From positions 1-59,012 of the forward strand of contig JBDRRP010000054.1 of assembly GCA_043825735.1 (NCBI GenBank): a DNA stretch of 59,012 nt, in the 5' to 3' direction. Numbering within the stretch: the first letter of the stretch is position 1; each line of letters opens with the position of its first letter. Shown piece after piece: positions 1 through 59,012 of this stretch. The notes below the pieces were generated by a model that searched no databases, was not told where the DNA came from, and saw only the letters and a list, made by a program, of their open reading frames with translations. A program made the position numbers and the translations under genes. Source of the stretch: Pseudomonadota bacterium. GTDB taxonomy: Bacteria > Desulfobacterota > Desulfobacteria > Desulfobacterales > JBDRRP01.

Positions 1-67
1 TCTGGATTGCCGCCAAGGCTACCTTGGCTTTGAACTCGGCACTGTGCGTTTTTCGTCTCTTCCCCAT
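1..67 (-). CDS. IS3-family transposase OrfA, N-terminal fragment
   Basis: Manual translation from ATG at 67 gives MGKRRKTHSAEFKAKVALAAIQ, the typical start of an IS3 OrfA HTH domain. GGAGG lies upstream. Not in the ORF track. Confidence 0.85.
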   Translation of the reverse strand, partial: MGKRRKTHSAEFKAKVALAAIQ

Positions 68-140
68 TGTCAGATCCTCCTTGGTTGAAGTGGTCTGACT
101 CTTAGCTTAGCACATTGTCCGAATTTCGGGGTCCACCGCA
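1..140 (-). mobile_element. IS3-family insertion sequence, left end (truncated by window edge)
   Basis: The minus strand begins 5'-TGCGGTGGACCCCGAAATTCGGACA at 140, a TG-starting end resembling IS3-family left inverted repeats. It is followed by a GGAGG RBS and the transposase start. Confidence 0.85.
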
Positions 141-1060
141 ATGTTGGTGGCGGCATCGAGGAGCGCATCCGGCGAGGGTTCGCCGGTGCGGCCCAGCAAT
201 CGGTTGACATCCTTGCCGGCGGTTGACGGGACCACCTGCATCAGTCCGAACGCAGGGGCGTGGCTGACGGCATAAGGGTTGAAATTGCTTTCCGTCTGGA
301 TGATGGCGAAAACCAGGTTGCCGCTGATTTTGAACCGCTGGGACTGGCGCTCGACAGAGGGCCGATATTTTCCGGCCCTGACATGCAGGTGGTCCTTTAC
401 CAAAGGAAAACTCACGGCATGGACCGATTTTTCTTTTCCTTGCACGGTTACCGTGCGCTGTGAAAGTCCGGAATGGATGAGATGCTCGGCGTAACGTTCG
501 GCCCGCCATGCCCACCGAATCGGTTTTCCCTCATGGTCGACAACTTCTTCGTATAAAAACGGGGTGTCCCCCAATTTGACCGGGGTGGCGTCATACATGT
601 CCACCGCGCGTGGGTCGTAAGGGGCTAAAAGCGTGGTGGTGATGGCACTCTTGAGGCTATCGGCAGGGTCTTCGGCTGCCACGGTCTCGACGGTGACGAC
701 TCCTTTGTCGAAGTCCACCAGCGCCCGCGACCGATAGTTTTGTGTGTATTTGACGTATTCTTTTTGTGTCGGCTCTCTGGCATCATCGCTGCCCCACTCC
801 CCGGCAACAGCTTTGCGAAACGCTTCGATGAGGCCGCCCAATCGCTTGAGATCGCGCTCCAGCGCCTTGGGGTTGGTGGCATAGCCGACCGCCTTGTCTG
901 CTGCCATTCGCTGGGCCGAGGCGACATCGCCCGTTACGGCGATCCGGCCCACTCGCACCATCTCACCCGGCGTGCAGGCGCCCAGCAGCATCAGCCCAAT
1001 GAGCCCCCAGGTGCGGCGCTTTACGGATTTGCAGCGCGTGCGGCGAAAAAACCGTGTCAT
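141..1060 (-). pseudogene. mltC: MltC-like membrane-bound lytic murein transglycosylase, C-terminally truncated by the IS3 element
   Basis: Lipobox LLGAC; MltC-like N-domain (YVKYT..Y.SR..VDF..G..TVET); SLT motifs IIQTESNFNPYAVS and GLMQVVP. After DAATNI the frame runs into the IS end and stops at 107. Confidence 0.8.
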
Positions 1061-1179
1061 GACGATACCATACGTCAAAATCGGTCGGTTTACAACGGAC
1101 CTTTTCCATCGACATTCCATTCTTGCCGTGATACTCACCCCACCTCTCAGTTTACGATAAACAGTTACAGGGACCGTGC

Positions 1180-2100
1180 ATGAATGCGATTGAAGACAGC
1201 CCCCGCCCGCTGGTATTCATCAAGTTGCTGCTGACCGCCATTTTCTGGGGAGGGACATTTATCGCAGGGCGTTTCGTGGCCGGGCACATGGGGCCGTATT
1301 CGGCGGCATTCTTACGGTTTCTGGTGGCTGGCGTCATTCTCACGGCGCTGGCCTGTCGAAACGGCTCGGGCGGTCTTAGGGTCAGGCGTGCCCAACTGCT
1401 GCCCTTGCTGTCGTTGGGCATGACCGGCGTGTTTGCCTATAATGTTTGCTTTTTTAGTGGACTCAAACTGCTCCATGCGGGTCGCGCGTCACTCATCATC
1501 GCCACCAATCCGGTATTCATTTCGTTGTTGTCTTGCGTGATCTTCAAGGAGTCCCTCTCGCGGCGCGGCATTCTAGGCATTCTGCTTTCCGTGGCCGGTG
1601 CCGTCGTGGTCATTACCCGCGGTGACCTGCCATCCATACTGGCTGGTGGCGTGGGGCGGGGCGAAGCTTATATTTTTGGCTGTGTTTTGAGCTGGGTGGC
1701 ATATTCACTCATCGGAAAGGCCGCCCTGAAAGGACTGACGCCACTTGTGGCAGTGACCTACTCGGCAATATTCGGTGCCGGTTTTCTTCTGGTACCGGCT
1801 CTGGGCGAAGGGCTCCTGGCCGATATGGGGGGATTTGGAACCGGGGACTGGATCGCCATCGGCTATCTCGGTGTCTTCGGCACTGTCCTGGGGTTCGTGT
1901 GGTACTATGAAGGCATCAAGGCCATCGGTCCCAGCCGGGCCAGCCTGTTCATCAATTTTGTCCCGATCAGCGCGGTAATACTGGCGTTCCTCATTCTGAA
2001 CGAGCCCATTACCCTGTCGCTGGTGGTCGGCACGATCATGGTGACATCAGGCGTCACCTTGAACCACCTCGCTGCCGCGCAGCGAAGAGTTGCGTCTTGA
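1180..2100 (+). CDS. DMT/EamA family transporter
   Basis: About 10 hydrophobic helices; FWGGTF start; two EamA-like repeats. Confidence 0.9.
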   Translation: MNAIEDSPRPLVFIKLLLTAIFWGGTFIAGRFVAGHMGPYSAAFLRFLVAGVILTALACRNGSGGLRVRRAQLLPLLSLGMTGVFAYNVCFFSGLKLLHAGRASLIIATNPVFISLLSCVIFKESLSRRGILGILLSVAGAVVVITRGDLPSILAGGVGRGEAYIFGCVLSWVAYSLIGKAALKGLTPLVAVTYSAIFGAGFLLVPALGEGLLADMGGFGTGDWIAIGYLGVFGTVLGFVWYYEGIKAIGPSRASLFINFVPISAVILAFLILNEPITLSLVVGTIMVTSGVTLNHLAAAQRRVAS

Positions 2101-2214
2101 CTAATGCGGGGGGGTGGTTCATTTTGGGGCTACTGTTGAACGGGCGGGCATATTCACGGCCGAATGAGCATGCTATTGCAAAAACACAGCACCCAGCAAC
2201 ATCCGGAGCAGCGC

Positions 2215-3093
2215 ATGAAAGGAAGAGACGGCAAAATCGGCAGAAACGACCCCTGCCCCTGCGGCAGCGGGCAAAAATATAAGAAATGCTGCGAGAAAAA
2301 GGGACTGCCCATAGCCACCCTTCGCGCCCAGTATGAAAAACATTACAAAATCAGGTTCAAGGAACCCAATGACGTCGCGGCCATTCGTGCGGCCGGGCGC
2401 CTGGCACTGGATACTCTGGAGATGGTCGCCGCCGAGTTGCGAGCGGGTATGACGACCGACGAAATCAATACCCTGGTTCACGATTTTACCGTTTCTCACA
2501 ATGCGAGACCGGCACCACTGAATTACCGCGGTTTTCCAAAAAGCGTGTGCGTATCCGTCAACGAGGAAATCTGCCACGGCATCCCCGGACCGCGCGTGCT
2601 TCAGGACGGCGACATTGTCAATGTGGATGTGACCCCCGTGCTCGCCGGCTATTACGCCGACTGCAACCGGACGTTTTTTGTGGGAGACCCCAGCCCGGAC
2701 GCCCGCAAACTCGTTGACATCACCCTGGAGTGCCTGCGCCGTGGCATCGCCATGGTCGCGCCCGGAAACACGCTGGGCGATATCGGCTGGGCCATTCAGG
2801 AGCATGCCGAAAGCCACGGCTGCTCGGTGGTGCGCGAGTTCGTCGGCCACGGCGTTGGCTTCGACTTTCACGAGCCGCCCCAGGTGATGCACTATGGCAG
2901 AAAGGGCAGCGGACTGACCCTGCTGCCCGGCATGGTGTTCACCATAGAGCCTATGATCAACCTCGGAGATCGCCACCTGCACCTTCTGGACAACGAGTGG
3001 ACCGCCATCACCAGCGACGGTTCCCTGAGCGCCCAGTTCGAGCAGACCGTGCTGGTGACGGAGGTGGGCGTGGAAAGCCTCACGCCTTACTGA
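2215..3093 (+). CDS. map: Type I methionine aminopeptidase with N-terminal SEC-C zinc motif
   Basis: GRNDPCPCGSGQKYKKCC (SEC-C) followed by Map motifs SVNEEICHGIP, DVT, GHGVG..FHE, FTIEPMIN and SAQFEQT. ATG at 2215 has GGAG upstream. Confidence 0.92.
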   Translation: MKGRDGKIGRNDPCPCGSGQKYKKCCEKKGLPIATLRAQYEKHYKIRFKEPNDVAAIRAAGRLALDTLEMVAAELRAGMTTDEINTLVHDFTVSHNARPAPLNYRGFPKSVCVSVNEEICHGIPGPRVLQDGDIVNVDVTPVLAGYYADCNRTFFVGDPSPDARKLVDITLECLRRGIAMVAPGNTLGDIGWAIQEHAESHGCSVVREFVGHGVGFDFHEPPQVMHYGRKGSGLTLLPGMVFTIEPMINLGDRHLHLLDNEWTAITSDGSLSAQFEQTVLVTEVGVESLTPY

Positions 3094-3143
3094 TCATTCG
3101 ACTCTGATTTCAGACTGATAGCGGCCTTTACCACAACACCAAT

Positions 3144-3228
3144 GAACCACGAAGACCACGAAGGCCACGAAGGCCACGAAGCAATGATACAAGTGAACTG
3201 ATTTGCCTCTTCGTGAACTTCGTGGTTC
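3144..3228. repeat. Palindromic element, CACGAAG subfamily
   Basis: Left arm has four CACGAAG units at a 9-nt period (3144-3181). Right arm CTTCGTGAACTTCGTGGTTC (3209-3228) is its inverse. Confidence 0.85.
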
Positions 3229-3252
3229 TCTTATTGATGGAACCGGATAACC

Positions 3253-3930
3253 TTGAAAAACTATCTTCAACCCACGGCCATTATCGACAGCGATCACCCT
3301 GACGTCGTCCAGTTTGCGGCGGCCACCACAGCACAGTGCGGCAAAGATCCGCGAAGTGTGGCCGTGGCGCTCTACAACGCCGTGCGCGACACGATCCGCT
3401 ACGATCCATACTCACCTTTCTTTTTGCCGGCGCATTATCGGGCCAGCGAGACACTCAGAAAAAAGGTGGGGTTCTGCATTCCCAAATCGGCACTGCTGTG
3501 TGCGCTGGCGAGGGCGCGCGGCATCCCGGCCCGCATCGGGTTTGCCACGGTACGTAACCACCTGGCCACCCGTCAGCTCATCGCGTTTCTGGGCTCCGAC
3601 CGATTCGTCTATCACGGCTATGCGGAGCTATTGCTCGGCGGGCGATGGGTGAAAACCACACCGGTGTTCAATGCCGACCTGTGCGCGCGGTTTCAGGTGC
3701 CGCCACTGGATTTTGACGGCGAGCACGACGCCGTATTCCAGCCGTTCAATGCCGAAGCGCAGCCCTTCATGGAGTATCTGGCCGATTACGGCACCTTTGC
3801 CGACGTGCCGGTGGACGCCATCGTGGCTGCCTGGACCGAGGCCTACGGCGCGGTCCGGGTGACGGCCTGGATTGACGCCTACAATGCCGGCGGTTCGTGC
3901 AGGGATTTCGCTTCCGAGGATGTTGCCTGA
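3253..3930 (+). CDS. Transglutaminase-like domain protein
   Basis: LYNAVRD.IRYDPY, GFCIPKS (catalytic Cys), GIPARIG and HGYAE motifs. TTG start. Confidence 0.85.
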   Translation: MKNYLQPTAIIDSDHPDVVQFAAATTAQCGKDPRSVAVALYNAVRDTIRYDPYSPFFLPAHYRASETLRKKVGFCIPKSALLCALARARGIPARIGFATVRNHLATRQLIAFLGSDRFVYHGYAELLLGGRWVKTTPVFNADLCARFQVPPLDFDGEHDAVFQPFNAEAQPFMEYLADYGTFADVPVDAIVAAWTEAYGAVRVTAWIDAYNAGGSCRDFASEDVA

Positions 3931-3956
3931 TCGCCTCGAGGCCAAAGAACTTAATC

Positions 3957-4420
3957 CTCACGCAACGGCGCAACGACGCCACGACAGGAAAAAGTGATCC
4001 ATGACAGAGAATGAAATCGCAAAGCAAGTTATGGATGCTGCGTTTCTTATCCACCGGGCTCTTGGGCCGGGTTTGCTGGAGACGGTTTATGAAGTCATTC
4101 TTGCGAAGAAATTGAGCGAAATGGGTGTGTCGGTTGAACGGCAAATTTCAGTCCCGATTCAATTTGAAAACGTCAAATTTGATGAGGGATTTCGAGCTGA
4201 TTTGATTGTGGAGAAAAAGGTCATCGTGGAGTTGAAGTCTGTGGAACGGCTACAACCGGTTCATTCTAAACAACTTTTGACGTATCTTCGTCTAACCGAT
4301 TTGCGTCTGGGGCTTCTGATCAATTTCGGAGAGAACCTTCTCAAGCACGGTTTTAAGCGCGTGGTTAACGGTCTGAAAGAACGATAAATATTCCGTTGCG
4401 TCGTAGCGGCGTTGCGTGAG
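3957..4420. mobile_element. Putative GxxExxY cassette bounded by 27-bp inverted repeats
   Basis: 3957-3983 CTCACGCAACGGCGCAACGACGCCACG and 4394-4420 CGTTGCGTCGTAGCGGCGTTGCGTGAG are 24/27 complementary. They tightly enclose one visibly AT-richer gene. Mobility is inferred; no target duplication seen. Confidence 0.6.
4001..4387 (+). CDS. GxxExxY protein (PD-(D/E)XK nuclease superfamily)
   Basis: LGPGLLETVY signature, RADLIVEKKVIVELK (D..ExK), QLLTYL and GLLINFG motifs. Confidence 0.93.
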   Translation: MTENEIAKQVMDAAFLIHRALGPGLLETVYEVILAKKLSEMGVSVERQISVPIQFENVKFDEGFRADLIVEKKVIVELKSVERLQPVHSKQLLTYLRLTDLRLGLLINFGENLLKHGFKRVVNGLKER

Positions 4421-4462
4421 ACCGTTTTTTACAAGGATGAACAGGAAACAATGGAGGCGACA

Positions 4463-4858
4463 ATGGATCTGAAAAGCTATTTCGAAACAAACCGGGGGAC
4501 CGGTGTGATGGCCACCGCCGATGCCGACGGCAAGGTGGACGCCGCCATCTACTCGCGGCCGCACTTTCTCGATGACGGCACCATCGCCTTTATCATGCGC
4601 GACCGGTTGACGCATCACAACCTCCAAACCAATCCGCATGCCACGTACCTTTTTATCGAAAACCGACCCGGCTACCGGGGCAAGCGCCTTTTTCTCACCA
4701 AAACCCGCGAAGAAAAGGGCGGCGAGACCCTGCGCAGGCTCCACCGCCGCTCGTCCCGGTCAGAGGACAACCAGACCGAGGCGGATATGTTCCTGGTGTA
4801 TTTCAGAATCGACAAGGAATTGCCGTTGATCGGCGCCGGTGGGACAACGATAGACTGA
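4463..4858 (+). CDS. Pyridoxamine 5'-phosphate oxidase family (FMN-binding split barrel) protein
   Basis: GVMATADADGKVDAAIYSRP and THHNLQTNPHA motifs. ATG at 4463 follows GGAGG. Confidence 0.8.
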   Translation: MDLKSYFETNRGTGVMATADADGKVDAAIYSRPHFLDDGTIAFIMRDRLTHHNLQTNPHATYLFIENRPGYRGKRLFLTKTREEKGGETLRRLHRRSSRSEDNQTEADMFLVYFRIDKELPLIGAGGTTID

Positions 4859-4949
4859 TTGCCGCCAGTTTCGTCAAGGCTTCGGGCATGCATGAATCCG
4901 CCCGTGGGCACACCACAATGAAACTATGGGGGATTGTGCGTCACCCGAT

Positions 4950-5423
4950 TTATACGAGAGATTTCTTGAAAATGCGGCAGTAGATATCGGACATGTAAAT
5001 GACGCCGATCGGGCGGTTATTTTCCAATACCGGCAAACGTCGGTACTTATGTTTAATCATGCGATCCAAAATCACCATAATGTGTTCATCACCGGAAGCA
5101 CCGACCACGGTTTTGCTCATGACCTGCTTCACTTTCTTATCGTTCAGGATATCGATGCAGTTTTTGAGCTGGCCGGACCAGGATAATTGGTCTGCGCTAA
5201 TGCCATAATTAAGAAATTCCGGCCGAAGATGGTACAGTATGTCATACATCGTTACCACCCCGGCCAGATGTTTGTATCCGTTCACAACCACAAGGCTGAT
5301 CGACTTGTATCCGGTCTCTCTCACCTTGCCATTTAAAATCAATTGGATCGCTTCTTTAACAGGGGCATTTTCATGAACCTTTTCAAAGGACGCTACCATG
5401 ATGTCTTTTGCATATACTGTCAT
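4950..5423 (-). CDS. CBS domain-containing protein
   Basis: AKDIM...LAGVVT..DI and VKQVMS...RRLPV...IGVI..SDI form a CBS pair. Confidence 0.85.
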   Translation of the reverse strand: MTVYAKDIMVASFEKVHENAPVKEAIQLILNGKVRETGYKSISLVVVNGYKHLAGVVTMYDILYHLRPEFLNYGISADQLSWSGQLKNCIDILNDKKVKQVMSKTVVGASGDEHIMVILDRMIKHKYRRLPVLENNRPIGVIYMSDIYCRIFKKSLV

Positions 5424-5618
5424 GATTTCCTCCCAAAAAACGAGTCGCTCTGCCTCGGACCGAATGAAATGGTACTATTTGCTGAACAACCACTGCCTGT
5501 AGGACTGACCGCCACTGACCTGAACACGAAGGATCATTATAGATTTAAACCGGCATCGTACGCCGTTTTCTTGACCACCTGACAGCCGGAGGAACGGGTT
5601 ATCCCGGTGGCGGTGACA

Positions 5619-5927
5619 CTAATCGTAAGAGTAAACCTTGTACTCCGTGGGCGTGCCGATAACGGCATCAACCTTGCCCTCGAGATTCGCTCTTTTTTCA
5701 TTCTCAAACCACCGTTGCCAGTCTTCAATCGACTTCCAGGTGCTGATCACCAGGTATTCATAGGGGTCTGCCACGTTGCGCATGGTCTCGCCGGAAATAT
5801 ATCCCGGCTGCTGGAAAGCCATGGTTCTTAGCTCGGTTAACATCGGGACCAGTTGGGGCAACAGGTCTGCTTCCATCCCGCCGAAGAGACGAGGCATTTT
5901 TCTGGTCATTAGGACGCGTATCGACAT
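5619..5927 (-). CDS. Antibiotic biosynthesis monooxygenase (ABM) family protein
   Basis: QPGYISGET...YLVISTW.S.EDW..W motif; GGAGG RBS. Confidence 0.85.
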   Translation of the reverse strand: MSIRVLMTRKMPRLFGGMEADLLPQLVPMLTELRTMAFQQPGYISGETMRNVADPYEYLVISTWKSIEDWQRWFENEKRANLEGKVDAVIGTPTEYKVYSYD

Positions 5928-5963
5928 TATCCCTCCAATAAATTTCAGCGGTGCACCCGCCCG

Positions 5964-7259
5964 TCACATTAAAAGGTTTTTCAGTGTCAGCAAAACGCCA
6001 GCGGCCACTGCCGATCCAATTACACCGGCAACGTTGGGTCCCATAGCGAACATCAAGAGCATGTTTTCGGGATCCGCCTCGATTCCCAGTTTTTGACTGA
6101 CCCGAGCAGCCATGGGTACTGCGGATACGCCAGCCGAACCGATGAGCGGATTGATTTTGTTTTCAGATACCAGGTTCAACAGTTTAGCCATCAATATCCC
6201 GGATGCCGTACCGATGCTGAACGCAATCGCCCCAAGAAGTAAAATGCCCAGTGTTTCCAAATTCAGAAAACTTTGGGCGGATAAACGAGAACCGACGCCC
6301 AGCCCAAGAAAGATCGTGACGATGTTGATCAGGGCGGATTGCGTTGTTTTGGATAGACGTTCCACGACACCGCACTCTCGCATGAGGTTGCCGAACATGA
6401 AAAATCCGATGAGCGGCGCTGCCGAAGGCAGCAAAAACATACACAAAGACAGAACCATCAGCGGGAACACGATTTTTTCCACTTTGCCCACATAACGGAG
6501 CTGTTGCATGCGGATTTTCCGCTCCGCGGGGCTGGTCAATGCGCGCATGATCGGCGGCTGGATAATGGGAACCAGGGCCATGTAAGAATATGCCGCCACA
6601 GCGATGGCGCCGAGCAGGTTCGGGGACAGTTGGGATGCCAGAAATATGGCCGTCGGTCCGTCCGCGCCGCCAATAATCCCGATGGAGGCGGCATCGAAAA
6701 TGTCAAAATTAATTCCCGGAACGATATCCGATAGTACCAATGCACCGATGAGGGTGGTGAAGATGCCGAACTGGGCGGCTGCCCCAAGCAGGACCGTCTT
6801 TGGATTGGCGATCATGGGGCCGAAGTCGGTCATCGCGCCAACCCCCATGAAAATGATCAGCGGGAAGACGCCTGTTTTGATGCCGATCTGATAAACATAA
6901 TAGAGAATGCCTCCTGGGTCGTTAATGCCTGCCAGTGGAATATTCGATAAAACACACCCGAAGCCCATGGGCACAAGAAGCAAGGGCTCGAACCCCTTGC
7001 GGATGGCTAAAAACAGCATCAGCAAGCCGACCCCGACCATGAGGAGGCTGCCGATGCCATCCGTCCATCGGCCTGATAAGGGGAAGATATATCCGAAAAT
7101 ACCCGTTGACTTGAGAAACTCGGCAACCATCAGGCCCATGGGCGCCATGGTTTTTGAAGGGGTGCTGTTGGGCGTCATCTGGCCTCCGGCCAAAACGACA
7201 GCGGACACGCAGAGCACCAACATGAGGGTGAAACCGATCCATAGCGACTTTTTTCGCAT
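5964..7259 (-). CDS. oadB: Na+-transporting decarboxylase beta subunit
   Basis: [40 protein letters not shown] and AMGPNVAG motifs. Confidence 0.95.
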
Positions 7260-7274
7260 TTTTGGCGCCTTTGC

Positions 7275-9080
7275 TCAGGAAAGTGTTGCGACCAGTTGTC
7301 GGGGTCTCACGACCTGGTCTTTTTCCACATCAATGCTGAACACTTTGCCGTCACAAGGGGCAACAACAGGTGTTTCCATTTTCATGGCTTCAAGAATCAT
7401 CAATGTTTCGCCTTTTTCTACGCGATCACCGACAGCGATAAAAATTTCGTACACAATGCCCTGCAATTTGGCCTCGACTTCAACCAACTTATTCGGTTTG
7501 GGCGCAACGTCAGCAGCGGCAGCCGGCTTGATTTCGGTCACCTCACCGGAGGCCGCCGCGACCGTAACCTGATACGCTTTGCCTTCAACCGTGATCGTGT
7601 AATCGGTGGGTCCGCTTTGCGGCAGGGGTGCCGGAGATGGCGGCACCGAATTCGGGGTGTCGGCCGCTTTGATTTCGTCGGTCACTTTACGGACATTGAT
7701 GGGCTTTTTTCCATTCAGAAAATCGAGGCCCTTGTTGCCTCCGGGGGTCGCCAGGGCGCCGACGATAAAGATGTTTTCGTCGGTGACCGGCAGATGTTCC
7801 TTTTGGAGGATGGCTTTGGCCTTTGGAATCCCGGGCTCAAGGGTATCGAGCGGATCACCTGTAAACACCGGTTTTCCGAGCTGCTCTTGCGCGATCCGGA
7901 CAATTTCAGGATCCGGCGGCACCGGGGTCCGGCCGAAATAGCCCAGCACCATTTTGCCGTAACCATCGGTTATTTTTTTCCAGGGGCCCTGGGTTACGTT
8001 GGTATAGGCCTGCTGGAAATAAAATTGGGATACCGGAGTTACCGAGGTGCCGAAACCGCCCCTGGCGACACATTCGGACATGGCCGCGATGACCTCTGGA
8101 TAGAGATGAAGCGTACCGGTGTCGCGCATCATCATGGTGTTGGCCGTCAATGCGCCGCCGGGCATGGGCGAGAGGATGACTTCGGATGAAACCTTTTGCG
8201 CTTCCGGAGGGAAAAAATAGTCTTTGAGGCAATCCTGAAGCACCAGATTGGCCTCCATAACTTTAGTGACATCGATATCCAGAAAATAATCGGTGCCTTT
8301 GAGAGCATGCCACAGAGATAGTATGTCCGGTTGGCACGTGCCGCCGGACAAGGGCGAGCGTGCAAGATCGACCCCGTCGCAGCCAGCCTCGATGGCGGCT
8401 TTGTACTGGGTAATTCCCACCCCGGCGGTTTCATGAGAATGAAACCATATCAGCGCTTCGTCGCCCAAAAGCGCGCGCGCGGCCTTGATGGTTTCATAGA
8501 CCTTTCGTGGGTTGCTGGTTCCTGACGCATCTTTGAAGCATACGGAATCATAGGGCAATCCCGAATCGAGGATTTCCTGCAGCGTTTTGATATAAAACGG
8601 TGCATCATGCGCGCCGCTGCAGCCCAGCGGCAGCTCCATCATGGTAACCGATACCTGATGGTGCAGTCCGGCATTCTTTATACACTCACCGGAGTAGATA
8701 AGATTGCGAACATCGTTTAAGGCATCGAAATTTCGGATGTGGGTCATGCCGTGTTTTTTAAACATCTTGGCGTGAAGATCGATCATGTCCCGGGGCTGGG
8801 CAGACAGGGCCACCACGTTGATTCCGCGGGCCAGCGTCTGAAGATTCACGTTCGGACCAGCCGCCGCACGGAAGCGATCCATCATGTCAAAAGCGGATTC
8901 ACCGCAGTACATGAAAAGCGCCTGAAAACGGGCACCGCCGCCGGCTTCCATGAACTCGATGCCGGCATGAACAGCCGCTTCCACTGCAGGAATGAAATCA
9001 TCTGTCAGTGCCCTGGCGCCAAATACGGATTGAAACCCATCGCGCAGCGAGGTATCCATAAATTGAATTTTTTTCTTCAT
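7275..9080 (-). CDS. oadA: Oxaloacetate decarboxylase alpha subunit (carboxyltransferase plus biotinyl domain)
   Basis: DTSLRDGFQS, FKDASG, HSH and MPGG motifs; C-terminal EAMKM biotinylation site. Confidence 0.92.
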   Translation of the reverse strand: MKKKIQFMDTSLRDGFQSVFGARALTDDFIPAVEAAVHAGIEFMEAGGGARFQALFMYCGESAFDMMDRFRAAAGPNVNLQTLARGINVVALSAQPRDMIDLHAKMFKKHGMTHIRNFDALNDVRNLIYSGECIKNAGLHHQVSVTMMELPLGCSGAHDAPFYIKTLQEILDSGLPYDSVCFKDASGTSNPRKVYETIKAARALLGDEALIWFHSHETAGVGITQYKAAIEAGCDGVDLARSPLSGGTCQPDILSLWHALKGTDYFLDIDVTKVMEANLVLQDCLKDYFFPPEAQKVSSEVILSPMPGGALTANTMMMRDTGTLHLYPEVIAAMSECVARGGFGTSVTPVSQFYFQQAYTNVTQGPWKKITDGYGKMVLGYFGRTPVPPDPEIVRIAQEQLGKPVFTGDPLDTLEPGIPKAKAILQKEHLPVTDENIFIVGALATPGGNKGLDFLNGKKPINVRKVTDEIKAADTPNSVPPSPAPLPQSGPTDYTITVEGKAYQVTVAAASGEVTEIKPAAAADVAPKPNKLVEVEAKLQGIVYEIFIAVGDRVEKGETLMILEAMKMETPVVAPCDGKVFSIDVEKDQVVRPRQLVATLS

Positions 9081-9227
9081 GACCGCTCACAATCTCCAAA
9101 TTGGGGTGAATAATTGAAAGGTCCCCCGTAATAAATCGGAAGTTTTTGAACTGCGTAGACAATTATCGCAGTTGCGGGAAATGCCCTATAGGTCCTGTCC
9201 AAATCTGACGCGTTTCTTTCCGGTGCG

Positions 9228-9476
9228 TCATGCCCGAGCACGGTGCGCTGCAATGGCGGCGGAAATAATGGCCACCAGAACGCCCTCTTCTGTTGCCGGT
9301 GCGGGTCTTTTTCGCTGTCGCTGCTGTTGTTCGGTTGCCTCCATTTTGGCAAGCTCCCGCTCGCTCGCTGAAGCCAACAGCTTATAACAAATTTGCATAA
9401 GCAGCATCAGCAGGAGGAGAAAAAGAATTACAACGCCCATCCCCAGAACAGTCAGCTTGAGTCCGGCAATAATCAT
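9228..9476 (-). CDS. oadG: Decarboxylase gamma subunit (OadG family)
   Basis: N-terminal TM helix LGMGVV..FL and C-terminal VAIISAAIAAH; lies upstream of oadA. Confidence 0.88.
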   Translation of the reverse strand: MIIAGLKLTVLGMGVVILFLLLLMLLMQICYKLLASASERELAKMEATEQQQRQRKRPAPATEEGVLVAIISAAIAAHRARA

Positions 9477-9570
9477 CCTTCAGTCCTAAATTTGATCATA
9501 GACATTTCACCGCAACCATAAATCTAATCGGAAAACCCTAAAATGCTATACTCGATTGTACCGGTAAACA

Positions 9571-9590
9571 AAATCAAAAATTTTTGATTT
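9571..9590. promoter_or_regulatory. Perfect 20-bp palindrome, candidate operator
   Basis: AAATCAAAAA-TTTTTGATTT in the divergent intergenic region upstream of oadG. Confidence 0.4.
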
Positions 9591-9755
9591 GCCTTGGCCA
9601 TTGGGTTGTAGGATGGTTACCATACCATTACGGCTTCTTGGCGTGATGCTGGACTGTTCGGTTTGACGACATAACACACCGTTATTTCAGCTATTATCCA
9701 ACAATTAGCCGCCCAGAGCGTTTTTGCCGCCAAGTGCAGAAAGACTGCGGGGACC

Positions 9756-10211
9756 ATGCAACAGATCGAAACCATTCGCCAAAACATCCATGCGCTGCTG
9801 CGGGAACAGCAACTCGGTGTGCTGTCCACCATCGGGGAAAACGCCCCATATGCCAGCCTGGTTGCCACTGCGGTCTCCGATGACGACCGCTACCTGTACT
9901 TTGTCACGCCCCGGGCCACACGGAAGTTTGCCAATCTTTCCGTCAACCCCCAGGTCGCCCTGCTGGTCAATAACAGTATGAACCGCCCGGAGGATTTTCA
10001 CCGGGCCATGGCTGTCACGGCCACGGGAACCGTCGTGTCCACGCCGCCGGCTGACAGGGACAAGATACTCAGCCGCTACGTGGCCAAGCACCCCTATCTG
10101 GAAGACTTTGCCCGCTCCCCAAACTGCGCGCTGGTGGTCGTTCGGGTCGAGCGCTATATCCTGGTGCAGCGATTTCAGAACGTTACCGAATACCGGGTGG
10201 ACCATGACTGA
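9756..10211 (+). CDS. Pyridoxamine 5'-phosphate oxidase family protein
   Basis: LGVLST...PYASLV...F.TPRATRKFANL..NPQVALL motif. Confidence 0.85.
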   Translation: MQQIETIRQNIHALLREQQLGVLSTIGENAPYASLVATAVSDDDRYLYFVTPRATRKFANLSVNPQVALLVNNSMNRPEDFHRAMAVTATGTVVSTPPADRDKILSRYVAKHPYLEDFARSPNCALVVVRVERYILVQRFQNVTEYRVDHD

Positions 10212-11157
10212 AAATGTGAAAATCGGCATCAGTTCGTGTCTTCTGGGCAACAACGTGCGGTGGAACGGCGGCCATCAATTGGACCGTTTTCTGGCCGATA
10301 CGCTTGGGCAGTTCGTGGACTTCGTTCCGGTTTGCCCGGAGGCCGAATGCGGATTGGGCATCCCCCGCGAGACCCTGCGGTTGGTGGGCGATGTGGACAA
10401 CCCGCGGCTGGTCACCACCAAAACGAAGGTGGATAAAACCGCGCAGATGCAGGCTTGGGCGCGGCAGCGGCTTAAAGAACTCGAAAAGGAAGATCTTTGC
10501 GGCTTTATCTTCAAGTGCGATTCACCCAGCAGCGGGATGGTGCGGGTCAAGGTGTACAACGACTCCGGGATGCCGGAGAAAAAAGGCGTGGGGATCTTTG
10601 CCCGCATGTTCATGGACCATTTTCCGCGGGTGCCCGTGGAGGACGACGGCCGGCTTCACAACCCCGCCATCCGGGAAAACTACATCGAGCAGATCTTCAC
10701 TCTGAGGCGCTGGCGGGAAGTGCTGTCTTCCCGGCGCACCATGGGTAAACTGGTGGACTTTCACACCCGGCACAAACTGCTGATTCTGGCCCATGGCCAG
10801 CCGATCTATCGGGAGATGGGGCGGTTGGTCGCCACCGGCAAACAACTGCCGGCCGGTGCGCTGTTCGATCGCTACGAAGCGCTGCTGCTCGAGTCGCTGA
10901 AACTCAAGACCACGCCCAAGAAGCACATCAATGTGCTCGCCCACATGCTCGGGTATTTCAAAACGCAGCTTTCCGCCGACGAGAAGCAGGAAGTGCTGGA
11001 GATCATCGACCGCTACCGTGACGGGCACCTCCCGCTCATCGTGCCCATCACGCTGTTCAACCATTTTGTGCGAAAATACGGCATCGCGTACCTGGCGCAG
11101 CAGTATTATCTGAACCCGCACCCGGTGGAATTGCGACTTCGGACGTATTTGGTTTGA
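10204..11157 (+). CDS. DUF523 (2-thiouracil desulfurase-like) plus DUF1722 protein
   Basis: IGISSCLLG..VRWNGGH, VCPE..CGLG.PRE and SPSSG, then FH.RHK, NVL.HMLGYFK and Q.YL.PHP.EL. Overlaps the upstream stop. Confidence 0.9.
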   Translation: MTENVKIGISSCLLGNNVRWNGGHQLDRFLADTLGQFVDFVPVCPEAECGLGIPRETLRLVGDVDNPRLVTTKTKVDKTAQMQAWARQRLKELEKEDLCGFIFKCDSPSSGMVRVKVYNDSGMPEKKGVGIFARMFMDHFPRVPVEDDGRLHNPAIRENYIEQIFTLRRWREVLSSRRTMGKLVDFHTRHKLLILAHGQPIYREMGRLVATGKQLPAGALFDRYEALLLESLKLKTTPKKHINVLAHMLGYFKTQLSADEKQEVLEIIDRYRDGHLPLIVPITLFNHFVRKYGIAYLAQQYYLNPHPVELRLRTYLV

Positions 11158-11166
11158 GAGCGGGAT

Positions 11167-11445
11167 AACCACGAAGTACACGAAGGGCACGAAGAAAACT
11201 ACGAGGACAATTCGCGAATCAGGCTTCCACCGTCGCTACGCTATGGCGGACAGGCCCGTTGCAACAAGCCGCTTTGTGATACTTTTCGTGTGTTTTGTGT
11301 GTTTCGTGGTTGAAAGCAGTTACTGCGGTCAAAAGTGGAGATGGGATAGCGCTTGGTGCGCCCCCACAGCCAGAAACAGGTTATTATCTCTTTTTCTTCT
11401 GCCAAAAAAGAACCATAAACCACGAAACACACGAAACACACGAAA
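11167..11445. repeat. Cluster of CACGAA-type palindromic arms with an internal small element
   Basis: Arm 11167-11194 (three CACGAAG units); inverse arm 11284-11311; a further arm at 11418-11445 that is the near-perfect inverse of 11284-11311 (1 mismatch). Confidence 0.85.
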
Positions 11446-11550
11446 GAAAAATGGATAAACGATAACGGGCTGATCTACCCTAAAAAGCGTGCACCGGGCA
11501 GCGCCATGGCAACGGGGCCGCGCCTTTAATTTGTAGATAATTGCGAACAG

Positions 11551-11623
11551 TTTTAATATCAATCTGTTAACTTTGCGATCTCTGCGGCTTTGCGAGAGAT
11601 TCGGACTTTTTCGACTTTATCAA
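11551..11623. repeat. Right half of a composite MITE-like element (CGCAAAG subfamily)
   Basis: Collinear with 28711-28783: TTTAATATCAAT.TGTTAAC.TTGCGATC..TGCGGCTTTGCGAGAGATTCGG.CTTTTT. Confidence 0.8.
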
Positions 11624-11658
11624 AGAGTCCCCTTCACCATAGAGCGCCGCCTACGCCC

Positions 11659-12621
11659 ATGACCCAGATACCCGATACGACGTCGCCATCCAAAGGCTAC
11701 CGCTTCGTCATCGCCGCGGCGCTGTTGTGGGGCGTTTCCGGCTCGGCCGCCAAGTTTCTGTTCAACAGCGGGGTGACGCCGTTTCAGCTTGTCCAGGCGC
11801 GGCTGACCATCACCGCCGCCGGTCTTTTCATCTGGTTGGGGCTGCGCCATCGCGGCCTGCTGCGTATCGACAAAAAGGATATCGGTTATTTCGCGGTTTT
11901 CGGCGTGGTGGGCATGGCCGCCGTCCAGTTTACCTACCTTTTTGCCATCAGCAAGATCAACGTCGCCGCGGCCATTCTGCTCCAGTACATGGCGCCAATA
12001 TTCATCGTGCTCCATGCCGCGGTGTTTTCTCGGGAAAAACTCAGCCGCATCAATTTGGTGGCGCTGGCCGGGGCAACCGTCGGCTGTTACCTGGTGGTGG
12101 GTGCCTACAACCTGAATCTGCTTTCCATGAATCTCGCGGGCATCGCCAGTGGACTGCTGTCGGCCGTCTGTTTCGCCTGGTACTCCATCCACGGGGAATA
12201 CGGCATGCGCCGGTACCATCCCTGGACGGTGCTTTTTTACGCCATGGTCTTTGCCGCGCTCACCTGGAACATCTGCCACCCGCCGCTGGAAGTGTTTCGC
12301 CATGACTGGCGCTGGTCGCAGTGGCTGTGGATGTTTTACATCGGTATCCTGGGTACCCTGGTCCCTTTCGGTCTCTACCTGGAAGGCATTAACCTCATCC
12401 GCTCCACCCGGGCCAGCATCACCGCCACCCTGGAGCCCATCACCGCCGGGCTCATCGCGTATCTCTTTCTGGGCGAAGAGATGGCCGCCCTTCAGTTGCT
12501 GGGTGCTGCGCTGGTCATCGCCGCCATCATCCTTCTCCAGTTGACCAAGGCGCATGACGACAACGCCCCCGATCGTATCCGGGCCCGCCGGCAGGCCGCC
12601 GGCGACAACGCAAAAAGTTGA
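11659..12621 (+). CDS. DMT/EamA family transporter
   Basis: LWGVSG, AILLQYMAP and ASITATLEP motifs; about 10 TM helices. Confidence 0.9.
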   Translation: MTQIPDTTSPSKGYRFVIAAALLWGVSGSAAKFLFNSGVTPFQLVQARLTITAAGLFIWLGLRHRGLLRIDKKDIGYFAVFGVVGMAAVQFTYLFAISKINVAAAILLQYMAPIFIVLHAAVFSREKLSRINLVALAGATVGCYLVVGAYNLNLLSMNLAGIASGLLSAVCFAWYSIHGEYGMRRYHPWTVLFYAMVFAALTWNICHPPLEVFRHDWRWSQWLWMFYIGILGTLVPFGLYLEGINLIRSTRASITATLEPITAGLIAYLFLGEEMAALQLLGAALVIAAIILLQLTKAHDDNAPDRIRARRQAAGDNAKS

Positions 12622-12718
12622 TGGCCCCGTAAAAAGTCGGGATCTCTCGCAAAGACGCCAAGTACGCCAAGAAAAACATCATTAACTTTGCGATCTTTGC
12701 GACTTTGCGAGAGAATCG
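12618..12718. repeat. Composite MITE-like element (CGCAAAG subfamily)
   Basis: Outer end TTGATGGCCCCGTAAAAAGT, then inverted inner arms 12643-12671 and 12686-12714. Confidence 0.85.
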
Positions 12719-12768
12719 GTTTTGGGCGGCCTTTGGACGGAAGGCAACTATCGAACTGCAGATTGGGA

Positions 12769-12795
12769 CGCAGATGGACGCGGATAAACGCCGAT
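12769..12795. repeat. Solo 9-nt periodic arm (CGCNGAT)
   Basis: CGCAGAT-GG-A/CGCGGAT-AAA-CGCCGAT-like run; no clear partner arm. Confidence 0.5.
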
Positions 12796-12927
12796 AGAGA
12801 TTAGCGGCCTGCGGCCGGAAAACCGCCTGATAAACTTTTCACTTTTCACTGTCCCGATTCCTGAAATCCGAAAATCCGGGATGAATACGGCATCACCATT
12901 GAGAACGGCAACCTGGGGGCAACACTG

Positions 12928-14115
12928 ATGACCACCGGTCTTACCGCATTCGAAAAACGCCTGCGCCGGCGCATCATCGGCCGGGAGCAGGAATTTTTCA
13001 CGGTCGCGGCGCCGGGCCTGGAGGCGGTCTGCGCGGAAGAACTTTGCCGGCTGGGCGTTGCTGCCGGCGATCTTCACCCGGAGGTCGGCGGCATCGGGTT
13101 TTGCGGAAAACTGCCGTTGCTATACGCGGCCAATCTTCACCTGCGAACGGCCGGGCGCATTCTCATGCGCATTGCCGACCTTACCGCCGCCACCTTTGCC
13201 CGGCTGGAAACCGCTGCTGACGCCGTGGACTGGGATCTTTATCTTAAACCGGGTCAGCCGGTCCTGATCCACGTCACCACCCGGCAGTGCCGTCTATACC
13301 ACACCGGCGCCGTGGCCGGGCGGTTGCAGATGGCTATCGGCCGCCGGCTGGGCACCACCGTTGACGCAACTGCCGGCGACGAGATCCCCCAGAGGTTGTT
13401 TGTGAAGGGGGCATCGGATCGGTTCACGATCTCCCTGGACAGCAGCGGCGCCCTGCTCCACAAACGGGGGCCGAAACGGCAGGTGGGGGCGGCTCCCATC
13501 CGGGAAACCCTCGCGGCGGCTGCGCTGATCATGGCCGGGCACACCCCGGACTCACCGGTGGTGGATCCCATGTGCGGCAGCGGCACTTTCAGCCTGGAGG
13601 CCGCCATGATGGCCGCGCGGATTCCGCCGGGCTGGTACCGGGACTTCGCCTTTTTCGGGTGGCCCTGCTTCAGCGCAGCGGCGTGGGGCCATATCCGTAA
13701 AACAGCAATGGAACGGATCGATGTGAAACCCGGTCCTGTTCGGATTTTTGCCTCGGACATCCGTGCCGATGCCGTGGCTGCTCTGGGCAAGGTGGCTGCG
13801 CAGATGGGCGTGGGCGGGCGAATGGCTCTGGCAGTGCAAGATTTTTATGCCGTCGACGGCGCCCGGGTAACGGGCGGGCCGGGGACTGTTGTGCTGAATC
13901 CACCCTACGGCCTCAGGCTGGGGCGCCGAAACGACGTTCGTCAGGACTTCCCACGCATTCGCGACCACCTCAGGCGCGGATTTTCCGGGTGGCGGGCGGC
14001 GGTTTTTTGCCCGGTGGACGAGGCCTCTGCGTTCAAGGGACTTGGCCTGCGCGAAACGCACGTCCCTCACGGCGGACTGCGCCTGGTCCTGTTCACCGGC
14101 CGCCTTCCCGGTTGA
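12928..14115 (+). CDS. THUMP-domain RNA m2G methyltransferase (RlmL-like)
   Basis: PGLE...EEL, ANLHLRTAGRIL, SLDSSG.LLHKRG, APIRETLAAA, DPMCGSGT and NPPYG motifs. Confidence 0.9.
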   Translation: MTTGLTAFEKRLRRRIIGREQEFFTVAAPGLEAVCAEELCRLGVAAGDLHPEVGGIGFCGKLPLLYAANLHLRTAGRILMRIADLTAATFARLETAADAVDWDLYLKPGQPVLIHVTTRQCRLYHTGAVAGRLQMAIGRRLGTTVDATAGDEIPQRLFVKGASDRFTISLDSSGALLHKRGPKRQVGAAPIRETLAAAALIMAGHTPDSPVVDPMCGSGTFSLEAAMMAARIPPGWYRDFAFFGWPCFSAAAWGHIRKTAMERIDVKPGPVRIFASDIRADAVAALGKVAAQMGVGGRMALAVQDFYAVDGARVTGGPGTVVLNPPYGLRLGRRNDVRQDFPRIRDHLRRGFSGWRAAVFCPVDEASAFKGLGLRETHVPHGGLRLVLFTGRLPG

Positions 14116-14160
14116 GCCGGAAAACGGCGGGTTGAGAAAAGGATCAAAGAACGGTAGAGA

Positions 14161-16341
14161 ATGTCCATTCACAATAGGAGGCCGTTGATGAAACCCGGAA
14201 TCACCATCGAAAGGGATGCTCACGGCATTGCCCACATCACGGCGGAAAGCCGCGACGACGTCTACTGGGGTGAGGGCTATGCGCACGCTACCGATCGCGG
14301 ACTGCAGATGCTGCTCATGCGGGTCCTGGGTCAGGGCCGGCTGTGCGAGTGCCTCGAAGACAGCACCCAGAGCCTGGGCATTGACCGGTTTTTCAGGAAA
14401 ATGAACTGGCGGTGCGGCGCCGAAGCCGTGGTGCGCGATCTTCCCGAAGATCACCGGCAAAAACTGGCCGCCTACGTGGAAGGGATCAATGCGGCCATGC
14501 GCCGAAAGACCCCGTGGGAGTTCAAGCTGGCCGGCTACCGGCCGGAGCCGTGGACGGCCCTGGATACGGTTTTGCTGCTGCGAATGATGGGCTATCTCAC
14601 GCTGTCGCAGTCCCAGGCGGAAATCGAGCGGTTCATCGTGGAGATGATCCAGGCCGGCATTGACCGCGAGCGGCTGGAGGCCCTGTTCCCCGGCCGGCTC
14701 GGCGGGCTCGAGATGGATCTGGTGGCTTCCGTCACACTGGGCGAGCGCATTGTGCCCGCCGGCAGCCTCTGGAACCTGGCGCTGCCCCGGATGATGGCAT
14801 CCAACAACTGGGTCGTCTCGGGCACCAAGACCGCTTCGGGAAAACCCATCGTGGCCAACGACCCACACCTGGAAACCAACCGGCTGCCCAATGTCTGGTA
14901 CGAGGTGGCGCTGGTCTCACGGGATCGCTGGATCACGGGGGCGTCCATGCCCGGCATCCCCGGGGTGCTCACCGGGCGCACCCCGGATGTGGCCTGGGGG
15001 GTGACCTATGCCTTTATGGACACCATCGACTCCTGGATCGAGCGCTGCCGGGACGGGAAGTATTTCCGTGACGGCCAGTGGGAGCCGTTCACCGAGCGCC
15101 GGGAAACCATCGCGCGCAAAAAACATCCGGCCGAGACCGTGGTGTTTTACGAAAACCACCACGGGGTGCTCGACGGCGATCCTCACATCGAGGGAAACTA
15201 CCTGAGCACGAAGTGGTCGGGCGACAGTGTGGGACCGCGGATTTTTGACGTGGCATTCTACATCTGGGATATATCCAGAACCGCGGAGGCCCTGGACCTA
15301 ATGGGACGCGTGGAAACCGATTGGAGTTTTGTGGCCGCCGACACCGGCGGCGACATCGGATTCCAGATGTCGGGGCTCATGCCGCGGCGGCCCGATGGGG
15401 TCAGCGGTCTTGTGCCCCTGCCCGGCTGGGATCCGGCCAACGACTGGCAGGGCTTCGTGGACGCGGCCGATTTGCCGCGGGCCTTCAATCCGGAGGAAGG
15501 GTTTTTCACCACCACCAACCAGGATCTCAACGCCTACGGCATCGCGGCGCCGGCCAACGCCCCCATGGGGCCCTACCGGGCTGAGCGCATCGCCAGCCTG
15601 CTCGCCGGAAAAACCGATCTCACCGTCGAGGACATGTGCCGCATGCACTACGACGTCTATTCCACCCAGGCCGAGCGCTTCATGGCCCTATTGCGGCCGC
15701 TGCTGCCCGATACCGAGCCCGGGCGCATTCTGGGAGACTGGGATCTTTGCTACGACGCCGAGTCGACAGGGGCGTTTCTCTTCGAGGCCGTCTATTCGGC
15801 GCTCTACCGGGAAGTATTCGGGGTTAGCGGGATCGGAACTGCGGTCATTGACTTTCTGGCGGCGGAAACGGGGCTTTTTGTCGATTTCTACCTTGCCTTT
15901 GATACCGTGCTGCTCTCGGCGTCTTCACCATGGTTCGGCGGCCGCAGTCGGGAACAGGTCTACCGGGCGGCCCTGTCATCCGGTTTGTCCGCAGACATCC
16001 GGCCGTGGGGGGAGACGCGGCAGTTTACCATGACCCACATTTTCTTCGGTGGTAAGCTGCCCGGCTGGCTGGGCTTCGATTATGGCCCGGTGACCGGCAT
16101 TGGCAACAGGGCCACGATTCACCAGGGGCAGATTTACCGCAGCGCGGATCGGGCGACGACATTTTTTGCGAGCCTTCGCATGGTGAGTGATCTTGCCGAG
16201 GCGTGCACCCACACCAATCTGGCCGGCGGCCCCTCCGACCGGCGGTTTTCCCGCTGGTACACCACCGACATCGCCAACTGGCTGACCGGAAAATACAAGC
16301 GGCTGGGTCCACGGGTGGGGGCCGTATCGCATCCGTTGTGA
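14161..16341 (+). CDS. Penicillin acylase family (Ntn-hydrolase) protein
   Basis: RDAHGIAHI, GYAHATDR, A|SNNW nucleophile and ANDPHL. True start may be 14188 (GGAGG upstream). Confidence 0.92.
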   Translation: MSIHNRRPLMKPGITIERDAHGIAHITAESRDDVYWGEGYAHATDRGLQMLLMRVLGQGRLCECLEDSTQSLGIDRFFRKMNWRCGAEAVVRDLPEDHRQKLAAYVEGINAAMRRKTPWEFKLAGYRPEPWTALDTVLLLRMMGYLTLSQSQAEIERFIVEMIQAGIDRERLEALFPGRLGGLEMDLVASVTLGERIVPAGSLWNLALPRMMASNNWVVSGTKTASGKPIVANDPHLETNRLPNVWYEVALVSRDRWITGASMPGIPGVLTGRTPDVAWGVTYAFMDTIDSWIERCRDGKYFRDGQWEPFTERRETIARKKHPAETVVFYENHHGVLDGDPHIEGNYLSTKWSGDSVGPRIFDVAFYIWDISRTAEALDLMGRVETDWSFVAADTGGDIGFQMSGLMPRRPDGVSGLVPLPGWDPANDWQGFVDAADLPRAFNPEEGFFTTTNQDLNAYGIAAPANAPMGPYRAERIASLLAGKTDLTVEDMCRMHYDVYSTQAERFMALLRPLLPDTEPGRILGDWDLCYDAESTGAFLFEAVYSALYREVFGVSGIGTAVIDFLAAETGLFVDFYLAFDTVLLSASSPWFGGRSREQVYRAALSSGLSADIRPWGETRQFTMTHIFFGGKLPGWLGFDYGPVTGIGNRATIHQGQIYRSADRATTFFASLRMVSDLAEACTHTNLAGGPSDRRFSRWYTTDIANWLTGKYKRLGPRVGAVSHPL

Positions 16342-16522
16342 CGGCCCGCGCGTGTTGACAGGCCGCCGGCGCCGCACTAAGAAAGTGGGCTCCCGTGAAG
16401 CGGCCATCTTTAGATCGTGTGCCGCGCCCGGCCGAAGGCGCCGCCAAAAGCCAATAATCACCACGGAGAGACCCGCTGGTGCGTTCTGAATAAATTGACT
16501 ACCCCCGGAGAAGAACAAAGAC

Positions 16523-17302
16523 ATGCTGCACTGGAACGTCAATCCGATTTTCTTTTCTGTGGGACCGGTGTCCGTCAGATGGTACGGGCTGCTGTTTGCC
16601 GCCGGCTTTCTGATCGGCCTGGTAATGATCCGTTGGATGTTTCAGCGCGAGGGGCGCCCCCTGGAGGACACCGACCGGCTGTTCAACTATATGGCCCTGG
16701 GCACCATCGTGGGCGCGCGTCTGGGGCACTGCCTGTTCTACGAGCCGGCCTACTACCTCAGCCATCCGATCGCCATTCTCAAAATCTGGGAGGGCGGGCT
16801 CGCCAGCCACGGAGCATTCATCGGGATCATCATCGCGGTGTGGTTCTATTCGCGCCGGCGCCGCGAGCAGCCGCTGCTCTGGGTGCTCGACCGGGCCTGC
16901 GTGCCCACCATTCTGGCCGGCAGCCTGATCCGGCTGGGCAATCTGTTCAATTCCGAAATCGTGGGCATTCCTACGGATGTGCCCTGGGCAGTGGTCTTCG
17001 AGCGGGTGGACAGTCTGCCCCGCCACCCTTCGCAGATCTACGAATCCATGTCGTACGCGGCGATTTTTGTCCTGCTCTGGGTGCTTTATCGCCGCTGGGC
17101 CGGAAAAATGCGCGACGGCAGGCTTTTCGGTGTCTTTCTGACGGCTGTTTTCGGCGTGCGCTTTTTTATCGAGATCACCAAGACCCGCCAAGCCGCCTTT
17201 GGCCACGATTTCCCGCTTAGCATGGGTCAGATACTCAGCATCCCGCTGGTGGCCCTCGGGCTGTGGCTGCTCTTCAGAAAACGCGGATCACCGGCGCCGT
17301 GA
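16523..17302 (+). CDS. lgt: Prolipoprotein diacylglyceryl transferase
   Basis: RWYG, GARLGH..FY, WEGGLASHG, RLGNLFNSE and HPSQIYE motifs. Confidence 0.96.
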   Translation: MLHWNVNPIFFSVGPVSVRWYGLLFAAGFLIGLVMIRWMFQREGRPLEDTDRLFNYMALGTIVGARLGHCLFYEPAYYLSHPIAILKIWEGGLASHGAFIGIIIAVWFYSRRRREQPLLWVLDRACVPTILAGSLIRLGNLFNSEIVGIPTDVPWAVVFERVDSLPRHPSQIYESMSYAAIFVLLWVLYRRWAGKMRDGRLFGVFLTAVFGVRFFIEITKTRQAAFGHDFPLSMGQILSIPLVALGLWLLFRKRGSPAP

Positions 17303-17335
17303 CGATGGCGGCCGGCTTCGGAGCAATGAATGTGA

Positions 17336-17420
17336 ACCACGGAGTCACGGAGGACACGGAGATTTTAGTGTCAAACTCAACTGCTTTTGTTTTTCTCCGT
17401 GTTCTCCGTGACTCCGTGGT
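17336..17420. repeat. Palindromic element, CACGGAG subfamily
   Basis: 26-bp arms 17336-17361 and 17395-17420 with one G.T mismatch, around an AT-rich spacer. Confidence 0.9.
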
Positions 17421-17513
17421 AATATCATTTTTTCGATTGCAACGGCTTCCGGCCGTAGCTTGCGCTTTCTGGATAAGCGTAAATGTTATTTGACCGATAT
17501 AAGGAGCTCTTCG

Positions 17514-18314
17514 ATGACGATAACCCCTGAAAGCGTGTGGGCCGACGTGGACCGGATTCGCGCCAAGGCGCCCCTGGTCCACAATATTACCAATTTCGTG
17601 GTGATGAACACCACGGCCAACGCACTGCTGGCCATCGGCGCCTCACCGGTGATGGCCCATGCTGAAGACGAGGTGGTCGACATGGTGGGCATTGCCGCCG
17701 CCCTGGTGATCAACATCGGCACGCTGCGCGGTCCGTGGATCGCCGCTATGCACACGGCCGCGGCCGCTGCACGGAAAAAGGGCATCCCCATTGTTTTGGA
17801 CCCGGTGGGGGTGGGCGCCACCCGGTACCGGACGGATACGGCAAAAGCGCTCATGGAAACCGCCTCGCCGACGATCATCCGCGGTAATGCCTCGGAGATC
17901 CAGGCTCTGGCGGGAGCCGCCGCGGCCACCAAGGGCGTCGATGCCACCGCCGCCTCATCGGCGGCGCTGGATGCCGGCCGTGCCCTTCACGGGGCGCTGG
18001 GCAGTGTGGTGTGCATCAGCGGAGAGACCGACTACATCATCGGCGCAAAGGCCGTGGTCGCTGTCGCTAACGGACATCCCATGATGCCGCGGGTCACCGG
18101 GCTCGGTTGCACGGCCAGCGCGCTGTGCGGCGCGTTTGCTGCGGTGAACTCGGACGCCGCGGCCGCAACGGCGCATGCCATGGTGGTCATGGGCATCGCC
18201 GGAGAGATGGCCGCTATCGCGGCGGCGGGGCCCGGATCCCTGCAGACCCGGTTTATCGACGCCCTCTATCAGCTCCAGGCCGAAGACATCCACCGCCTGA
18301 TGCGCATCGGGTGA
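17514..18314 (+). CDS. thiM: Hydroxyethylthiazole kinase
   Basis: PLVHNITNFV, GASPVMA, INIGT, LDPVG, RGNASEI and TGLGC motifs; AAGGAG RBS. Confidence 0.95.
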   Translation: MTITPESVWADVDRIRAKAPLVHNITNFVVMNTTANALLAIGASPVMAHAEDEVVDMVGIAAALVINIGTLRGPWIAAMHTAAAAARKKGIPIVLDPVGVGATRYRTDTAKALMETASPTIIRGNASEIQALAGAAAATKGVDATAASSAALDAGRALHGALGSVVCISGETDYIIGAKAVVAVANGHPMMPRVTGLGCTASALCGAFAAVNSDAAAATAHAMVVMGIAGEMAAIAAAGPGSLQTRFIDALYQLQAEDIHRLMRIG

Positions 18315-18318
18315 GTCC

Positions 18319-18960
18319 ATGGACGGCGTCTATCTGGTGACGGACCGGCCCTTGTGCGGCTCTCGGGAACTGGCGGCGGTGGTGGCAGCGGCCGCCGGCG
18401 CCGGGGTGTCGGCGGTGCAGTTGCGGGAAAAGCACGCCACGACCCGGCAGTTCATGGAAACGGCGCAAATGATTCTCGCACTGCTCAGGCCCCGGGGCAT
18501 CCCGCTCATTATCAACGACCGCATCGATGTGGCGCTGGCCGTGGGGGCCGACGGAGTGCATGTGGGCCAGACGGACATGCCCGCGGCGATCGCCCGGCAG
18601 CTCATGGGACCCGGCGCCATCATCGGGCTGTCCGTGGAGACCTGGATCGATGTGGTGGCTGCCGAGGATCTCGATGTGACCTATCTTGGCATCAGCCCGG
18701 TATTTGAAACGCCCACCAAGACCGACACCGGCATCGCCTGGGGTCTGGCGGGGGTCGCCCGCATACGGGCATTTTCCCGCCACCCGCTGGTGGCCATCGG
18801 CGGTCTGAATGCCGACAACGCCGCGGATGTGGTGGCGGCCGGCGCCGACAGCATCGCCGTAGTATCAGCCATCTGCGCTGCGGCCGATCCCGCGCAGGCT
18901 GTCCGGCATCTGAAGCGGGCCGTCGACGCCGGTCGCGCGCGAAGGAGAATACGTTTATGA
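18319..18960 (+). CDS. thiE: Thiamine-phosphate synthase
   Basis: YLVTD, VQLREK, INDR.D.A, GVHVGQ.D, TPTK and AIGG motifs. Confidence 0.95.
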   Translation: MDGVYLVTDRPLCGSRELAAVVAAAAGAGVSAVQLREKHATTRQFMETAQMILALLRPRGIPLIINDRIDVALAVGADGVHVGQTDMPAAIARQLMGPGAIIGLSVETWIDVVAAEDLDVTYLGISPVFETPTKTDTGIAWGLAGVARIRAFSRHPLVAIGGLNADNAADVVAAGADSIAVVSAICAAADPAQAVRHLKRAVDAGRARRRIRL

Positions 18961-19766
18961 AACAGTATCACCGTGCCCTCACCATTGCCGGTTCCGACAG
19001 CGGCGGCGGCGCCGGAATCCAGGCGGATCTGAAGACGTTCAGCGCCCTGGGATGCTTTGGCATGTCGGTCATCACGGCCCTCACGGCTCAGAACACCCTG
19101 GCGGTGACGGCGATACACAGCCTGCCTGCCGCCTTTATCGCCGCGCAGCTCGACGCGGTGCTGGGAGACATCGGGGTGGATGCCGTCAAGATCGGCATGC
19201 TGCATTCTCCGGAAGTCATTGCCGCGGTGGTCCAGGGGCTGCGTCGTCACGGGGTGGGCAATATCGTCGTCGATCCGGTGATGGTGGCAAAAAGCGGGGA
19301 CACGCTGCTCAGGAAAGACGCCGTAGACGCTTTGCGCGATGTCCTTTTGCCCATGGCCGATCTCATTACCCCGAACCTGCCCGAGGCATCGGTGCTGCTG
19401 GACCGGCCGGTGGTCGGCATCGATGACATGGAACCCGCCGCGCGGGATCTGGCCGCTTTGGGGTGCGGCGCCGTGTTGATCAAGGGGGGGCACTTGAATG
19501 ACTCCGAGAGCATCGATATTCTCTACCTGGCCGATTCCGGTCTCGTCCTCCCACTGACGGCGCTGCGGGTGGACACCCTCAACACCCACGGCACCGGCTG
19601 CACCCTGAGTTCGGCGGTGGCCGCCGGCCTGGCCCGCGGGCGATCCATGGAAGACGCTGTCCGTGAGGCCAAGTCTTTTGTTACCGGGGCCATCCGGGCT
19701 GCCGCGGATTATCAGATCGGCGGCGGCCATGGCCCGGTTCACCACTTCCACGCCTTCTGGCGCTGA
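18957..19766 (+). CDS. thiD: Hydroxymethylpyrimidine/phosphomethylpyrimidine kinase
   Basis: [36 protein letters not shown] and THGTGC motifs. Confidence 0.96.
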
Positions 19767-19777
19767 GCTGCGTTGTC

Positions 19778-20587
19778 ATGACTGCCACCACCGTCATTGT
19801 TTTCGATTATTCAGGCACCCTCAGTATGGGCGCCGTGGATTTCGGCCGCAACGACCGTCTTCAGGCGGCGCTCGAGCGCAGCGGGCTTTCTGCTTTCGGT
19901 GTCGATACGCCGGCCGTTTACTGGCAGCGCATCGTCCGGCCCACCTGGCCTGTGGCCAGTGTCACGGCGCGCCCTTTTTCCCGCTATATCGTCGCGCAGG
20001 TGCTGGGATCTACACCGCCGGATGCGCCGCCGGATGCGCCGCCGGCGCTGACTGCGGCCGCCGGCCGATTCGTTGAGGCCTACCTGGCGGCTTCGGACAT
20101 TGCCGCGCCGTGGCGGCCGCTGTTGCGCCGCCTCTGCCGCCGCAGTGATGTCCGGGTGATCATTGCCACCGATCACTATGCCGAAGCCACCGTCGCCATC
20201 ATCGGACACCTGGCCACACTGGGCCTGTCCGGAGCCCCGCTTGCTTTTGCTGCAAAAGCGTCGCACGATATCCGGGTGGCCAACTCGGCCGACCTCGGCT
20301 GCCGCAAAGCCGATCCATCCTTCTGGCGCAAGGTCGCGTCTGTGGTGGGCGGCAAGCCCGCTGCGCTGATGCTGGTGGATGATTTCGGCGCCGCCGAGAG
20401 TGCCGCTGCCGGATATGGGGCCCCCGAAGACGTTGCCCGCAGAAAACGCCTTGCGACGGAGGCCCTTCGGGGTGCGGGGGACTGGGCGGTGCATGTTCAC
20501 GCCGTTTGCCCTTCCGACGGGGGAAAAGACGCTTTTTCAGCCGCCGTAGCGGCTGCCGTCGATGCTATCGGGGGAATACTGGTCTGA
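19778..20587 (+). CDS. HAD-superfamily-like protein
   Basis: VIVFDYSGTL (motif I-like), IATD, K..P.FW and LVDD; starts 11 bp after thiD. Confidence 0.55.
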   Translation: MTATTVIVFDYSGTLSMGAVDFGRNDRLQAALERSGLSAFGVDTPAVYWQRIVRPTWPVASVTARPFSRYIVAQVLGSTPPDAPPDAPPALTAAAGRFVEAYLAASDIAAPWRPLLRRLCRRSDVRVIIATDHYAEATVAIIGHLATLGLSGAPLAFAAKASHDIRVANSADLGCRKADPSFWRKVASVVGGKPAALMLVDDFGAAESAAAGYGAPEDVARRKRLATEALRGAGDWAVHVHAVCPSDGGKDAFSAAVAAAVDAIGGILV

Positions 20588-20675
20588 GCGGCGGAAGGTG
20601 GATCTGCCCAGGGCGGGTCGGCTGCCGGTCGCTGCCGAAGGCACCGTTCGCCTGGCACCGGAAAACCCATAACGA

Positions 20676-20809
20676 TGATGAATTCGTAATCATGGATTTT
20701 GAACCACAGAGATCGCAGAGGCGCGCAGAGAACATGTTTAATCATTAATGGTTTGACTCTGTGTTCTCTGCGTCCTCTGTGGTGATATCCGCCTTTACGG
20801 GTTTATCGA
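20676..20809. repeat. Composite MITE-like element (CACAGAG/CGCAGAG subfamily)
   Basis: Inverted arms 20703-20730 and 20757-20783. Shares AATCATGGATTTTGAACCACAGAGA.CGCAGAGG with the inverse of 35724-35757. Confidence 0.85.
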
Positions 20810-20838
20810 ATATGACTCAACGGAAAGGAGTATTGCCC

Positions 20839-21840
20839 ATGCAGGATACGAGATTTAAAGCCATGGTGGTCACCGAAACCGAGGCCAAGCGATTTCAGCG
20901 TGCACTGGTCGAGCGCACCGTCGCCGATCTGCCCGACGGTGATGTGGTGGTCAAGGTGACCCATTCATCGCTCAACTTCAAGGATGCGCTATCGGCGACG
21001 GGCAATCGTGGGGTTACCCGGCAGTTTCCGCATACACCGGGAATCGATGCCGCCGGCGTGGTGGCCGACAGCCGGGCGGCGCAGTTCAGCCCCGGGCAGC
21101 CCGTTATTGTCACCAGCTACGATTTGGGGATGAACACCGACGGCGGCTTCGGACAGTACATCCGCGTGCCGGCGGGCTGGGTGATTCCCATGCCCGATGG
21201 TTTCGATGCCCATACGGCCATGGCCTACGGAACGGCGGGGCTCACTGCCGCGCTGAGCATCCTGAAACTGGTGGACGGCGGCGTTCAACCCGACAGCGGA
21301 GAAATTCTGGTGACCGGGGCCACCGGTGGGGTGGGCTCAATGGCCGTGGCCATCCTGGCCAAGCTGGGGTTCACCGTGGCCGCGGTGACCGGAAAAGCCG
21401 ATGCGGCAGACTTTCTCACCGGCATCGGCGCGGCGCGCGTGATTGCCCGCGCTGAGGCCGTGGATGATTCCCCGCGTCCCATGCTCAAGGGGCAGTGGGC
21501 CGGTGTGGTGGACACAGTGGGCGGCGATCTGCTGGCGACCGCCCTGAAGGCCTCCAAGCCTTATGCGGTGGTGACCTGTTGCGGCCTGGTGGCCTCGCCG
21601 ACGCTGAACACCTCGGTATTTCCGTTCATCCTGCGCGGGGTGAGCCTGGTGGGAATCGACTCTGCCGAATGCCCCATGGCGACCCGCCTGAGAGCCTGGA
21701 ATCATCTGGCCGGCGACTGGAAGATCACCGTCTTGGCCACCATGGTTCGGGATGTGGCTTTGGCCGATCTGGAGCCGGAAATCAACCTCATCCTCAAAGG
21801 GGGACAACGGGGCCGGGTAGTTGTCCGGCTGGACCGATAA
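20839..21840 (+). CDS. YhdH/YhfP (AcuI-like) quinone oxidoreductase, MDR family
   Basis: SSLNFKD, PGIDAAG, GTAGLTA, VTGATGGVGS and FPFILRGVSL.GIDS motifs; AAGGAG RBS. Confidence 0.92.
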   Translation: MQDTRFKAMVVTETEAKRFQRALVERTVADLPDGDVVVKVTHSSLNFKDALSATGNRGVTRQFPHTPGIDAAGVVADSRAAQFSPGQPVIVTSYDLGMNTDGGFGQYIRVPAGWVIPMPDGFDAHTAMAYGTAGLTAALSILKLVDGGVQPDSGEILVTGATGGVGSMAVAILAKLGFTVAAVTGKADAADFLTGIGAARVIARAEAVDDSPRPMLKGQWAGVVDTVGGDLLATALKASKPYAVVTCCGLVASPTLNTSVFPFILRGVSLVGIDSAECPMATRLRAWNHLAGDWKITVLATMVRDVALADLEPEINLILKGGQRGRVVVRLDR

Positions 21841-21891
21841 CGGTGCCTAGGGAAGGACACCTTTGTTAAAACATTTACAAAGGAGAAAATC

Positions 21892-22194
21892 ATGACCAGA
21901 TTGAGTGCCGTAGCACTGGCGGGCGTCACGGCCGGCCTGATGCTTGCCGCGGGAATGACAACGACTGCTGTCGCTGACACGCCGATGACGCTTGTCATGA
22001 CCAATTGCACCGTGTGTCATACCACTCAGCGGATCTGCAATCGCCTCGGCGAACTGGATGGGACAGGATGGCAGGGCATCATCCAGACCATGCTCGCCAA
22101 AAGGAACGAAGGACTGCTCAGTGACGACGAGAAACAGGCGATGGCCGATTTTCTGAACCAACAACCCAAAGGCGCTCCCCCGGTCTGTCCGTGA
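21892..22194 (+). CDS. Small exported monoheme cytochrome c
   Basis: Signal peptide ending AVA|D; CTVCH heme motif; W..II..M; AAGGAG RBS. Confidence 0.75.
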
Positions 22195-22228
22195 CGGCCA
22201 GGGAGACCGTGCTGAAAAGGAGTCCACC

Positions 22229-22729
22229 ATGGCCCAGATTACACTGAAGGGAAACCCGATTCATACTTCCGGCGACCTGCCGGCCGTCGGGGCCGCTGCC
22301 CCTGATTTCAACCTGACCAAAACCGATTTGTCGGATATCACTTTGGCTGATCTGTCCGGCAAGAAGCTGGTTTTGAACATCTTTCCCAGCATCGACACGC
22401 CGGTGTGCTCGGTGTCGGTGAGACGCTTCAACACGGAAATCGAGAAACACACCGATGCGCTCGTCCTGTCGGTATCCCGGGACCTACCGTTCGCCCATGC
22501 GCGGTTTTGCGCAGCAGAGGGGTTGAAAAATGTGGTGTCGGCATCCATTCTGCGGGACGCCGGTTTCGGCGAACGATATGGGGTGGGGATCATCGACGGC
22601 CCCCTGGCCGGCCTCATGGCCCGGGCGGTGGTGGTCCTTGACGCCGACGGTACGGTAGTGCACACCCAACTGGTTCCGGAAATCGGGCAGGAGCCGGATT
22701 ATGCGGCGGCGCTGGCGGCGTTGCGGTAA
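22229..22729 (+). CDS. tpx: Thiol peroxidase (atypical 2-Cys peroxiredoxin)
   Basis: [21 protein letters not shown] and EI..EPDY motifs. Confidence 0.95.
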
Positions 22730-22888
22730 CTGCCGCTCTGTTGAACGCATCAGGCTTCGCTGTTCTATCTACGCCCGGCAAGATGCCATGACAAGAAGCC
22801 GCAGAGACACAGCGTTCAGCGTTCGGTGTTGGTATATCCAGTGGTGAGAGAAATTAATCGTTGCTGTTTTTCTGTATGAGGGATCGTC

Positions 22889-23866
22889 ATGAAACACCCC
22901 CTTAGTGAACCTGGCAGGATACTGGCCGGTCTGGACGGCGCGGCCGCGCCGATGAGCCGGCGGGCATTTTTGAAAGTGCAGCTGTCGGCCGCCGTGGCCA
23001 CGACCATCGGCTTTTCGGGGTTATGGATACCGGGGAAAAAGGCCTATGCCGGCGTCCCCGATGTGGCGGTGGCAGTGGGGGATATCGCCCCGGCGGTAAG
23101 AAAGGCCGTGGACATGCTGGGCGGCATGGGCAGCTTTGTGCGCCCCGGTCAAAAAGTCGTGATCAAGCCCAATATGAGCTTTGCCTTCAAACCGGGGACC
23201 GCCACCAACACCAGTCCCTTGGTCGTCCGGGAACTGGTGGCGCTGTGTAAGGAAGCCGGTGCCGGCCGGGTGCGGGTGCTGGATCATCCCCTGCGGCGGG
23301 AGGAGCTGTGCATCGAGGGGGTGAAGAAGGCCTGCGACGTCTTCAATGAAGATATCGTCTACGGAGTGACGCGGGACCGGCTGTTCAAGCCAACGCCCAT
23401 TCCCGGCGGCAAAGCGATGCGGGAGACCGACGTGATGCGCGAAGTCCTCGAAGCCGATGTGCTGATCGCCGCCCCGGTGGCCAAGGCCCACGGAGCGACC
23501 GGGGTCAGTCTGTCCATGAAGGGGATGATGGGGCTGATCTGGGACCGGGGGATCATGCACTGGCGCTATGATCTGGCCACGTCCATCGTTGATCTGGCCT
23601 CCCTGGTGAAGCCGCACTTGGTCGTGGTGGACGCCATTGAGGCACTCACTACCAACGGGCCCTCGGGACCCGGCAAAGTGGTGCGATACGACACGATCAT
23701 CGCCTCCAGGGACATGGTGGCTGCCGATGCCCAGGCGGTCGCCACCGTCCAGTGGTACGGCGCTGCCATGAAGGCCCGGCAGGTGGAGCATATCCGCCTG
23801 GCCCACGAACGGGGACTGGGACGCATGGACGTGGAAAACCTCGTGGTCCGGCAGGAACGGGTGTGA
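22889..23866 (+). CDS. DUF362 domain protein with Tat signal peptide
   Basis: SRRAFLK twin-arginine motif; LGGM..FV.PG.KVVIKPN, AKAH...SLSMKGMMG and D.VAAD. Confidence 0.88.
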   Translation: MKHPLSEPGRILAGLDGAAAPMSRRAFLKVQLSAAVATTIGFSGLWIPGKKAYAGVPDVAVAVGDIAPAVRKAVDMLGGMGSFVRPGQKVVIKPNMSFAFKPGTATNTSPLVVRELVALCKEAGAGRVRVLDHPLRREELCIEGVKKACDVFNEDIVYGVTRDRLFKPTPIPGGKAMRETDVMREVLEADVLIAAPVAKAHGATGVSLSMKGMMGLIWDRGIMHWRYDLATSIVDLASLVKPHLVVVDAIEALTTNGPSGPGKVVRYDTIIASRDMVAADAQAVATVQWYGAAMKARQVEHIRLAHERGLGRMDVENLVVRQERV

Positions 23867-25551
23867 ACCGGTTTCAACGGATCGTGCAGAGCGCCACCCT
23901 GATGGTGTTTCTGCTGCTTCTGGTCTGCGCCGGGTTTCCGCTGCCCGGATATCTGCCACTGGACGGGTTTTTGCGGATGGATCCCCTGGCCGGCGCTGCG
24001 GCCTCCCTGAGCGCCCGCCATCTCATTGTCGCCTTTTGGCCGGCGCTGCTGGTTGTCGTGTTTACTGTGGTGCTCGGTCGGTTTTTCTGTGGCTACCTAT
24101 GTCCCATGGGGACCACCATCGACCTGGTGGAAAGCGCCGGTGCCCGGCGTGGACGTCCTCTGAATGCTCCCGACACCTGGCGGCGGTGGCGCCCGGTCAA
24201 GTTCCATGCGTTGGCTTTTCTCCTGGGCACTGCTGCCCTGGGGGTGTCGTTCGTGTTCCTGGCCAGTCCTCTGGCCCTCATCACCCGGTTTTACGGCAAC
24301 CTCGTCATGCCGGTTGTTGCCGCCGCCGCCGACGGCCTGCTGGGTCTGGCGGCGGATTGGCCGGAACCTTTGCGGGTGGACGGCCTTGCCATGCTGCAGG
24401 TGCCGGTGCACCGGTTTGCCCACCAGTGGTTTCTGGTGGTTTTTTTTGTGGCCGTATTTGCCGCATCTCGCCTGGCACCGCGGTTCTGGTGCCGCTATCT
24501 GTGCCCGGCCGGGGCGGTTCTGGCGCTGTGCAGCCATCGTCCGATGGTCCGGCGCCGGGTATCGGACGCCTGTGTCGACTGCGGCCAGTGCCAGCGACAG
24601 TGCCCCATGGGTGCCATTGACGATAATGACCCGCGGCAGACGGCGCATGGCGCATGCATCACCTGCCAGCAGTGCGTGGCGGTTTGTCCGGTGACGGCCG
24701 TGGGTTTTGCACCCGGCGGCCGTGGCCCGGTGGTCATCGATGGCGTATGGGCTGACCGGCGGCGACTGCTGGGCACGGGTATTGCCGGTGCCGCCACCGC
24801 GCTGGTTTCACTGTCGGGGCTCCATCACCTGCACGGACGGGAAGGACTCGGGCGCATCCTTCCTCCCGAGCTCATCAGGCCACCGGGCAGTTTGCCCGAA
24901 GACGCGTTTTTGGCCAGCTGCCTGCGCTGCGGAGAGTGCCTGAGCGCCTGCCCCACGAACACGCTGCAGCCCCTTGGGACGGCCATAGGGATCACTGGCC
25001 TGTTCAGCCCGGTGCTGACACCGCGCCGGGGACCCTGCGAGCCCGGGTGCAACGTGTGCGGCTGGGTGTGCCCGACCGGTGCCATACGGTCTCTGCCGCT
25101 GCGGGAGAAAACCTGGGCCAAAGTGGGAACGGCGCACATTCTTCGCCACAAGTGTCTCGCCTGGGAATTCGACCGCCGGTGCCTGGTCTGTGACGAGGTC
25201 TGCCCTTATGACGCCGTCGAATTGACCTCGGTGGCGGGAATCGCCGTCGGTGTGCCGGTGGTTCATGAAAACCGCTGCGCCGGGTGCGGCCTGTGTGAGC
25301 ACCACTGTCCGGTCAAGGCCCAGGCGGCCATCGTGGTCGAACCCATGGGTGAGCTGCGTCTTGCCGGCGGCAGTTACGAAGAAAAGGCCCGCTCGCTGGG
25401 GCTGTCGCTGGTGTTGGCCAAGAACAGGACGGCTGCCGGAGACAGCGGCGAACGCAGCGTCTCGGTCCCGCATGCCGATTATCCGGCCGCCCCCGGAGAG
25501 ACCGCGGCGCCCGATGCCGGCGACCGCCTGCCGCCGGGGTTCACGCGGTAG
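23863..25551 (+). CDS. Membrane polyferredoxin (NapH-like plus NapG/MauM-like 4Fe-4S domains)
   Basis: GRFFCGYLCPMG, RFWCRYLCP, several CxxCxxCxxxCP motifs and RPPG. GTG start overlaps the DUF362 stop. Confidence 0.88.
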   Translation: MNRFQRIVQSATLMVFLLLLVCAGFPLPGYLPLDGFLRMDPLAGAAASLSARHLIVAFWPALLVVVFTVVLGRFFCGYLCPMGTTIDLVESAGARRGRPLNAPDTWRRWRPVKFHALAFLLGTAALGVSFVFLASPLALITRFYGNLVMPVVAAAADGLLGLAADWPEPLRVDGLAMLQVPVHRFAHQWFLVVFFVAVFAASRLAPRFWCRYLCPAGAVLALCSHRPMVRRRVSDACVDCGQCQRQCPMGAIDDNDPRQTAHGACITCQQCVAVCPVTAVGFAPGGRGPVVIDGVWADRRRLLGTGIAGAATALVSLSGLHHLHGREGLGRILPPELIRPPGSLPEDAFLASCLRCGECLSACPTNTLQPLGTAIGITGLFSPVLTPRRGPCEPGCNVCGWVCPTGAIRSLPLREKTWAKVGTAHILRHKCLAWEFDRRCLVCDEVCPYDAVELTSVAGIAVGVPVVHENRCAGCGLCEHHCPVKAQAAIVVEPMGELRLAGGSYEEKARSLGLSLVLAKNRTAAGDSGERSVSVPHADYPAAPGETAAPDAGDRLPPGFTR

Positions 25552-25573
25552 GGGCGTTGGTGAGGGCTCAATA

Positions 25574-25706
25574 TTGATGGCCCCGTAAGAAAACGGAATC
25601 TCTCGCAACGCCGCAGAGATCGCAAAGATAACTAACTGACATTAAAAATATTCTTTGCGCACTTGGCGCCTTTGCGAGGAAAATGCTTTTTTACGGGTTT
25701 GTCGAA
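25574..25706. repeat. Composite MITE-like element (CGCAAAG subfamily)
   Basis: TTGATGGCCCCGTAAG...TTTTTTACGGGTTTGTCGAA. Its reverse complement is collinear with 28618-28783. Confidence 0.85.
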
Positions 25707-25822
25707 ATGGATTGTTGAATATTTCTTGGACCCGTATTCGGGCCGGCGCGGGGGCCTGCCCCGCAAACGAAAAACAAGGCGTTGCCGACGGCAGCGCCTC
25801 AATTAAAATGAGGCATCGGTAC

Positions 25823-26272
25823 ATGACGACACTGCTCGATGATTGCCCGGTGACGGTGGAAATTCCGGTGGCCTGGGGCGAGATGGACGCTTTCCAGCAC
25901 GTGAACAACGTGGCCTATTTCCGTTATTTCGAAACGGTCCGGATTGCTTATTTCACGGCACTCGATCTCATGGCGACCATGCAGGAGACCGGCATCGGAC
26001 CCATCCTGGCCGAAACCCGCTGCCGTTTCCGGATTCCGCTGACCTACCCGGACACCCTCACGGTGGGCGCCCGGGTGAGCGCCTTGGAGGGCGACCGTTT
26101 TATCATGGACTACCGGGTGGCGAGTGCCCGGCACGGCAAGGTCGCCGCCGAAGGCGACGGCATTCTTGTCACTTTCGATTATACCGCAGGAAACAAGGTA
26201 CCCATCCCCGAAGCGCTCGAACGCCGCATTCGGGCGCTTGAACGCCTGCCCGTGGGGAGGATCAACGGATGA
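25823..26272 (+). CDS. Acyl-CoA thioesterase (hotdog fold)
   Basis: VAWGEMDAFQHVNNVAYFRYFE and LTYPD motifs. Confidence 0.9.
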   Translation: MTTLLDDCPVTVEIPVAWGEMDAFQHVNNVAYFRYFETVRIAYFTALDLMATMQETGIGPILAETRCRFRIPLTYPDTLTVGARVSALEGDRFIMDYRVASARHGKVAAEGDGILVTFDYTAGNKVPIPEALERRIRALERLPVGRING

Positions 26273-26763
26273 GCACCGATACCCCCTTTTGGGAAACCAC
26301 TGCGCTGGATGCGCTCACCGCCGATCAGTGGGAATCCCTCTGTGACGGGTGCGCCCGCTGCTGCCTGCACAAGCTGCAGGACGAGGATACCCAAGCGGTT
26401 TACTACACCGATGTGGCATGCACCATGCTCGATGTGACGGCATGCCGATGCACGGATTACGACCGCCGCCATGAACGGATGCCGGCTTGTGCCCGGCTCA
26501 CTTGCGAGACAGTGCGAGCCATCGGCTGGCTTCCTGCCACCTGCGCCTACCGGCTATGCGCCTTGGGAAAACCGCTGCCTCGGTGGCACCACCTGTTGAC
26601 CGGCAGCATGGACGGCGTACACCGCAGCGGGGCATCGGTTCGGGGAAAGGCCGTCGTGCTGGAAGATCCCGATGAGGAAACCCTCATGGCGCGCGTCGTC
26701 GAAATGATCGCTACCGATACGGGCCTTCGCCTGTTTTTACCATCCGAAGGAGACTCCCCATGA
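26269..26763 (+). CDS. YcgN family cysteine-cluster protein
   Basis: WESLCDGCARCCLHK, C.DY..R...PAC and WLPATCAYR motifs. Confidence 0.9.
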   Translation: MSTDTPFWETTALDALTADQWESLCDGCARCCLHKLQDEDTQAVYYTDVACTMLDVTACRCTDYDRRHERMPACARLTCETVRAIGWLPATCAYRLCALGKPLPRWHHLLTGSMDGVHRSGASVRGKAVVLEDPDEETLMARVVEMIATDTGLRLFLPSEGDSP

Positions 26764-27782
26764 GCATTCCAGGCAATTTGTTGACTACCGCCATGGCGGT
26801 CATGCCCCACATGAATGCGGACCGTGCATTGGAGACAGCGCTTAGTCTCGATATCCCCTTTTGGCCGCAGTTGCCGCGGATGAGCTACACCGAAGACATG
26901 TACGTCCAGGCCAGCGAGCATTTCCCCGGCATCGTGCTCGACATGGAAAAGCAGACCCTTGCGTTTTCCATCGACAAGTTCATCTTCGAGCTTGAAGCGG
27001 CCATGGCCCATTTCGAGGACCCGGGGCACTTCGATATCAGCCCCGATTATTCGGTGGTCTACCACCGGTTCCTGGAGCTGGATCTCACTGACCGGCCGGC
27101 CATCCGGGGCCAGCTCGAAGGCCCGATCAGTTTCGGGCTCAACGTGCTGGATCAGAACAAGCGTCCGATTCTCTTTGACGACACGGTGCGCCCCTTTATG
27201 TTCGAAATCATGGCCCGCCGCATCAACGCCCAGCTCTCCCGGCTCACCGCGCTCAATCCCAACGCCTTCATGTTCGTTGATGAACCGGGGCTGCAGTTTC
27301 TATTCAGCGCCATGAGCGGCTACGACGCGCAGCGGGCCGCGCCCGACATGGAGCTTTTCCTGTCCACGGTGGAGCGTCCCCGCGGCATCCATCTGTGCGG
27401 CAACCCGGACTGGGATTTTCTCCTCAACCTGGACATGGATATCCTTTCCCTGGATGTATTCACCAACGGTGAGATCTTTCCCAACTATACCGCGAGTATC
27501 CGGAAATTCCTGGACCGGGGCGGCACGCTGGTCTGGGGCATCGTCCCCACCAATTTCGAACCCTTCACGGAAAGTCGCGTGGATTTGCTGGCACTGAGGT
27601 TGGAGGCCATGTGGGAAAAACTCACGGCCAAAGGGATCGATCGGGATCTTCTGCTTTCTCGCAGTCTGCTTTCCCCGGCCACCTGCTGCCTGGTCAATTC
27701 GGACGGGGAGAAGACCGTGGAAAAAGCATTCGCCATGGTGCGGGAGCTGTCGCTGCGGTTGCGGGAGAAATACCGGTTGTAG
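26760..27782 (+). CDS. Core (MetE catalytic domain only) methionine synthase-like protein
   Basis: PFWPQLP, GPISFG, FVDEP, HLCG, WGIVPT and SPATCCL; likely Zn ligands H-x-C and a C-terminal Cys. Confidence 0.65.
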   Translation: MSIPGNLLTTAMAVMPHMNADRALETALSLDIPFWPQLPRMSYTEDMYVQASEHFPGIVLDMEKQTLAFSIDKFIFELEAAMAHFEDPGHFDISPDYSVVYHRFLELDLTDRPAIRGQLEGPISFGLNVLDQNKRPILFDDTVRPFMFEIMARRINAQLSRLTALNPNAFMFVDEPGLQFLFSAMSGYDAQRAAPDMELFLSTVERPRGIHLCGNPDWDFLLNLDMDILSLDVFTNGEIFPNYTASIRKFLDRGGTLVWGIVPTNFEPFTESRVDLLALRLEAMWEKLTAKGIDRDLLLSRSLLSPATCCLVNSDGEKTVEKAFAMVRELSLRLREKYRL

Positions 27783-27812
27783 GGGGCTGCCTGAAAGACT
27801 GAGCGTTCAATG

Positions 27813-27939
27813 TTGATGGATCCGTAAAAAGTGATTTAGAACCGCAGAGAACGCAGAGAATTCGATGAATTATTAGTGGGATATCTCTGTGCTCTCTGCG
27901 TCCTCTGTGGTGATTTCAGACTTTTAACGAGTTTGTCGA
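27813..27939. repeat. Composite MITE-like element (CACAGAG/CGCAGAG subfamily)
   Basis: TTGATGGATCCGTAAAAAGT...ACTTTTAACGAGTTTGTCGA around inverted arms; the inverse of 39471-39607. Confidence 0.85.
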
Positions 27940-27993
27940 CGTTCAATACGCAATATTCAAAGCGATGAATACGCAGGGTAGGCTTTCTCGGAG

Positions 27994-28100
27994 TCCAAAT
28001 CGCTATCGGGATCGAAATCGATTTGCGGCGCACCCTTGTGTTTCGTGTTCCCGCCCCACGTCTTTCCGATTTTCGATAGCGATCCCGATCCCGATTTGGA
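27994..28100. repeat. Palindromic element with hexameric ATCGNN arms
   Basis: TCCAAATCGCTATCGGGATCGAAATCGA (27994-28021) is inverted as TCGATAGCGATCCCGATCCCGATTTGGA (28073-28100). Confidence 0.8.
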
Positions 28101-28180
28101 TCGCTTGCCCCAGCAAAATAGTTGATAACTCCGTTGAACATTGAGGATTGGTTATCAGACACCGTAAAGGATTTTCACCC

Positions 28181-28507
28181 ATGACCCTTGAAGAACTCCA
28201 ATCCACCATCGATGCGTGGGTGACCACCATCGGCGTGCGCTATTACAGTGAGCTCACCAACACGGCCATTCTCATGGAGGAGGTAGGGGAGCTGGCACGG
28301 ATCATGGCCCGCCAGTTCGGTGACCAGAGTTTCAAGGCCGGCGAGTCTTTCGATCACCTCGCCGATGAAATGGCCGATGTCCTTTTCGTTCTGGTCTGTC
28401 TGGCCAATCAGACCGGCGTGAACCTCACCGACGCTGTAAGGCGCAATCTTGAAAAGAAGACCACCCGCGATGCCGCGCGGCACGCGGCCAACCCCAAGCT
28501 GCGATGA
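28181..28507 (+). CDS. MazG-like nucleotide pyrophosphohydrolase
   Basis: LMEEVGELAR and DEMADVLFVL.CLANQ motifs. Confidence 0.9.
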   Translation: MTLEELQSTIDAWVTTIGVRYYSELTNTAILMEEVGELARIMARQFGDQSFKAGESFDHLADEMADVLFVLVCLANQTGVNLTDAVRRNLEKKTTRDAARHAANPKLR

Positions 28508-28568
28508 GCGCGCGCTGGGGGGAGCATTTTAAACCTCAAGTCGCGGTAGTCCGCACCGTTGAAAGGGA

Positions 28569-28921
28569 AACCACGAAGTACACGAAGAAAAGATTAAAAA
28601 ACGAGATTATCTAAAGACGATGAAACCGTAAAAAAGCAATTTTCTCGCATCAGTCTTCGCTCTGCGAGCTACGCCGGACAAGAAGACGCCAAGCACGCAA
28701 AGAAAAATTATTTAATATCAATGTGTTAACGTTGCGATCGTTGCGGCTTTGCGAGAGATTCGGGCTTTTTACGGGACCATCAAAGAATATTTCTCCCGCA
28801 GAGGCGCAGAGACGCAGAGAACTGCGGGAAATTGAATTGCGCGAGTGCGTTTCCCTGCGCCGCTGCGTCTCTGCGCGAGATATGAATTAAAAAATCTCCG
28901 TGCACTCCGTGACGCCGTGGT
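28569..28921. repeat. Nested composite of four palindromic elements
   Basis: Outer arms 28569-28587 and 28896-28921; inner MITE 28618-28783 carrying an insert at 28650-28682; a second inner palindrome at 28792-28880. Confidence 0.85.
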
Positions 28922-28988
28922 GATCGAAATATCTTCGGGTGCAGCGGCTGCCGGCATCAAGTACGGGTTCCAGGGCAAAGAGGGTTTT

Positions 28989-31433
28989 CTAAAGAAATCG
29001 GAGCCTTTTGGACGCGTCACCGTTTGCGGCGGCCGTGTCCATGGTTGGCAGGTATACGTGGATGGTGGTTCCAATGCCCGGCGTGCTGATGAGATCGATG
29101 TCGCCCTTGTGGTTTTTAACGATGCCCATCACCGCAGCCAGCCCCATACCGGTACCCTCACCGGCGGGTTTGGTGGTGAAGTAGGGATCGAAAACGCGCT
29201 CGGCGATCTCTTCAGAAATACCGCTGCCGTTGTCGACCACGGTGAGCCGGGCATAGTTGCCCGGGGGCAGGCTGCCGCCGGTAGCGGTGGTGCCCTGGGG
29301 CAGGGCCACTTCATGGAGGGCGATGTAAAGACTGCCGCTGCCAGTCTTCATGGCGTCGACCGCGTTGGTGGCCAGCTCTAGCAGGATCTCACTCACCTGA
29401 TTGGCGTTGGCTTTGACCATGGTCTCCCGGGCGGAGATGTCGGTGCGTAGCGCCACCTGTGGCGAGAAGGTGAGCTGCAGCAGCTGGATGGTGTTTTCGA
29501 TTGCCGCCGCAATCCGCAGGGGCCGCATGTCGCCTGCATCCCGGCGGCTGAAGGCCAGTACGGAGGAGGCCAGCTGGCGCGCGTTGCTGCAGGCGTCAAC
29601 CATTTTTTGAAAATGGCGCGACCGGTCGCTGCCGGTGGCCCATTCGGTCATCATTCCCTCGGTTTCCCGCATCATGTGGGAAATAAACCGATCAAAGTCC
29701 TGAGCGATGCCTTTGGCCAGGGTGCCGAGTGCCTCCATTTTCTGGGCCCGGTAAAGACGATTTTCGAGTTGCTTGCGCTGGTTGATGTCGCTGAGCAGGT
29801 TGAGTACCGCCGGCTTGCCGTCCCACTGGGTGGCCACGGCGTTGAGCTGGACCCACAAGATCTTTCCCGAGCGCTGGATCAGACGGAAAGTGCGGGTGCG
29901 CGCTTCCGCATGTTCCTCAATCCCCGAGTTCAGATGCTGCGTCACATCAGCCCGGTCGTCCGGGTGCACGCAGGAGATAAACGGCAGCGCGCTGAGCGCA
30001 TTGGCGTCATAGCCGAACAGGGCTTCGGTGAGTGGGTTGACAAAGGCGAATCGGCCGTCCTGGACGATGAAGATGGCCTCATTGGCGTTGTCCACCAGCA
30101 TACGGTACTTTTTCTCGCTGGCCAGGATAACCGCCTGCTGCGTTTCCACCGTGACGAACAGCTCCGACATACGCCGGGACAGGAGCAGGGCCTGGGCCAG
30201 AATGAAGATCAGCAGCCCAAACTGCACCATGTAGAAAGTGTGGATAAACTGGCGCGAATACAGAATGTCGTTCACAGCGGTGGCGGCAAAAAAGATAAAG
30301 CCGGCAAGGAAGATGCCGGCACCGGCACTATTGTTGATCAGCGCGCGAATTAAAATGATCACCCCGTAAGCCAAGGCCAAGAGGGTGATGATTTCAAAAA
30401 GCGGCGTGGAAAAGGAATATATCCTGAGCGGCGTAAGGAGAACGAGAAGGGAAAACAGCGCCGAGAGCAGGGTGAAGCCGACGATAATGCGCCGGTCCGA
30501 CTCCCTGGGGAAAAGGGTTCCGATAAACAGAGAAAAACAACCAATGGACAGGTAGAACCCCCAGTACTCGAGCTTGCTGAGCAGCTCGAACGGGAAAGCT
30601 GGAAAGATCTGCACAATATAGCGCTCGCCCGTGCTCACGGTGCGCAGCAGCACGGCAATACATCCCAGCCCGAAGTACAGGGGCGAGAGGTCCACCCGCC
30701 GCATACCAAAAAGGCCCAGGTGGTAGAACCCCATGAGCAGAAGGCTTCCAAAGAGCACCATGTTGAAGACGATCCGGCGCTCGCGCATCGCGAGCAGCTC
30801 GGAGTACTCACCAATGGTGATGCGATCCCACAGGCCGCCCTGGCGGTGGTAGTAGTTGGAGATGTGCACCACCAGGTCGACGTCGCCGTCGGTGGCCGGC
30901 AGCGCCACGACACTGGGCTTGAACTCAGGGACGGAGTGCTCACGGGTGGCTGCCGGAATTCCGGCGGTGTAAATCGTCTTGCCATCGGCGTAGAAAGTGC
31001 ACGCCGTGGCGGCGTCGATGATGTGAAGGCCCAGCGGCGGTGTTTGAGCCGGCAGTTGTAAGCGCAGCCGGTAGGTGGCGTACCCGTTGCCGCCGATCGT
31101 CTCGCCGCCGATCCGTTGACCGTTCCAGACATAAGGCACCGCCAGCGTTGCCTCCGGCATGCCGGCCGCGATCGGTGTCTGCGGCTGGAGAAACCGGTGC
31201 CAGAAAAACGTCCACTGGCCGTCGAGCGCCACGGGCCCGTCTGAGGTGAAATTCCAGTTCCGCAGATCAATGGCGCCGTCCACCACCTTCGGCGGTGCGG
31301 CGCCGCCAGCGGTCGGTGTGGCCAGTTGCAGCAAGAGCAAGGCCATCAGCACCGCCCGGCCGAGGGCCGCGATCCGGTGTCGGCCCCGGCGCCGAGTTGT
31401 CTCGGATATGTCGTTTTTTCCAGTTTGTGCCAT
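28989..31433 (-). CDS. 7TM-DISM/PAS sensor histidine kinase-like protein with degenerate H-box
   Basis: Extracellular LDGQW.FFW...GYATYRL domain, 7 TM helices, PAS, and HATPase (DNGSGI, FDPYFTTK, GTGMGL). The H-box reads GIAQDF. Confidence 0.85.
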   Translation of the reverse strand: MAQTGKNDISETTRRRGRHRIAALGRAVLMALLLLQLATPTAGGAAPPKVVDGAIDLRNWNFTSDGPVALDGQWTFFWHRFLQPQTPIAAGMPEATLAVPYVWNGQRIGGETIGGNGYATYRLRLQLPAQTPPLGLHIIDAATACTFYADGKTIYTAGIPAATREHSVPEFKPSVVALPATDGDVDLVVHISNYYHRQGGLWDRITIGEYSELLAMRERRIVFNMVLFGSLLLMGFYHLGLFGMRRVDLSPLYFGLGCIAVLLRTVSTGERYIVQIFPAFPFELLSKLEYWGFYLSIGCFSLFIGTLFPRESDRRIIVGFTLLSALFSLLVLLTPLRIYSFSTPLFEIITLLALAYGVIILIRALINNSAGAGIFLAGFIFFAATAVNDILYSRQFIHTFYMVQFGLLIFILAQALLLSRRMSELFVTVETQQAVILASEKKYRMLVDNANEAIFIVQDGRFAFVNPLTEALFGYDANALSALPFISCVHPDDRADVTQHLNSGIEEHAEARTRTFRLIQRSGKILWVQLNAVATQWDGKPAVLNLLSDINQRKQLENRLYRAQKMEALGTLAKGIAQDFDRFISHMMRETEGMMTEWATGSDRSRHFQKMVDACSNARQLASSVLAFSRRDAGDMRPLRIAAAIENTIQLLQLTFSPQVALRTDISARETMVKANANQVSEILLELATNAVDAMKTGSGSLYIALHEVALPQGTTATGGSLPPGNYARLTVVDNGSGISEEIAERVFDPYFTTKPAGEGTGMGLAAVMGIVKNHKGDIDLISTPGIGTTIHVYLPTMDTAAANGDASKRLRFL

Positions 31434-31553
31434 AGCCTGATTTATGACTGAAACCGGCGGCGGCAGATCGGTACGGTACCGCCGGTTGAGAAGTGTTTGT
31501 ATAAGTTACTGTTTACCATAATTAAGTTTGGGAAAAAGCTCAAGGCAGGAAAC

Positions 31554-32810
31554 TCAACATTCCGTGATGAGGAATTGCCGCAGTTGGGTGGCGGCGTTGC
31601 ACAGCCCCAGCTTTTTCCGGATATTGAGGCGGTGTGTTTCCACGGTGCGGATCGAGATGCACAATTGGTCGGCAATTTCTTTGGAGAGCAGCCCCTCCCG
31701 GATCATGTTGGCCACTTCCAGCTCGATGGGGGTCAATATCCGCAGGCGATGACTGATGTGCGAGCTGTCTTTTTGTCCGGCCTCCGGCAGCGTGTTGACG
31801 GTGATGCCCACGTCACCCACTTTTTCAAGAAGGATGGCGATGCGTTTGCTGTCGCGCATCTTTTCGATATACGGGGCGAGCTGGTCCGCAATCTGCCGAT
31901 AGGGCGGCGCGGCCTCGGGTTGGCGTTGATTGAGCAGCTTTCTCACCAGAATGTTGGAGGCCGTCTCGGCTTCGACCAACTGGAACTGGAGCTCGTTGAT
32001 GGCCGCCACCCGATCACGGAGGATTTCCTCCAGCTCACAGTTGATATCGCAAAGATCTGACTGGACGCGTTCGAAAGTGGTGACGTCTCGTCCCACGAGT
32101 TGGTACTCGGTGAGCTGGGCGGCGTCGAAAATGCCCTTGAACTCCCAGTGGTAATGGCGCTCTCGCTTGCCGGGACCCGGAATTGTGCAGCTTTGAAAGA
32201 CAACTTCCTGCGTCTCCTGGATGCGGTTGCTTTCACGGCGCAGGCATTGCTCGACCATCGGAAACGACCGTGCCCACTGAGTGTCGGGGGTGCCGCCGCC
32301 GGGTTGTTGCTGCGCCCACCGGTTAAAGGCCCGGTTGCTGAAAATGATGCTGAAATCAGGCGCTAACCTGAGGATGAAGTCATCGACATTTTCGACGATG
32401 GCACGATAGCGCGCTTCGCTGATGCGCAATGCCTGGTCCAGCCGGCTGCGGGTGAGGGCGATGTCGATGGTGGCCTTCAGCTGGTTTTGACTGAAAGGCT
32501 TGATGATATAGCCGTAGGCACCGGCGGTCTTGGCCCGCGCCACCACCGCATCCGTGGCAAACGCAGTGAGATAGACCGAGGGGATGCTGAAGCGCTCCCG
32601 GATACAGGTAGCGGCTGCGGTGCCGTCCATCCGACCCGGCATCATGATGTCCATGAGCACCAGGTCAGGGCGGTGCTTGTCAGCAAGCGTGCAGGCATCT
32701 TCGCCGCTGGCGGCGACATCCACCACCGTGTACCCGAGGGTCTCCAGCTTTTCCTTTAGATCGAGCGCGATGATGGCCTCGTCTTCGGCCACTAGAATCC
32801 GATTCGCCAT
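31554..32810 (-). CDS. Response regulator REC-PAS-LuxR HTH
   Basis: ILVAEDE, DLVLMDI and YIIKPF; C-terminal LTPIE..VA...G..SKEIA..L.IS.RTVETHR.NIRKKL. Confidence 0.9.
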   Translation of the reverse strand: MANRILVAEDEAIIALDLKEKLETLGYTVVDVAASGEDACTLADKHRPDLVLMDIMMPGRMDGTAAATCIRERFSIPSVYLTAFATDAVVARAKTAGAYGYIIKPFSQNQLKATIDIALTRSRLDQALRISEARYRAIVENVDDFILRLAPDFSIIFSNRAFNRWAQQQPGGGTPDTQWARSFPMVEQCLRRESNRIQETQEVVFQSCTIPGPGKRERHYHWEFKGIFDAAQLTEYQLVGRDVTTFERVQSDLCDINCELEEILRDRVAAINELQFQLVEAETASNILVRKLLNQRQPEAAPPYRQIADQLAPYIEKMRDSKRIAILLEKVGDVGITVNTLPEAGQKDSSHISHRLRILTPIELEVANMIREGLLSKEIADQLCISIRTVETHRLNIRKKLGLCNAATQLRQFLITEC

Positions 32811-34549
32811 GGTTCCTCCTCTTCCATTTCAAAACAGAATTCGAAAACGGAACCACCGTCGAACCGGTAGCTCAACGCGCTTTTGAGTTGGTTTTTGACA
32901 AGCGCTTGGACCAGCGTCAACCCCAGGGTGTCCGGTGCGCTGGGTATGGTATCTTCGGTCAACCCCCTGCCGTTGTCCGAAACGGTGATGGACATGGTGC
33001 GTTTTGACGGCGTTCGGATAAACACCTGCAGCCACCCATTATCATGGTTGCGGAAAGCGTGCTTGAATCCGTTGGTGAGCAACTCGTTTAGGATCAGCGA
33101 GCAGGGCATGGCGTAGCGCAGGGGAAGCCATACTTCGGCGATGTTGAGACGGATATCGAGCTGCATGGCCGGGTCATAGATGAGTCTGAGGTTGCCGACC
33201 AGTTCGATGACGTGCTGGCGGATGTCGACATGGTTCAGGTCCGGTGACATATACAGGTGACTGTGGATCAGGGCCATGGTCTGGATTTTATTTTTGGCGC
33301 CGTCCAGAATCGCCATCGTTTTTTGATCTTCCGTGCGCCGGTTTGTCATGTCCAAAAGACTGACGACAATTTGAAGATTATTTTTTACCCGGTGATGGAT
33401 CTCCTTCACGAGGGCTTCCTTATGCACCAGCGATTCGGTGAGCTGGCGTTCCGTGGCGGACCGGGTATCAATCTCTTCCTGCAGACGCCGGTTGGACGAT
33501 TCAAGATCGGCCGTGCGCTGCTGCACCAGGGCCTCCAGATTTTTGGAGTACCGGTCGATGGTTTCGTTGGCCGTCGCCAGCGCCCGCCGGGCGCGTTCCA
33601 CCTCGAAATATTTTTCCTGGACCAGTTGGATCTGCTCTTCGAAGGGGGCTTGGAGGTTGAACAGTTTTGCGAAAAGGGCTGAGAACAGGCGGGTGCGGCC
33701 CTTGTAGGTGACGTCGAATTCACAGTGCGGCGCATCGTAGATTTCGCCTTCATAGAAAAGGGTGCGGCCGTCGATGGTGATATCCGTGGTGACCATGAGC
33801 GCATCAGCACGCACGGCGGTGCAGGTGTCGCCGTATTTTCTGGGCGCGCTCGCCTCGCCGTTGAGGGTCACCCAGCGTGCCACCAGGTTGCCGTCGAAGC
33901 GAAAGCCTTCGGCGGTGTAGGCGAAACGGGCAGCGGGCACGTGATAGGCAACGGTGAAAAGATGGCCCAGGGGCATGGCGCAGATATCATGGCGCACCTG
34001 GGCCGGCGGCAGGGAAACCGAATGCATGCGGGGGATCGCCTGCAGCACGCCCTGGTGCCACTGGCACTCGCCGCCCAACGAAAAGAGGCTGCGGACCTTC
34101 GGCGTCAGGATCTCGAACCGATAGCGTACCGAATGGTCTGTGATGGCCAGTATCGTGTATTTGCTATAGCAGCTCAGCCGCTGCGAGTACCACGGCACCC
34201 GCTGGTAGACGCTGCGCACCGGCAGGAGTCTGGCGATGGTACGGATGAAACCCGGGGAGGCGGTATCGAGCGCGCTGCCCACGGCGGCCCAGTCCCGATG
34301 GGTAAACCCGTCCACGGCATGATGGCAGCCGTAATAGAGCCAGAACGTCTCATAGTTGTTCAGCCAATTGGCCGGGTTGGTGCAAAAATTCCTGTCTTTT
34401 CCGACGCGCCGAAGAATCGGGTCCGTGTCGATGTGGTGGGTGCGCTCGAAGAAATTGAGGATCCTGATACTGTTGAGGCAGCTCATGCGCGGTTCTGCGC
34501 TGATGGCATCGGCTTTTCGGGCCTGTTCGATGTGGGTCAAAAATTCCAA
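32792..34549 (-). CDS. HisKA_2-type sensor histidine kinase with unrecognised soluble N-terminal domain
   Basis: EIHHRVKNNLQ, NELLTNGFKHAF, DNGRG and LGLTLV motifs. Confidence 0.88.
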   Translation of the reverse strand: MEFLTHIEQARKADAISAEPRMSCLNSIRILNFFERTHHIDTDPILRRVGKDRNFCTNPANWLNNYETFWLYYGCHHAVDGFTHRDWAAVGSALDTASPGFIRTIARLLPVRSVYQRVPWYSQRLSCYSKYTILAITDHSVRYRFEILTPKVRSLFSLGGECQWHQGVLQAIPRMHSVSLPPAQVRHDICAMPLGHLFTVAYHVPAARFAYTAEGFRFDGNLVARWVTLNGEASAPRKYGDTCTAVRADALMVTTDITIDGRTLFYEGEIYDAPHCEFDVTYKGRTRLFSALFAKLFNLQAPFEEQIQLVQEKYFEVERARRALATANETIDRYSKNLEALVQQRTADLESSNRRLQEEIDTRSATERQLTESLVHKEALVKEIHHRVKNNLQIVVSLLDMTNRRTEDQKTMAILDGAKNKIQTMALIHSHLYMSPDLNHVDIRQHVIELVGNLRLIYDPAMQLDIRLNIAEVWLPLRYAMPCSLILNELLTNGFKHAFRNHDNGWLQVFIRTPSKRTMSITVSDNGRGLTEDTIPSAPDTLGLTLVQALVKNQLKSALSYRFDGGSVFEFCFEMEEEEPWRIGF

Positions 34550-34558
34550 CGCTACCTT

Positions 34559-35611
34559 TCAAATCCGGCCTTCGGTGATTCCGTGACAGGCCACATGTGT
34601 GCCGCTTTCCAGCCGGTTGAGGGCAGGAACCTCTTCCCGGCAACGCGCGTCGGCGTGGGGACAGCGGCCGTGAAACACGCATCCTGTGGGCAGATCGATG
34701 GGTGTGGGGACCTCTCCAGTCAGACGCAAGTGGCGGCGTGCTTTTTCTCCCAGCCTGGGGATGGCGATCAGCAGGGCCTGGGTATAGGGATGCCGGGGGC
34801 TCGCAAAGAGCGTGGCGGTGTCTGCCAGCTCGCACAAGGTTCCCAGGTACATCACCGCCACCCGGGTGCTGATGTGGCGCACCACGCTGAGATCGTGGGA
34901 GATGAACAGATAGGTGAGGTTCAGACGCTGCTGCATTTGCATGAGCAGGTTGAGGATCTGTGCCTGAATCGAAACGTCCAGGGCGCTCACCGGTTCGTCG
35001 GCCACGATGAACGCCGGGTTGACCATGAGGGCTCGGGCGATGCTGATGCGCTGCCGCTGCCCTCCGGAAAATTCATGGGGATAGCGCCCGATCCAAGCCG
35101 GATCGACGCCCACCTGATGCATGACGTCGGCCACGCGCGCCCTGACTTGCGTCGGGGACATTTTTTTGTGATGGAATAGAACCGGTTCTTCCAGCGTCTG
35201 TCGGACGGTTTTTCTGGGGTTCAGGGAGGCATAGGGATCTTGGAAGATCATTTGCATTTTTGCCCGGTACGGCAGCATGTGTTTTGCTGACAGGTGATCG
35301 ATGCGATCACTGCCGTAATGGACGGTGCCGCTGTTGGGCGGGTAGAGGCCCATGACCGTGCGGGCCAGGGTCGATTTGCCGCAGCCGCTTTCTCCCACCA
35401 CACTGAATGTCTCTCCCTGTCCGATGGTGAAGCTGACATCGTTGACGGCCTTGACGGTGGTCCGGCGCAGCCGGATGCGCGTTTTCTCCCAGCGCAGCCG
35501 GTCAAGGACGCCGCCGGAGATGTCGAAATGCTTCACCAGGCGGTCAACGCGCAGCAGTGCCGACGGCTGCGGCGCGGGTGTTGATGTGGGCTGAAAAGTC
35601 ATGGTCACCAT
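34559..35611 (-). CDS. Peptide ABC transporter ATP-binding protein (DppF/OppF-like)
   Basis: GESGCGKST, FQDPYASLNPR, FSGGQRQR, DEPVSALD and HPYT motifs. Confidence 0.93.
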   Translation of the reverse strand: MVTMTFQPTSTPAPQPSALLRVDRLVKHFDISGGVLDRLRWEKTRIRLRRTTVKAVNDVSFTIGQGETFSVVGESGCGKSTLARTVMGLYPPNSGTVHYGSDRIDHLSAKHMLPYRAKMQMIFQDPYASLNPRKTVRQTLEEPVLFHHKKMSPTQVRARVADVMHQVGVDPAWIGRYPHEFSGGQRQRISIARALMVNPAFIVADEPVSALDVSIQAQILNLLMQMQQRLNLTYLFISHDLSVVRHISTRVAVMYLGTLCELADTATLFASPRHPYTQALLIAIPRLGEKARRHLRLTGEVPTPIDLPTGCVFHGRCPHADARCREEVPALNRLESGTHVACHGITEGRI

Positions 35612-35637
35612 CTGCCGTTAATAAAGCGCAATCAAGA

Positions 35638-35757
35638 TTGATAGCTCTGTAAAAACTTGAAATTACCACAGAGGACACAGAGAGCGCAGAGATAACTAAT
35701 TAATTTAATATATTCTCGGCGTTCCTCTGCGGTCTCTGTGGTTCAAAATCCATGATT
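35638..35757. repeat. Composite MITE-like element (CACAGAG subfamily) overlapping the ATPase stop codon
   Basis: TTGATAGCTCTGTAAAAA..ACCACAGAGGACACAGAGAGCGCAGAG..CCTCTGCGGTCTCTGTGGTTCAAAATCCATG. Confidence 0.85.
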
Positions 35758-36804
35758 GTCTCCGCCGGCCGATGCTGCCACCGGCCACCGGCCGCCGGGC
35801 AGGGGCTCCCCGATATCGATTCCGGCTTCGGCGGCCACCATGTGGCAGGCGGATTGTCGCCGGGGCTCGCGCGCGGTGATCAACTCGGGGCGCCGCCGGC
35901 TGCACGCAACCGCCGTGAACGGGCAGCGTGGGTGAAAGGCGCAGCCCACCGGTATTGACGTGAGGTTTGGCATCATGCCCGGAATCTGATGAAGCGGTTC
36001 TCCGGGGGCCAGACTTCCGGGCAGCGCCCGTATCAATCCCATGGTGTAGGGGTGCTGCGGCTGCCGGATGATATCATCGGTGGGGCCGGTTTCGATGATG
36101 CGGCCGGCATACATTACCGCGATGCGTTCGGTCACCTGGGAGACCACTCCCAGATCGTGAGTGATCAGAATGAGACCCATGGCCTGCGTTGTGCACAGCT
36201 CCTGGAGCAGGTCCATGATTTCCGCCTGAATGGTGACATCCAGCGCCGTGGTAGGCTCGTCGGCAATGATGAGCAGCGGGTCGCTGAGCAGCGCGATGGC
36301 AATGACGATCCGCTGCCGCATGCCTCCGGAAAACTCGTGAGGATACTGTGCAAGGCGTTTTTCAGGAGAGGAGATGTAGACTTTGCGCAGTTTCTCCAGC
36401 GCCAGCGCCTCGGCCTCTCTTTTGGAAATCCGGCGATGGGCCTGGAGGGTCTCCACCATCTGGGTGCCGATGGTGAGCACCGGGTTTAAGGTCATCATCG
36501 GGTCCTGGAAAATCATGCTGATCCGGTGTCCCCGGATATCCCGAATGGCCTCTTCGGAAAGCCCGGCCAGGTCCCTTCCCTGGAAGCGGATGCAGCCGCC
36601 GGTGATGGCGCCCGGCTTGCTGATGAGGTTGATGATGGCAAAACCGGTCACGGATTTGCCCGCGCCGCTTTCACCCACCAGCCCGAGGCGCTCGCCTTTG
36701 TCGAGGGTGAAACTCACGCCGTCGATGGCCGTGAGGTCCCCGCTGCGAAGGCCGAACGTAACGGTTAAGTTTTCAACTTCAAGAAGGTGAGGCGTAAGTG
36801 ACAT
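35743..36804 (-). CDS. Peptide ABC transporter ATP-binding protein (DppD/OppD-like)
   Basis: GESGAGKS, FQDPMMTLNP, SGGMRQR and DEPTTALD motifs. Confidence 0.93.
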   Translation of the reverse strand: MSLTPHLLEVENLTVTFGLRSGDLTAIDGVSFTLDKGERLGLVGESGAGKSVTGFAIINLISKPGAITGGCIRFQGRDLAGLSEEAIRDIRGHRISMIFQDPMMTLNPVLTIGTQMVETLQAHRRISKREAEALALEKLRKVYISSPEKRLAQYPHEFSGGMRQRIVIAIALLSDPLLIIADEPTTALDVTIQAEIMDLLQELCTTQAMGLILITHDLGVVSQVTERIAVMYAGRIIETGPTDDIIRQPQHPYTMGLIRALPGSLAPGEPLHQIPGMMPNLTSIPVGCAFHPRCPFTAVACSRRRPELITAREPRRQSACHMVAAEAGIDIGEPLPGGRWPVAASAGGDNHGF

Positions 36805-36839
36805 TGCCGGTGCCGTTTTCCCCGATGATGTTATTGATC

Positions 36840-37176
36840 ACCACGAAGTACACGAAGATTTTATAACGTCCCTGTTCTCAGGGGCTTTTTCGTGCACTTC
36901 GTGTTTTACATCCAGTACTACGGATAAATTCAACTTGAGTTTTCTGGACGAGTGTGTACCCAAATTCGGAACCGCTGCAATCAAGACCTGGTCACGCGCA
37001 GAGGCGCAGGGACGCAGAGGAAACCCAGCTTGAAAACCGTTAAAACCACATTCGGTGGCAAGAGATAACCTTTTACCGCCGTGGCAATACTGTTTCTTCC
37101 CGTTTTAGATTCAGTAGTTCTCCGCGTCTTTGCGTCTCTGCGCGAGTAATTGCTTTTCTTCGTGACCTTCGTGGTT
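36840..37176. repeat. Nested palindromic elements (CACGAAG outer, CGCAGAG inner)
   Basis: Arm 36840-36857; inverse arm split between 36888-36903 and 37158-37176; inner inverted arms 36993-37019 and 37120-37146. Confidence 0.8.
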
Positions 37177-37211
37177 CACATACAGTTGCTCATCAGCGGG
37201 TTTTGAATTCA

Positions 37212-38132
37212 TCATCCTTTATATAATTTCGGGTTGAGCACGTCTCTGAGCCAGTCTCCCAAAAGGTTGATGACCAGTACCAGGAGCACCAGCAGCACGC
37301 CCGGAAACAGGGTGATCCACCAGGATCCGCTGAAGATGTATTCGAACCCGCTGCGGATCAGAGAGCCCAGAGATGGCGTGGTCACCGGCATTCCCAGCCC
37401 CAGAAAACTCAAGGCCGCCTCGCTCATGACGGCGTTGGCGACCTGGATGGTGCTGATGACCAATACCGATGTCAGCGTGTTGGGAAGGATGTGCCGGAAC
37501 ATGATGATGGGCCGGCTGAGACCAATGATCCGGGCCGCTTCGACGTATTCCTTGTTTTTTTCCCCCATGACCGCTGCCCGGATCGTGCGGGCGTAGACGG
37601 GCCATTCGGCCAGGCCGATGATGACGATCAGCAGCGGTACGGCCATCTGGGCGTAGCGCCCGATGCCGAAGGCCACCTGGAAGATGGCCGAGATGAAGAT
37701 CGCCACCATGAGATAGGGAAAGCTCAGCTGGATGTCGGCCAGGCGCATCAGGGCGGCATCGGTTTTGCCCCCGATGTATCCGGCCGAAAGACCGACGAGA
37801 ATGCCGATGAAGGCCTGGAGAAACACGGCGCCGCAGCCGATCATGAGACTGAGGCGCAGCCCGTAGAGCATGGTGCTGAGCATATCCCTGCCCTGGATGT
37901 CGGTGCCCAGAGGAAAGGCCGTTTGCCCTTCGGGCGCCCATGCCGGCGGCATCTCCGAGTTCATGATGTCGATGCTCTCGGCATCGTAGGGATCGGTGGG
38001 CGAGATCACCGGCGCCAGAATACCGGCGGCCACCAGCATTACCAGAACGGCGAAACTGGTGATGGCCACGGTGTCACGGGTGAAACTGTAGAAAAAATAG
38101 GACGCCCGAAATCGCTGCCAGCGGCTGTTCAT
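37212..38132 (-). CDS. Peptide ABC transporter permease (DppC/OppC-like)
   Basis: PLGTD..GRD, EYVEAAR..G, RHILPN and EAALSFLGLG motifs. Confidence 0.93.
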   Translation of the reverse strand: MNSRWQRFRASYFFYSFTRDTVAITSFAVLVMLVAAGILAPVISPTDPYDAESIDIMNSEMPPAWAPEGQTAFPLGTDIQGRDMLSTMLYGLRLSLMIGCGAVFLQAFIGILVGLSAGYIGGKTDAALMRLADIQLSFPYLMVAIFISAIFQVAFGIGRYAQMAVPLLIVIIGLAEWPVYARTIRAAVMGEKNKEYVEAARIIGLSRPIIMFRHILPNTLTSVLVISTIQVANAVMSEAALSFLGLGMPVTTPSLGSLIRSGFEYIFSGSWWITLFPGVLLVLLVLVINLLGDWLRDVLNPKLYKG

Positions 38133-39106
38133 GACGATCTTCCCGTGATGCGCACGGTGGGGTTGATCAGTCCGTAGATGATGTCCACCACGGTGTTGAC
38201 CACCACAAAAATGACGCCCACGCAGACCAGATAAGCCACCAGCAGGGATGTGTCGGAGCGCTCCACCGCTTCAAGGAACATGAACCCCATGCCCTGCCAT
38301 TGAAATACGGTTTCGGTGAGGATGGTAAAGGCGAACATGATGCCGATCTGGACGCCGAACACCGTCACTACCGGCAGCAGTGTGTTTTTAAATGCGTGCA
38401 CCAGCCACACCCGACGCCGGCGCAGCCCCTTGGCCCAGGCGAACTTGATGTACTCGGTTTCGAGCACCTCCATCATTTCGCTGCGGATGAGGCGGATAAA
38501 CAGTGGCAGCATGATGGATGCCAGGGAGACGCTGGGAAGGATGAGGTGTTTCAGACCGTCAACGGTGAGAAATCCGGTGGGCCAGCCGAAAACCATCACG
38601 GTTTCTCCCCGGCCGTAGGAGGGCAGCCAACCGAGCTCCACAGAGAAGATGTAGATGAACATGATGGCCGTGAGAAACACCGGGATGGATACGCCCAGCG
38701 TGCTGATGCCCATGGTGAACCGGGAAAACCACCGCTGCGGGTAGATGGCGGTGGTGATGCCTACGGGCATGCTCACGAGCACCAGAATGAGCGCTGCGCC
38801 GATGACCAGCTCGATGGTGGCCGGCGCCTTGGAGAGGATCACCGCCATGGCCGGTTTCTTGTGGTAAAACGACAGGCCCACGTCCCCCCGGGCGGCGTTC
38901 ATGACGAAGCGGGCATACTGAAGGACAAACGGGTCGTTGAGCCCCAGGCGGTCCCGGATCACTTCCCGCTCGGCAGGGGTCACCCGCTCGCCCACGATGT
39001 CGCGCACCGGGTCGCCGATCTTGTTTTTGATGGCGAACCCCACAAAGCTGATGACGAGCATCACCAGGACTGCCTGCAGGATTCGCCGGACGATGAAAGC
39101 AAACAT
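38129..39106 (-). CDS. Peptide ABC transporter permease (DppB/OppB-like)
   Basis: GDP, LGLN.P...QY, EYIKFAWAKGL and TETVFQW.GMG motifs. Confidence 0.93.
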   Translation of the reverse strand: MFAFIVRRILQAVLVMLVISFVGFAIKNKIGDPVRDIVGERVTPAEREVIRDRLGLNDPFVLQYARFVMNAARGDVGLSFYHKKPAMAVILSKAPATIELVIGAALILVLVSMPVGITTAIYPQRWFSRFTMGISTLGVSIPVFLTAIMFIYIFSVELGWLPSYGRGETVMVFGWPTGFLTVDGLKHLILPSVSLASIMLPLFIRLIRSEMMEVLETEYIKFAWAKGLRRRRVWLVHAFKNTLLPVVTVFGVQIGIMFAFTILTETVFQWQGMGFMFLEAVERSDTSLLVAYLVCVGVIFVVVNTVVDIIYGLINPTVRITGRSS

Positions 39107-39163
39107 CTATGGATCATCTCCCAACCGTATCACCAAGGAAAGTCATTTTTTATCAGCCGTGGG

Positions 39164-39376
39164 CGTCGCAGGCATCCTCTTTTTCGGCCTCGTCACCAAA
39201 AGGCGTTTTAAGTACGGCTGCCGGCGCAGGGAAAAAGGATTTGACCGTCAGCAGTCGACACGCACCGCCGTTCATGCCGCCATTTCGTTGCGCCGGGTCC
39301 GAACACGCTGCGGCGGCCGGGTGCTTTGCGCGATCGTTTGAAGACGGCGGGGCCGAAAAAGAGGATGCCTGCGACG
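39164..39376. repeat. REP-doublet-like long inverted repeat
   Basis: Perfect 26-bp inverted repeat CGTCGCAGGCATCCTCTTTTTCGGCC (39164-39189 / 39351-39376), extendable by 5 bp with G.T pairs. Confidence 0.8.
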
Positions 39377-39425
39377 TCTTTCCATCACAAGCGACAGCCC
39401 TTACTCGGAATCTCAAATACAAGGG

Positions 39426-39453
39426 AAGGGCAGGCCGGCGGTGGCCTGCCCTT
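39426..39453. terminator. GC-rich hairpin downstream of the binding-protein gene (attenuator or mRNA stabiliser?)
   Basis: AAGGGCAGGCC-GGCGGT-GGCCTGCCCTT, an 11-bp stem with no strong U tract. Confidence 0.35.
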
Positions 39454-39470
39454 AGCGGATGCGTCGAAAT

Positions 39471-39607
39471 TTGTTGGTCATTTAAAAAGTCTGAAATCAC
39501 CACAGAGGACGCAGAGACCACAGAGATAAATCACTAACGATTAAGCATATTCTCTTCGTTCCTCTGCGCTCTCTGCGGTTCAAAATCACTTTTTACGGTT
39601 GAATTAA
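39471..39607. repeat. Composite MITE-like element (CACAGAG/CGCAGAG subfamily)
   Basis: AAAAGTCTGAAATCACCACAGAGGACGCAGAG...CTCTGCGGTTCAAAATCACTTTTTACGG; the inverse of 27813-27939. Confidence 0.85.
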
Positions 39608-39644
39608 ATTTCAGGGGCCAAAAGATGCCGTTTATGGGCGGACA

Positions 39645-41198
39645 CTAGTTGATGACCAGGTCCCCCAGATAGGGAAAGTTCATCGTGTTGATCACCGGTT
39701 TGACGTCGATGCCCTTTTTGGCGCCGTAACTGTGGTTCTGCCAGTGGAAGGGGACGAAGGCGGCCTCGTCGTACTGGATTTTCTCGATGGTCTGGAGAAT
39801 GTCGGCCCGCTTTTTCAGGTTGGTCTCGCTCTGGGCCAGCAGAGTGAACTCGTCCACCTCGGGGTTGCAGTAGTTGCCGCTGTTGTACTGGCCGTAACCG
39901 GTTTCCTTGTTGGGACACATGGAGAGGAACTCGTAGAAGTTGCCCGAATCCTCAGTGTCTGAGTGCCAGCCGATCATTTGGATGTCAGCGGCCTGGGCGT
40001 CATATTCATCCCAGTACTGGGCCTTGGGCATGGTCTTCAGGTTTACGGTGATGTTGATTCGCGCCAGCATGGAAACCACCGCCTCGGCGATCTTTTCATC
40101 GTTCACGTACCGGTTGTTGGGTGCGATCATGGTGCAGGAAAAACCGTCGGGATAGCCGGCTTCGACCATGAGTTGTTTTGCTTTTTTCAAGTCGTAGCGC
40201 GGGGTGAGCGCCGGATTGTAGCCGGCATAGCCTTTGGGGCTCATCTGGCCGGCCGGGGTGGCCGTGCCCTTCATGATTTTCTTGACGATGCCTTCGTTAT
40301 TGATGGCATAAACGATGGCCTGGCGGACCTTGACATTTTTAAACACTTCCAGCCGTTTCTGATTGAGCTGGATGGTGATGATGCGCCCGCCAGGATAGGT
40401 GTACAGCGCCACCTTGGGATCGCTTTGGACCCGGCCGAAGTCCTGGGGCGGCACCGGGGAGATGAAATCCACGTCTCCCGAGAGCAGGGCCGCCACGCGG
40501 GTGGCCTCTTCCTTGATGGGGGTGAGCACGATCTGGTCCACGTTGCCGGGCGATTTTTTATCCCAGTACTCGGGAAAGCGCGCCAGCATCCAGCGGACCC
40601 CCGGTTCGCGGTAGACGACCCGGAATGGGCCGGTGCCCGATTCGTTGTTGAGGGCGAAGGAGGGGCCGATCTTGACGATGGCGTCTTTGGGTTTGCCCGC
40701 CGCGTCGTTGCCCGTGTAAAAATCCCTGTCCATGGGGAAAATGTAGGTGGCCATGTTCAGCAGCAGGGCGTAGGGCTTCTTGGTGACGATGTCCACCGTG
40801 TAGTCATCGACGATTTTTACGCCTTCAAAGGGTTCGAACAGTCCCTTGAAATCGACGCTCTTTTTGAGGCGCTCCACGGTAAACCGGACATCCTTGGCGG
40901 TAAAGGCGTTGCCGCTGTGGAAGGTGACGTCCTTTCTGAGGTAAAAACGCATGGTATACTCATCGATGCGCTCCCAGCGGACGGCCAGCCGGGGCTCAAA
41001 TGTCATGTTCTGGGTCCAGCGGACCAGGGGGTCGAACACCCAGTGGGAATACTGAAGCATGCCGCCGGAAAGCTGGACATGAGGGTCCAGGGATACCGGA
41101 TCGGCGTCCAGCGCCAGCTTCAACGTCTTGGCCGAGGCGGCCGGCCCAAAGGCCGTTACCAGCACCAGAACGGCGAGAACCGCGATCAATTTTCTCAT
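39645..41198 (-). CDS. Peptide/nickel ABC transporter substrate-binding protein (family 5)
   Basis: Signal peptide ASA|K; SLDPH, LRKDVTFHSG, GTGPF and VRQAI motifs. ATG at 41198. Confidence 0.92.
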   Translation of the reverse strand: MRKLIAVLAVLVLVTAFGPAASAKTLKLALDADPVSLDPHVQLSGGMLQYSHWVFDPLVRWTQNMTFEPRLAVRWERIDEYTMRFYLRKDVTFHSGNAFTAKDVRFTVERLKKSVDFKGLFEPFEGVKIVDDYTVDIVTKKPYALLLNMATYIFPMDRDFYTGNDAAGKPKDAIVKIGPSFALNNESGTGPFRVVYREPGVRWMLARFPEYWDKKSPGNVDQIVLTPIKEEATRVAALLSGDVDFISPVPPQDFGRVQSDPKVALYTYPGGRIITIQLNQKRLEVFKNVKVRQAIVYAINNEGIVKKIMKGTATPAGQMSPKGYAGYNPALTPRYDLKKAKQLMVEAGYPDGFSCTMIAPNNRYVNDEKIAEAVVSMLARINITVNLKTMPKAQYWDEYDAQAADIQMIGWHSDTEDSGNFYEFLSMCPNKETGYGQYNSGNYCNPEVDEFTLLAQSETNLKKRADILQTIEKIQYDEAAFVPFHWQNHSYGAKKGIDVKPVINTMNFPYLGDLVIN

Positions 41199-41536
41199 GT
41201 CTGCACCCCCTTTTATCTGCACTGCAGTGTGATTTGAATGGGCAGTCTGCCACCCGGCAGGTAGCGCTTGCAATCTAATAGTCGAGAAGTGGGGGCACCG
41301 TCAAGAAACAAATCCAACACCATGTAATTATTGATTTTTCATAAGCATATGGTCAGGCCTTCGGGCGGCGGATACAGACCGGTGGCACCGGTGAGACATC
41401 ATGCCCATCGGCCGGAACGCGGCACGGCAGGGTGATTCCTTTTATTGCGGCTGCGGGCGTAAAATTCCGTTGACAGGTGCCTCGATTTTTGCAACGAATG
41501 GTCCCTTCGTAAAAAACTGAACAATAGTTAATAATT

Positions 41537-42169
41537 GTGACGGCGCAAACCGGCAGCGAGGGAGCGCGATTGGAAGTCCATCGAGTAGAAGCTCACGAAG
41601 CGATCGACCAACTCAAAATACCGGTAGTCCTCAAGCCCGCCGTCGCCGAGCCGCCTCCGGCAAAACCCCGACTCCGGGAGAAGTTCCGGGCGTCGTTTTT
41701 TATGACGTTTTTTATTTCCATGGCCACCTGGCTTGTCCTTTCCGGCAAATTCGACGTCTTTCACATTTCTCTCGGCGTCATTTCCTGCTTCATCGTGGCC
41801 TTTTTTTCCGGCCACATCATGTTTCCGGATCCCGATCTGCGCGGCTACCCGCGTATGACGCTGCGGTTTATCGCCTACATACCCTGGCTGCTGTGGCAGA
41901 TCTGGGTGTCCAACCTGCACGTGCTGCGGTTGGTGTTTCACCCCCGGATGATGGATCTCATCGATCCGCGCATCGTCCGATTTAAAAGCCGACTCACCGG
42001 AGACATGGCCCTTCTGGTGCTGGCCAATTCCATCACGTTGACCCCAGGCACCATCACCATTTTCGTATCGGTCATGGGCGGCTTTACGGTGCACGCCATT
42101 GACAAGGAACTCGCCGAAGGACTTCCCGGAGACATGGAACGGCGCGTCGCACACATATACGGTGAATAA
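41537..42169 (+). CDS. mrpE: Mrp/Mnh Na+/H+ antiporter subunit E (with N-terminal extension)
   Basis: WLVLSG, LANSITLTPGT and VHAID motifs; start uncertain. Confidence 0.9.
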   Translation: MTAQTGSEGARLEVHRVEAHEAIDQLKIPVVLKPAVAEPPPAKPRLREKFRASFFMTFFISMATWLVLSGKFDVFHISLGVISCFIVAFFSGHIMFPDPDLRGYPRMTLRFIAYIPWLLWQIWVSNLHVLRLVFHPRMMDLIDPRIVRFKSRLTGDMALLVLANSITLTPGTITIFVSVMGGFTVHAIDKELAEGLPGDMERRVAHIYGE

Positions 42170-42465
42170 TGGAACACGTCTTTACCGCTACCGGCATATT
42201 CCTTTGTTTCGTCATGGCCCTGTCGCTCTACCGGGCCATCGTGGGTCCCACCGTGCTGGACCGGCTCATCGGCGTCAACGCCATCGGCAGTAAGACCGTG
42301 GCCCTGCTCATCGCTATCGGGCTGATCTACCAGCGGGTGGACATGTTCGTGGATATCGCCCTGGCCTACGCCTCCCTCAACTTCATTGCGGTGCTGGCGG
42401 CCTCCCGGTATTTCCAGAAAAAGAAAGGCCTTTACGACGAAGCCGCCACCGTGCGCCGTCGATAG
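42169..42465 (+). CDS. mrpF: Mrp antiporter subunit F
   Basis: GPT..DR, DIALAYA.LNF motifs. Confidence 0.9.
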   Translation: MEHVFTATGIFLCFVMALSLYRAIVGPTVLDRLIGVNAIGSKTVALLIAIGLIYQRVDMFVDIALAYASLNFIAVLAASRYFQKKKGLYDEAATVRRR

Positions 42466-42475
42466 GAACACTGCC

Positions 42476-42823
42476 ATGCTGCTCAACACCATCGTCATCA
42501 TCCTGCTCGCTGTCGGGCTGCTGTTTTTTCTGGCCGGCGCCATCGGCATCCTGCGATTTCCCGATTTCTACTCCCGGCTGCACCCGGCCGGCAAGCTCGA
42601 CACCATGGGCCTGCTCATGACCATGAGCGCCATGGCGCTGTATACCCTGCACGACTTCAACCTGAACGCCGTGCTCACCAGCCTCAAGATCCTGCTCATC
42701 GTGGTCTTCGTGTTCATCACCAGCCCAACGGCCACCCATGCCATCGTGGACGCCGGCGTCAGGGCCGGCCTGAGTCCCTGGACCAAGTCGGAAGAAGGCA
42801 CGGAAAATGATCTTTCTGTTTGA
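42476..42823 (+). CDS. mrpG: Mrp antiporter subunit G
   Basis: RFPDFYSRLH..GK.DT.G and SPTATHAI motifs. Confidence 0.9.
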   Translation: MLLNTIVIILLAVGLLFFLAGAIGILRFPDFYSRLHPAGKLDTMGLLMTMSAMALYTLHDFNLNAVLTSLKILLIVVFVFITSPTATHAIVDAGVRAGLSPWTKSEEGTENDLSV

Positions 42824-43052
42824 ACTCATCATTCTGATTCTTGTGGTCATCTGCGGCATCGGCGCCCTGGTCGTGCGGGATCTTCTGGGGGCCGCCATTC
42901 TCTTCGGGGCCTATAGCTTCATGATGTGTCTGCTCTGGGCCATCATGGGGGCCGTAGACGTGGCCTTCACCGAGGCATCGGTGGGCGCGGGCGTGAGCAC
43001 GGTGTTCTTTGTCGCCGCCGTATTTCGCACCTCACGGAGGACCAAGGATTGA
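42807..43052 (+). CDS. DUF4040 / MrpB-associated small subunit
   Basis: AVDVAFTEASVGAG motif. Confidence 0.85.
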   Translation: MIFLFELIILILVVICGIGALVVRDLLGAAILFGAYSFMMCLLWAIMGAVDVAFTEASVGAGVSTVFFVAAVFRTSRRTKD

Positions 43053-43879
43053 AACTCATCGGATGGATCATTGTCACCGTTTTCGGCGGTCTGCTCATCT
43101 ACGGCACCATGGAATTTCCGGACTTTGCCGATCCTCAGTCGCCGGCGGCCCTGCACGTATCGCCGTATTACATCGAGCACTCTATGGAAGACGCCCATGT
43201 GGTCAACGTCGTCACCACGGTTCTTGCCGACTACCGCGGTTACGACACCATGTTCGAAACGGCGGTGATTTTTTCAGCCGGCATCGCGTGCATCCTCCTG
43301 CTGCGGGTGCCCCGGCGCACCGGTCCGGATTCACGTCTTTACCGGCACATTCCCACCGGGATCACGATCCGCATTGAAAAAGGGGGCAAACTGCCCACCG
43401 GCTCCAAGGAGTTCGAGCGCATCGACAGCCAGTGGGTCCCCTATGACGTTATCATCAAGACCGCCTGCCGATTGGTGATTCCCTTTATTCAGCTCTTTGC
43501 GCTTTACGTCATCGCCCACGGGCATTACAGTCCCGGCGGCGGGTTCCAGGGCGGCGTCATCTACGGGGCGGCCATCATCCTTTTTGCCCTTTCCACGGAC
43601 CTGCGCTCCACACTGGAGGTCATCGGGGAGAAAATGACGGCGATATTCGCCTCGACCGGAGTGCTGATCTATGCCGGCACCGGGCTTTTGTGCGCCCTTT
43701 TGGGCGGCCCTTTTCTCAACTACGGCAATTTGGCCGGCGTGTTGGGCGTGGATCCGGTCATGGCCAGATCCCACGGCATTCTCATTGTGGAGACGGGGGT
43801 CGGCCTGGCCGTGATGGCCGTGATGGTGTCGCTTTACTATACCCTTTCTTCAGTGGGCAGAATGGACGAAGGACTATAG
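43049..43879 (+). CDS. mrpB: Mrp antiporter subunit B
   Basis: NVVTTVLADYRGYDT.FE and HGHYSPGGGFQGG. The TTG start at 43049 overlaps the upstream stop. Confidence 0.9.
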   Translation: MKLIGWIIVTVFGGLLIYGTMEFPDFADPQSPAALHVSPYYIEHSMEDAHVVNVVTTVLADYRGYDTMFETAVIFSAGIACILLLRVPRRTGPDSRLYRHIPTGITIRIEKGGKLPTGSKEFERIDSQWVPYDVIIKTACRLVIPFIQLFALYVIAHGHYSPGGGFQGGVIYGAAIILFALSTDLRSTLEVIGEKMTAIFASTGVLIYAGTGLLCALLGGPFLNYGNLAGVLGVDPVMARSHGILIVETGVGLAVMAVMVSLYYTLSSVGRMDEGL

Positions 43880-43881
43880 CC

Positions 43882-44277
43882 ATGGATGCGCTCTTCGATA
43901 TTCTCGCGGCCAAGGCCAACTACTGGATTTACATCATTCTCATGATGATCGGGCTCTGGGGCATGATCGCCAAGCGCAATCTGGTGAAAAAAATCATCGG
44001 CATGAATATCCTGCAGACGGCCATTATCCTTTTTTATGTTTCCATCGCCTCCAAGCATGGGACCACACTGCCGATTCTCGAGGTCGACGCCCACGGGGGC
44101 GGGCACCATGCCATCCGCGCCGCCGACTATCTGAACCCGCTGCCCCATGTCCTGATGCTCACGGCGATCGTCGTCTCCGTGGCCACACTGGGCGTCGCCA
44201 TTGCGCTGGTTATCAAAATCTACCGGCAGTACGGCACCCTGGAAGAAGATGAAATCGCCGATCGGATAAGAGGATGA
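43882..44277 (+). CDS. mrpC: Mrp antiporter subunit C
   Basis: NLVKKIIG and NPLPHVLMLTAIVV motifs. Confidence 0.92.
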   Translation: MDALFDILAAKANYWIYIILMMIGLWGMIAKRNLVKKIIGMNILQTAIILFYVSIASKHGTTLPILEVDAHGGGHHAIRAADYLNPLPHVLMLTAIVVSVATLGVAIALVIKIYRQYGTLEEDEIADRIRG

Positions 44278-45770
44278 TGAGTATCCACTACCCTGCGCTG
44301 ATTGTCACCGTGCCGCTGATTACGGCCTTTCTCATCACCATGGCCTGGTGGGTGGAACGGCGCCTGTGCTTTCCTCTGGCCATCGGCGCCCTGAGCGTTT
44401 CCCTGATCAGCGCCGTGAGCATGCTCGCGCAGGTCATGACCACCGGTCCCTTTGAATACAATCTGGGCGGGTGGAAGCCGCCCATCGGCATCGCCTACAA
44501 CATCGATCATCTCAATGCTTTGGTCCTGGTGGCCGTCGCCGCCGTGGCCCTGCTCAATCTCATCGGCACGGGCTCAGCCGTCCGCAGGGATTTTGCCGAC
44601 AAGATCGGGCCGTTTTACACCCTGTACATCCTGTTTGCCACCGGGCTCTTCGGCATCGTCATCACCGGTGACGCCTTCAACCTGTTCGTGCTGCTGGAGA
44701 TCACCTCCATTACCGGCTACGCCCTGATCGGCATGGGCGACCGGCACGCGCCGCTGGCCAGCCTCAACTACATTTTCATGGGCACGATCGGGGCGAGCTT
44801 CTACCTGCTCGGGGTGGGCTATCTCTACCTGGTCACCGGGACCCTCAACATGGCCGATCTGGCCGCCATTTTGCCCAGTCTCTATGGAAGCAAAGTTGTT
44901 GTGGCGGCTTTTATTATCTGCATGACCGGGTTGTTCATGAAGATGGCCCTGTTTCCGCTGCACGGGTGGCTGCCCAATGCCTACACGTTTTCCCCGGGGC
45001 CGGTCAGCAGCCTGGTGGCGCCGCTGACCACCAAGGTGATGGTCTATGTGATGATCCGAGTAGCGCTTTTCGTTTTTCCGGTGGAATTTTCCTTCAACGT
45101 GATGCACCTGGCACCGGCAGCGGTATGGCTGGCCATTATCGCCATGGTCTTTGGCAGCCTCATGGCGCTGGCCCAGACCTCGCTAAAGCGGATGCTCAGC
45201 TACATCATCGTTGCCGAGGTGGGCTACATGGTGGGCGGGTTTTGGATCGGCAACCGGATCGCCATGAGCGGGGCGATCTTGCACATCGTCAACGATGCCG
45301 CAATGACGCTGTGCGTTTTCATGGTTGCCGGCAGCCTGCGCCATCAGCTCAAAAGCGACCGGTTCGACGCCCTCAAGGGGGCGTTCAGGAAGATGCCGGT
45401 GACCATGGGTGTGCTGGTCGTGGGCGGGCTTTCCATCATCGGTGTGCCGCCCACCTGCGGATTTTTCAGCAAGTGGTACCTCATTACCGGGGCCATCGAC
45501 GCCGGGCACTATCCTTTCGTGGTCGCGCTGCTTTTCAGCAGTCTGATCAATGCGGTCCTGTTTTTCCGGGTGTTCGAAATCGGGTATTTCGAACCCTTTG
45601 TCGATCACCACCACGGCGCTGACGTGCATTCGGAACCGCTCCAGGAGGCGCCGCTGGACATGGTGGCGACCATGGTGGCCGTGGCGCTGGGGCTCGTCGT
45701 GCTGGGCTTCTACTCCGGGGACATCGTCACCCGGATCATCGCCTTTGCCATACCGTCGCAGATTATCTGA
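44274..45770 (+). CDS. mrpD: Mrp antiporter subunit D family protein (1)
   Basis: TGDAFNLFVLLEI, KMALFPLHGWLP, KRMLSY and PPTCGFFSKW motifs. Confidence 0.9.
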   Translation: MMSIHYPALIVTVPLITAFLITMAWWVERRLCFPLAIGALSVSLISAVSMLAQVMTTGPFEYNLGGWKPPIGIAYNIDHLNALVLVAVAAVALLNLIGTGSAVRRDFADKIGPFYTLYILFATGLFGIVITGDAFNLFVLLEITSITGYALIGMGDRHAPLASLNYIFMGTIGASFYLLGVGYLYLVTGTLNMADLAAILPSLYGSKVVVAAFIICMTGLFMKMALFPLHGWLPNAYTFSPGPVSSLVAPLTTKVMVYVMIRVALFVFPVEFSFNVMHLAPAAVWLAIIAMVFGSLMALAQTSLKRMLSYIIVAEVGYMVGGFWIGNRIAMSGAILHIVNDAAMTLCVFMVAGSLRHQLKSDRFDALKGAFRKMPVTMGVLVVGGLSIIGVPPTCGFFSKWYLITGAIDAGHYPFVVALLFSSLINAVLFFRVFEIGYFEPFVDHHHGADVHSEPLQEAPLDMVATMVAVALGLVVLGFYSGDIVTRIIAFAIPSQII

Positions 45771-45791
45771 AAGGCCACTGGCTCGCTGATT

Positions 45792-47273
45792 ATGGAACCC
45801 ATTATTTCCATCAAACCGCTTCTGGCGGTACTGCTCTCTCTGCTCTTGCCTGCGGCGTTGATTACCGCGCGTTCGGACAATCTGCGCGAAGGGTGGACCT
45901 TTGCCGTTGCCATCCTCAAATTCGGTATCATCGCCTCCATGGTGCCGGCGGTGCTTTCCGGCGCGCGCATCGAATGGACGCTGGTGTCGCTGGCGCCGGG
46001 GCTTTCCATCGCCTTCCGGGTGGATGCCATGGGGATGCTCTTCGCCCTGGTTTCCTCCTTTCTGTGGATTATCACGACAATTTACTCCATCGGCTACATG
46101 CGGGGCCTGAAAGAGCACAGTCAGACGCGGTATTTCTGCTTTTTTTCTTTGTCGCTGTCCGCCGCGGTGGGTGTGGCCTTCTCGGCCAATCTGCTCACCA
46201 TGTATCTGTTCTACGAGATGCTCTCTTTTGCCACCTACCCCCTGGTCACCCACCACCAGGATCCTGAGGCGCGAAGCTCCGGCAGAAAGTACATCACTTA
46301 CATCCTCGGCGGCTCCATCGCGCTGGCACTGCCGGCCATGCTGATCGTCTACAGCCTCACCGGCACCCTCGATTTTGCCGACGCCGGGTTCATGGCCGGC
46401 ACTGGCGGCACGTCGGTGGCCATGGGCGTGCTGCTACTGATGTTCGTGTTCGGATTTGCCAAGGCGGGCGTGATGCCGATGCATTCCTGGTTGCCGGCTG
46501 CCATGGTCGCTCCGACGCCGGTCAGCGCCCTGCTGCATGCCGTTGCCGTCGTCAAAGTGGGGGTGTTCTGCGTACTGCGGGTCATCACCGGCGTCTTTGG
46601 CGTGGGCTATCTAAAGACGCTCCATCTGGGCACCGTAGTGGCGACCATCGCATCGATCACCATCATCGTCGCCTCGCTGATCGCCCTGAGCCAGGACGGC
46701 TTGAAGCGCCGGCTGGCATTTTCAACGATCGGGCAGCTGTCCTACATCATCCTGGGGGCGGCACTGCTTTCCCCCAGCGGTGTCACCGGGAGCCTTTTGC
46801 ACATCGCCATGCATGCGTTCGGCAAGATCACCCTGTTTTTTTGCGCCGGAGCGATATTTGTGGCCACCGGGAAAAAGAACATCAGCGAGATGACCGGTAT
46901 CGGCAAGCGGATGCCCATCACCATGGCGGCGTTTTTTATCGGCTGCCTGAGTGTCATCGGCATCCCGCCCTGCGGTGGTTTTATCAGCAAGTGGAATCTG
47001 GTGATGGGCACCCTGGAGGCCGATCAACTCGTTTTTCTCGTGGTGCTGCTGGTGAGCTCCATTCTCAACGCGGCCTATTTTCTGCCGGTGGTCTACAAAG
47101 CCTATTTTTGCACCGAGGCTGAATCACTGTTCACCGGTCCCCGGCAGGAGGCGCCCCGCTGGTGTCTGGTGCCGCCGGTGCTGACGGCGATGATATCCAT
47201 CGCTTTGTTCTTCTACCCCCAGCCGTTTCTCGATCTGGCCCGGCTGGCCGTGCGCGGCATGTTCGGAGGCTGA
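45792..47273 (+). CDS. Mrp antiporter subunit D/A family protein (2)
   Basis: YSIGYM, KAGVMPMHSWLP.AMVAPTPVSALLH and KRRLAFST motifs. Confidence 0.9.
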   Translation: MEPIISIKPLLAVLLSLLLPAALITARSDNLREGWTFAVAILKFGIIASMVPAVLSGARIEWTLVSLAPGLSIAFRVDAMGMLFALVSSFLWIITTIYSIGYMRGLKEHSQTRYFCFFSLSLSAAVGVAFSANLLTMYLFYEMLSFATYPLVTHHQDPEARSSGRKYITYILGGSIALALPAMLIVYSLTGTLDFADAGFMAGTGGTSVAMGVLLLMFVFGFAKAGVMPMHSWLPAAMVAPTPVSALLHAVAVVKVGVFCVLRVITGVFGVGYLKTLHLGTVVATIASITIIVASLIALSQDGLKRRLAFSTIGQLSYIILGAALLSPSGVTGSLLHIAMHAFGKITLFFCAGAIFVATGKKNISEMTGIGKRMPITMAAFFIGCLSVIGIPPCGGFISKWNLVMGTLEADQLVFLVVLLVSSILNAAYFLPVVYKAYFCTEAESLFTGPRQEAPRWCLVPPVLTAMISIALFFYPQPFLDLARLAVRGMFGG

Positions 47274-47277
47274 CATC

Positions 47278-47421
47278 ATGGGTCATGACAACCATCACAG
47301 CGACGAGATCCGCTACGATCCGGTCCCCGGTTTCCGGCCGGTGTTTTTTACCGTGATGATTATCGCATCCCTCTACCTGGGGTACGTTTTTTTCCTGGCC
47401 GGACCGTCGTCCGGACACTGA
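47278..47421 (+). CDS. Small single-TM protein (47 aa), not in the ORF track
   Basis: MGHDNHHSDEIRYDPVPGFRPVFFTVMIIASLYLGYVFFLAGPSSGH; GGAGG RBS; fills the gap in the operon exactly. Confidence 0.7.
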   Translation: MGHDNHHSDEIRYDPVPGFRPVFFTVMIIASLYLGYVFFLAGPSSGH

Positions 47422-47430
47422 GAGGCTCCC

Positions 47431-47718
47431 ATGAAAAAGGAAGTCACCATTTTCGATGATCCCAAGAACGTCAAACGGTTGCTGTGGTTTTTCTTCGCCG
47501 TGCTGGCCATTCTCGTGATCGCCGATTTTTTCATCAGCAAGCACGGGCATTTCCCCTTTGAGGACCACTCCAATTTCTTTTCGGCTTACGGGTTTGTGGC
47601 CTGTGTGGCAGTGATCTTTGCCTCCAAGGTGCTCCGGTTCTTTCTGGGGCGGCCTGAAACCTATTATGACGAGCGCCGTGAGACGACGGCGCAACCTACG
47701 GAGTCCACCGAATCGTGA
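47431..47718 (+). CDS. Small two-TM hypothetical protein of the Mrp operon
   Basis: FDDPKNVKRL, F.AYGFVAC and R.ETYYD; GAGG RBS; overlaps the next gene. Confidence 0.8.
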   Translation: MKKEVTIFDDPKNVKRLLWFFFAVLAILVIADFFISKHGHFPFEDHSNFFSAYGFVACVAVIFASKVLRFFLGRPETYYDERRETTAQPTESTES

Positions 47719-49505
47719 TCGAACCCATCAGCGCTTCCATCTTCAGCTCGGGGATACCGCCGTCACTGCTGTTCATTTTCGGCAGCCTGCTCTTCCCGTT
47801 TCTCCGCGGCCGCTTCAAGGCTTTTTACATGCTGCTGCTGCCGGCCGTGGCCTTTTATGTGTTGGCCCGGATGCCGGCCGGTGAGCACTGGGTGATGCCG
47901 CTGCTCGACTACCATCTCGTGCTCGGTCGCATCGACGGCCTCAGCCGGGTGTTCGGGTTTATCTTCACGCTCATTTCCTTTATCGCCGTCATCTACGCCA
48001 TGAAAGTGACGGACAATGTCCAGCATGTGGCCGGTTTCATGTATGCCGGCGGGGCGCTCGGGGTCACCTTCGCGGGCGATCTGGTGAGCCTGTATATCTT
48101 TTGGGAGTTGATGGCCGTTGCCTCCACTTTTCTGATCCTGGCCCGTAAAACGCTCAAGAGCCAGCAGGCGGCCTACCGCTATATTCTCGTGCACGTTTTC
48201 GGCGGCCTGAGTCTTTTGGCCGGTATCGTGCTGACCATTCACCAGACCGGATCGACGGCATTTGTGCACATGACGCTGGGCGATACGGCCAGTTGGCTCA
48301 TGTTCATCGGCATCGGCGTGAATGCGGCGCTTCCGCCGCTGCACGCATGGCTCCAGGACGCCTACCCCGAGGCCACGGTGACCGGGGCGATCTTTCTGAG
48401 CGCCTTCACCACCAAGAGCGCGGTCTACGTGATGGCCCGGGGGTTTGCCGGCACCGAACTGCTCATCTGGCTGGGGGCCTTTATGACGGTCCTGCCGGTC
48501 TTTTACGCCGAAGTCGAAAATGACATGCGGCGGGTGCTGTCCTACAGTCTGATGAACCAGGTGGGGTTCATGATGTGCGGTATCGGCATCGGCACCCAAC
48601 TGGCCATCAACGGGGCGGTGAGCCACGCGTTTTGCCACATTTTGTATAAAGCGCTGCTGTTCATGTCCATGGGCGCCGTGCTCCAGGTCACCGGAAAGAT
48701 CAAATGTACGGAAATCGGAGGGCTCTACCGCACCATGCCCATCACCTGCGGCCTGTGCATCATCGGGGCCGCCTCCATTTCGGCATTTCCCCTGTTCAGC
48801 GGGTTTGTGAGCAAGTCCATGATCATCAGCGCCGCCGGTAACAACCACTACATGATCGCCTGGCTGATGCTGCAGTTTGCTTCAGCCGGGGTCATCGCCC
48901 ATGCCGGGATCAAGGTGCCGTTTTTTACTTTCTTCGGTCACGATTCGGGCATCCGGGCCAAGGAGCCGCCGCTGAACATGCTCATCGCCATGGGGATCGC
49001 CGCGTTTTTCTGTATTTTTATTGGCATCTACCCGCAACCATTATATGCTATCCTACCGTATCCTGTTGATTATGTGCCCTACACGGGTGCTCATGTGGTC
49101 GGCCAGCTGCAGCTTCTGCTGTTCGGCATCCTGGCATTCTACCTGTTGCTGCGCTCCGGCTACTACCCATCCGAAGTCCGGGCCATCAACCTGGACACCG
49201 ATTGGTTTTACCGTAAAGGCGCTCGGCTGTTCTACCGCATCGTGGACCGGGGTCTTAACGGGCTCAACCGCATCGTTGATCAGAGTGTTGCCAGAGGGAT
49301 GACGGCCGCCGTCTCCCGGGCGGCCGGATCGGCGGTGAGCCGATTGTCTCTGGCGATGCTGCTACCTTTTCGCGGGGCGTTTCCCGGCGGCGGCAGTGAC
49401 CTCGGAAAGCGCGTATCGGCTGCGCTGGCCACCGGTACGGGGCCGCTTGGCGCCAGTGCCGCCGCGGCGGCCGTCTTTCTCGTATTCATTTATTTCATCA
49501 GTTGA
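47715..49505 (+). CDS. Mrp antiporter subunit D/A family protein (3)
   Basis: YIFWELM, PPLHAWLQDAYPEA, FTTKSAVY and RRVLSYS motifs. Confidence 0.9.
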   Translation: MIEPISASIFSSGIPPSLLFIFGSLLFPFLRGRFKAFYMLLLPAVAFYVLARMPAGEHWVMPLLDYHLVLGRIDGLSRVFGFIFTLISFIAVIYAMKVTDNVQHVAGFMYAGGALGVTFAGDLVSLYIFWELMAVASTFLILARKTLKSQQAAYRYILVHVFGGLSLLAGIVLTIHQTGSTAFVHMTLGDTASWLMFIGIGVNAALPPLHAWLQDAYPEATVTGAIFLSAFTTKSAVYVMARGFAGTELLIWLGAFMTVLPVFYAEVENDMRRVLSYSLMNQVGFMMCGIGIGTQLAINGAVSHAFCHILYKALLFMSMGAVLQVTGKIKCTEIGGLYRTMPITCGLCIIGAASISAFPLFSGFVSKSMIISAAGNNHYMIAWLMLQFASAGVIAHAGIKVPFFTFFGHDSGIRAKEPPLNMLIAMGIAAFFCIFIGIYPQPLYAILPYPVDYVPYTGAHVVGQLQLLLFGILAFYLLLRSGYYPSEVRAINLDTDWFYRKGARLFYRIVDRGLNGLNRIVDQSVARGMTAAVSRAAGSAVSRLSLAMLLPFRGAFPGGGSDLGKRVSAALATGTGPLGASAAAAAVFLVFIYFIS

Positions 49506-49590
49506 GTGACCGGCGGGCCGCACCCCTTACGGTCATGCGCAGCGCCTGCCGGCGGGTGGTTTCGAAGGCATAGGGAAAAAGGAGGGTTTG

Positions 49591-50085
49591 ATGATTACAA
49601 GAGATGAGCTCCGTAAGATGGTCATTATGAACAGCCTCTCGGACGAAATGCTGGAGAAGATCCTGCCTCTTGTGGAGCGCAAGCGCTACGATGAAGGCGA
49701 GGCGGTTTTTCGCGGCGGCGACACCGCGGAGCACTTCTATCTTCTCAAATCCGGGAAAATACTCCTGGAGCAGCGGTTGAGCGACAAAATGACGGTTTCC
49801 ATCGACTCCATCAAGCCGGGGTATTCATTCGGTTGGTCGTCCATGCTCAGCGGCGGGCTTGAGCCTTACAGCGAGTACACCTCCGACGCCATTTGCGTGG
49901 AGCCTTCCGAAGTGCTCGCCATCAGCGGAGAAGAGCTGCAGGATCTCATGGAAAACGACCATCACATGGGATATCGGCTGACCCAGCGGCTCAACCGGGT
50001 GATCAAACAGCGCCTGGTGCACCGCACCGAGCAGTTCATCCGGCTGATCAAAAAGCACCCGGATATCCACAACCTGATGGTCTGA
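49591..50085 (+). CDS. Stand-alone cyclic nucleotide-binding domain protein
   Basis: VFRGGD.AEHFYLL.SG...PG.SFGWSSM cNMP fold; no HTH; AGGAGG RBS. Confidence 0.85.
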   Translation: MITRDELRKMVIMNSLSDEMLEKILPLVERKRYDEGEAVFRGGDTAEHFYLLKSGKILLEQRLSDKMTVSIDSIKPGYSFGWSSMLSGGLEPYSEYTSDAICVEPSEVLAISGEELQDLMENDHHMGYRLTQRLNRVIKQRLVHRTEQFIRLIKKHPDIHNLMV

Positions 50086-50233
50086 TCCTGCACGTCGGTG
50101 CGGCGGCGATTACGGCTGTCAGGACTGCTCATGGCGTGCCGTCTCACCCCCCTTGCGGCATCATCGCAGAGACACCCTACGCTGCGGTGGCCGGGATGCG
50201 CATTATCGGCGACCAGGGTAAAACTATGGCAAC

Positions 50234-50260
50234 AAAAAAGGCACATCAGTGCCTTTTTTT
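50234..50260. terminator. Bidirectional Rho-independent terminator
   Basis: AAAAAAGGCAC-ATCA-GTGCCTTTTTTT between convergent operons. Confidence 0.65.
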
Positions 50261-50372
50261 ATTTTTCATTTCTCCACGATCCGCCATTGCCGAAGTAAGC
50301 CCAGATGCCCGATGCTCAACGGGCCTATCCACTATTTTGCTGTGGGATACATTGGCTTTTCGGGACCAATCA

Positions 50373-50521
50373 TCCAAATCGAAATCGGGATCGCTATCGA
50401 AATCAAAACGCGATTGGACGGAAAAAGGCGCAAATAGCACCTGTTAAATCTCGAGCGCCGCCCTAAAACTGCGTCACGAAACGGCCGGCGGCCTGACCGC
50501 AGAAACCGATTTCGATCCCGA
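50373..50521. repeat. Hexameric ATCGNN palindromic element (second copy, degenerate right arm)
   Basis: TCCAAATCGAAATCGGGATCGCTATCGAAATC at 50373 and CCGATTTCGATCCCGA at about 50506-50521. Confidence 0.65.
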
Positions 50522-50639
50522 GGAAATCAACCTTCAGTGAAAGGGATGACGCATTCTGCACCAGCGTGTTTAATTCTGCTTTTAAAAACCTGGTCCTCAG
50601 GATCAGGTCAGAGATATTTGGCTATGCCGCAAAAACACA

Positions 50640-50659
50640 TCTCGCGCAGAGACGCAGGG
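50640..50659. repeat. Solo CGCAGAG-type arm
   Basis: TCTCGCGCAGAGACGCAGGG, nearly identical to the inverse of 28861-28880. Confidence 0.6.
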
Positions 50660-50760
50660 TTCTGCCTTTGTGTTTTAGCAATGAAGCCCCTTTCAAGGGC
50701 AACCTAAAGCCTGGCCTTCAGGGTCAGGAATGTTTATTTTTGCCGCCGGCCGGCTGGCGG

Positions 50761-51630
50761 CTAAACAGGCGGGACCATCAGAATGGGCAAATTCAACTGC
50801 TCGCACAACTCGGTGGCCACGTTTTTCACCCGCCGCCCCAGCCATTTTCCTTTTTCGCCGGCGCCCACCACCAGCAGGCTGCTGCGCAGCTCCCGTGTGG
50901 CCTTTTCGATCTCTTGGCCGGGGTTTCCGATATAGACATGCGGCTCGGCGTCGATGCCGGCCTGCGCGAACTGGCCACAGATATCGTCCATTTGGCGGCG
51001 GGCTTCTTTGCGCGTGCGCTGGATGTCCATGGCAGAGCTTTCCGTGAGACTTTTTTCACTGGCCACGTGGATGACATGAAGGCTGGAGATGATCTCTTTT
51101 TGAGCTTTTAACAGTGCGATGGCCGGGCCTGCCGAACGCTGGGCGCTCACTGCCAGCAGTGGCCGGGTAAAAGGGTTTTCCATTGCGGCGGCGTCCTGCC
51201 GGTAGTTGTAGACCATCACCGGTTTGCCGGTGCGGCGGATGATGGCCCCCAGATCGGATCCGGAAAAGAACTGCCGGAGGGGGCCGGTTTTTCGCCTGCC
51301 GATGACCACGATGTCGGCGTTTTCGTTTTTTGCCGACCGTACCACCTGCTGCACCAGATTTCCCACGACGATGTAGACGCCGACCTCCATGCCCTGTTCA
51401 AAGAGGCTTTCGGCCCAGTCGATGAAGCGGATGTTGGCCACTTCCCGCAGTTTGGTCTCCTCCTTTTTGTCATAGCCGGCCCCCCGGCGCATGGCGACCT
51501 TTTCCCGATCGATCACGTTCAGAAACACGACATGGTCGAGGCCGGTCTGGCGCAGTCCGAGCAGGGACTCCAGCGCATCGAAAGACAAATCCGTAAAGGT
51601 GGTGACGAAGAGGAGTTTTTGGATATGCAT
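50761..51630 (-). CDS. Universal stress protein (tandem USP domains)
   Basis: KLLFVTTF, DIVVIG...SGS...PVMV, LHVIHV, GNPGQEI and LPILMVP motifs. Confidence 0.9.
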   Translation of the reverse strand: MHIQKLLFVTTFTDLSFDALESLLGLRQTGLDHVVFLNVIDREKVAMRRGAGYDKKEETKLREVANIRFIDWAESLFEQGMEVGVYIVVGNLVQQVVRSAKNENADIVVIGRRKTGPLRQFFSGSDLGAIIRRTGKPVMVYNYRQDAAAMENPFTRPLLAVSAQRSAGPAIALLKAQKEIISSLHVIHVASEKSLTESSAMDIQRTRKEARRQMDDICGQFAQAGIDAEPHVYIGNPGQEIEKATRELRSSLLVVGAGEKGKWLGRRVKNVATELCEQLNLPILMVPPV

Positions 51631-51648
51631 TGTGCCGGTTCCTTTCCG

Positions 51649-52044
51649 CTAATCGACGAGCATCTTCTGGATCCATTCAGTCAGTGTCTGCGCATTGACG
51701 GGTTTCTCCAGGTAGGCAGCCGGTTCTGGGATCGGCTCACCGCCGAACTGGGTCAGTGCCTGCTGCGATTTCAGAAACGAGCGCTTGGAGATGCCCGATA
51801 GAATGATAATGGGGATGCCCTGGTAGGCCGGGTCGGTTTTCAGTGTGCGGTACATTTTTATGCCGCTTTGCCGGGGCATCAGCACGTCCAGCACGATGAG
51901 ATCCGGAGACTGGCTTTTGGCCATGGCAAGGCCGTCTTCGCCGTTTTCGGCGACCAGGGCCGTGTGCCCGGCTTCTTCGACAACCGTGATGTTAAACAGG
52001 CGAACGCCCGGATCGTCGTCCACCACGAGAATTTTCTTGCCCAT
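51649..52044 (-). CDS. Single-domain response regulator
   Basis: ILVVDDD, DLIVLDVLMP and YLEKP motifs. Confidence 0.92.
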   Translation of the reverse strand: MGKKILVVDDDPGVRLFNITVVEEAGHTALVAENGEDGLAMAKSQSPDLIVLDVLMPRQSGIKMYRTLKTDPAYQGIPIIILSGISKRSFLKSQQALTQFGGEPIPEPAAYLEKPVNAQTLTEWIQKMLVD

Positions 52045-52082
52045 CGCTTCCCCTCCTGAGAATAAATCGCTGCGTGATCTCG

Positions 52083-53606
52083 TCAGTCGGTTTCAACCGT
52101 TCCCCGGTGCGGCATCGTCATGGTGAAGGTGGTGCCGATGCCCGGAATTGAAGAGACGGTGATGTCGCCGCCGTGTTCGTCCACCAGTTTCCGTGTCACA
52201 AGGAGGCCCAGACCGGTGCCACGGGACCCTTTGGTACTGAAAAAATTAGTAAAGAGCTTGGCCTGCGTGGCCGGGTCCATACCGATGCCCGTGTCGGCCA
52301 CCGAGAAACGGATCCGGTCGTCACCGGCCCGCTGCATGCTCACGGTGACCGTATGCACTTTGGTGTCATCCACATCCTCTGCGCAGGCATCGATGGCGTT
52401 GCTGACCAAATTGAGCAGGCCCCGATACACTGTCCGCGGGTCCATGCGGCATCTGCCAACGGCGGGCTCGTAATGGCGCACCAGCGCGATGCCGTATTTT
52501 TCGGCGGCCGGCGCCATGAGCATGCACACTTCCTCGGCAATGTCACCGGGCGCGCAGTCGGCGTATTCCGGGGTGCGCTCCTTGGAATAGTAAAGCAGGT
52601 CCCCGACCAGTTCGGCGGTCCGCCCGATGGTGGTTTGAACCTGCTGCCAGCCCTGTCTCAGTTTATCGATGTCATCGTTTTTGAGGCCCACGTCCACGAC
52701 GTAGCTGCCCCCCTCGAGGCCGTGGAGAATATTCTTGATGCAATGGGCCAGTCCGGCGACGGTCTGGCCCACCGCCGCCAGTCGTTCAGACTGGACCAGT
52801 TCGCGCTCCAGGCGTTTGATCTCACGTAGATCCTGGAAAAAACCGACGCTGCCGATGGCCTTCCGGTGCTCATAGAGCACGGTTCCTGAAAAGGAGACGG
52901 GGATGGAAGTACCGCTGCGCGAGGGGACCCGGGTTTCGCGCCGGTGCAGCTCGCGCACATCGGCGCCTTCGGCCATGGCGGCATGAAACACCGCCGCAAG
53001 ATCGGACGGCAGCAGTTGATCGACCGTCATCCGGCCGATGGCTTCGGATGCCGTATAACCGAAAATGCGCTGGGCGCCGGGGTTATAGATCACGATGGTC
53101 AGGGAGCTGTCGGTGGCGACGATGCCGTCGGAGGCGCTTCGAATCAGTTTGATCTGAAAATCGGACTTGCGGCGGATTTCCAGCGTGGCCTCCGCTACGG
53201 TTTCTTCCAGGCCGGTAGTATAGGCCCTCAGTTGCCGGCGGATATCCAGCCGTTCTTCGGCTCTTTTCAAGGCCACCGCCAGGGCCTGGTCATTTACCGG
53301 CTTGTTGATGAAGTCCGATGCCCCCAGCTGCAAGGCCTCGATGGCCAGATCGATGTCACCGTGACCGGTGATGATGATCACTTCGGTGTCCGGGGAGGCC
53401 GCCTTGATCTGTCGCAGCACTTCGATGCCGTCCATTCCGGGCATGCGGATGTCGGTCAGGACGATATCGGGCGTCGTTTTCTCGAAGACGGCCATTCCCG
53501 CTTCGCCGCTCAAGGCGGTGGCCACGGTATACCCGTCGCTTCTGAGAGACAAGGAGAGCAGCCTCAGGTTGTCGGGTTCGTCATCGATGAGCAGCAGGTG
53601 ATTCAT
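52083..53606 (-). CDS. Hybrid sensor kinase REC-PAS-HisKA-HATPase
   Basis: LIDDE, LTDIRMP, GLAHCIKN, NLVSNAIDA, DTGIG and GTGLGL motifs. Confidence 0.92.
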   Translation of the reverse strand: MNHLLLIDDEPDNLRLLSLSLRSDGYTVATALSGEAGMAVFEKTTPDIVLTDIRMPGMDGIEVLRQIKAASPDTEVIIITGHGDIDLAIEALQLGASDFINKPVNDQALAVALKRAEERLDIRRQLRAYTTGLEETVAEATLEIRRKSDFQIKLIRSASDGIVATDSSLTIVIYNPGAQRIFGYTASEAIGRMTVDQLLPSDLAAVFHAAMAEGADVRELHRRETRVPSRSGTSIPVSFSGTVLYEHRKAIGSVGFFQDLREIKRLERELVQSERLAAVGQTVAGLAHCIKNILHGLEGGSYVVDVGLKNDDIDKLRQGWQQVQTTIGRTAELVGDLLYYSKERTPEYADCAPGDIAEEVCMLMAPAAEKYGIALVRHYEPAVGRCRMDPRTVYRGLLNLVSNAIDACAEDVDDTKVHTVTVSMQRAGDDRIRFSVADTGIGMDPATQAKLFTNFFSTKGSRGTGLGLLVTRKLVDEHGGDITVSSIPGIGTTFTMTMPHRGTVETD

Positions 53607-53621
53607 GCTGGTGTTAGCCCT

Positions 53622-56141
53622 TTAGGCCGCAGCGGGAAACTGCAGCTCGAAAGTGGTTCCGGTGCCGTGGGCACTGTCAATGCTGATGGTGCCGTCATAA
53701 TCCTGCACGATGCCGTAGCTGATGCTCACGCCCAGGCCGGTGCCTTTTCCCACCGCCTTGGTCGTGAAAAACGGCTCGAAGATCTTGTCCTTTACCGTTT
53801 CGGTGATGCCGATGCCGTTGTCGGCGACCGCAACAACCACCTTTCCCGCCAGGGCCCGGGAACGGATGGTCAGCCGTTTCCGGTACTCCGGCGGCGCCTG
53901 CTTTTGCATCTCGTCCATGGCGTCGACGGCATTGGTGACCAGGTTGATGAAGACCTGCTCGAGGCGGTTGTGTTCGGCCATGATATCCGGAAGATCGGGC
54001 GCCAGTTCCAGCACCAGGTCGATCTGGTGCGCCTTGATCTGGTGCCCCAGCACCTTGAAGACATCCAGGATCGGATCGTTGACATTGATCCTGCGGCGCG
54101 TCACCTCGGACTGGCGGGCGAAGTCGCGCATGTGCCGGATGATCCCGGAGGCCCGGCTCACACTGCCGGAGATGTCGGTGGTCAGTCCCAGCAGTTCCTC
54201 CATGGAGACGGGGACCCCTTTTTTGGCGGTTTTCTGCAGGTAATCGACGCAGATCTGTATGACGTTGAGCGGCTGATTGAGTTCATGGGCCATGCCGGCG
54301 GCCATCTGCCCCAGCGTGGTCATTTTGCTGGCCTGGATCAGCTGCTTTTCCTTCTCGACGCTGCTGGAGATATCGGTGATGGAGGCGATGATGACATCGC
54401 GCTCGCCATAGTTGGCGCGACTGATGTTCACGTTGACAAAAAAGGGCTGTCTGTTCTTGCGGTAGTGCCGCCGCTTGGTGAACAGCAGAGACTGGTCGGT
54501 AGACAGCGATTTGAGGCCTTCTGCCAGTTCCTCGTCATCGCCGTCTCCCAGCGCCAGAAAGGCCATGTCCAGCAGATCCTCACGGCTGAAGCCGTAGCTG
54601 ATCCGGGCGCGCTGGTTCATGTCGAAGATGTGATGCTTGGTGGTGTCGAGAATGAAGATAGGGTGGGGATCGTTGTTGAACAACGAGCGGTACTTTTCTT
54701 CGCTTCTGGCCACCTGGTCCTGGAGCTGGGCATTTTCGACGGCCACGCCGATGCGGTTTCCGATCAGTTCCAGGACGCTCCGCTCCTGAATCAGCGCGTG
54801 TTCGGGCTGCCGGGTGCCGATGCGGATGACACCGAAAGCGTTTTTTTCTTTCGTGATGATTGGGACATAGGCCAAAGACGTCATCTTTTCGGGTTCCAGC
54901 GCACAGACCTCGTCAATGCATTTATCAGGGCGGTCCTTGTAAACGGTGAATTCACCGCGGGCCGCGACCTCGTGTATAATGCTGTCTTTCGAGACGATGT
55001 CGATTTTTCGACAAATGTCCCCTGCGGGGCCGGCGCTCTGCGCAAACTGATATCGGCCGTCGGGGGTTTTGAGATAGATGCAGATGCTGTCGGCGGCTAA
55101 AAACCGCTGGATTTCGGAAATGGCGGTGGTGATGCGCTCGTCGATACCGGCTTTTGCGTTGAGCACCGAGTAGACGGCGCACAGCGCTGCCAGCTCGTTG
55201 GTGTAGTGCTCTTTTTCCGCTTCGGCGCGCTTGTCGTCGGTCGTGTCCCAGAAGGTTTCCACCGCACCGATAATGCTGCCGTCCGGTGATTTGATGGGCG
55301 CTGCCGTAAAAAAGCACCAACGGCCGCCGTCGCCGAGGCTGGGGAAGAAGATCTCGGCCTCGTAGGCCCCCTCGATGAGTGCCGACGGCTGCCATTTGGT
55401 GCCGTAAAGGCGCTGGATCTCGGCGGCGTCGGGTTGATCCACGATCACGTCGGCCATGGACGGGCGCGGGTGCGGCCAGAATGGCGCCCACTGGCGGTTC
55501 GTACCAACGACATCTGCCGCCGGCACCCCTGTGAATTTTTCCAGCGCGCGGTTCCAATGGGTGACCATGTGATTTCTGTTGATGACGAAGGTGGGGATGG
55601 TCAATCCGTCGACGATCTGAGAGAGCAGGCGCTCGTGTTTGGCCAGGCCGCGTTCCACGGTGACGGCGTATTTGGCACTGTCATGGATGATCCCCGTAAT
55701 GCGGGACGCATACGCCTGGAAGATGTCCGCCACCGATGACTCGGTGTCTGTAGCGGGGCTGCGCAGCATTGCCAGGGTGGCGTTTGTTTCGCTGTCGATG
55801 AGCAGGTTCTCCCAGGCGGTGACGGCCTCGAAGTGGTCGATCACCTTGAGATGGGCGGGGCGGGCGGCCCGGATGTCATCAGCCAGCAGATCGTCTTTGG
55901 TCAATTCGATGAGAACGCTCAGACCGGGGATATCAAAAAAGCGGCGGTAATCGTCGGTGGTGAAAATACCCCGCTCTCTGGCGTAGACAAGCCCGGGGGC
56001 ATCCGGCTGCAGATCGGCAACGCCCATCACTTCGTGACCCGGTGCGGCGCGGCCGTCATTGAGGATCGTTTCCAGAAACTCCCGGCAGAACGCGCCGCCA
56101 CCCACGATGGCGATCTTTGCATTGTTGAACAGTTGGAGCAC
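53622..56141 (-). CDS. Sensor histidine kinase with Rossmann-like N-terminus, PAS-GAF-PAS
   Basis: IAIVGGG N-terminus; AHELNQPL, NLVTNAVDA, DNGIG, FEPFFTTK and GTGLG. GTG start. Confidence 0.9.
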   Translation of the reverse strand: MLQLFNNAKIAIVGGGAFCREFLETILNDGRAAPGHEVMGVADLQPDAPGLVYARERGIFTTDDYRRFFDIPGLSVLIELTKDDLLADDIRAARPAHLKVIDHFEAVTAWENLLIDSETNATLAMLRSPATDTESSVADIFQAYASRITGIIHDSAKYAVTVERGLAKHERLLSQIVDGLTIPTFVINRNHMVTHWNRALEKFTGVPAADVVGTNRQWAPFWPHPRPSMADVIVDQPDAAEIQRLYGTKWQPSALIEGAYEAEIFFPSLGDGGRWCFFTAAPIKSPDGSIIGAVETFWDTTDDKRAEAEKEHYTNELAALCAVYSVLNAKAGIDERITTAISEIQRFLAADSICIYLKTPDGRYQFAQSAGPAGDICRKIDIVSKDSIIHEVAARGEFTVYKDRPDKCIDEVCALEPEKMTSLAYVPIITKEKNAFGVIRIGTRQPEHALIQERSVLELIGNRIGVAVENAQLQDQVARSEEKYRSLFNNDPHPIFILDTTKHHIFDMNQRARISYGFSREDLLDMAFLALGDGDDEELAEGLKSLSTDQSLLFTKRRHYRKNRQPFFVNVNISRANYGERDVIIASITDISSSVEKEKQLIQASKMTTLGQMAAGMAHELNQPLNVIQICVDYLQKTAKKGVPVSMEELLGLTTDISGSVSRASGIIRHMRDFARQSEVTRRRINVNDPILDVFKVLGHQIKAHQIDLVLELAPDLPDIMAEHNRLEQVFINLVTNAVDAMDEMQKQAPPEYRKRLTIRSRALAGKVVVAVADNGIGITETVKDKIFEPFFTTKAVGKGTGLGVSISYGIVQDYDGTISIDSAHGTGTTFELQFPAAA

Positions 56142-56156
56142 GGTACCATTCCTTTG

Positions 56157-57044
56157 TCAGGGGACGAGGAGCACCGGCAGGGGCGCCATTTCAGCCACCT
56201 GGTGTGACACGCCGCCCAGCCAGTATTCCTGGAGCCAGTCCTTTCCGGTGCGGCCCATGACGATGGCAGAGGCCTTCGCGTCGCTGGCCGCCTTAATTAT
56301 TTGCGCCACCGTTCGCCCCCGGCAGAGGACGCCATCGGCAGGGATGCCGGCATTGATGAGTCGGCTGACGGCAGCGTTGAGAAGTTTTCGGCTCTCGGCT
56401 TCCAGCGCGGTAATACTCGCGTCGGTCATCCCCTGGGAGCGGCGCTGTCCGATGGCGTGCACCACGGTCACATGCTCGGCGAGCCCTTTGAGGCCGGCGA
56501 GGTGGGCGAGGGCGCGCCGGGACGGCTCGGAGAAGTCCGTCGCCAGTAAGGGGTGCCGGAACGGGCGGTCGTTGATGCGCGTCTCCGCCATCCCCCCCCG
56601 GTCGATTTCCACCATGAACTTGCCCATGAGAATGGGCACGGGGCTGCGGCGGATGAGATCCAGGGTGTGCCCGCCCACGTAAATGTGCTCCATGAGGGAG
56701 CGCTTTTTCCGGCCGGTGACAATCAGGTCGACAGCCTCCGTCTTGGCGATGTCCAGTACGACGGCATTGACGATGCCGCAGTCGATGCGCATCCGTGCGC
56801 TGAGGCCGGCGGCGGTCACGGCGCTCAGGTAAGGTTCAAAGCGCGCGGACATTTCTTCGCGGACCCGGTCCTCCCCTGCCTTGTCGTACCCGCCGTAGGG
56901 TACGAACGCCACATCATCTCTTGGGATGACGGCGACCAGCACGATCTCCTTGAGGCCCACGGCCTTGAGGGTGAGAACGGCGCTGAGTGCCTCCAGCGAC
57001 ATTTCCCTGAACTGCGTATGGAAGAGTATTTTTTCAAAGCCCAT
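56157..57044 (-). CDS. Universal stress protein (tandem USP domains)
   Basis: KILFHTQF, LLATDFSEPS and IVMG..G...LGGVS..V...PVLLVP motifs. Confidence 0.9.
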   Translation of the reverse strand: MGFEKILFHTQFREMSLEALSAVLTLKAVGLKEIVLVAVIPRDDVAFVPYGGYDKAGEDRVREEMSARFEPYLSAVTAAGLSARMRIDCGIVNAVVLDIAKTEAVDLIVTGRKKRSLMEHIYVGGHTLDLIRRSPVPILMGKFMVEIDRGGMAETRINDRPFRHPLLATDFSEPSRRALAHLAGLKGLAEHVTVVHAIGQRRSQGMTDASITALEAESRKLLNAAVSRLINAGIPADGVLCRGRTVAQIIKAASDAKASAIVMGRTGKDWLQEYWLGGVSHQVAEMAPLPVLLVP

Positions 57045-57059
57045 GACCGGTTCTCCCGT

Positions 57060-58514
57060 TTAGAAGAATATAAGGGTGACCACGGCAAATGTCGGTATTA
57101 AAAACACCAGTGAATATTTGATAATATACCCAAAGAAACTCGGCATCGGGGTGCCGGCTTCCTCGGCGATGGAGCGGACCATGAAATTGGGCGCGTTGCC
57201 GATGTAGCTGCACGCTCCGAAAAATACCGCGCCCGCCGAAATGGCCTTCAGGAATATTGCGTTTTCGGTCATGAGCAGCGGCACGGCAACGTTTTCCGGC
57301 ATCCCCGAATACAGACCGCCCTGGATGGTGTTGAAAAAAGTCAGGTAGGTGGGCGCGTTGTCCAGAAAGCTCGACAGGGTGCCCGTGACCCAGAAATAGT
57401 GGGCGGGTGTCTGCACGGCGGCAATGAGAAACTTCAATGCCCCATGATAGCCCGCCTTGAGAATGAGCAGGCAGGGAATCATGGTGATGAAGATGCCGAT
57501 GAACAGGTAGGCCACTTCGATGATGGGAAACCAGGTAAACGCGTTGTCTTCCCGCAGGCTCACCCGGGTAGTGGCCATGGAGAGGAGACCCATCACGATG
57601 AGGATGGCGTCCCGCGCCCAGTCCTGCACTGCCCGGTGCACGCCAAAGGTGTTGACCTCCCCCCAGTCCACCAGGCCGCTCATGAGCACGGCGCCCACCA
57701 CGCCGGCAAGAAAGGCGAAATTGTGGATGCCGTCGAGTTTCAACCGCGCTTTGGCGCCATCGTCGGGCGGCGCGCCCGGCTCCTTTCGGTAGTAATACAG
57801 ATCGAGGAAAAAATAGATGACCAGCAGTATCCCCGCCGCTACGAGCATGTGAGGTATGAGCCGCATGGTCCAGAAGAAACTCACCCCGTGGAGAAACCCT
57901 AAAAACAGCGGCGGATCGCCGAGCGGGGTGAGCGATCCGCCGATATTGGCCACCAGGAAAATAAAGAACACCACCATGAAGGTGCGCTGCTTGCGGTGGG
58001 CATTGGCCCTTAGAAACGGCCGAATCATCAGCATGGCCGCCCCGGTCGTGCCCATCCAGGACGCCAGGAGTGTACCGATGATGAGCATGACCACATTGAC
58101 CAGCGGCGTGCCGCGCAGCTGTCCCCTCAGGAGGATTCCTCCGCTGATGGTATACAGGGACCAGAGCAGGATGATGAAGGGGACGTAGTCGGCCAGCAGG
58201 ATGTGAATGATCTGGTATAGGGCGGCGCCCCGGTAGGAATAAAGAAAGGGCAGCGCCAGGCAGGCGGCCCAGAAGGCGGAGACCTTGCCAAAGTGGTGAT
58301 GCCAGAAAGCGGGTGCCAGCAGCGGCATCAGTGCGATGGAAAGCAGCATGCCGGCAAAGGGAATGCAACTCCACAGGGGCAATTGGGCGCCGATGGCCTC
58401 CCCGCTGTGCCCACCGCCACCGCTGCCGATGGCGATGCCTGCGGCAAGGACCAAAAAGCCTGCTGAGCCGATGGTGATCGCTGTCCATTTCCAGAAGGCG
58501 GGGCTGCATCTCAT
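57060..58514 (-). CDS. Putative Na+/H+ antiporter (ion transporter superfamily)
   Basis: PFAGMLLSIA, GTTGA, ANIGGSLTPLGDPPLFLGF, SSFLDNAPTY and YIGNAPNFMV. ATG at 58514 has AAGGAG upstream. Confidence 0.88.
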   Translation of the reverse strand: MRCSPAFWKWTAITIGSAGFLVLAAGIAIGSGGGGHSGEAIGAQLPLWSCIPFAGMLLSIALMPLLAPAFWHHHFGKVSAFWAACLALPFLYSYRGAALYQIIHILLADYVPFIILLWSLYTISGGILLRGQLRGTPLVNVVMLIIGTLLASWMGTTGAAMLMIRPFLRANAHRKQRTFMVVFFIFLVANIGGSLTPLGDPPLFLGFLHGVSFFWTMRLIPHMLVAAGILLVIYFFLDLYYYRKEPGAPPDDGAKARLKLDGIHNFAFLAGVVGAVLMSGLVDWGEVNTFGVHRAVQDWARDAILIVMGLLSMATTRVSLREDNAFTWFPIIEVAYLFIGIFITMIPCLLILKAGYHGALKFLIAAVQTPAHYFWVTGTLSSFLDNAPTYLTFFNTIQGGLYSGMPENVAVPLLMTENAIFLKAISAGAVFFGACSYIGNAPNFMVRSIAEEAGTPMPSFFGYIIKYSLVFLIPTFAVVTLIFF

Positions 58515-58899
58515 GGCGGGCTCCTTACGGGTGTCGATCCAGAAACCGACCGCTGACAAGGAAACGGGCCGCTGGGCGGACCGGGTGGGCCCACCGGTAC
58601 CGTAAAAAAAAGGTGCCTGCGCTCGTTCGGAACACGGCGGACAGTGTGAATGGACGGCCGGCGGATCGTCCGTCAACAGGGGCGTCGGTGATGCCCGGAG
58701 TCCTTGCCGGCATACCGGCACCTCACAGCACTTACACCAGGCAATCCTTTGATTGTCAAGGTGTTAGGTAGATGCCAGCGCTTTCGGAGGCGCTTTGCGT
58801 CAAGTGCGGCAGTCTCTGCTGCGGCCAACTGAAACCGCGTTTTTGAGCATAAGGCTTCGCGCTGTGGGATTTCAGGCCAAAAGGACCAAAAGGGCACAG

Positions 58900-59012
58900 C
58901 GATCCCAACGATCCCAACGATCCCAACGATCCCAACGATCCCAACGATCCCAACGATCCCAACGATCCCAACGATCCCAACGATCCCAACGATCCCAACG
59001 ATCCCAACGATC
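58900..59012. repeat. Perfect 9-bp tandem repeat (GATCCCAAC), 12 full copies plus a partial, running off the window
   Basis: Read directly from the sequence. Confidence 0.95.

Follow-up and report, generated by a model that had tools for sequence, protein, structure and literature searches.

The block at positions 3957–4420 of the window (the whole 59,012-nucleotide stretch of DNA that was analysed) represents a discrete cassette that moves horizontally, in which a GxxExxY nuclease gene lies between inverted arms made of short tandem words. It belongs to a widespread selfish gene cassette, whose gene-less hairpin relatives number in the hundreds in this genome. We tentatively favour a reading in which the cassette nuclease is a functional analogue of the RAYT of RAYT/REPIN systems, based on a different enzyme, with arms that would additionally confer IVS-like RNA processing.

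A nuclease gene between arms of tandem words

The whole block is 464 bp long, and its two arms, of 27 nt each, are 89% complementary (24/27); gaps of 17 nt, from left arm to ATG, and 6 nt, from stop codon to right arm, separate them from the gene (Table 1). A preliminary description of this DNA had reported a 128-aa gene, AT-richer than its neighbours, within 27-bp inverted arms matching at 24 of 27 positions, which the coordinates and the base composition bear out; that the arms are built of CGCAACG units with an 8-nt period is evident from the left-arm sequence. The GC fraction of the cassette gene is 0.447, as compared with 0.614 for the gene on its left, 0.583 for the gene on its right and 0.589 for the window, and is thus 14 points lower than in the neighbouring genes. 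Its flanks gave an ungapped inverted-repeat score of 19.5. The insertion lies between a transglutaminase-like and a PNPOx-like gene, not in a 23S rRNA helix. In related cassettes, 35 arm pairs share a layout that runs, from outside to inside, through tCTCA, three words and an A-rich stretch; cassette arms in general consist of CTCA and three tandem 7-nt words with an 8–9-nt period.

Table 1. Coordinates of the cassette and of gene-less hairpins in the window.
Feature	Position	Strand	Description
Left arm	3957–3983	+	CTCA, then words CGCAACG-G-CGCAACG-A-CGCCACG, 8-nt period
Leader, 17 nt	3984–4000	+	Shine-Dalgarno-like AGGAAAAAG at 3986–3994
GxxExxY / PDDEXK_3 nuclease gene	4001–4387	+	128 aa, 44.7% GC; E27, D67, E77, K79, Q91, Y95 conserved
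Right arm	4394–4420	+	CGTTGCG-T-CGTAGCG-G-CGTTGCG-TGAG; reverse complement of left arm, 24/27
Gene-less CACGAAG hairpin	3148–3224		4 units forward and 2 inverted, separated by a loop; in the gap between methionine aminopeptidase and transglutaminase-like genes
Gene-less CACGGAG hairpin	17338–17418		3+3 units around a 33-nt loop; absent from same-genus genome G401
Gene-less hairpin, word type as in the cassette	28687–28753		CGCCAAG, CGCAAAG / CGTTGCG x2, CTTTGCG
Gene-less CGCAGAG hairpin	28797–28875		Example given in the preliminary description

A scan of positions 3100–4600 found no sigma-70-like promoter; of terminator-like sites it found two, both downstream in the PNPOx gene, and none within the cassette. 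In the minimum-energy RNA fold the left and right arms are predicted to pair with each other. The gene has the orientation of its neighbours in 55 of 62 co-directional contexts and the opposite one in 7; co-orientation of neighbouring bacterial genes is usually about 70–75%. No RNA run was found to contain the stretch; two metatranscriptome runs, probably from the source study, yielded a single short contig apiece, which fits in part and only within the PNPOx gene. A contig of run X3 joins position 3984 to 4394 with 13 other letters in between; its reading as an excision product was rejected, and it is a gene-less CGCAACG hairpin of another place or organism (side of 28 nt).

The encoded protein matches PF13366 (PDDEXK_3) with an E-value of 8e-41 and 139.5 bits (cut-off 22) over positions 2–117 of the 117-position profile, and TIGR04256 (GxxExxY) with an E-value of 4.8e-42 and 143 bits (cut-off 35). 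E27, D67, E77, K79 and Q91 are invariant among 77 aligned sequences and Y95 occurs in at least 90% of them; the D..ExK residues, earlier described as intact in this protein (D67, E77, K79), are thus invariant among its relatives as well. The predicted structure (pLDDT 95) has only PD-(D/E)XK enzymes as its closest matches, namely 3ijm (Z 8.3), BpuSI (3s1s; 7.7) and Cas4 (4ic1; 7.4), and because these Z values are middling they allow no subfamily assignment. On this model, the protein has a restriction-endonuclease-like fold of the PD-(D/E)XK superfamily, confidently predicted and with an intact catalytic core, in which the D...ExK residues lie on the core sheet and a glutamate on an upstream helix. 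The arrangement Q91...Y95 after the ExK strand may correspond to the QxxxY motif of Cas4/RecB-like nucleases. The Foldseek match to Cas4 SSO0001 was weak (E 2.7e-3, TMq 0.55), and the protein contains no cysteine and so lacks the four-cysteine Fe-S cluster that is a feature of Cas4. A sequence search of the PDB gave no match up to an E-value of 1, and prediction of a homodimer scored 0.00, which bears on binding neither way. GxxExxY/PF13366 is a common protein family whose function is listed as unknown (PMC3424549).

Gene-less hairpins and the distribution of the cassette

The genome contains 844 arms, as compared with 14 in a reversed, uncomplemented control, most of them in gene-less hairpins, and this count of about 840 is the highest among the 401 genomes sampled. 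The window has 18 of these arms. The gene-less copies said earlier to recur across it are real, and in the example cited, CGCAGAG-G-CGCAGAG-A-CGCAGAG at 28797–28819 pairs with CCCTGCG-C-CGCTGCG-T-CTCTGCG at 28853–28875. Loops of 20–40 nt were found in 139 of 251 adjacent forward–reverse arm pairs, but in only 2 of 229 reverse–forward pairs. CACGAAG is the commonest family here (187 arms), and CACGGAG accounts for 112 arms. No gene with CACGAAG arms was found in this genome; only locus L005 falls within the CACGAAG protein clade, and it has no flanking inverted arms. One case of an in-frame, internally deleted gene within intact arms was found (C88:27752–28003). The loops of gene-less CACGGAG hairpins match the inner flank of the CACGGAG cassette at 9.2 of 14, as against 7.7–8.7 for other families, a difference too small to indicate homology.

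In the gene-less CRCAGAG family, of which 44 copies were oriented, conservation extends about 35 nt outwards on both sides. This outer sequence forms inverted ends (GAYAAACYCGTAAAAAGT), and the family also has fixed-distance direct repeats (CAAnnnTT, 6–10 nt) that resemble target duplications; direct-repeat scores of at least 7 were reached in 12/29 copies and in 35/552 permuted pairs. At the ends of 29 cassettes of the window's clade no target duplication was detected, the mean of the best direct-repeat scores being 4.34 against 4.41 for permuted pairs, with none of the 29 reaching 7.

All seven PF13366 genes of this genome adjoin periodic arrays, and five of them score as flanked by inverted repeats; the seven copies are 30–43% identical to one another and have differing arm words. 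The preliminary description had proposed a search for inverted arms beside GxxExxY genes across genomes, and held that their absence from most such genes would speak against its reading. Inverted-repeat scores of at least 12 were found for 85 of 115 PF13366 genes, from at least 10 phyla, as compared with 4 of 424 control window pairs; arms are thus present at most of the genes. The controls were window pairs at the 115 loci shifted by 800–1100 bp (99th percentile 11.5, with only 1/424 reaching 14), and were used because the arm words shared between loci inflate a permutation null. An exact 6-mer was present at least twice on both flanks of 61/115 genes, and of 2/212 controls. Chance as the origin of the arms was rejected on the shifted-window controls and the reversed-sequence arm count. 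Related proteins, 61–94% identical, occur across at least 10 phyla, and none of 80 loci of related proteins has the window's neighbouring genes.

In the same-genus genome G401, the gap between the aminopeptidase and PNPOx genes is about 130 bp (132 bases between aligned blocks) and contains no cassette. The missing block corresponds to positions 3087–4445 of the window, and includes the transglutaminase-like gene and a hairpin. The preliminary description had suggested a search for an empty site between the transglutaminase-like and PNPOx genes. The cassette is absent from G401, but so is the transglutaminase-like gene, and no exact empty site, of the kind expected for a homing endonuclease gene, was found in G401 or in same-order loci, none of 19 of which has a transglutaminase-like gene next to PNPOx. 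The hairpin at 17338–17418 is likewise absent from G401, with borders so blurred at 74–80% nucleotide identity that they show no readable junction. Arrays have thus been gained or lost between congeners.

Among the 401 genomes, a PF13366 gene is present in 83 of the 100 with at least 10 arms, as compared with 59 of the other 301; these counts are related by phylogeny and not independent, and each gene adds up to two arms. The expected correlation between gene presence and arm counts was thus obtained, and the elements are not equally abundant in genomes without GxxExxY. The odds ratio for association with arms is 20 for PF13366 and 5.5 for PF05635. No PF13366 match was found in 17 of the 100 arm-rich genomes (for example G037, with 135 arms and 99% completeness), and 13 genomes with a strong gene match have no CRCRRAK arm. 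In genomes with a single gene copy, the gene's own word class was the commonest of the four counted in both G290 (307/337 arms) and G178 (28/68 arms). In G300, the only gene has CRCRGAG arms and its own class is the largest (123), and there are also 77 CGCNAAG arms.

PF05635 four-helix-bundle genes occur in the same setting. All three strong copies in this genome, outside rRNA, are surrounded by periodic inverted arms, and most of 12 PF05635 loci of other genomes have arms when judged by eye, two of them with CACAAAG/CACAGAG-type words. Of eight Y1_Tnp (PF01797) matches in this genome, only one lies within 1 kb of a CRCRRAK arm, and RAYT as the driver of these hairpins was rejected for this reason.

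Arm words and the proposed role of the nuclease

Arm word type is inherited with the protein clade and not with the host. On the protein tree, 56 labelled cassettes require 9 word changes, as compared with a shuffled mean of 24.8, and 0/500 shuffles gave a number as low; the comparison of arm-unit and protein phylogenies suggested beforehand thus gives a clear match. Joint transmission of gene and arms alone would also produce such co-inheritance. At six of the eight positions per period they are constant from Cyanobacteriota to Thermodesulfobacteriota. In 26 cassettes, the two arms agree at word position 6 in 78/78 comparisons, and at word position 4 and the spacers in only 73/130 (permuted mean 56.0); within single cassettes, unpaired letters make up 44% of the free positions. 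Letters are therefore fixed where those of a stem alone would drift, and unpaired where a stem needs pairing, a pattern that resembles a site recognised by a protein more closely than it does a simple stem.

In the reading that we favour, the arm words would be sites recognised, by their sequence, by a specific protein, most probably the cassette nuclease, which would cut DNA at or near its cognate arms or gene-less hairpins. Cutting may then lead to repair-mediated, homing-like copying, by which the cassette and its hairpin relatives would persist. PD-(D/E)XK enzymes hydrolyse DNA and do not join it, and spread to new sites would therefore need host repair. In read-through transcripts the arms may form a stem cleavable by RNase III, like that of the ORF-bearing 23S rRNA IVS, and such a stem would allow the cassette to sit between the genes of an operon at little cost.

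The RAYT-like proposal of the preliminary description survives in part, and none of the three outcomes that it had named as refuting was encountered. The generality of the unit, its gene-less copies, the co-occurrence of gene and arms and the match of word with clade all favour it; the presence of PF05635 in the same architecture, the 17 arm-rich genomes without PF13366, the mismatch in G300, the CRCAGAG family with ends of its own, and a gene that is multi-copy and crosses phyla count against it. A more far-reaching version, in which GxxExxY proteins are a large family of sequence-specific nucleases with the word in triplicate on both sides of the gene, forming with the hairpins a second REPIN-like replicator of bacteria that relies on a hydrolytic PD-(D/E)XK enzyme and not on an HUH transposase, and in which PF05635 is a parallel word-binding cargo, appears to us possible but doubtful.

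The arms might instead be only an RNA stem cut by RNase III, as in a pure IVS-type element, so that the cassette is released from the host transcript, with an unrelated role for the nuclease (in defence, in addiction or none at all) and with word–clade covariation that reflects descent. The Coxiella 23S rRNA IVS, which has heptamers and a stem of 28 bp and is cleaved by RNase III in vitro, offers a model for this in the part of the source that treats it (PMC4990558). PF05635 genes have the same architecture here and elsewhere, the arms pair in the predicted RNA fold of a cassette that has no promoter-like site, orientation is biased towards that of the neighbours (55 versus 7), and the variable arm positions agree more often than when permuted (73 versus 56.0, of 130). 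Nevertheless, this bias is close to the usual level of co-orientation given above, and a stem alone predicts compensatory drift, whereas six of eight positions keep their letters across phyla and pairing fails at 44% of the free positions. A stem-only element would also leave the gene-less hairpins, which number in the hundreds, and their correlation with the gene unexplained, and we consider it unlikely.

Another enzyme, whether a transposase of the IS/MITE or Y1 type or one with a host function, might move hairpins and cassettes alike, with GxxExxY as cargo. The outer inverted ends and fixed-distance direct repeats of the CRCAGAG family would fit such an enzyme, as would the 17 arm-rich genomes without a PF13366 match and the eight Y1_Tnp matches of this genome; but seven of these eight are more than 1 kb from any CRCRRAK arm, target duplications and CRCAGAG-type outer ends are both missing from cassettes of the window's clade, arms track PF13366 more closely than PF05635 (odds ratios of 20 and 5.5), and no candidate transposase was found in this analysis. 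We regard this explanation as rather improbable. That the arrays bind a global regulator of the host, for example IHF/HU, with the gene merely lying between two of them, follows the published reading of a list of 47 Geobacter metallireducens sequences, which in the relevant part of that paper are predicted binding sites (PMC2700814). Word type, however, varies within one genome and, across phyla, goes with the clade of the gene between the arms, PF13366 genes have arms beside them far more often than expected by chance, and arrays come and go between congeners, all of which makes a regulator explanation very improbable indeed.

Comparison with known systems

If the nuclease acts on its arms, GxxExxY/PF13366 would acquire a testable job, with a candidate target sequence adjoining each gene. 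Were it also to drive the hairpins, short repeats would have a novel means of persistence in bacterial genomes, and a natural catalogue of nuclease–target pairs would result. Within the portions of the literature on GxxExxY, PDDEXK_3, IVS and the arm words that were covered, the cassette is undescribed except for gene-less ‘regulator sites’ (PMC2700814).

Going by the excerpts of the sources, REPIN/RAYT systems resemble the cassette in having a gene flanked by repeats that populate the genome as gene-less hairpin doublets, and in the co-occurrence of gene and repeats across genomes (PMC3116915, PMC3337134, bioRxiv 10.1101/2022.05.22.493013). They differ in that RAYT is a Y1 HUH transposase (PF01797) and the cassette gene a PD-(D/E)XK nuclease (PF13366), in that REPIN arms are single palindromes and not tandem word arrays, and in that RAYT, according to the same excerpts, is single-copy and vertically inherited, whereas the cassette gene reaches 7–11 copies per genome and crosses phyla, with 61–83% identical proteins in at least 10 of them. 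Moving the repeats would be no more than a candidate role of the cassette nuclease. The cassette is MITE-like in that units with and without the gene have the same ends and that one internally deleted intermediate (in C88) exists; unlike MITEs, its ends have no target duplication, a DDE transposase is absent, and the sole gene-less family with duplication-like repeats has outer ends that are absent from cassettes.

The Coxiella IVS, in the part of PMC4990558 that deals with it, carries the heptamer GACAGAT in tandem, ends in a stem of 28 bp and is excised by RNase III. The 23S rRNA IVS (Coxiella burnetii, Leptospira and other bacteria; S23p/PF05635) shares with the cassette a small ORF (about 125 aa) inside an inverted repeat and tandem heptamers in the ORF-side arm, and is regarded as selfish, again within the limits of that part (PMC4990558). 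Its stem of about 25–30 bp around the small ORF has a counterpart in the 27-nt arms (24/27). The cassette differs from the IVS in lying between protein genes and not in rRNA, in encoding a PD-(D/E)XK protein and not a four-helix bundle, and in having hundreds of gene-less hairpin relatives; RNase III processing is a feature of the IVS that we propose here for the cassette.

In Geobacter metallireducens, the sections on these repeats describe two classes. Class 1 has four octanucleotides in tandem; in class 2 the motif TCTCCGTS[Y], which is CACGGAGA read as its reverse complement, occurs three times in tandem. In both, arrays are paired, those of class 2 across opposite strands and with varying spacing (Aklujkar et al., 2009; PMC2700814). 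As described there, class 2 is the CACGGAG gene-less hairpin family of this genome, with its 112 arms; those sections read the repeats as IHF/HU sites and do not connect them with genes of the GxxExxY or PF05635 families (PMC2700814). The cassette links the ORF-bearing rRNA IVS, for long without an explanation, the Geobacter ‘regulator sites’ and the hairpin repeats that number hundreds in a genome into one class of element.

Arms around GxxExxY genes

We confirmed the cassette at window 3957-4420: all checkable details of the preliminary description are correct. The protein matches the full profiles of PF13366 PDDEXK_3 (E 8e-41) and TIGR04256 GxxExxY (E 4.8e-42), the arms are 89% complementary in a repeat search, and the gene has a GC content of 44.7%, compared with 58-61% in its neighbours. 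The arms pair with each other in the minimum-energy RNA fold. The 3100-4600 interval gave no sigma-70-like promoter, and its two terminator-like sites both lie inside the PNPOx gene, outside the cassette.

Features of the cassette, gene-less repeats and related loci (no prefix, window; C, contigs of the window's own genome; L and G, gene loci and other genomes)
Feature	Position	Strand	Remarks
GxxExxY/PDDEXK_3 gene	4001-4387	+	128-aa ORF within 3957-4420
Left arm	3957-3983		27 nt; CTCA CGCAACG G CGCAACG A CGCCACG
Right arm	4394-4420		27 nt; imperfect reverse complement of left arm
Transglutaminase-like gene	3253-3930		PF01841; flanks cassette on one side
PNPOx-like gene	4463-4858		PF01243; flanks cassette on other side
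Three arm families side by side	28687-28919		within 240 bp; CGCNAAG/CGCAACG hairpin, CGCAGAG hairpin, lone CACGGAG reverse arm
Partial CRCAGAG-family copy	35637-35750
9-nt-unit arrays	58900-59006		also many places in C25, C27, C36, C39
Gene remnant	C88:27752-28003		within intact CGCAGAG arms
Gene between two hairpins	C25:84599-85622		gene C25:84828
Gene between two hairpins	L161 (G300:C54:31448-32495)
PF05635 gene with arms	C15:27890-28204
PF05635 gene with arms	C151:12274-12588
PF05635 gene with arms	C152:24563-24880

The own genome (6.80 Mb, 160 contigs, 57.5% GC) contains seven PF13366 genes, 30-43% identical to the window copy and with a GC content of 42-46%. Periodic 8-9-nt arrays adjoin all seven, with words that differ between copies (CGCAACG, CACGGAG, CACAGAG, CGCAGAT/CACGGAT and CACAGAT); at C27:16721 the sole array is a hairpin downstream. 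The flanking inverted-repeat score, taken as the best ungapped match between 130-nt flanks, is at least 12 in five of the seven. We extended this to 115 usable PF13366 genes, of which seven are these copies, 29 come from elsewhere in the phylum and 79 encode close relatives of the window protein. The score reached at least 12 in 85/115, compared with 4/424 control window pairs shifted by 800-1100 bp at the same loci, and an exact 6-mer occurred at least twice on both flanks in 61/115, compared with 2/212 controls. Arms therefore flank most of the GxxExxY genes tested, and the first refuting outcome named in the preliminary description, with most genes lacking them, did not occur. In a variant layout the gene has a complete hairpin on either side instead of one arm of a single hairpin (Table); each hairpin of the G300 example has a GC-rich inner stem.

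The PDDEXK_3 family has been catalogued among those of unknown function and has undergone multiple transfers (PMC3424549). G22, G24, E27, Y30, D67, E77, K79, Q91, L105, N108 and F109 are invariant in 77 aligned sequences. A PDB sequence search with the window protein gave no match. The top Foldseek matches of its AlphaFold2 model (pLDDT 95, pTM 0.88) are archaeal Hjc and, with E 2.7e-3 and TMq 0.55, Cas4 SSO0001, and a wide structural search returned 3ijm (Z 8.3), BpuSI (7.7), Cas4 (7.4) and CinB (7.3). These four are all PD-(D/E)XK proteins, with middling Z-scores and no subfamily that stands out.

Gene-less hairpins in the own genome

A search for at least three self-similar CRCNNMN-type units at 8-10-nt spacing found 844 arms in the own genome, compared with 14 in a reversed control; they comprise CACGAAG (187 arms), CGCAGAG (158), CACGGAG (112), CGCAAAG (82), CACAGAG (73) and, for the remainder, other words. 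Without a preset word, a search for any 6-mer present three times, 7-11 nt apart, gave 707 arrays, compared with 29 after local triplet shuffling. Polarity is strong: 139/251 forward-then-reverse arm neighbours lie 20-40 nt apart, compared with 2/229 reverse-then-forward neighbours, and therefore the standard element is three words, a loop of ~30 nt and three inverted words. The gene-less example cited at 28797 in the preliminary description is real, being the left arm of a hairpin at 28797-28875. A different repeat class, a 9-nt unit (CGATCCCAA / GGATCGTTK), forms long head-to-tail arrays of up to ~20 copies, unlike the three-unit arms.

When 117 family proteins were compared with the own genome by tblastn, seven genes and one remnant were found. 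The remnant (49 aa) joins the first 25 residues in frame to the last 24 and is intermediate between gene-bearing and gene-less copies. In the CRCAGAG family of gene-less hairpins, with 44 oriented copies, ~35 nt are conserved outside each arm and form outer inverted ends (GAYAAACYCGTAAAAAGT), giving a whole element of ~150 bp, with short direct repeats (CAAnnnTT) at a fixed distance. The direct-repeat score was at least 7 in 12/29 copies with both anchors, compared with 35/552 permuted pairs. These repeats look like target-site duplications and hint at a separate insertion mechanism for this family. At cassettes of the window's clade, no target duplication was seen.

Arm words, gene content and the site in relatives

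A scan with the window protein found 381 relatives. The best 80 of the 381 are 61-94% identical and come from Thermodesulfobacteriota, Acidobacteriota, Verrucomicrobiota, Planctomycetota, Cyanobacteriota, Bacteroidota, Ignavibacteriota, Myxococcota, Lentisphaerota and Kiritimatiellota; none of these 80, including the 94% identical L077, has any of four neighbours of the window gene. The L077 gene (3001-3385), whose product is the window protein's nearest relative, belongs to a different deltaproteobacterial MAG; a stop follows codon 114, and the context is unrelated. Arms of the window's subclade read (t)CTCA-CGCAACG/CGCGACG..., those of its larger sister clade (t)CTCA-CGCNAAG.... On a quick IQ-TREE tree of 117 proteins, in which many forks are unresolved, the 56 cassettes labelled automatically (a strict caller left 61 rows unlabelled) required nine word changes, compared with a shuffled mean of 24.8 and minimum of 21 (0/500 shuffles as low). 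The arm word tracks the protein, not the host.

In 26 cassettes whose two arms both have the 23-nt form, the arms matched at word position 6 in 78/78 unit pairs, and position 4 and the two spacers agreed in 73/130, which leaves 44% unpaired and exceeds the permuted value of 56.0 (sd 4.7; 0/2000 permutations as high). The invariance of positions 1-3, 5 and 7 is partly by construction, as the regex fixed them; unforced listings show the same letters. Six of the eight period positions thus keep their letters across phyla while the others are loosely paired, which suggests a sequence-specific recognition site (CGC-n-AAG-n) rather than a stem held by pairing alone. Of the results here, this pattern argues most strongly for a protein that reads the words; which protein does so we can only infer.

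Among 401 genomes drawn evenly from the phylum, PF13366 was present in 142, PF05635 in 218 and the CRCRRAK x3 pattern in 202, with matches peaking in the own genome (783, compared with 33 in controls). Gene presence correlates with arm count: with kin counted as independent, PF13366 occurred in 83/100 genomes with at least 10 arms and in 59/301 with fewer. The odds ratio with arms, kinship ignored, was 20 for PF13366 and 5.5 for PF05635, and the Spearman correlation between arm count and PF13366 copies was 0.67, each gene contributing up to two counted arms. Evidence against a strict dependence of arms on the gene comes from 17 genomes with at least 10 arms and no PF13366 match (for example G037, G023 and G109, with 135, 59 and 49 arms) and from 13 with a strong PF13366 match and no CRCRRAK-class arm. 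Three single-gene genomes have CRCRGAG as the gene's own arm class; this class accounts for 307/337 arms in G290 and 28/68 in G178. In the third, G300, whose gene has a full hairpin on each side, there are 123 CRCRGAG and 77 CGCNAAG arms, the latter with no cognate gene in that genome.

G401, of the same genus, aligns to window 141-3086 and 4446-4839, and the 132 bp between the blocks contain no hairpin, transglutaminase-like gene or cassette. Its contig C34 lacks 3087-4445 (hairpin, transglutaminase-like gene and cassette) and 4840-9794 (a CBS-domain gene and carboxylase/decarboxylase-type genes at 5964-9080). The aminopeptidase-transglutaminase pair is kept in two same-order genomes, and a transglutaminase-like gene lies beside PNPOx in 0/19 same-order loci. 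The congeners therefore do not both carry the cassette at this site; the exact empty site sought on the preliminary description's suggestion was found neither in G401 nor in the 19 loci. In L132 (G417:C17), words of the TTAAGTGT/TTAAGTTT type form a periodic inverted repeat in the aminopeptidase-transglutaminase spacer, where the window has its CACGAAG hairpin. By crude ORF calls at 89 loci with neighbours on both sides, the gene had the orientation of both neighbours in 55 and the opposite in seven, about the usual level for bacterial neighbours; such a bias is not expected from random insertion of a symmetric hairpin.

Mechanism and known systems

The same architecture surrounds genes for PF05635, the 23S rRNA IVS-type four-helix-bundle protein. 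All three strong PF05635 genes of the own genome lie between periodic inverted arms whose words (AGGATTC/AAGGGTTC, GGGATTCAGGAATT and GGAGATAG) differ from CRCRRAK; by eye, most of 12 loci in other genomes (L038-L049) also have periodic inverted arms, two of them with CACAAAG/CACAGAG-type words. An account of the Coxiella IVS gives a 28-bp terminal stem, cleaved by RNase III in vitro, and a tandem run of three GACAGAT heptamers ahead of the S23p ORF (PMC4990558). The nuclease cassettes therefore have their cassette type in common with classical ORF-bearing IVSs, and such sharing weakens any case for arms that belong to the nuclease alone.

The preliminary description proposed that the GxxExxY protein recognizes or cleaves the hairpins and spreads or maintains them, as in RAYT/REPIN systems. 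In favour of this mechanism are the co-occurrence of gene and arms, the clade-specific words and the recognition-site pattern; the PF05635 parallel, the arm-rich genomes that lack the gene and the composite gene-less family challenge it. We regard it as a fair working hypothesis, as yet unproven.

Full-text literature searches returned nothing on repeats for 'GxxExxY' and nothing relevant for two-word arm sequences. The cassette is real and widespread, an IVS-type unit that carries a nuclease gene as cargo and has a large set of hairpin descendants. Gene-less copies are already in print, interpreted differently: for G. metallireducens, Aklujkar et al. (2009) describe arrays that occur in pairs, some of three TCTCCGTS[Y] repeats and others of four octanucleotides, and read them as putative IHF/HU sites (PMC2700814).
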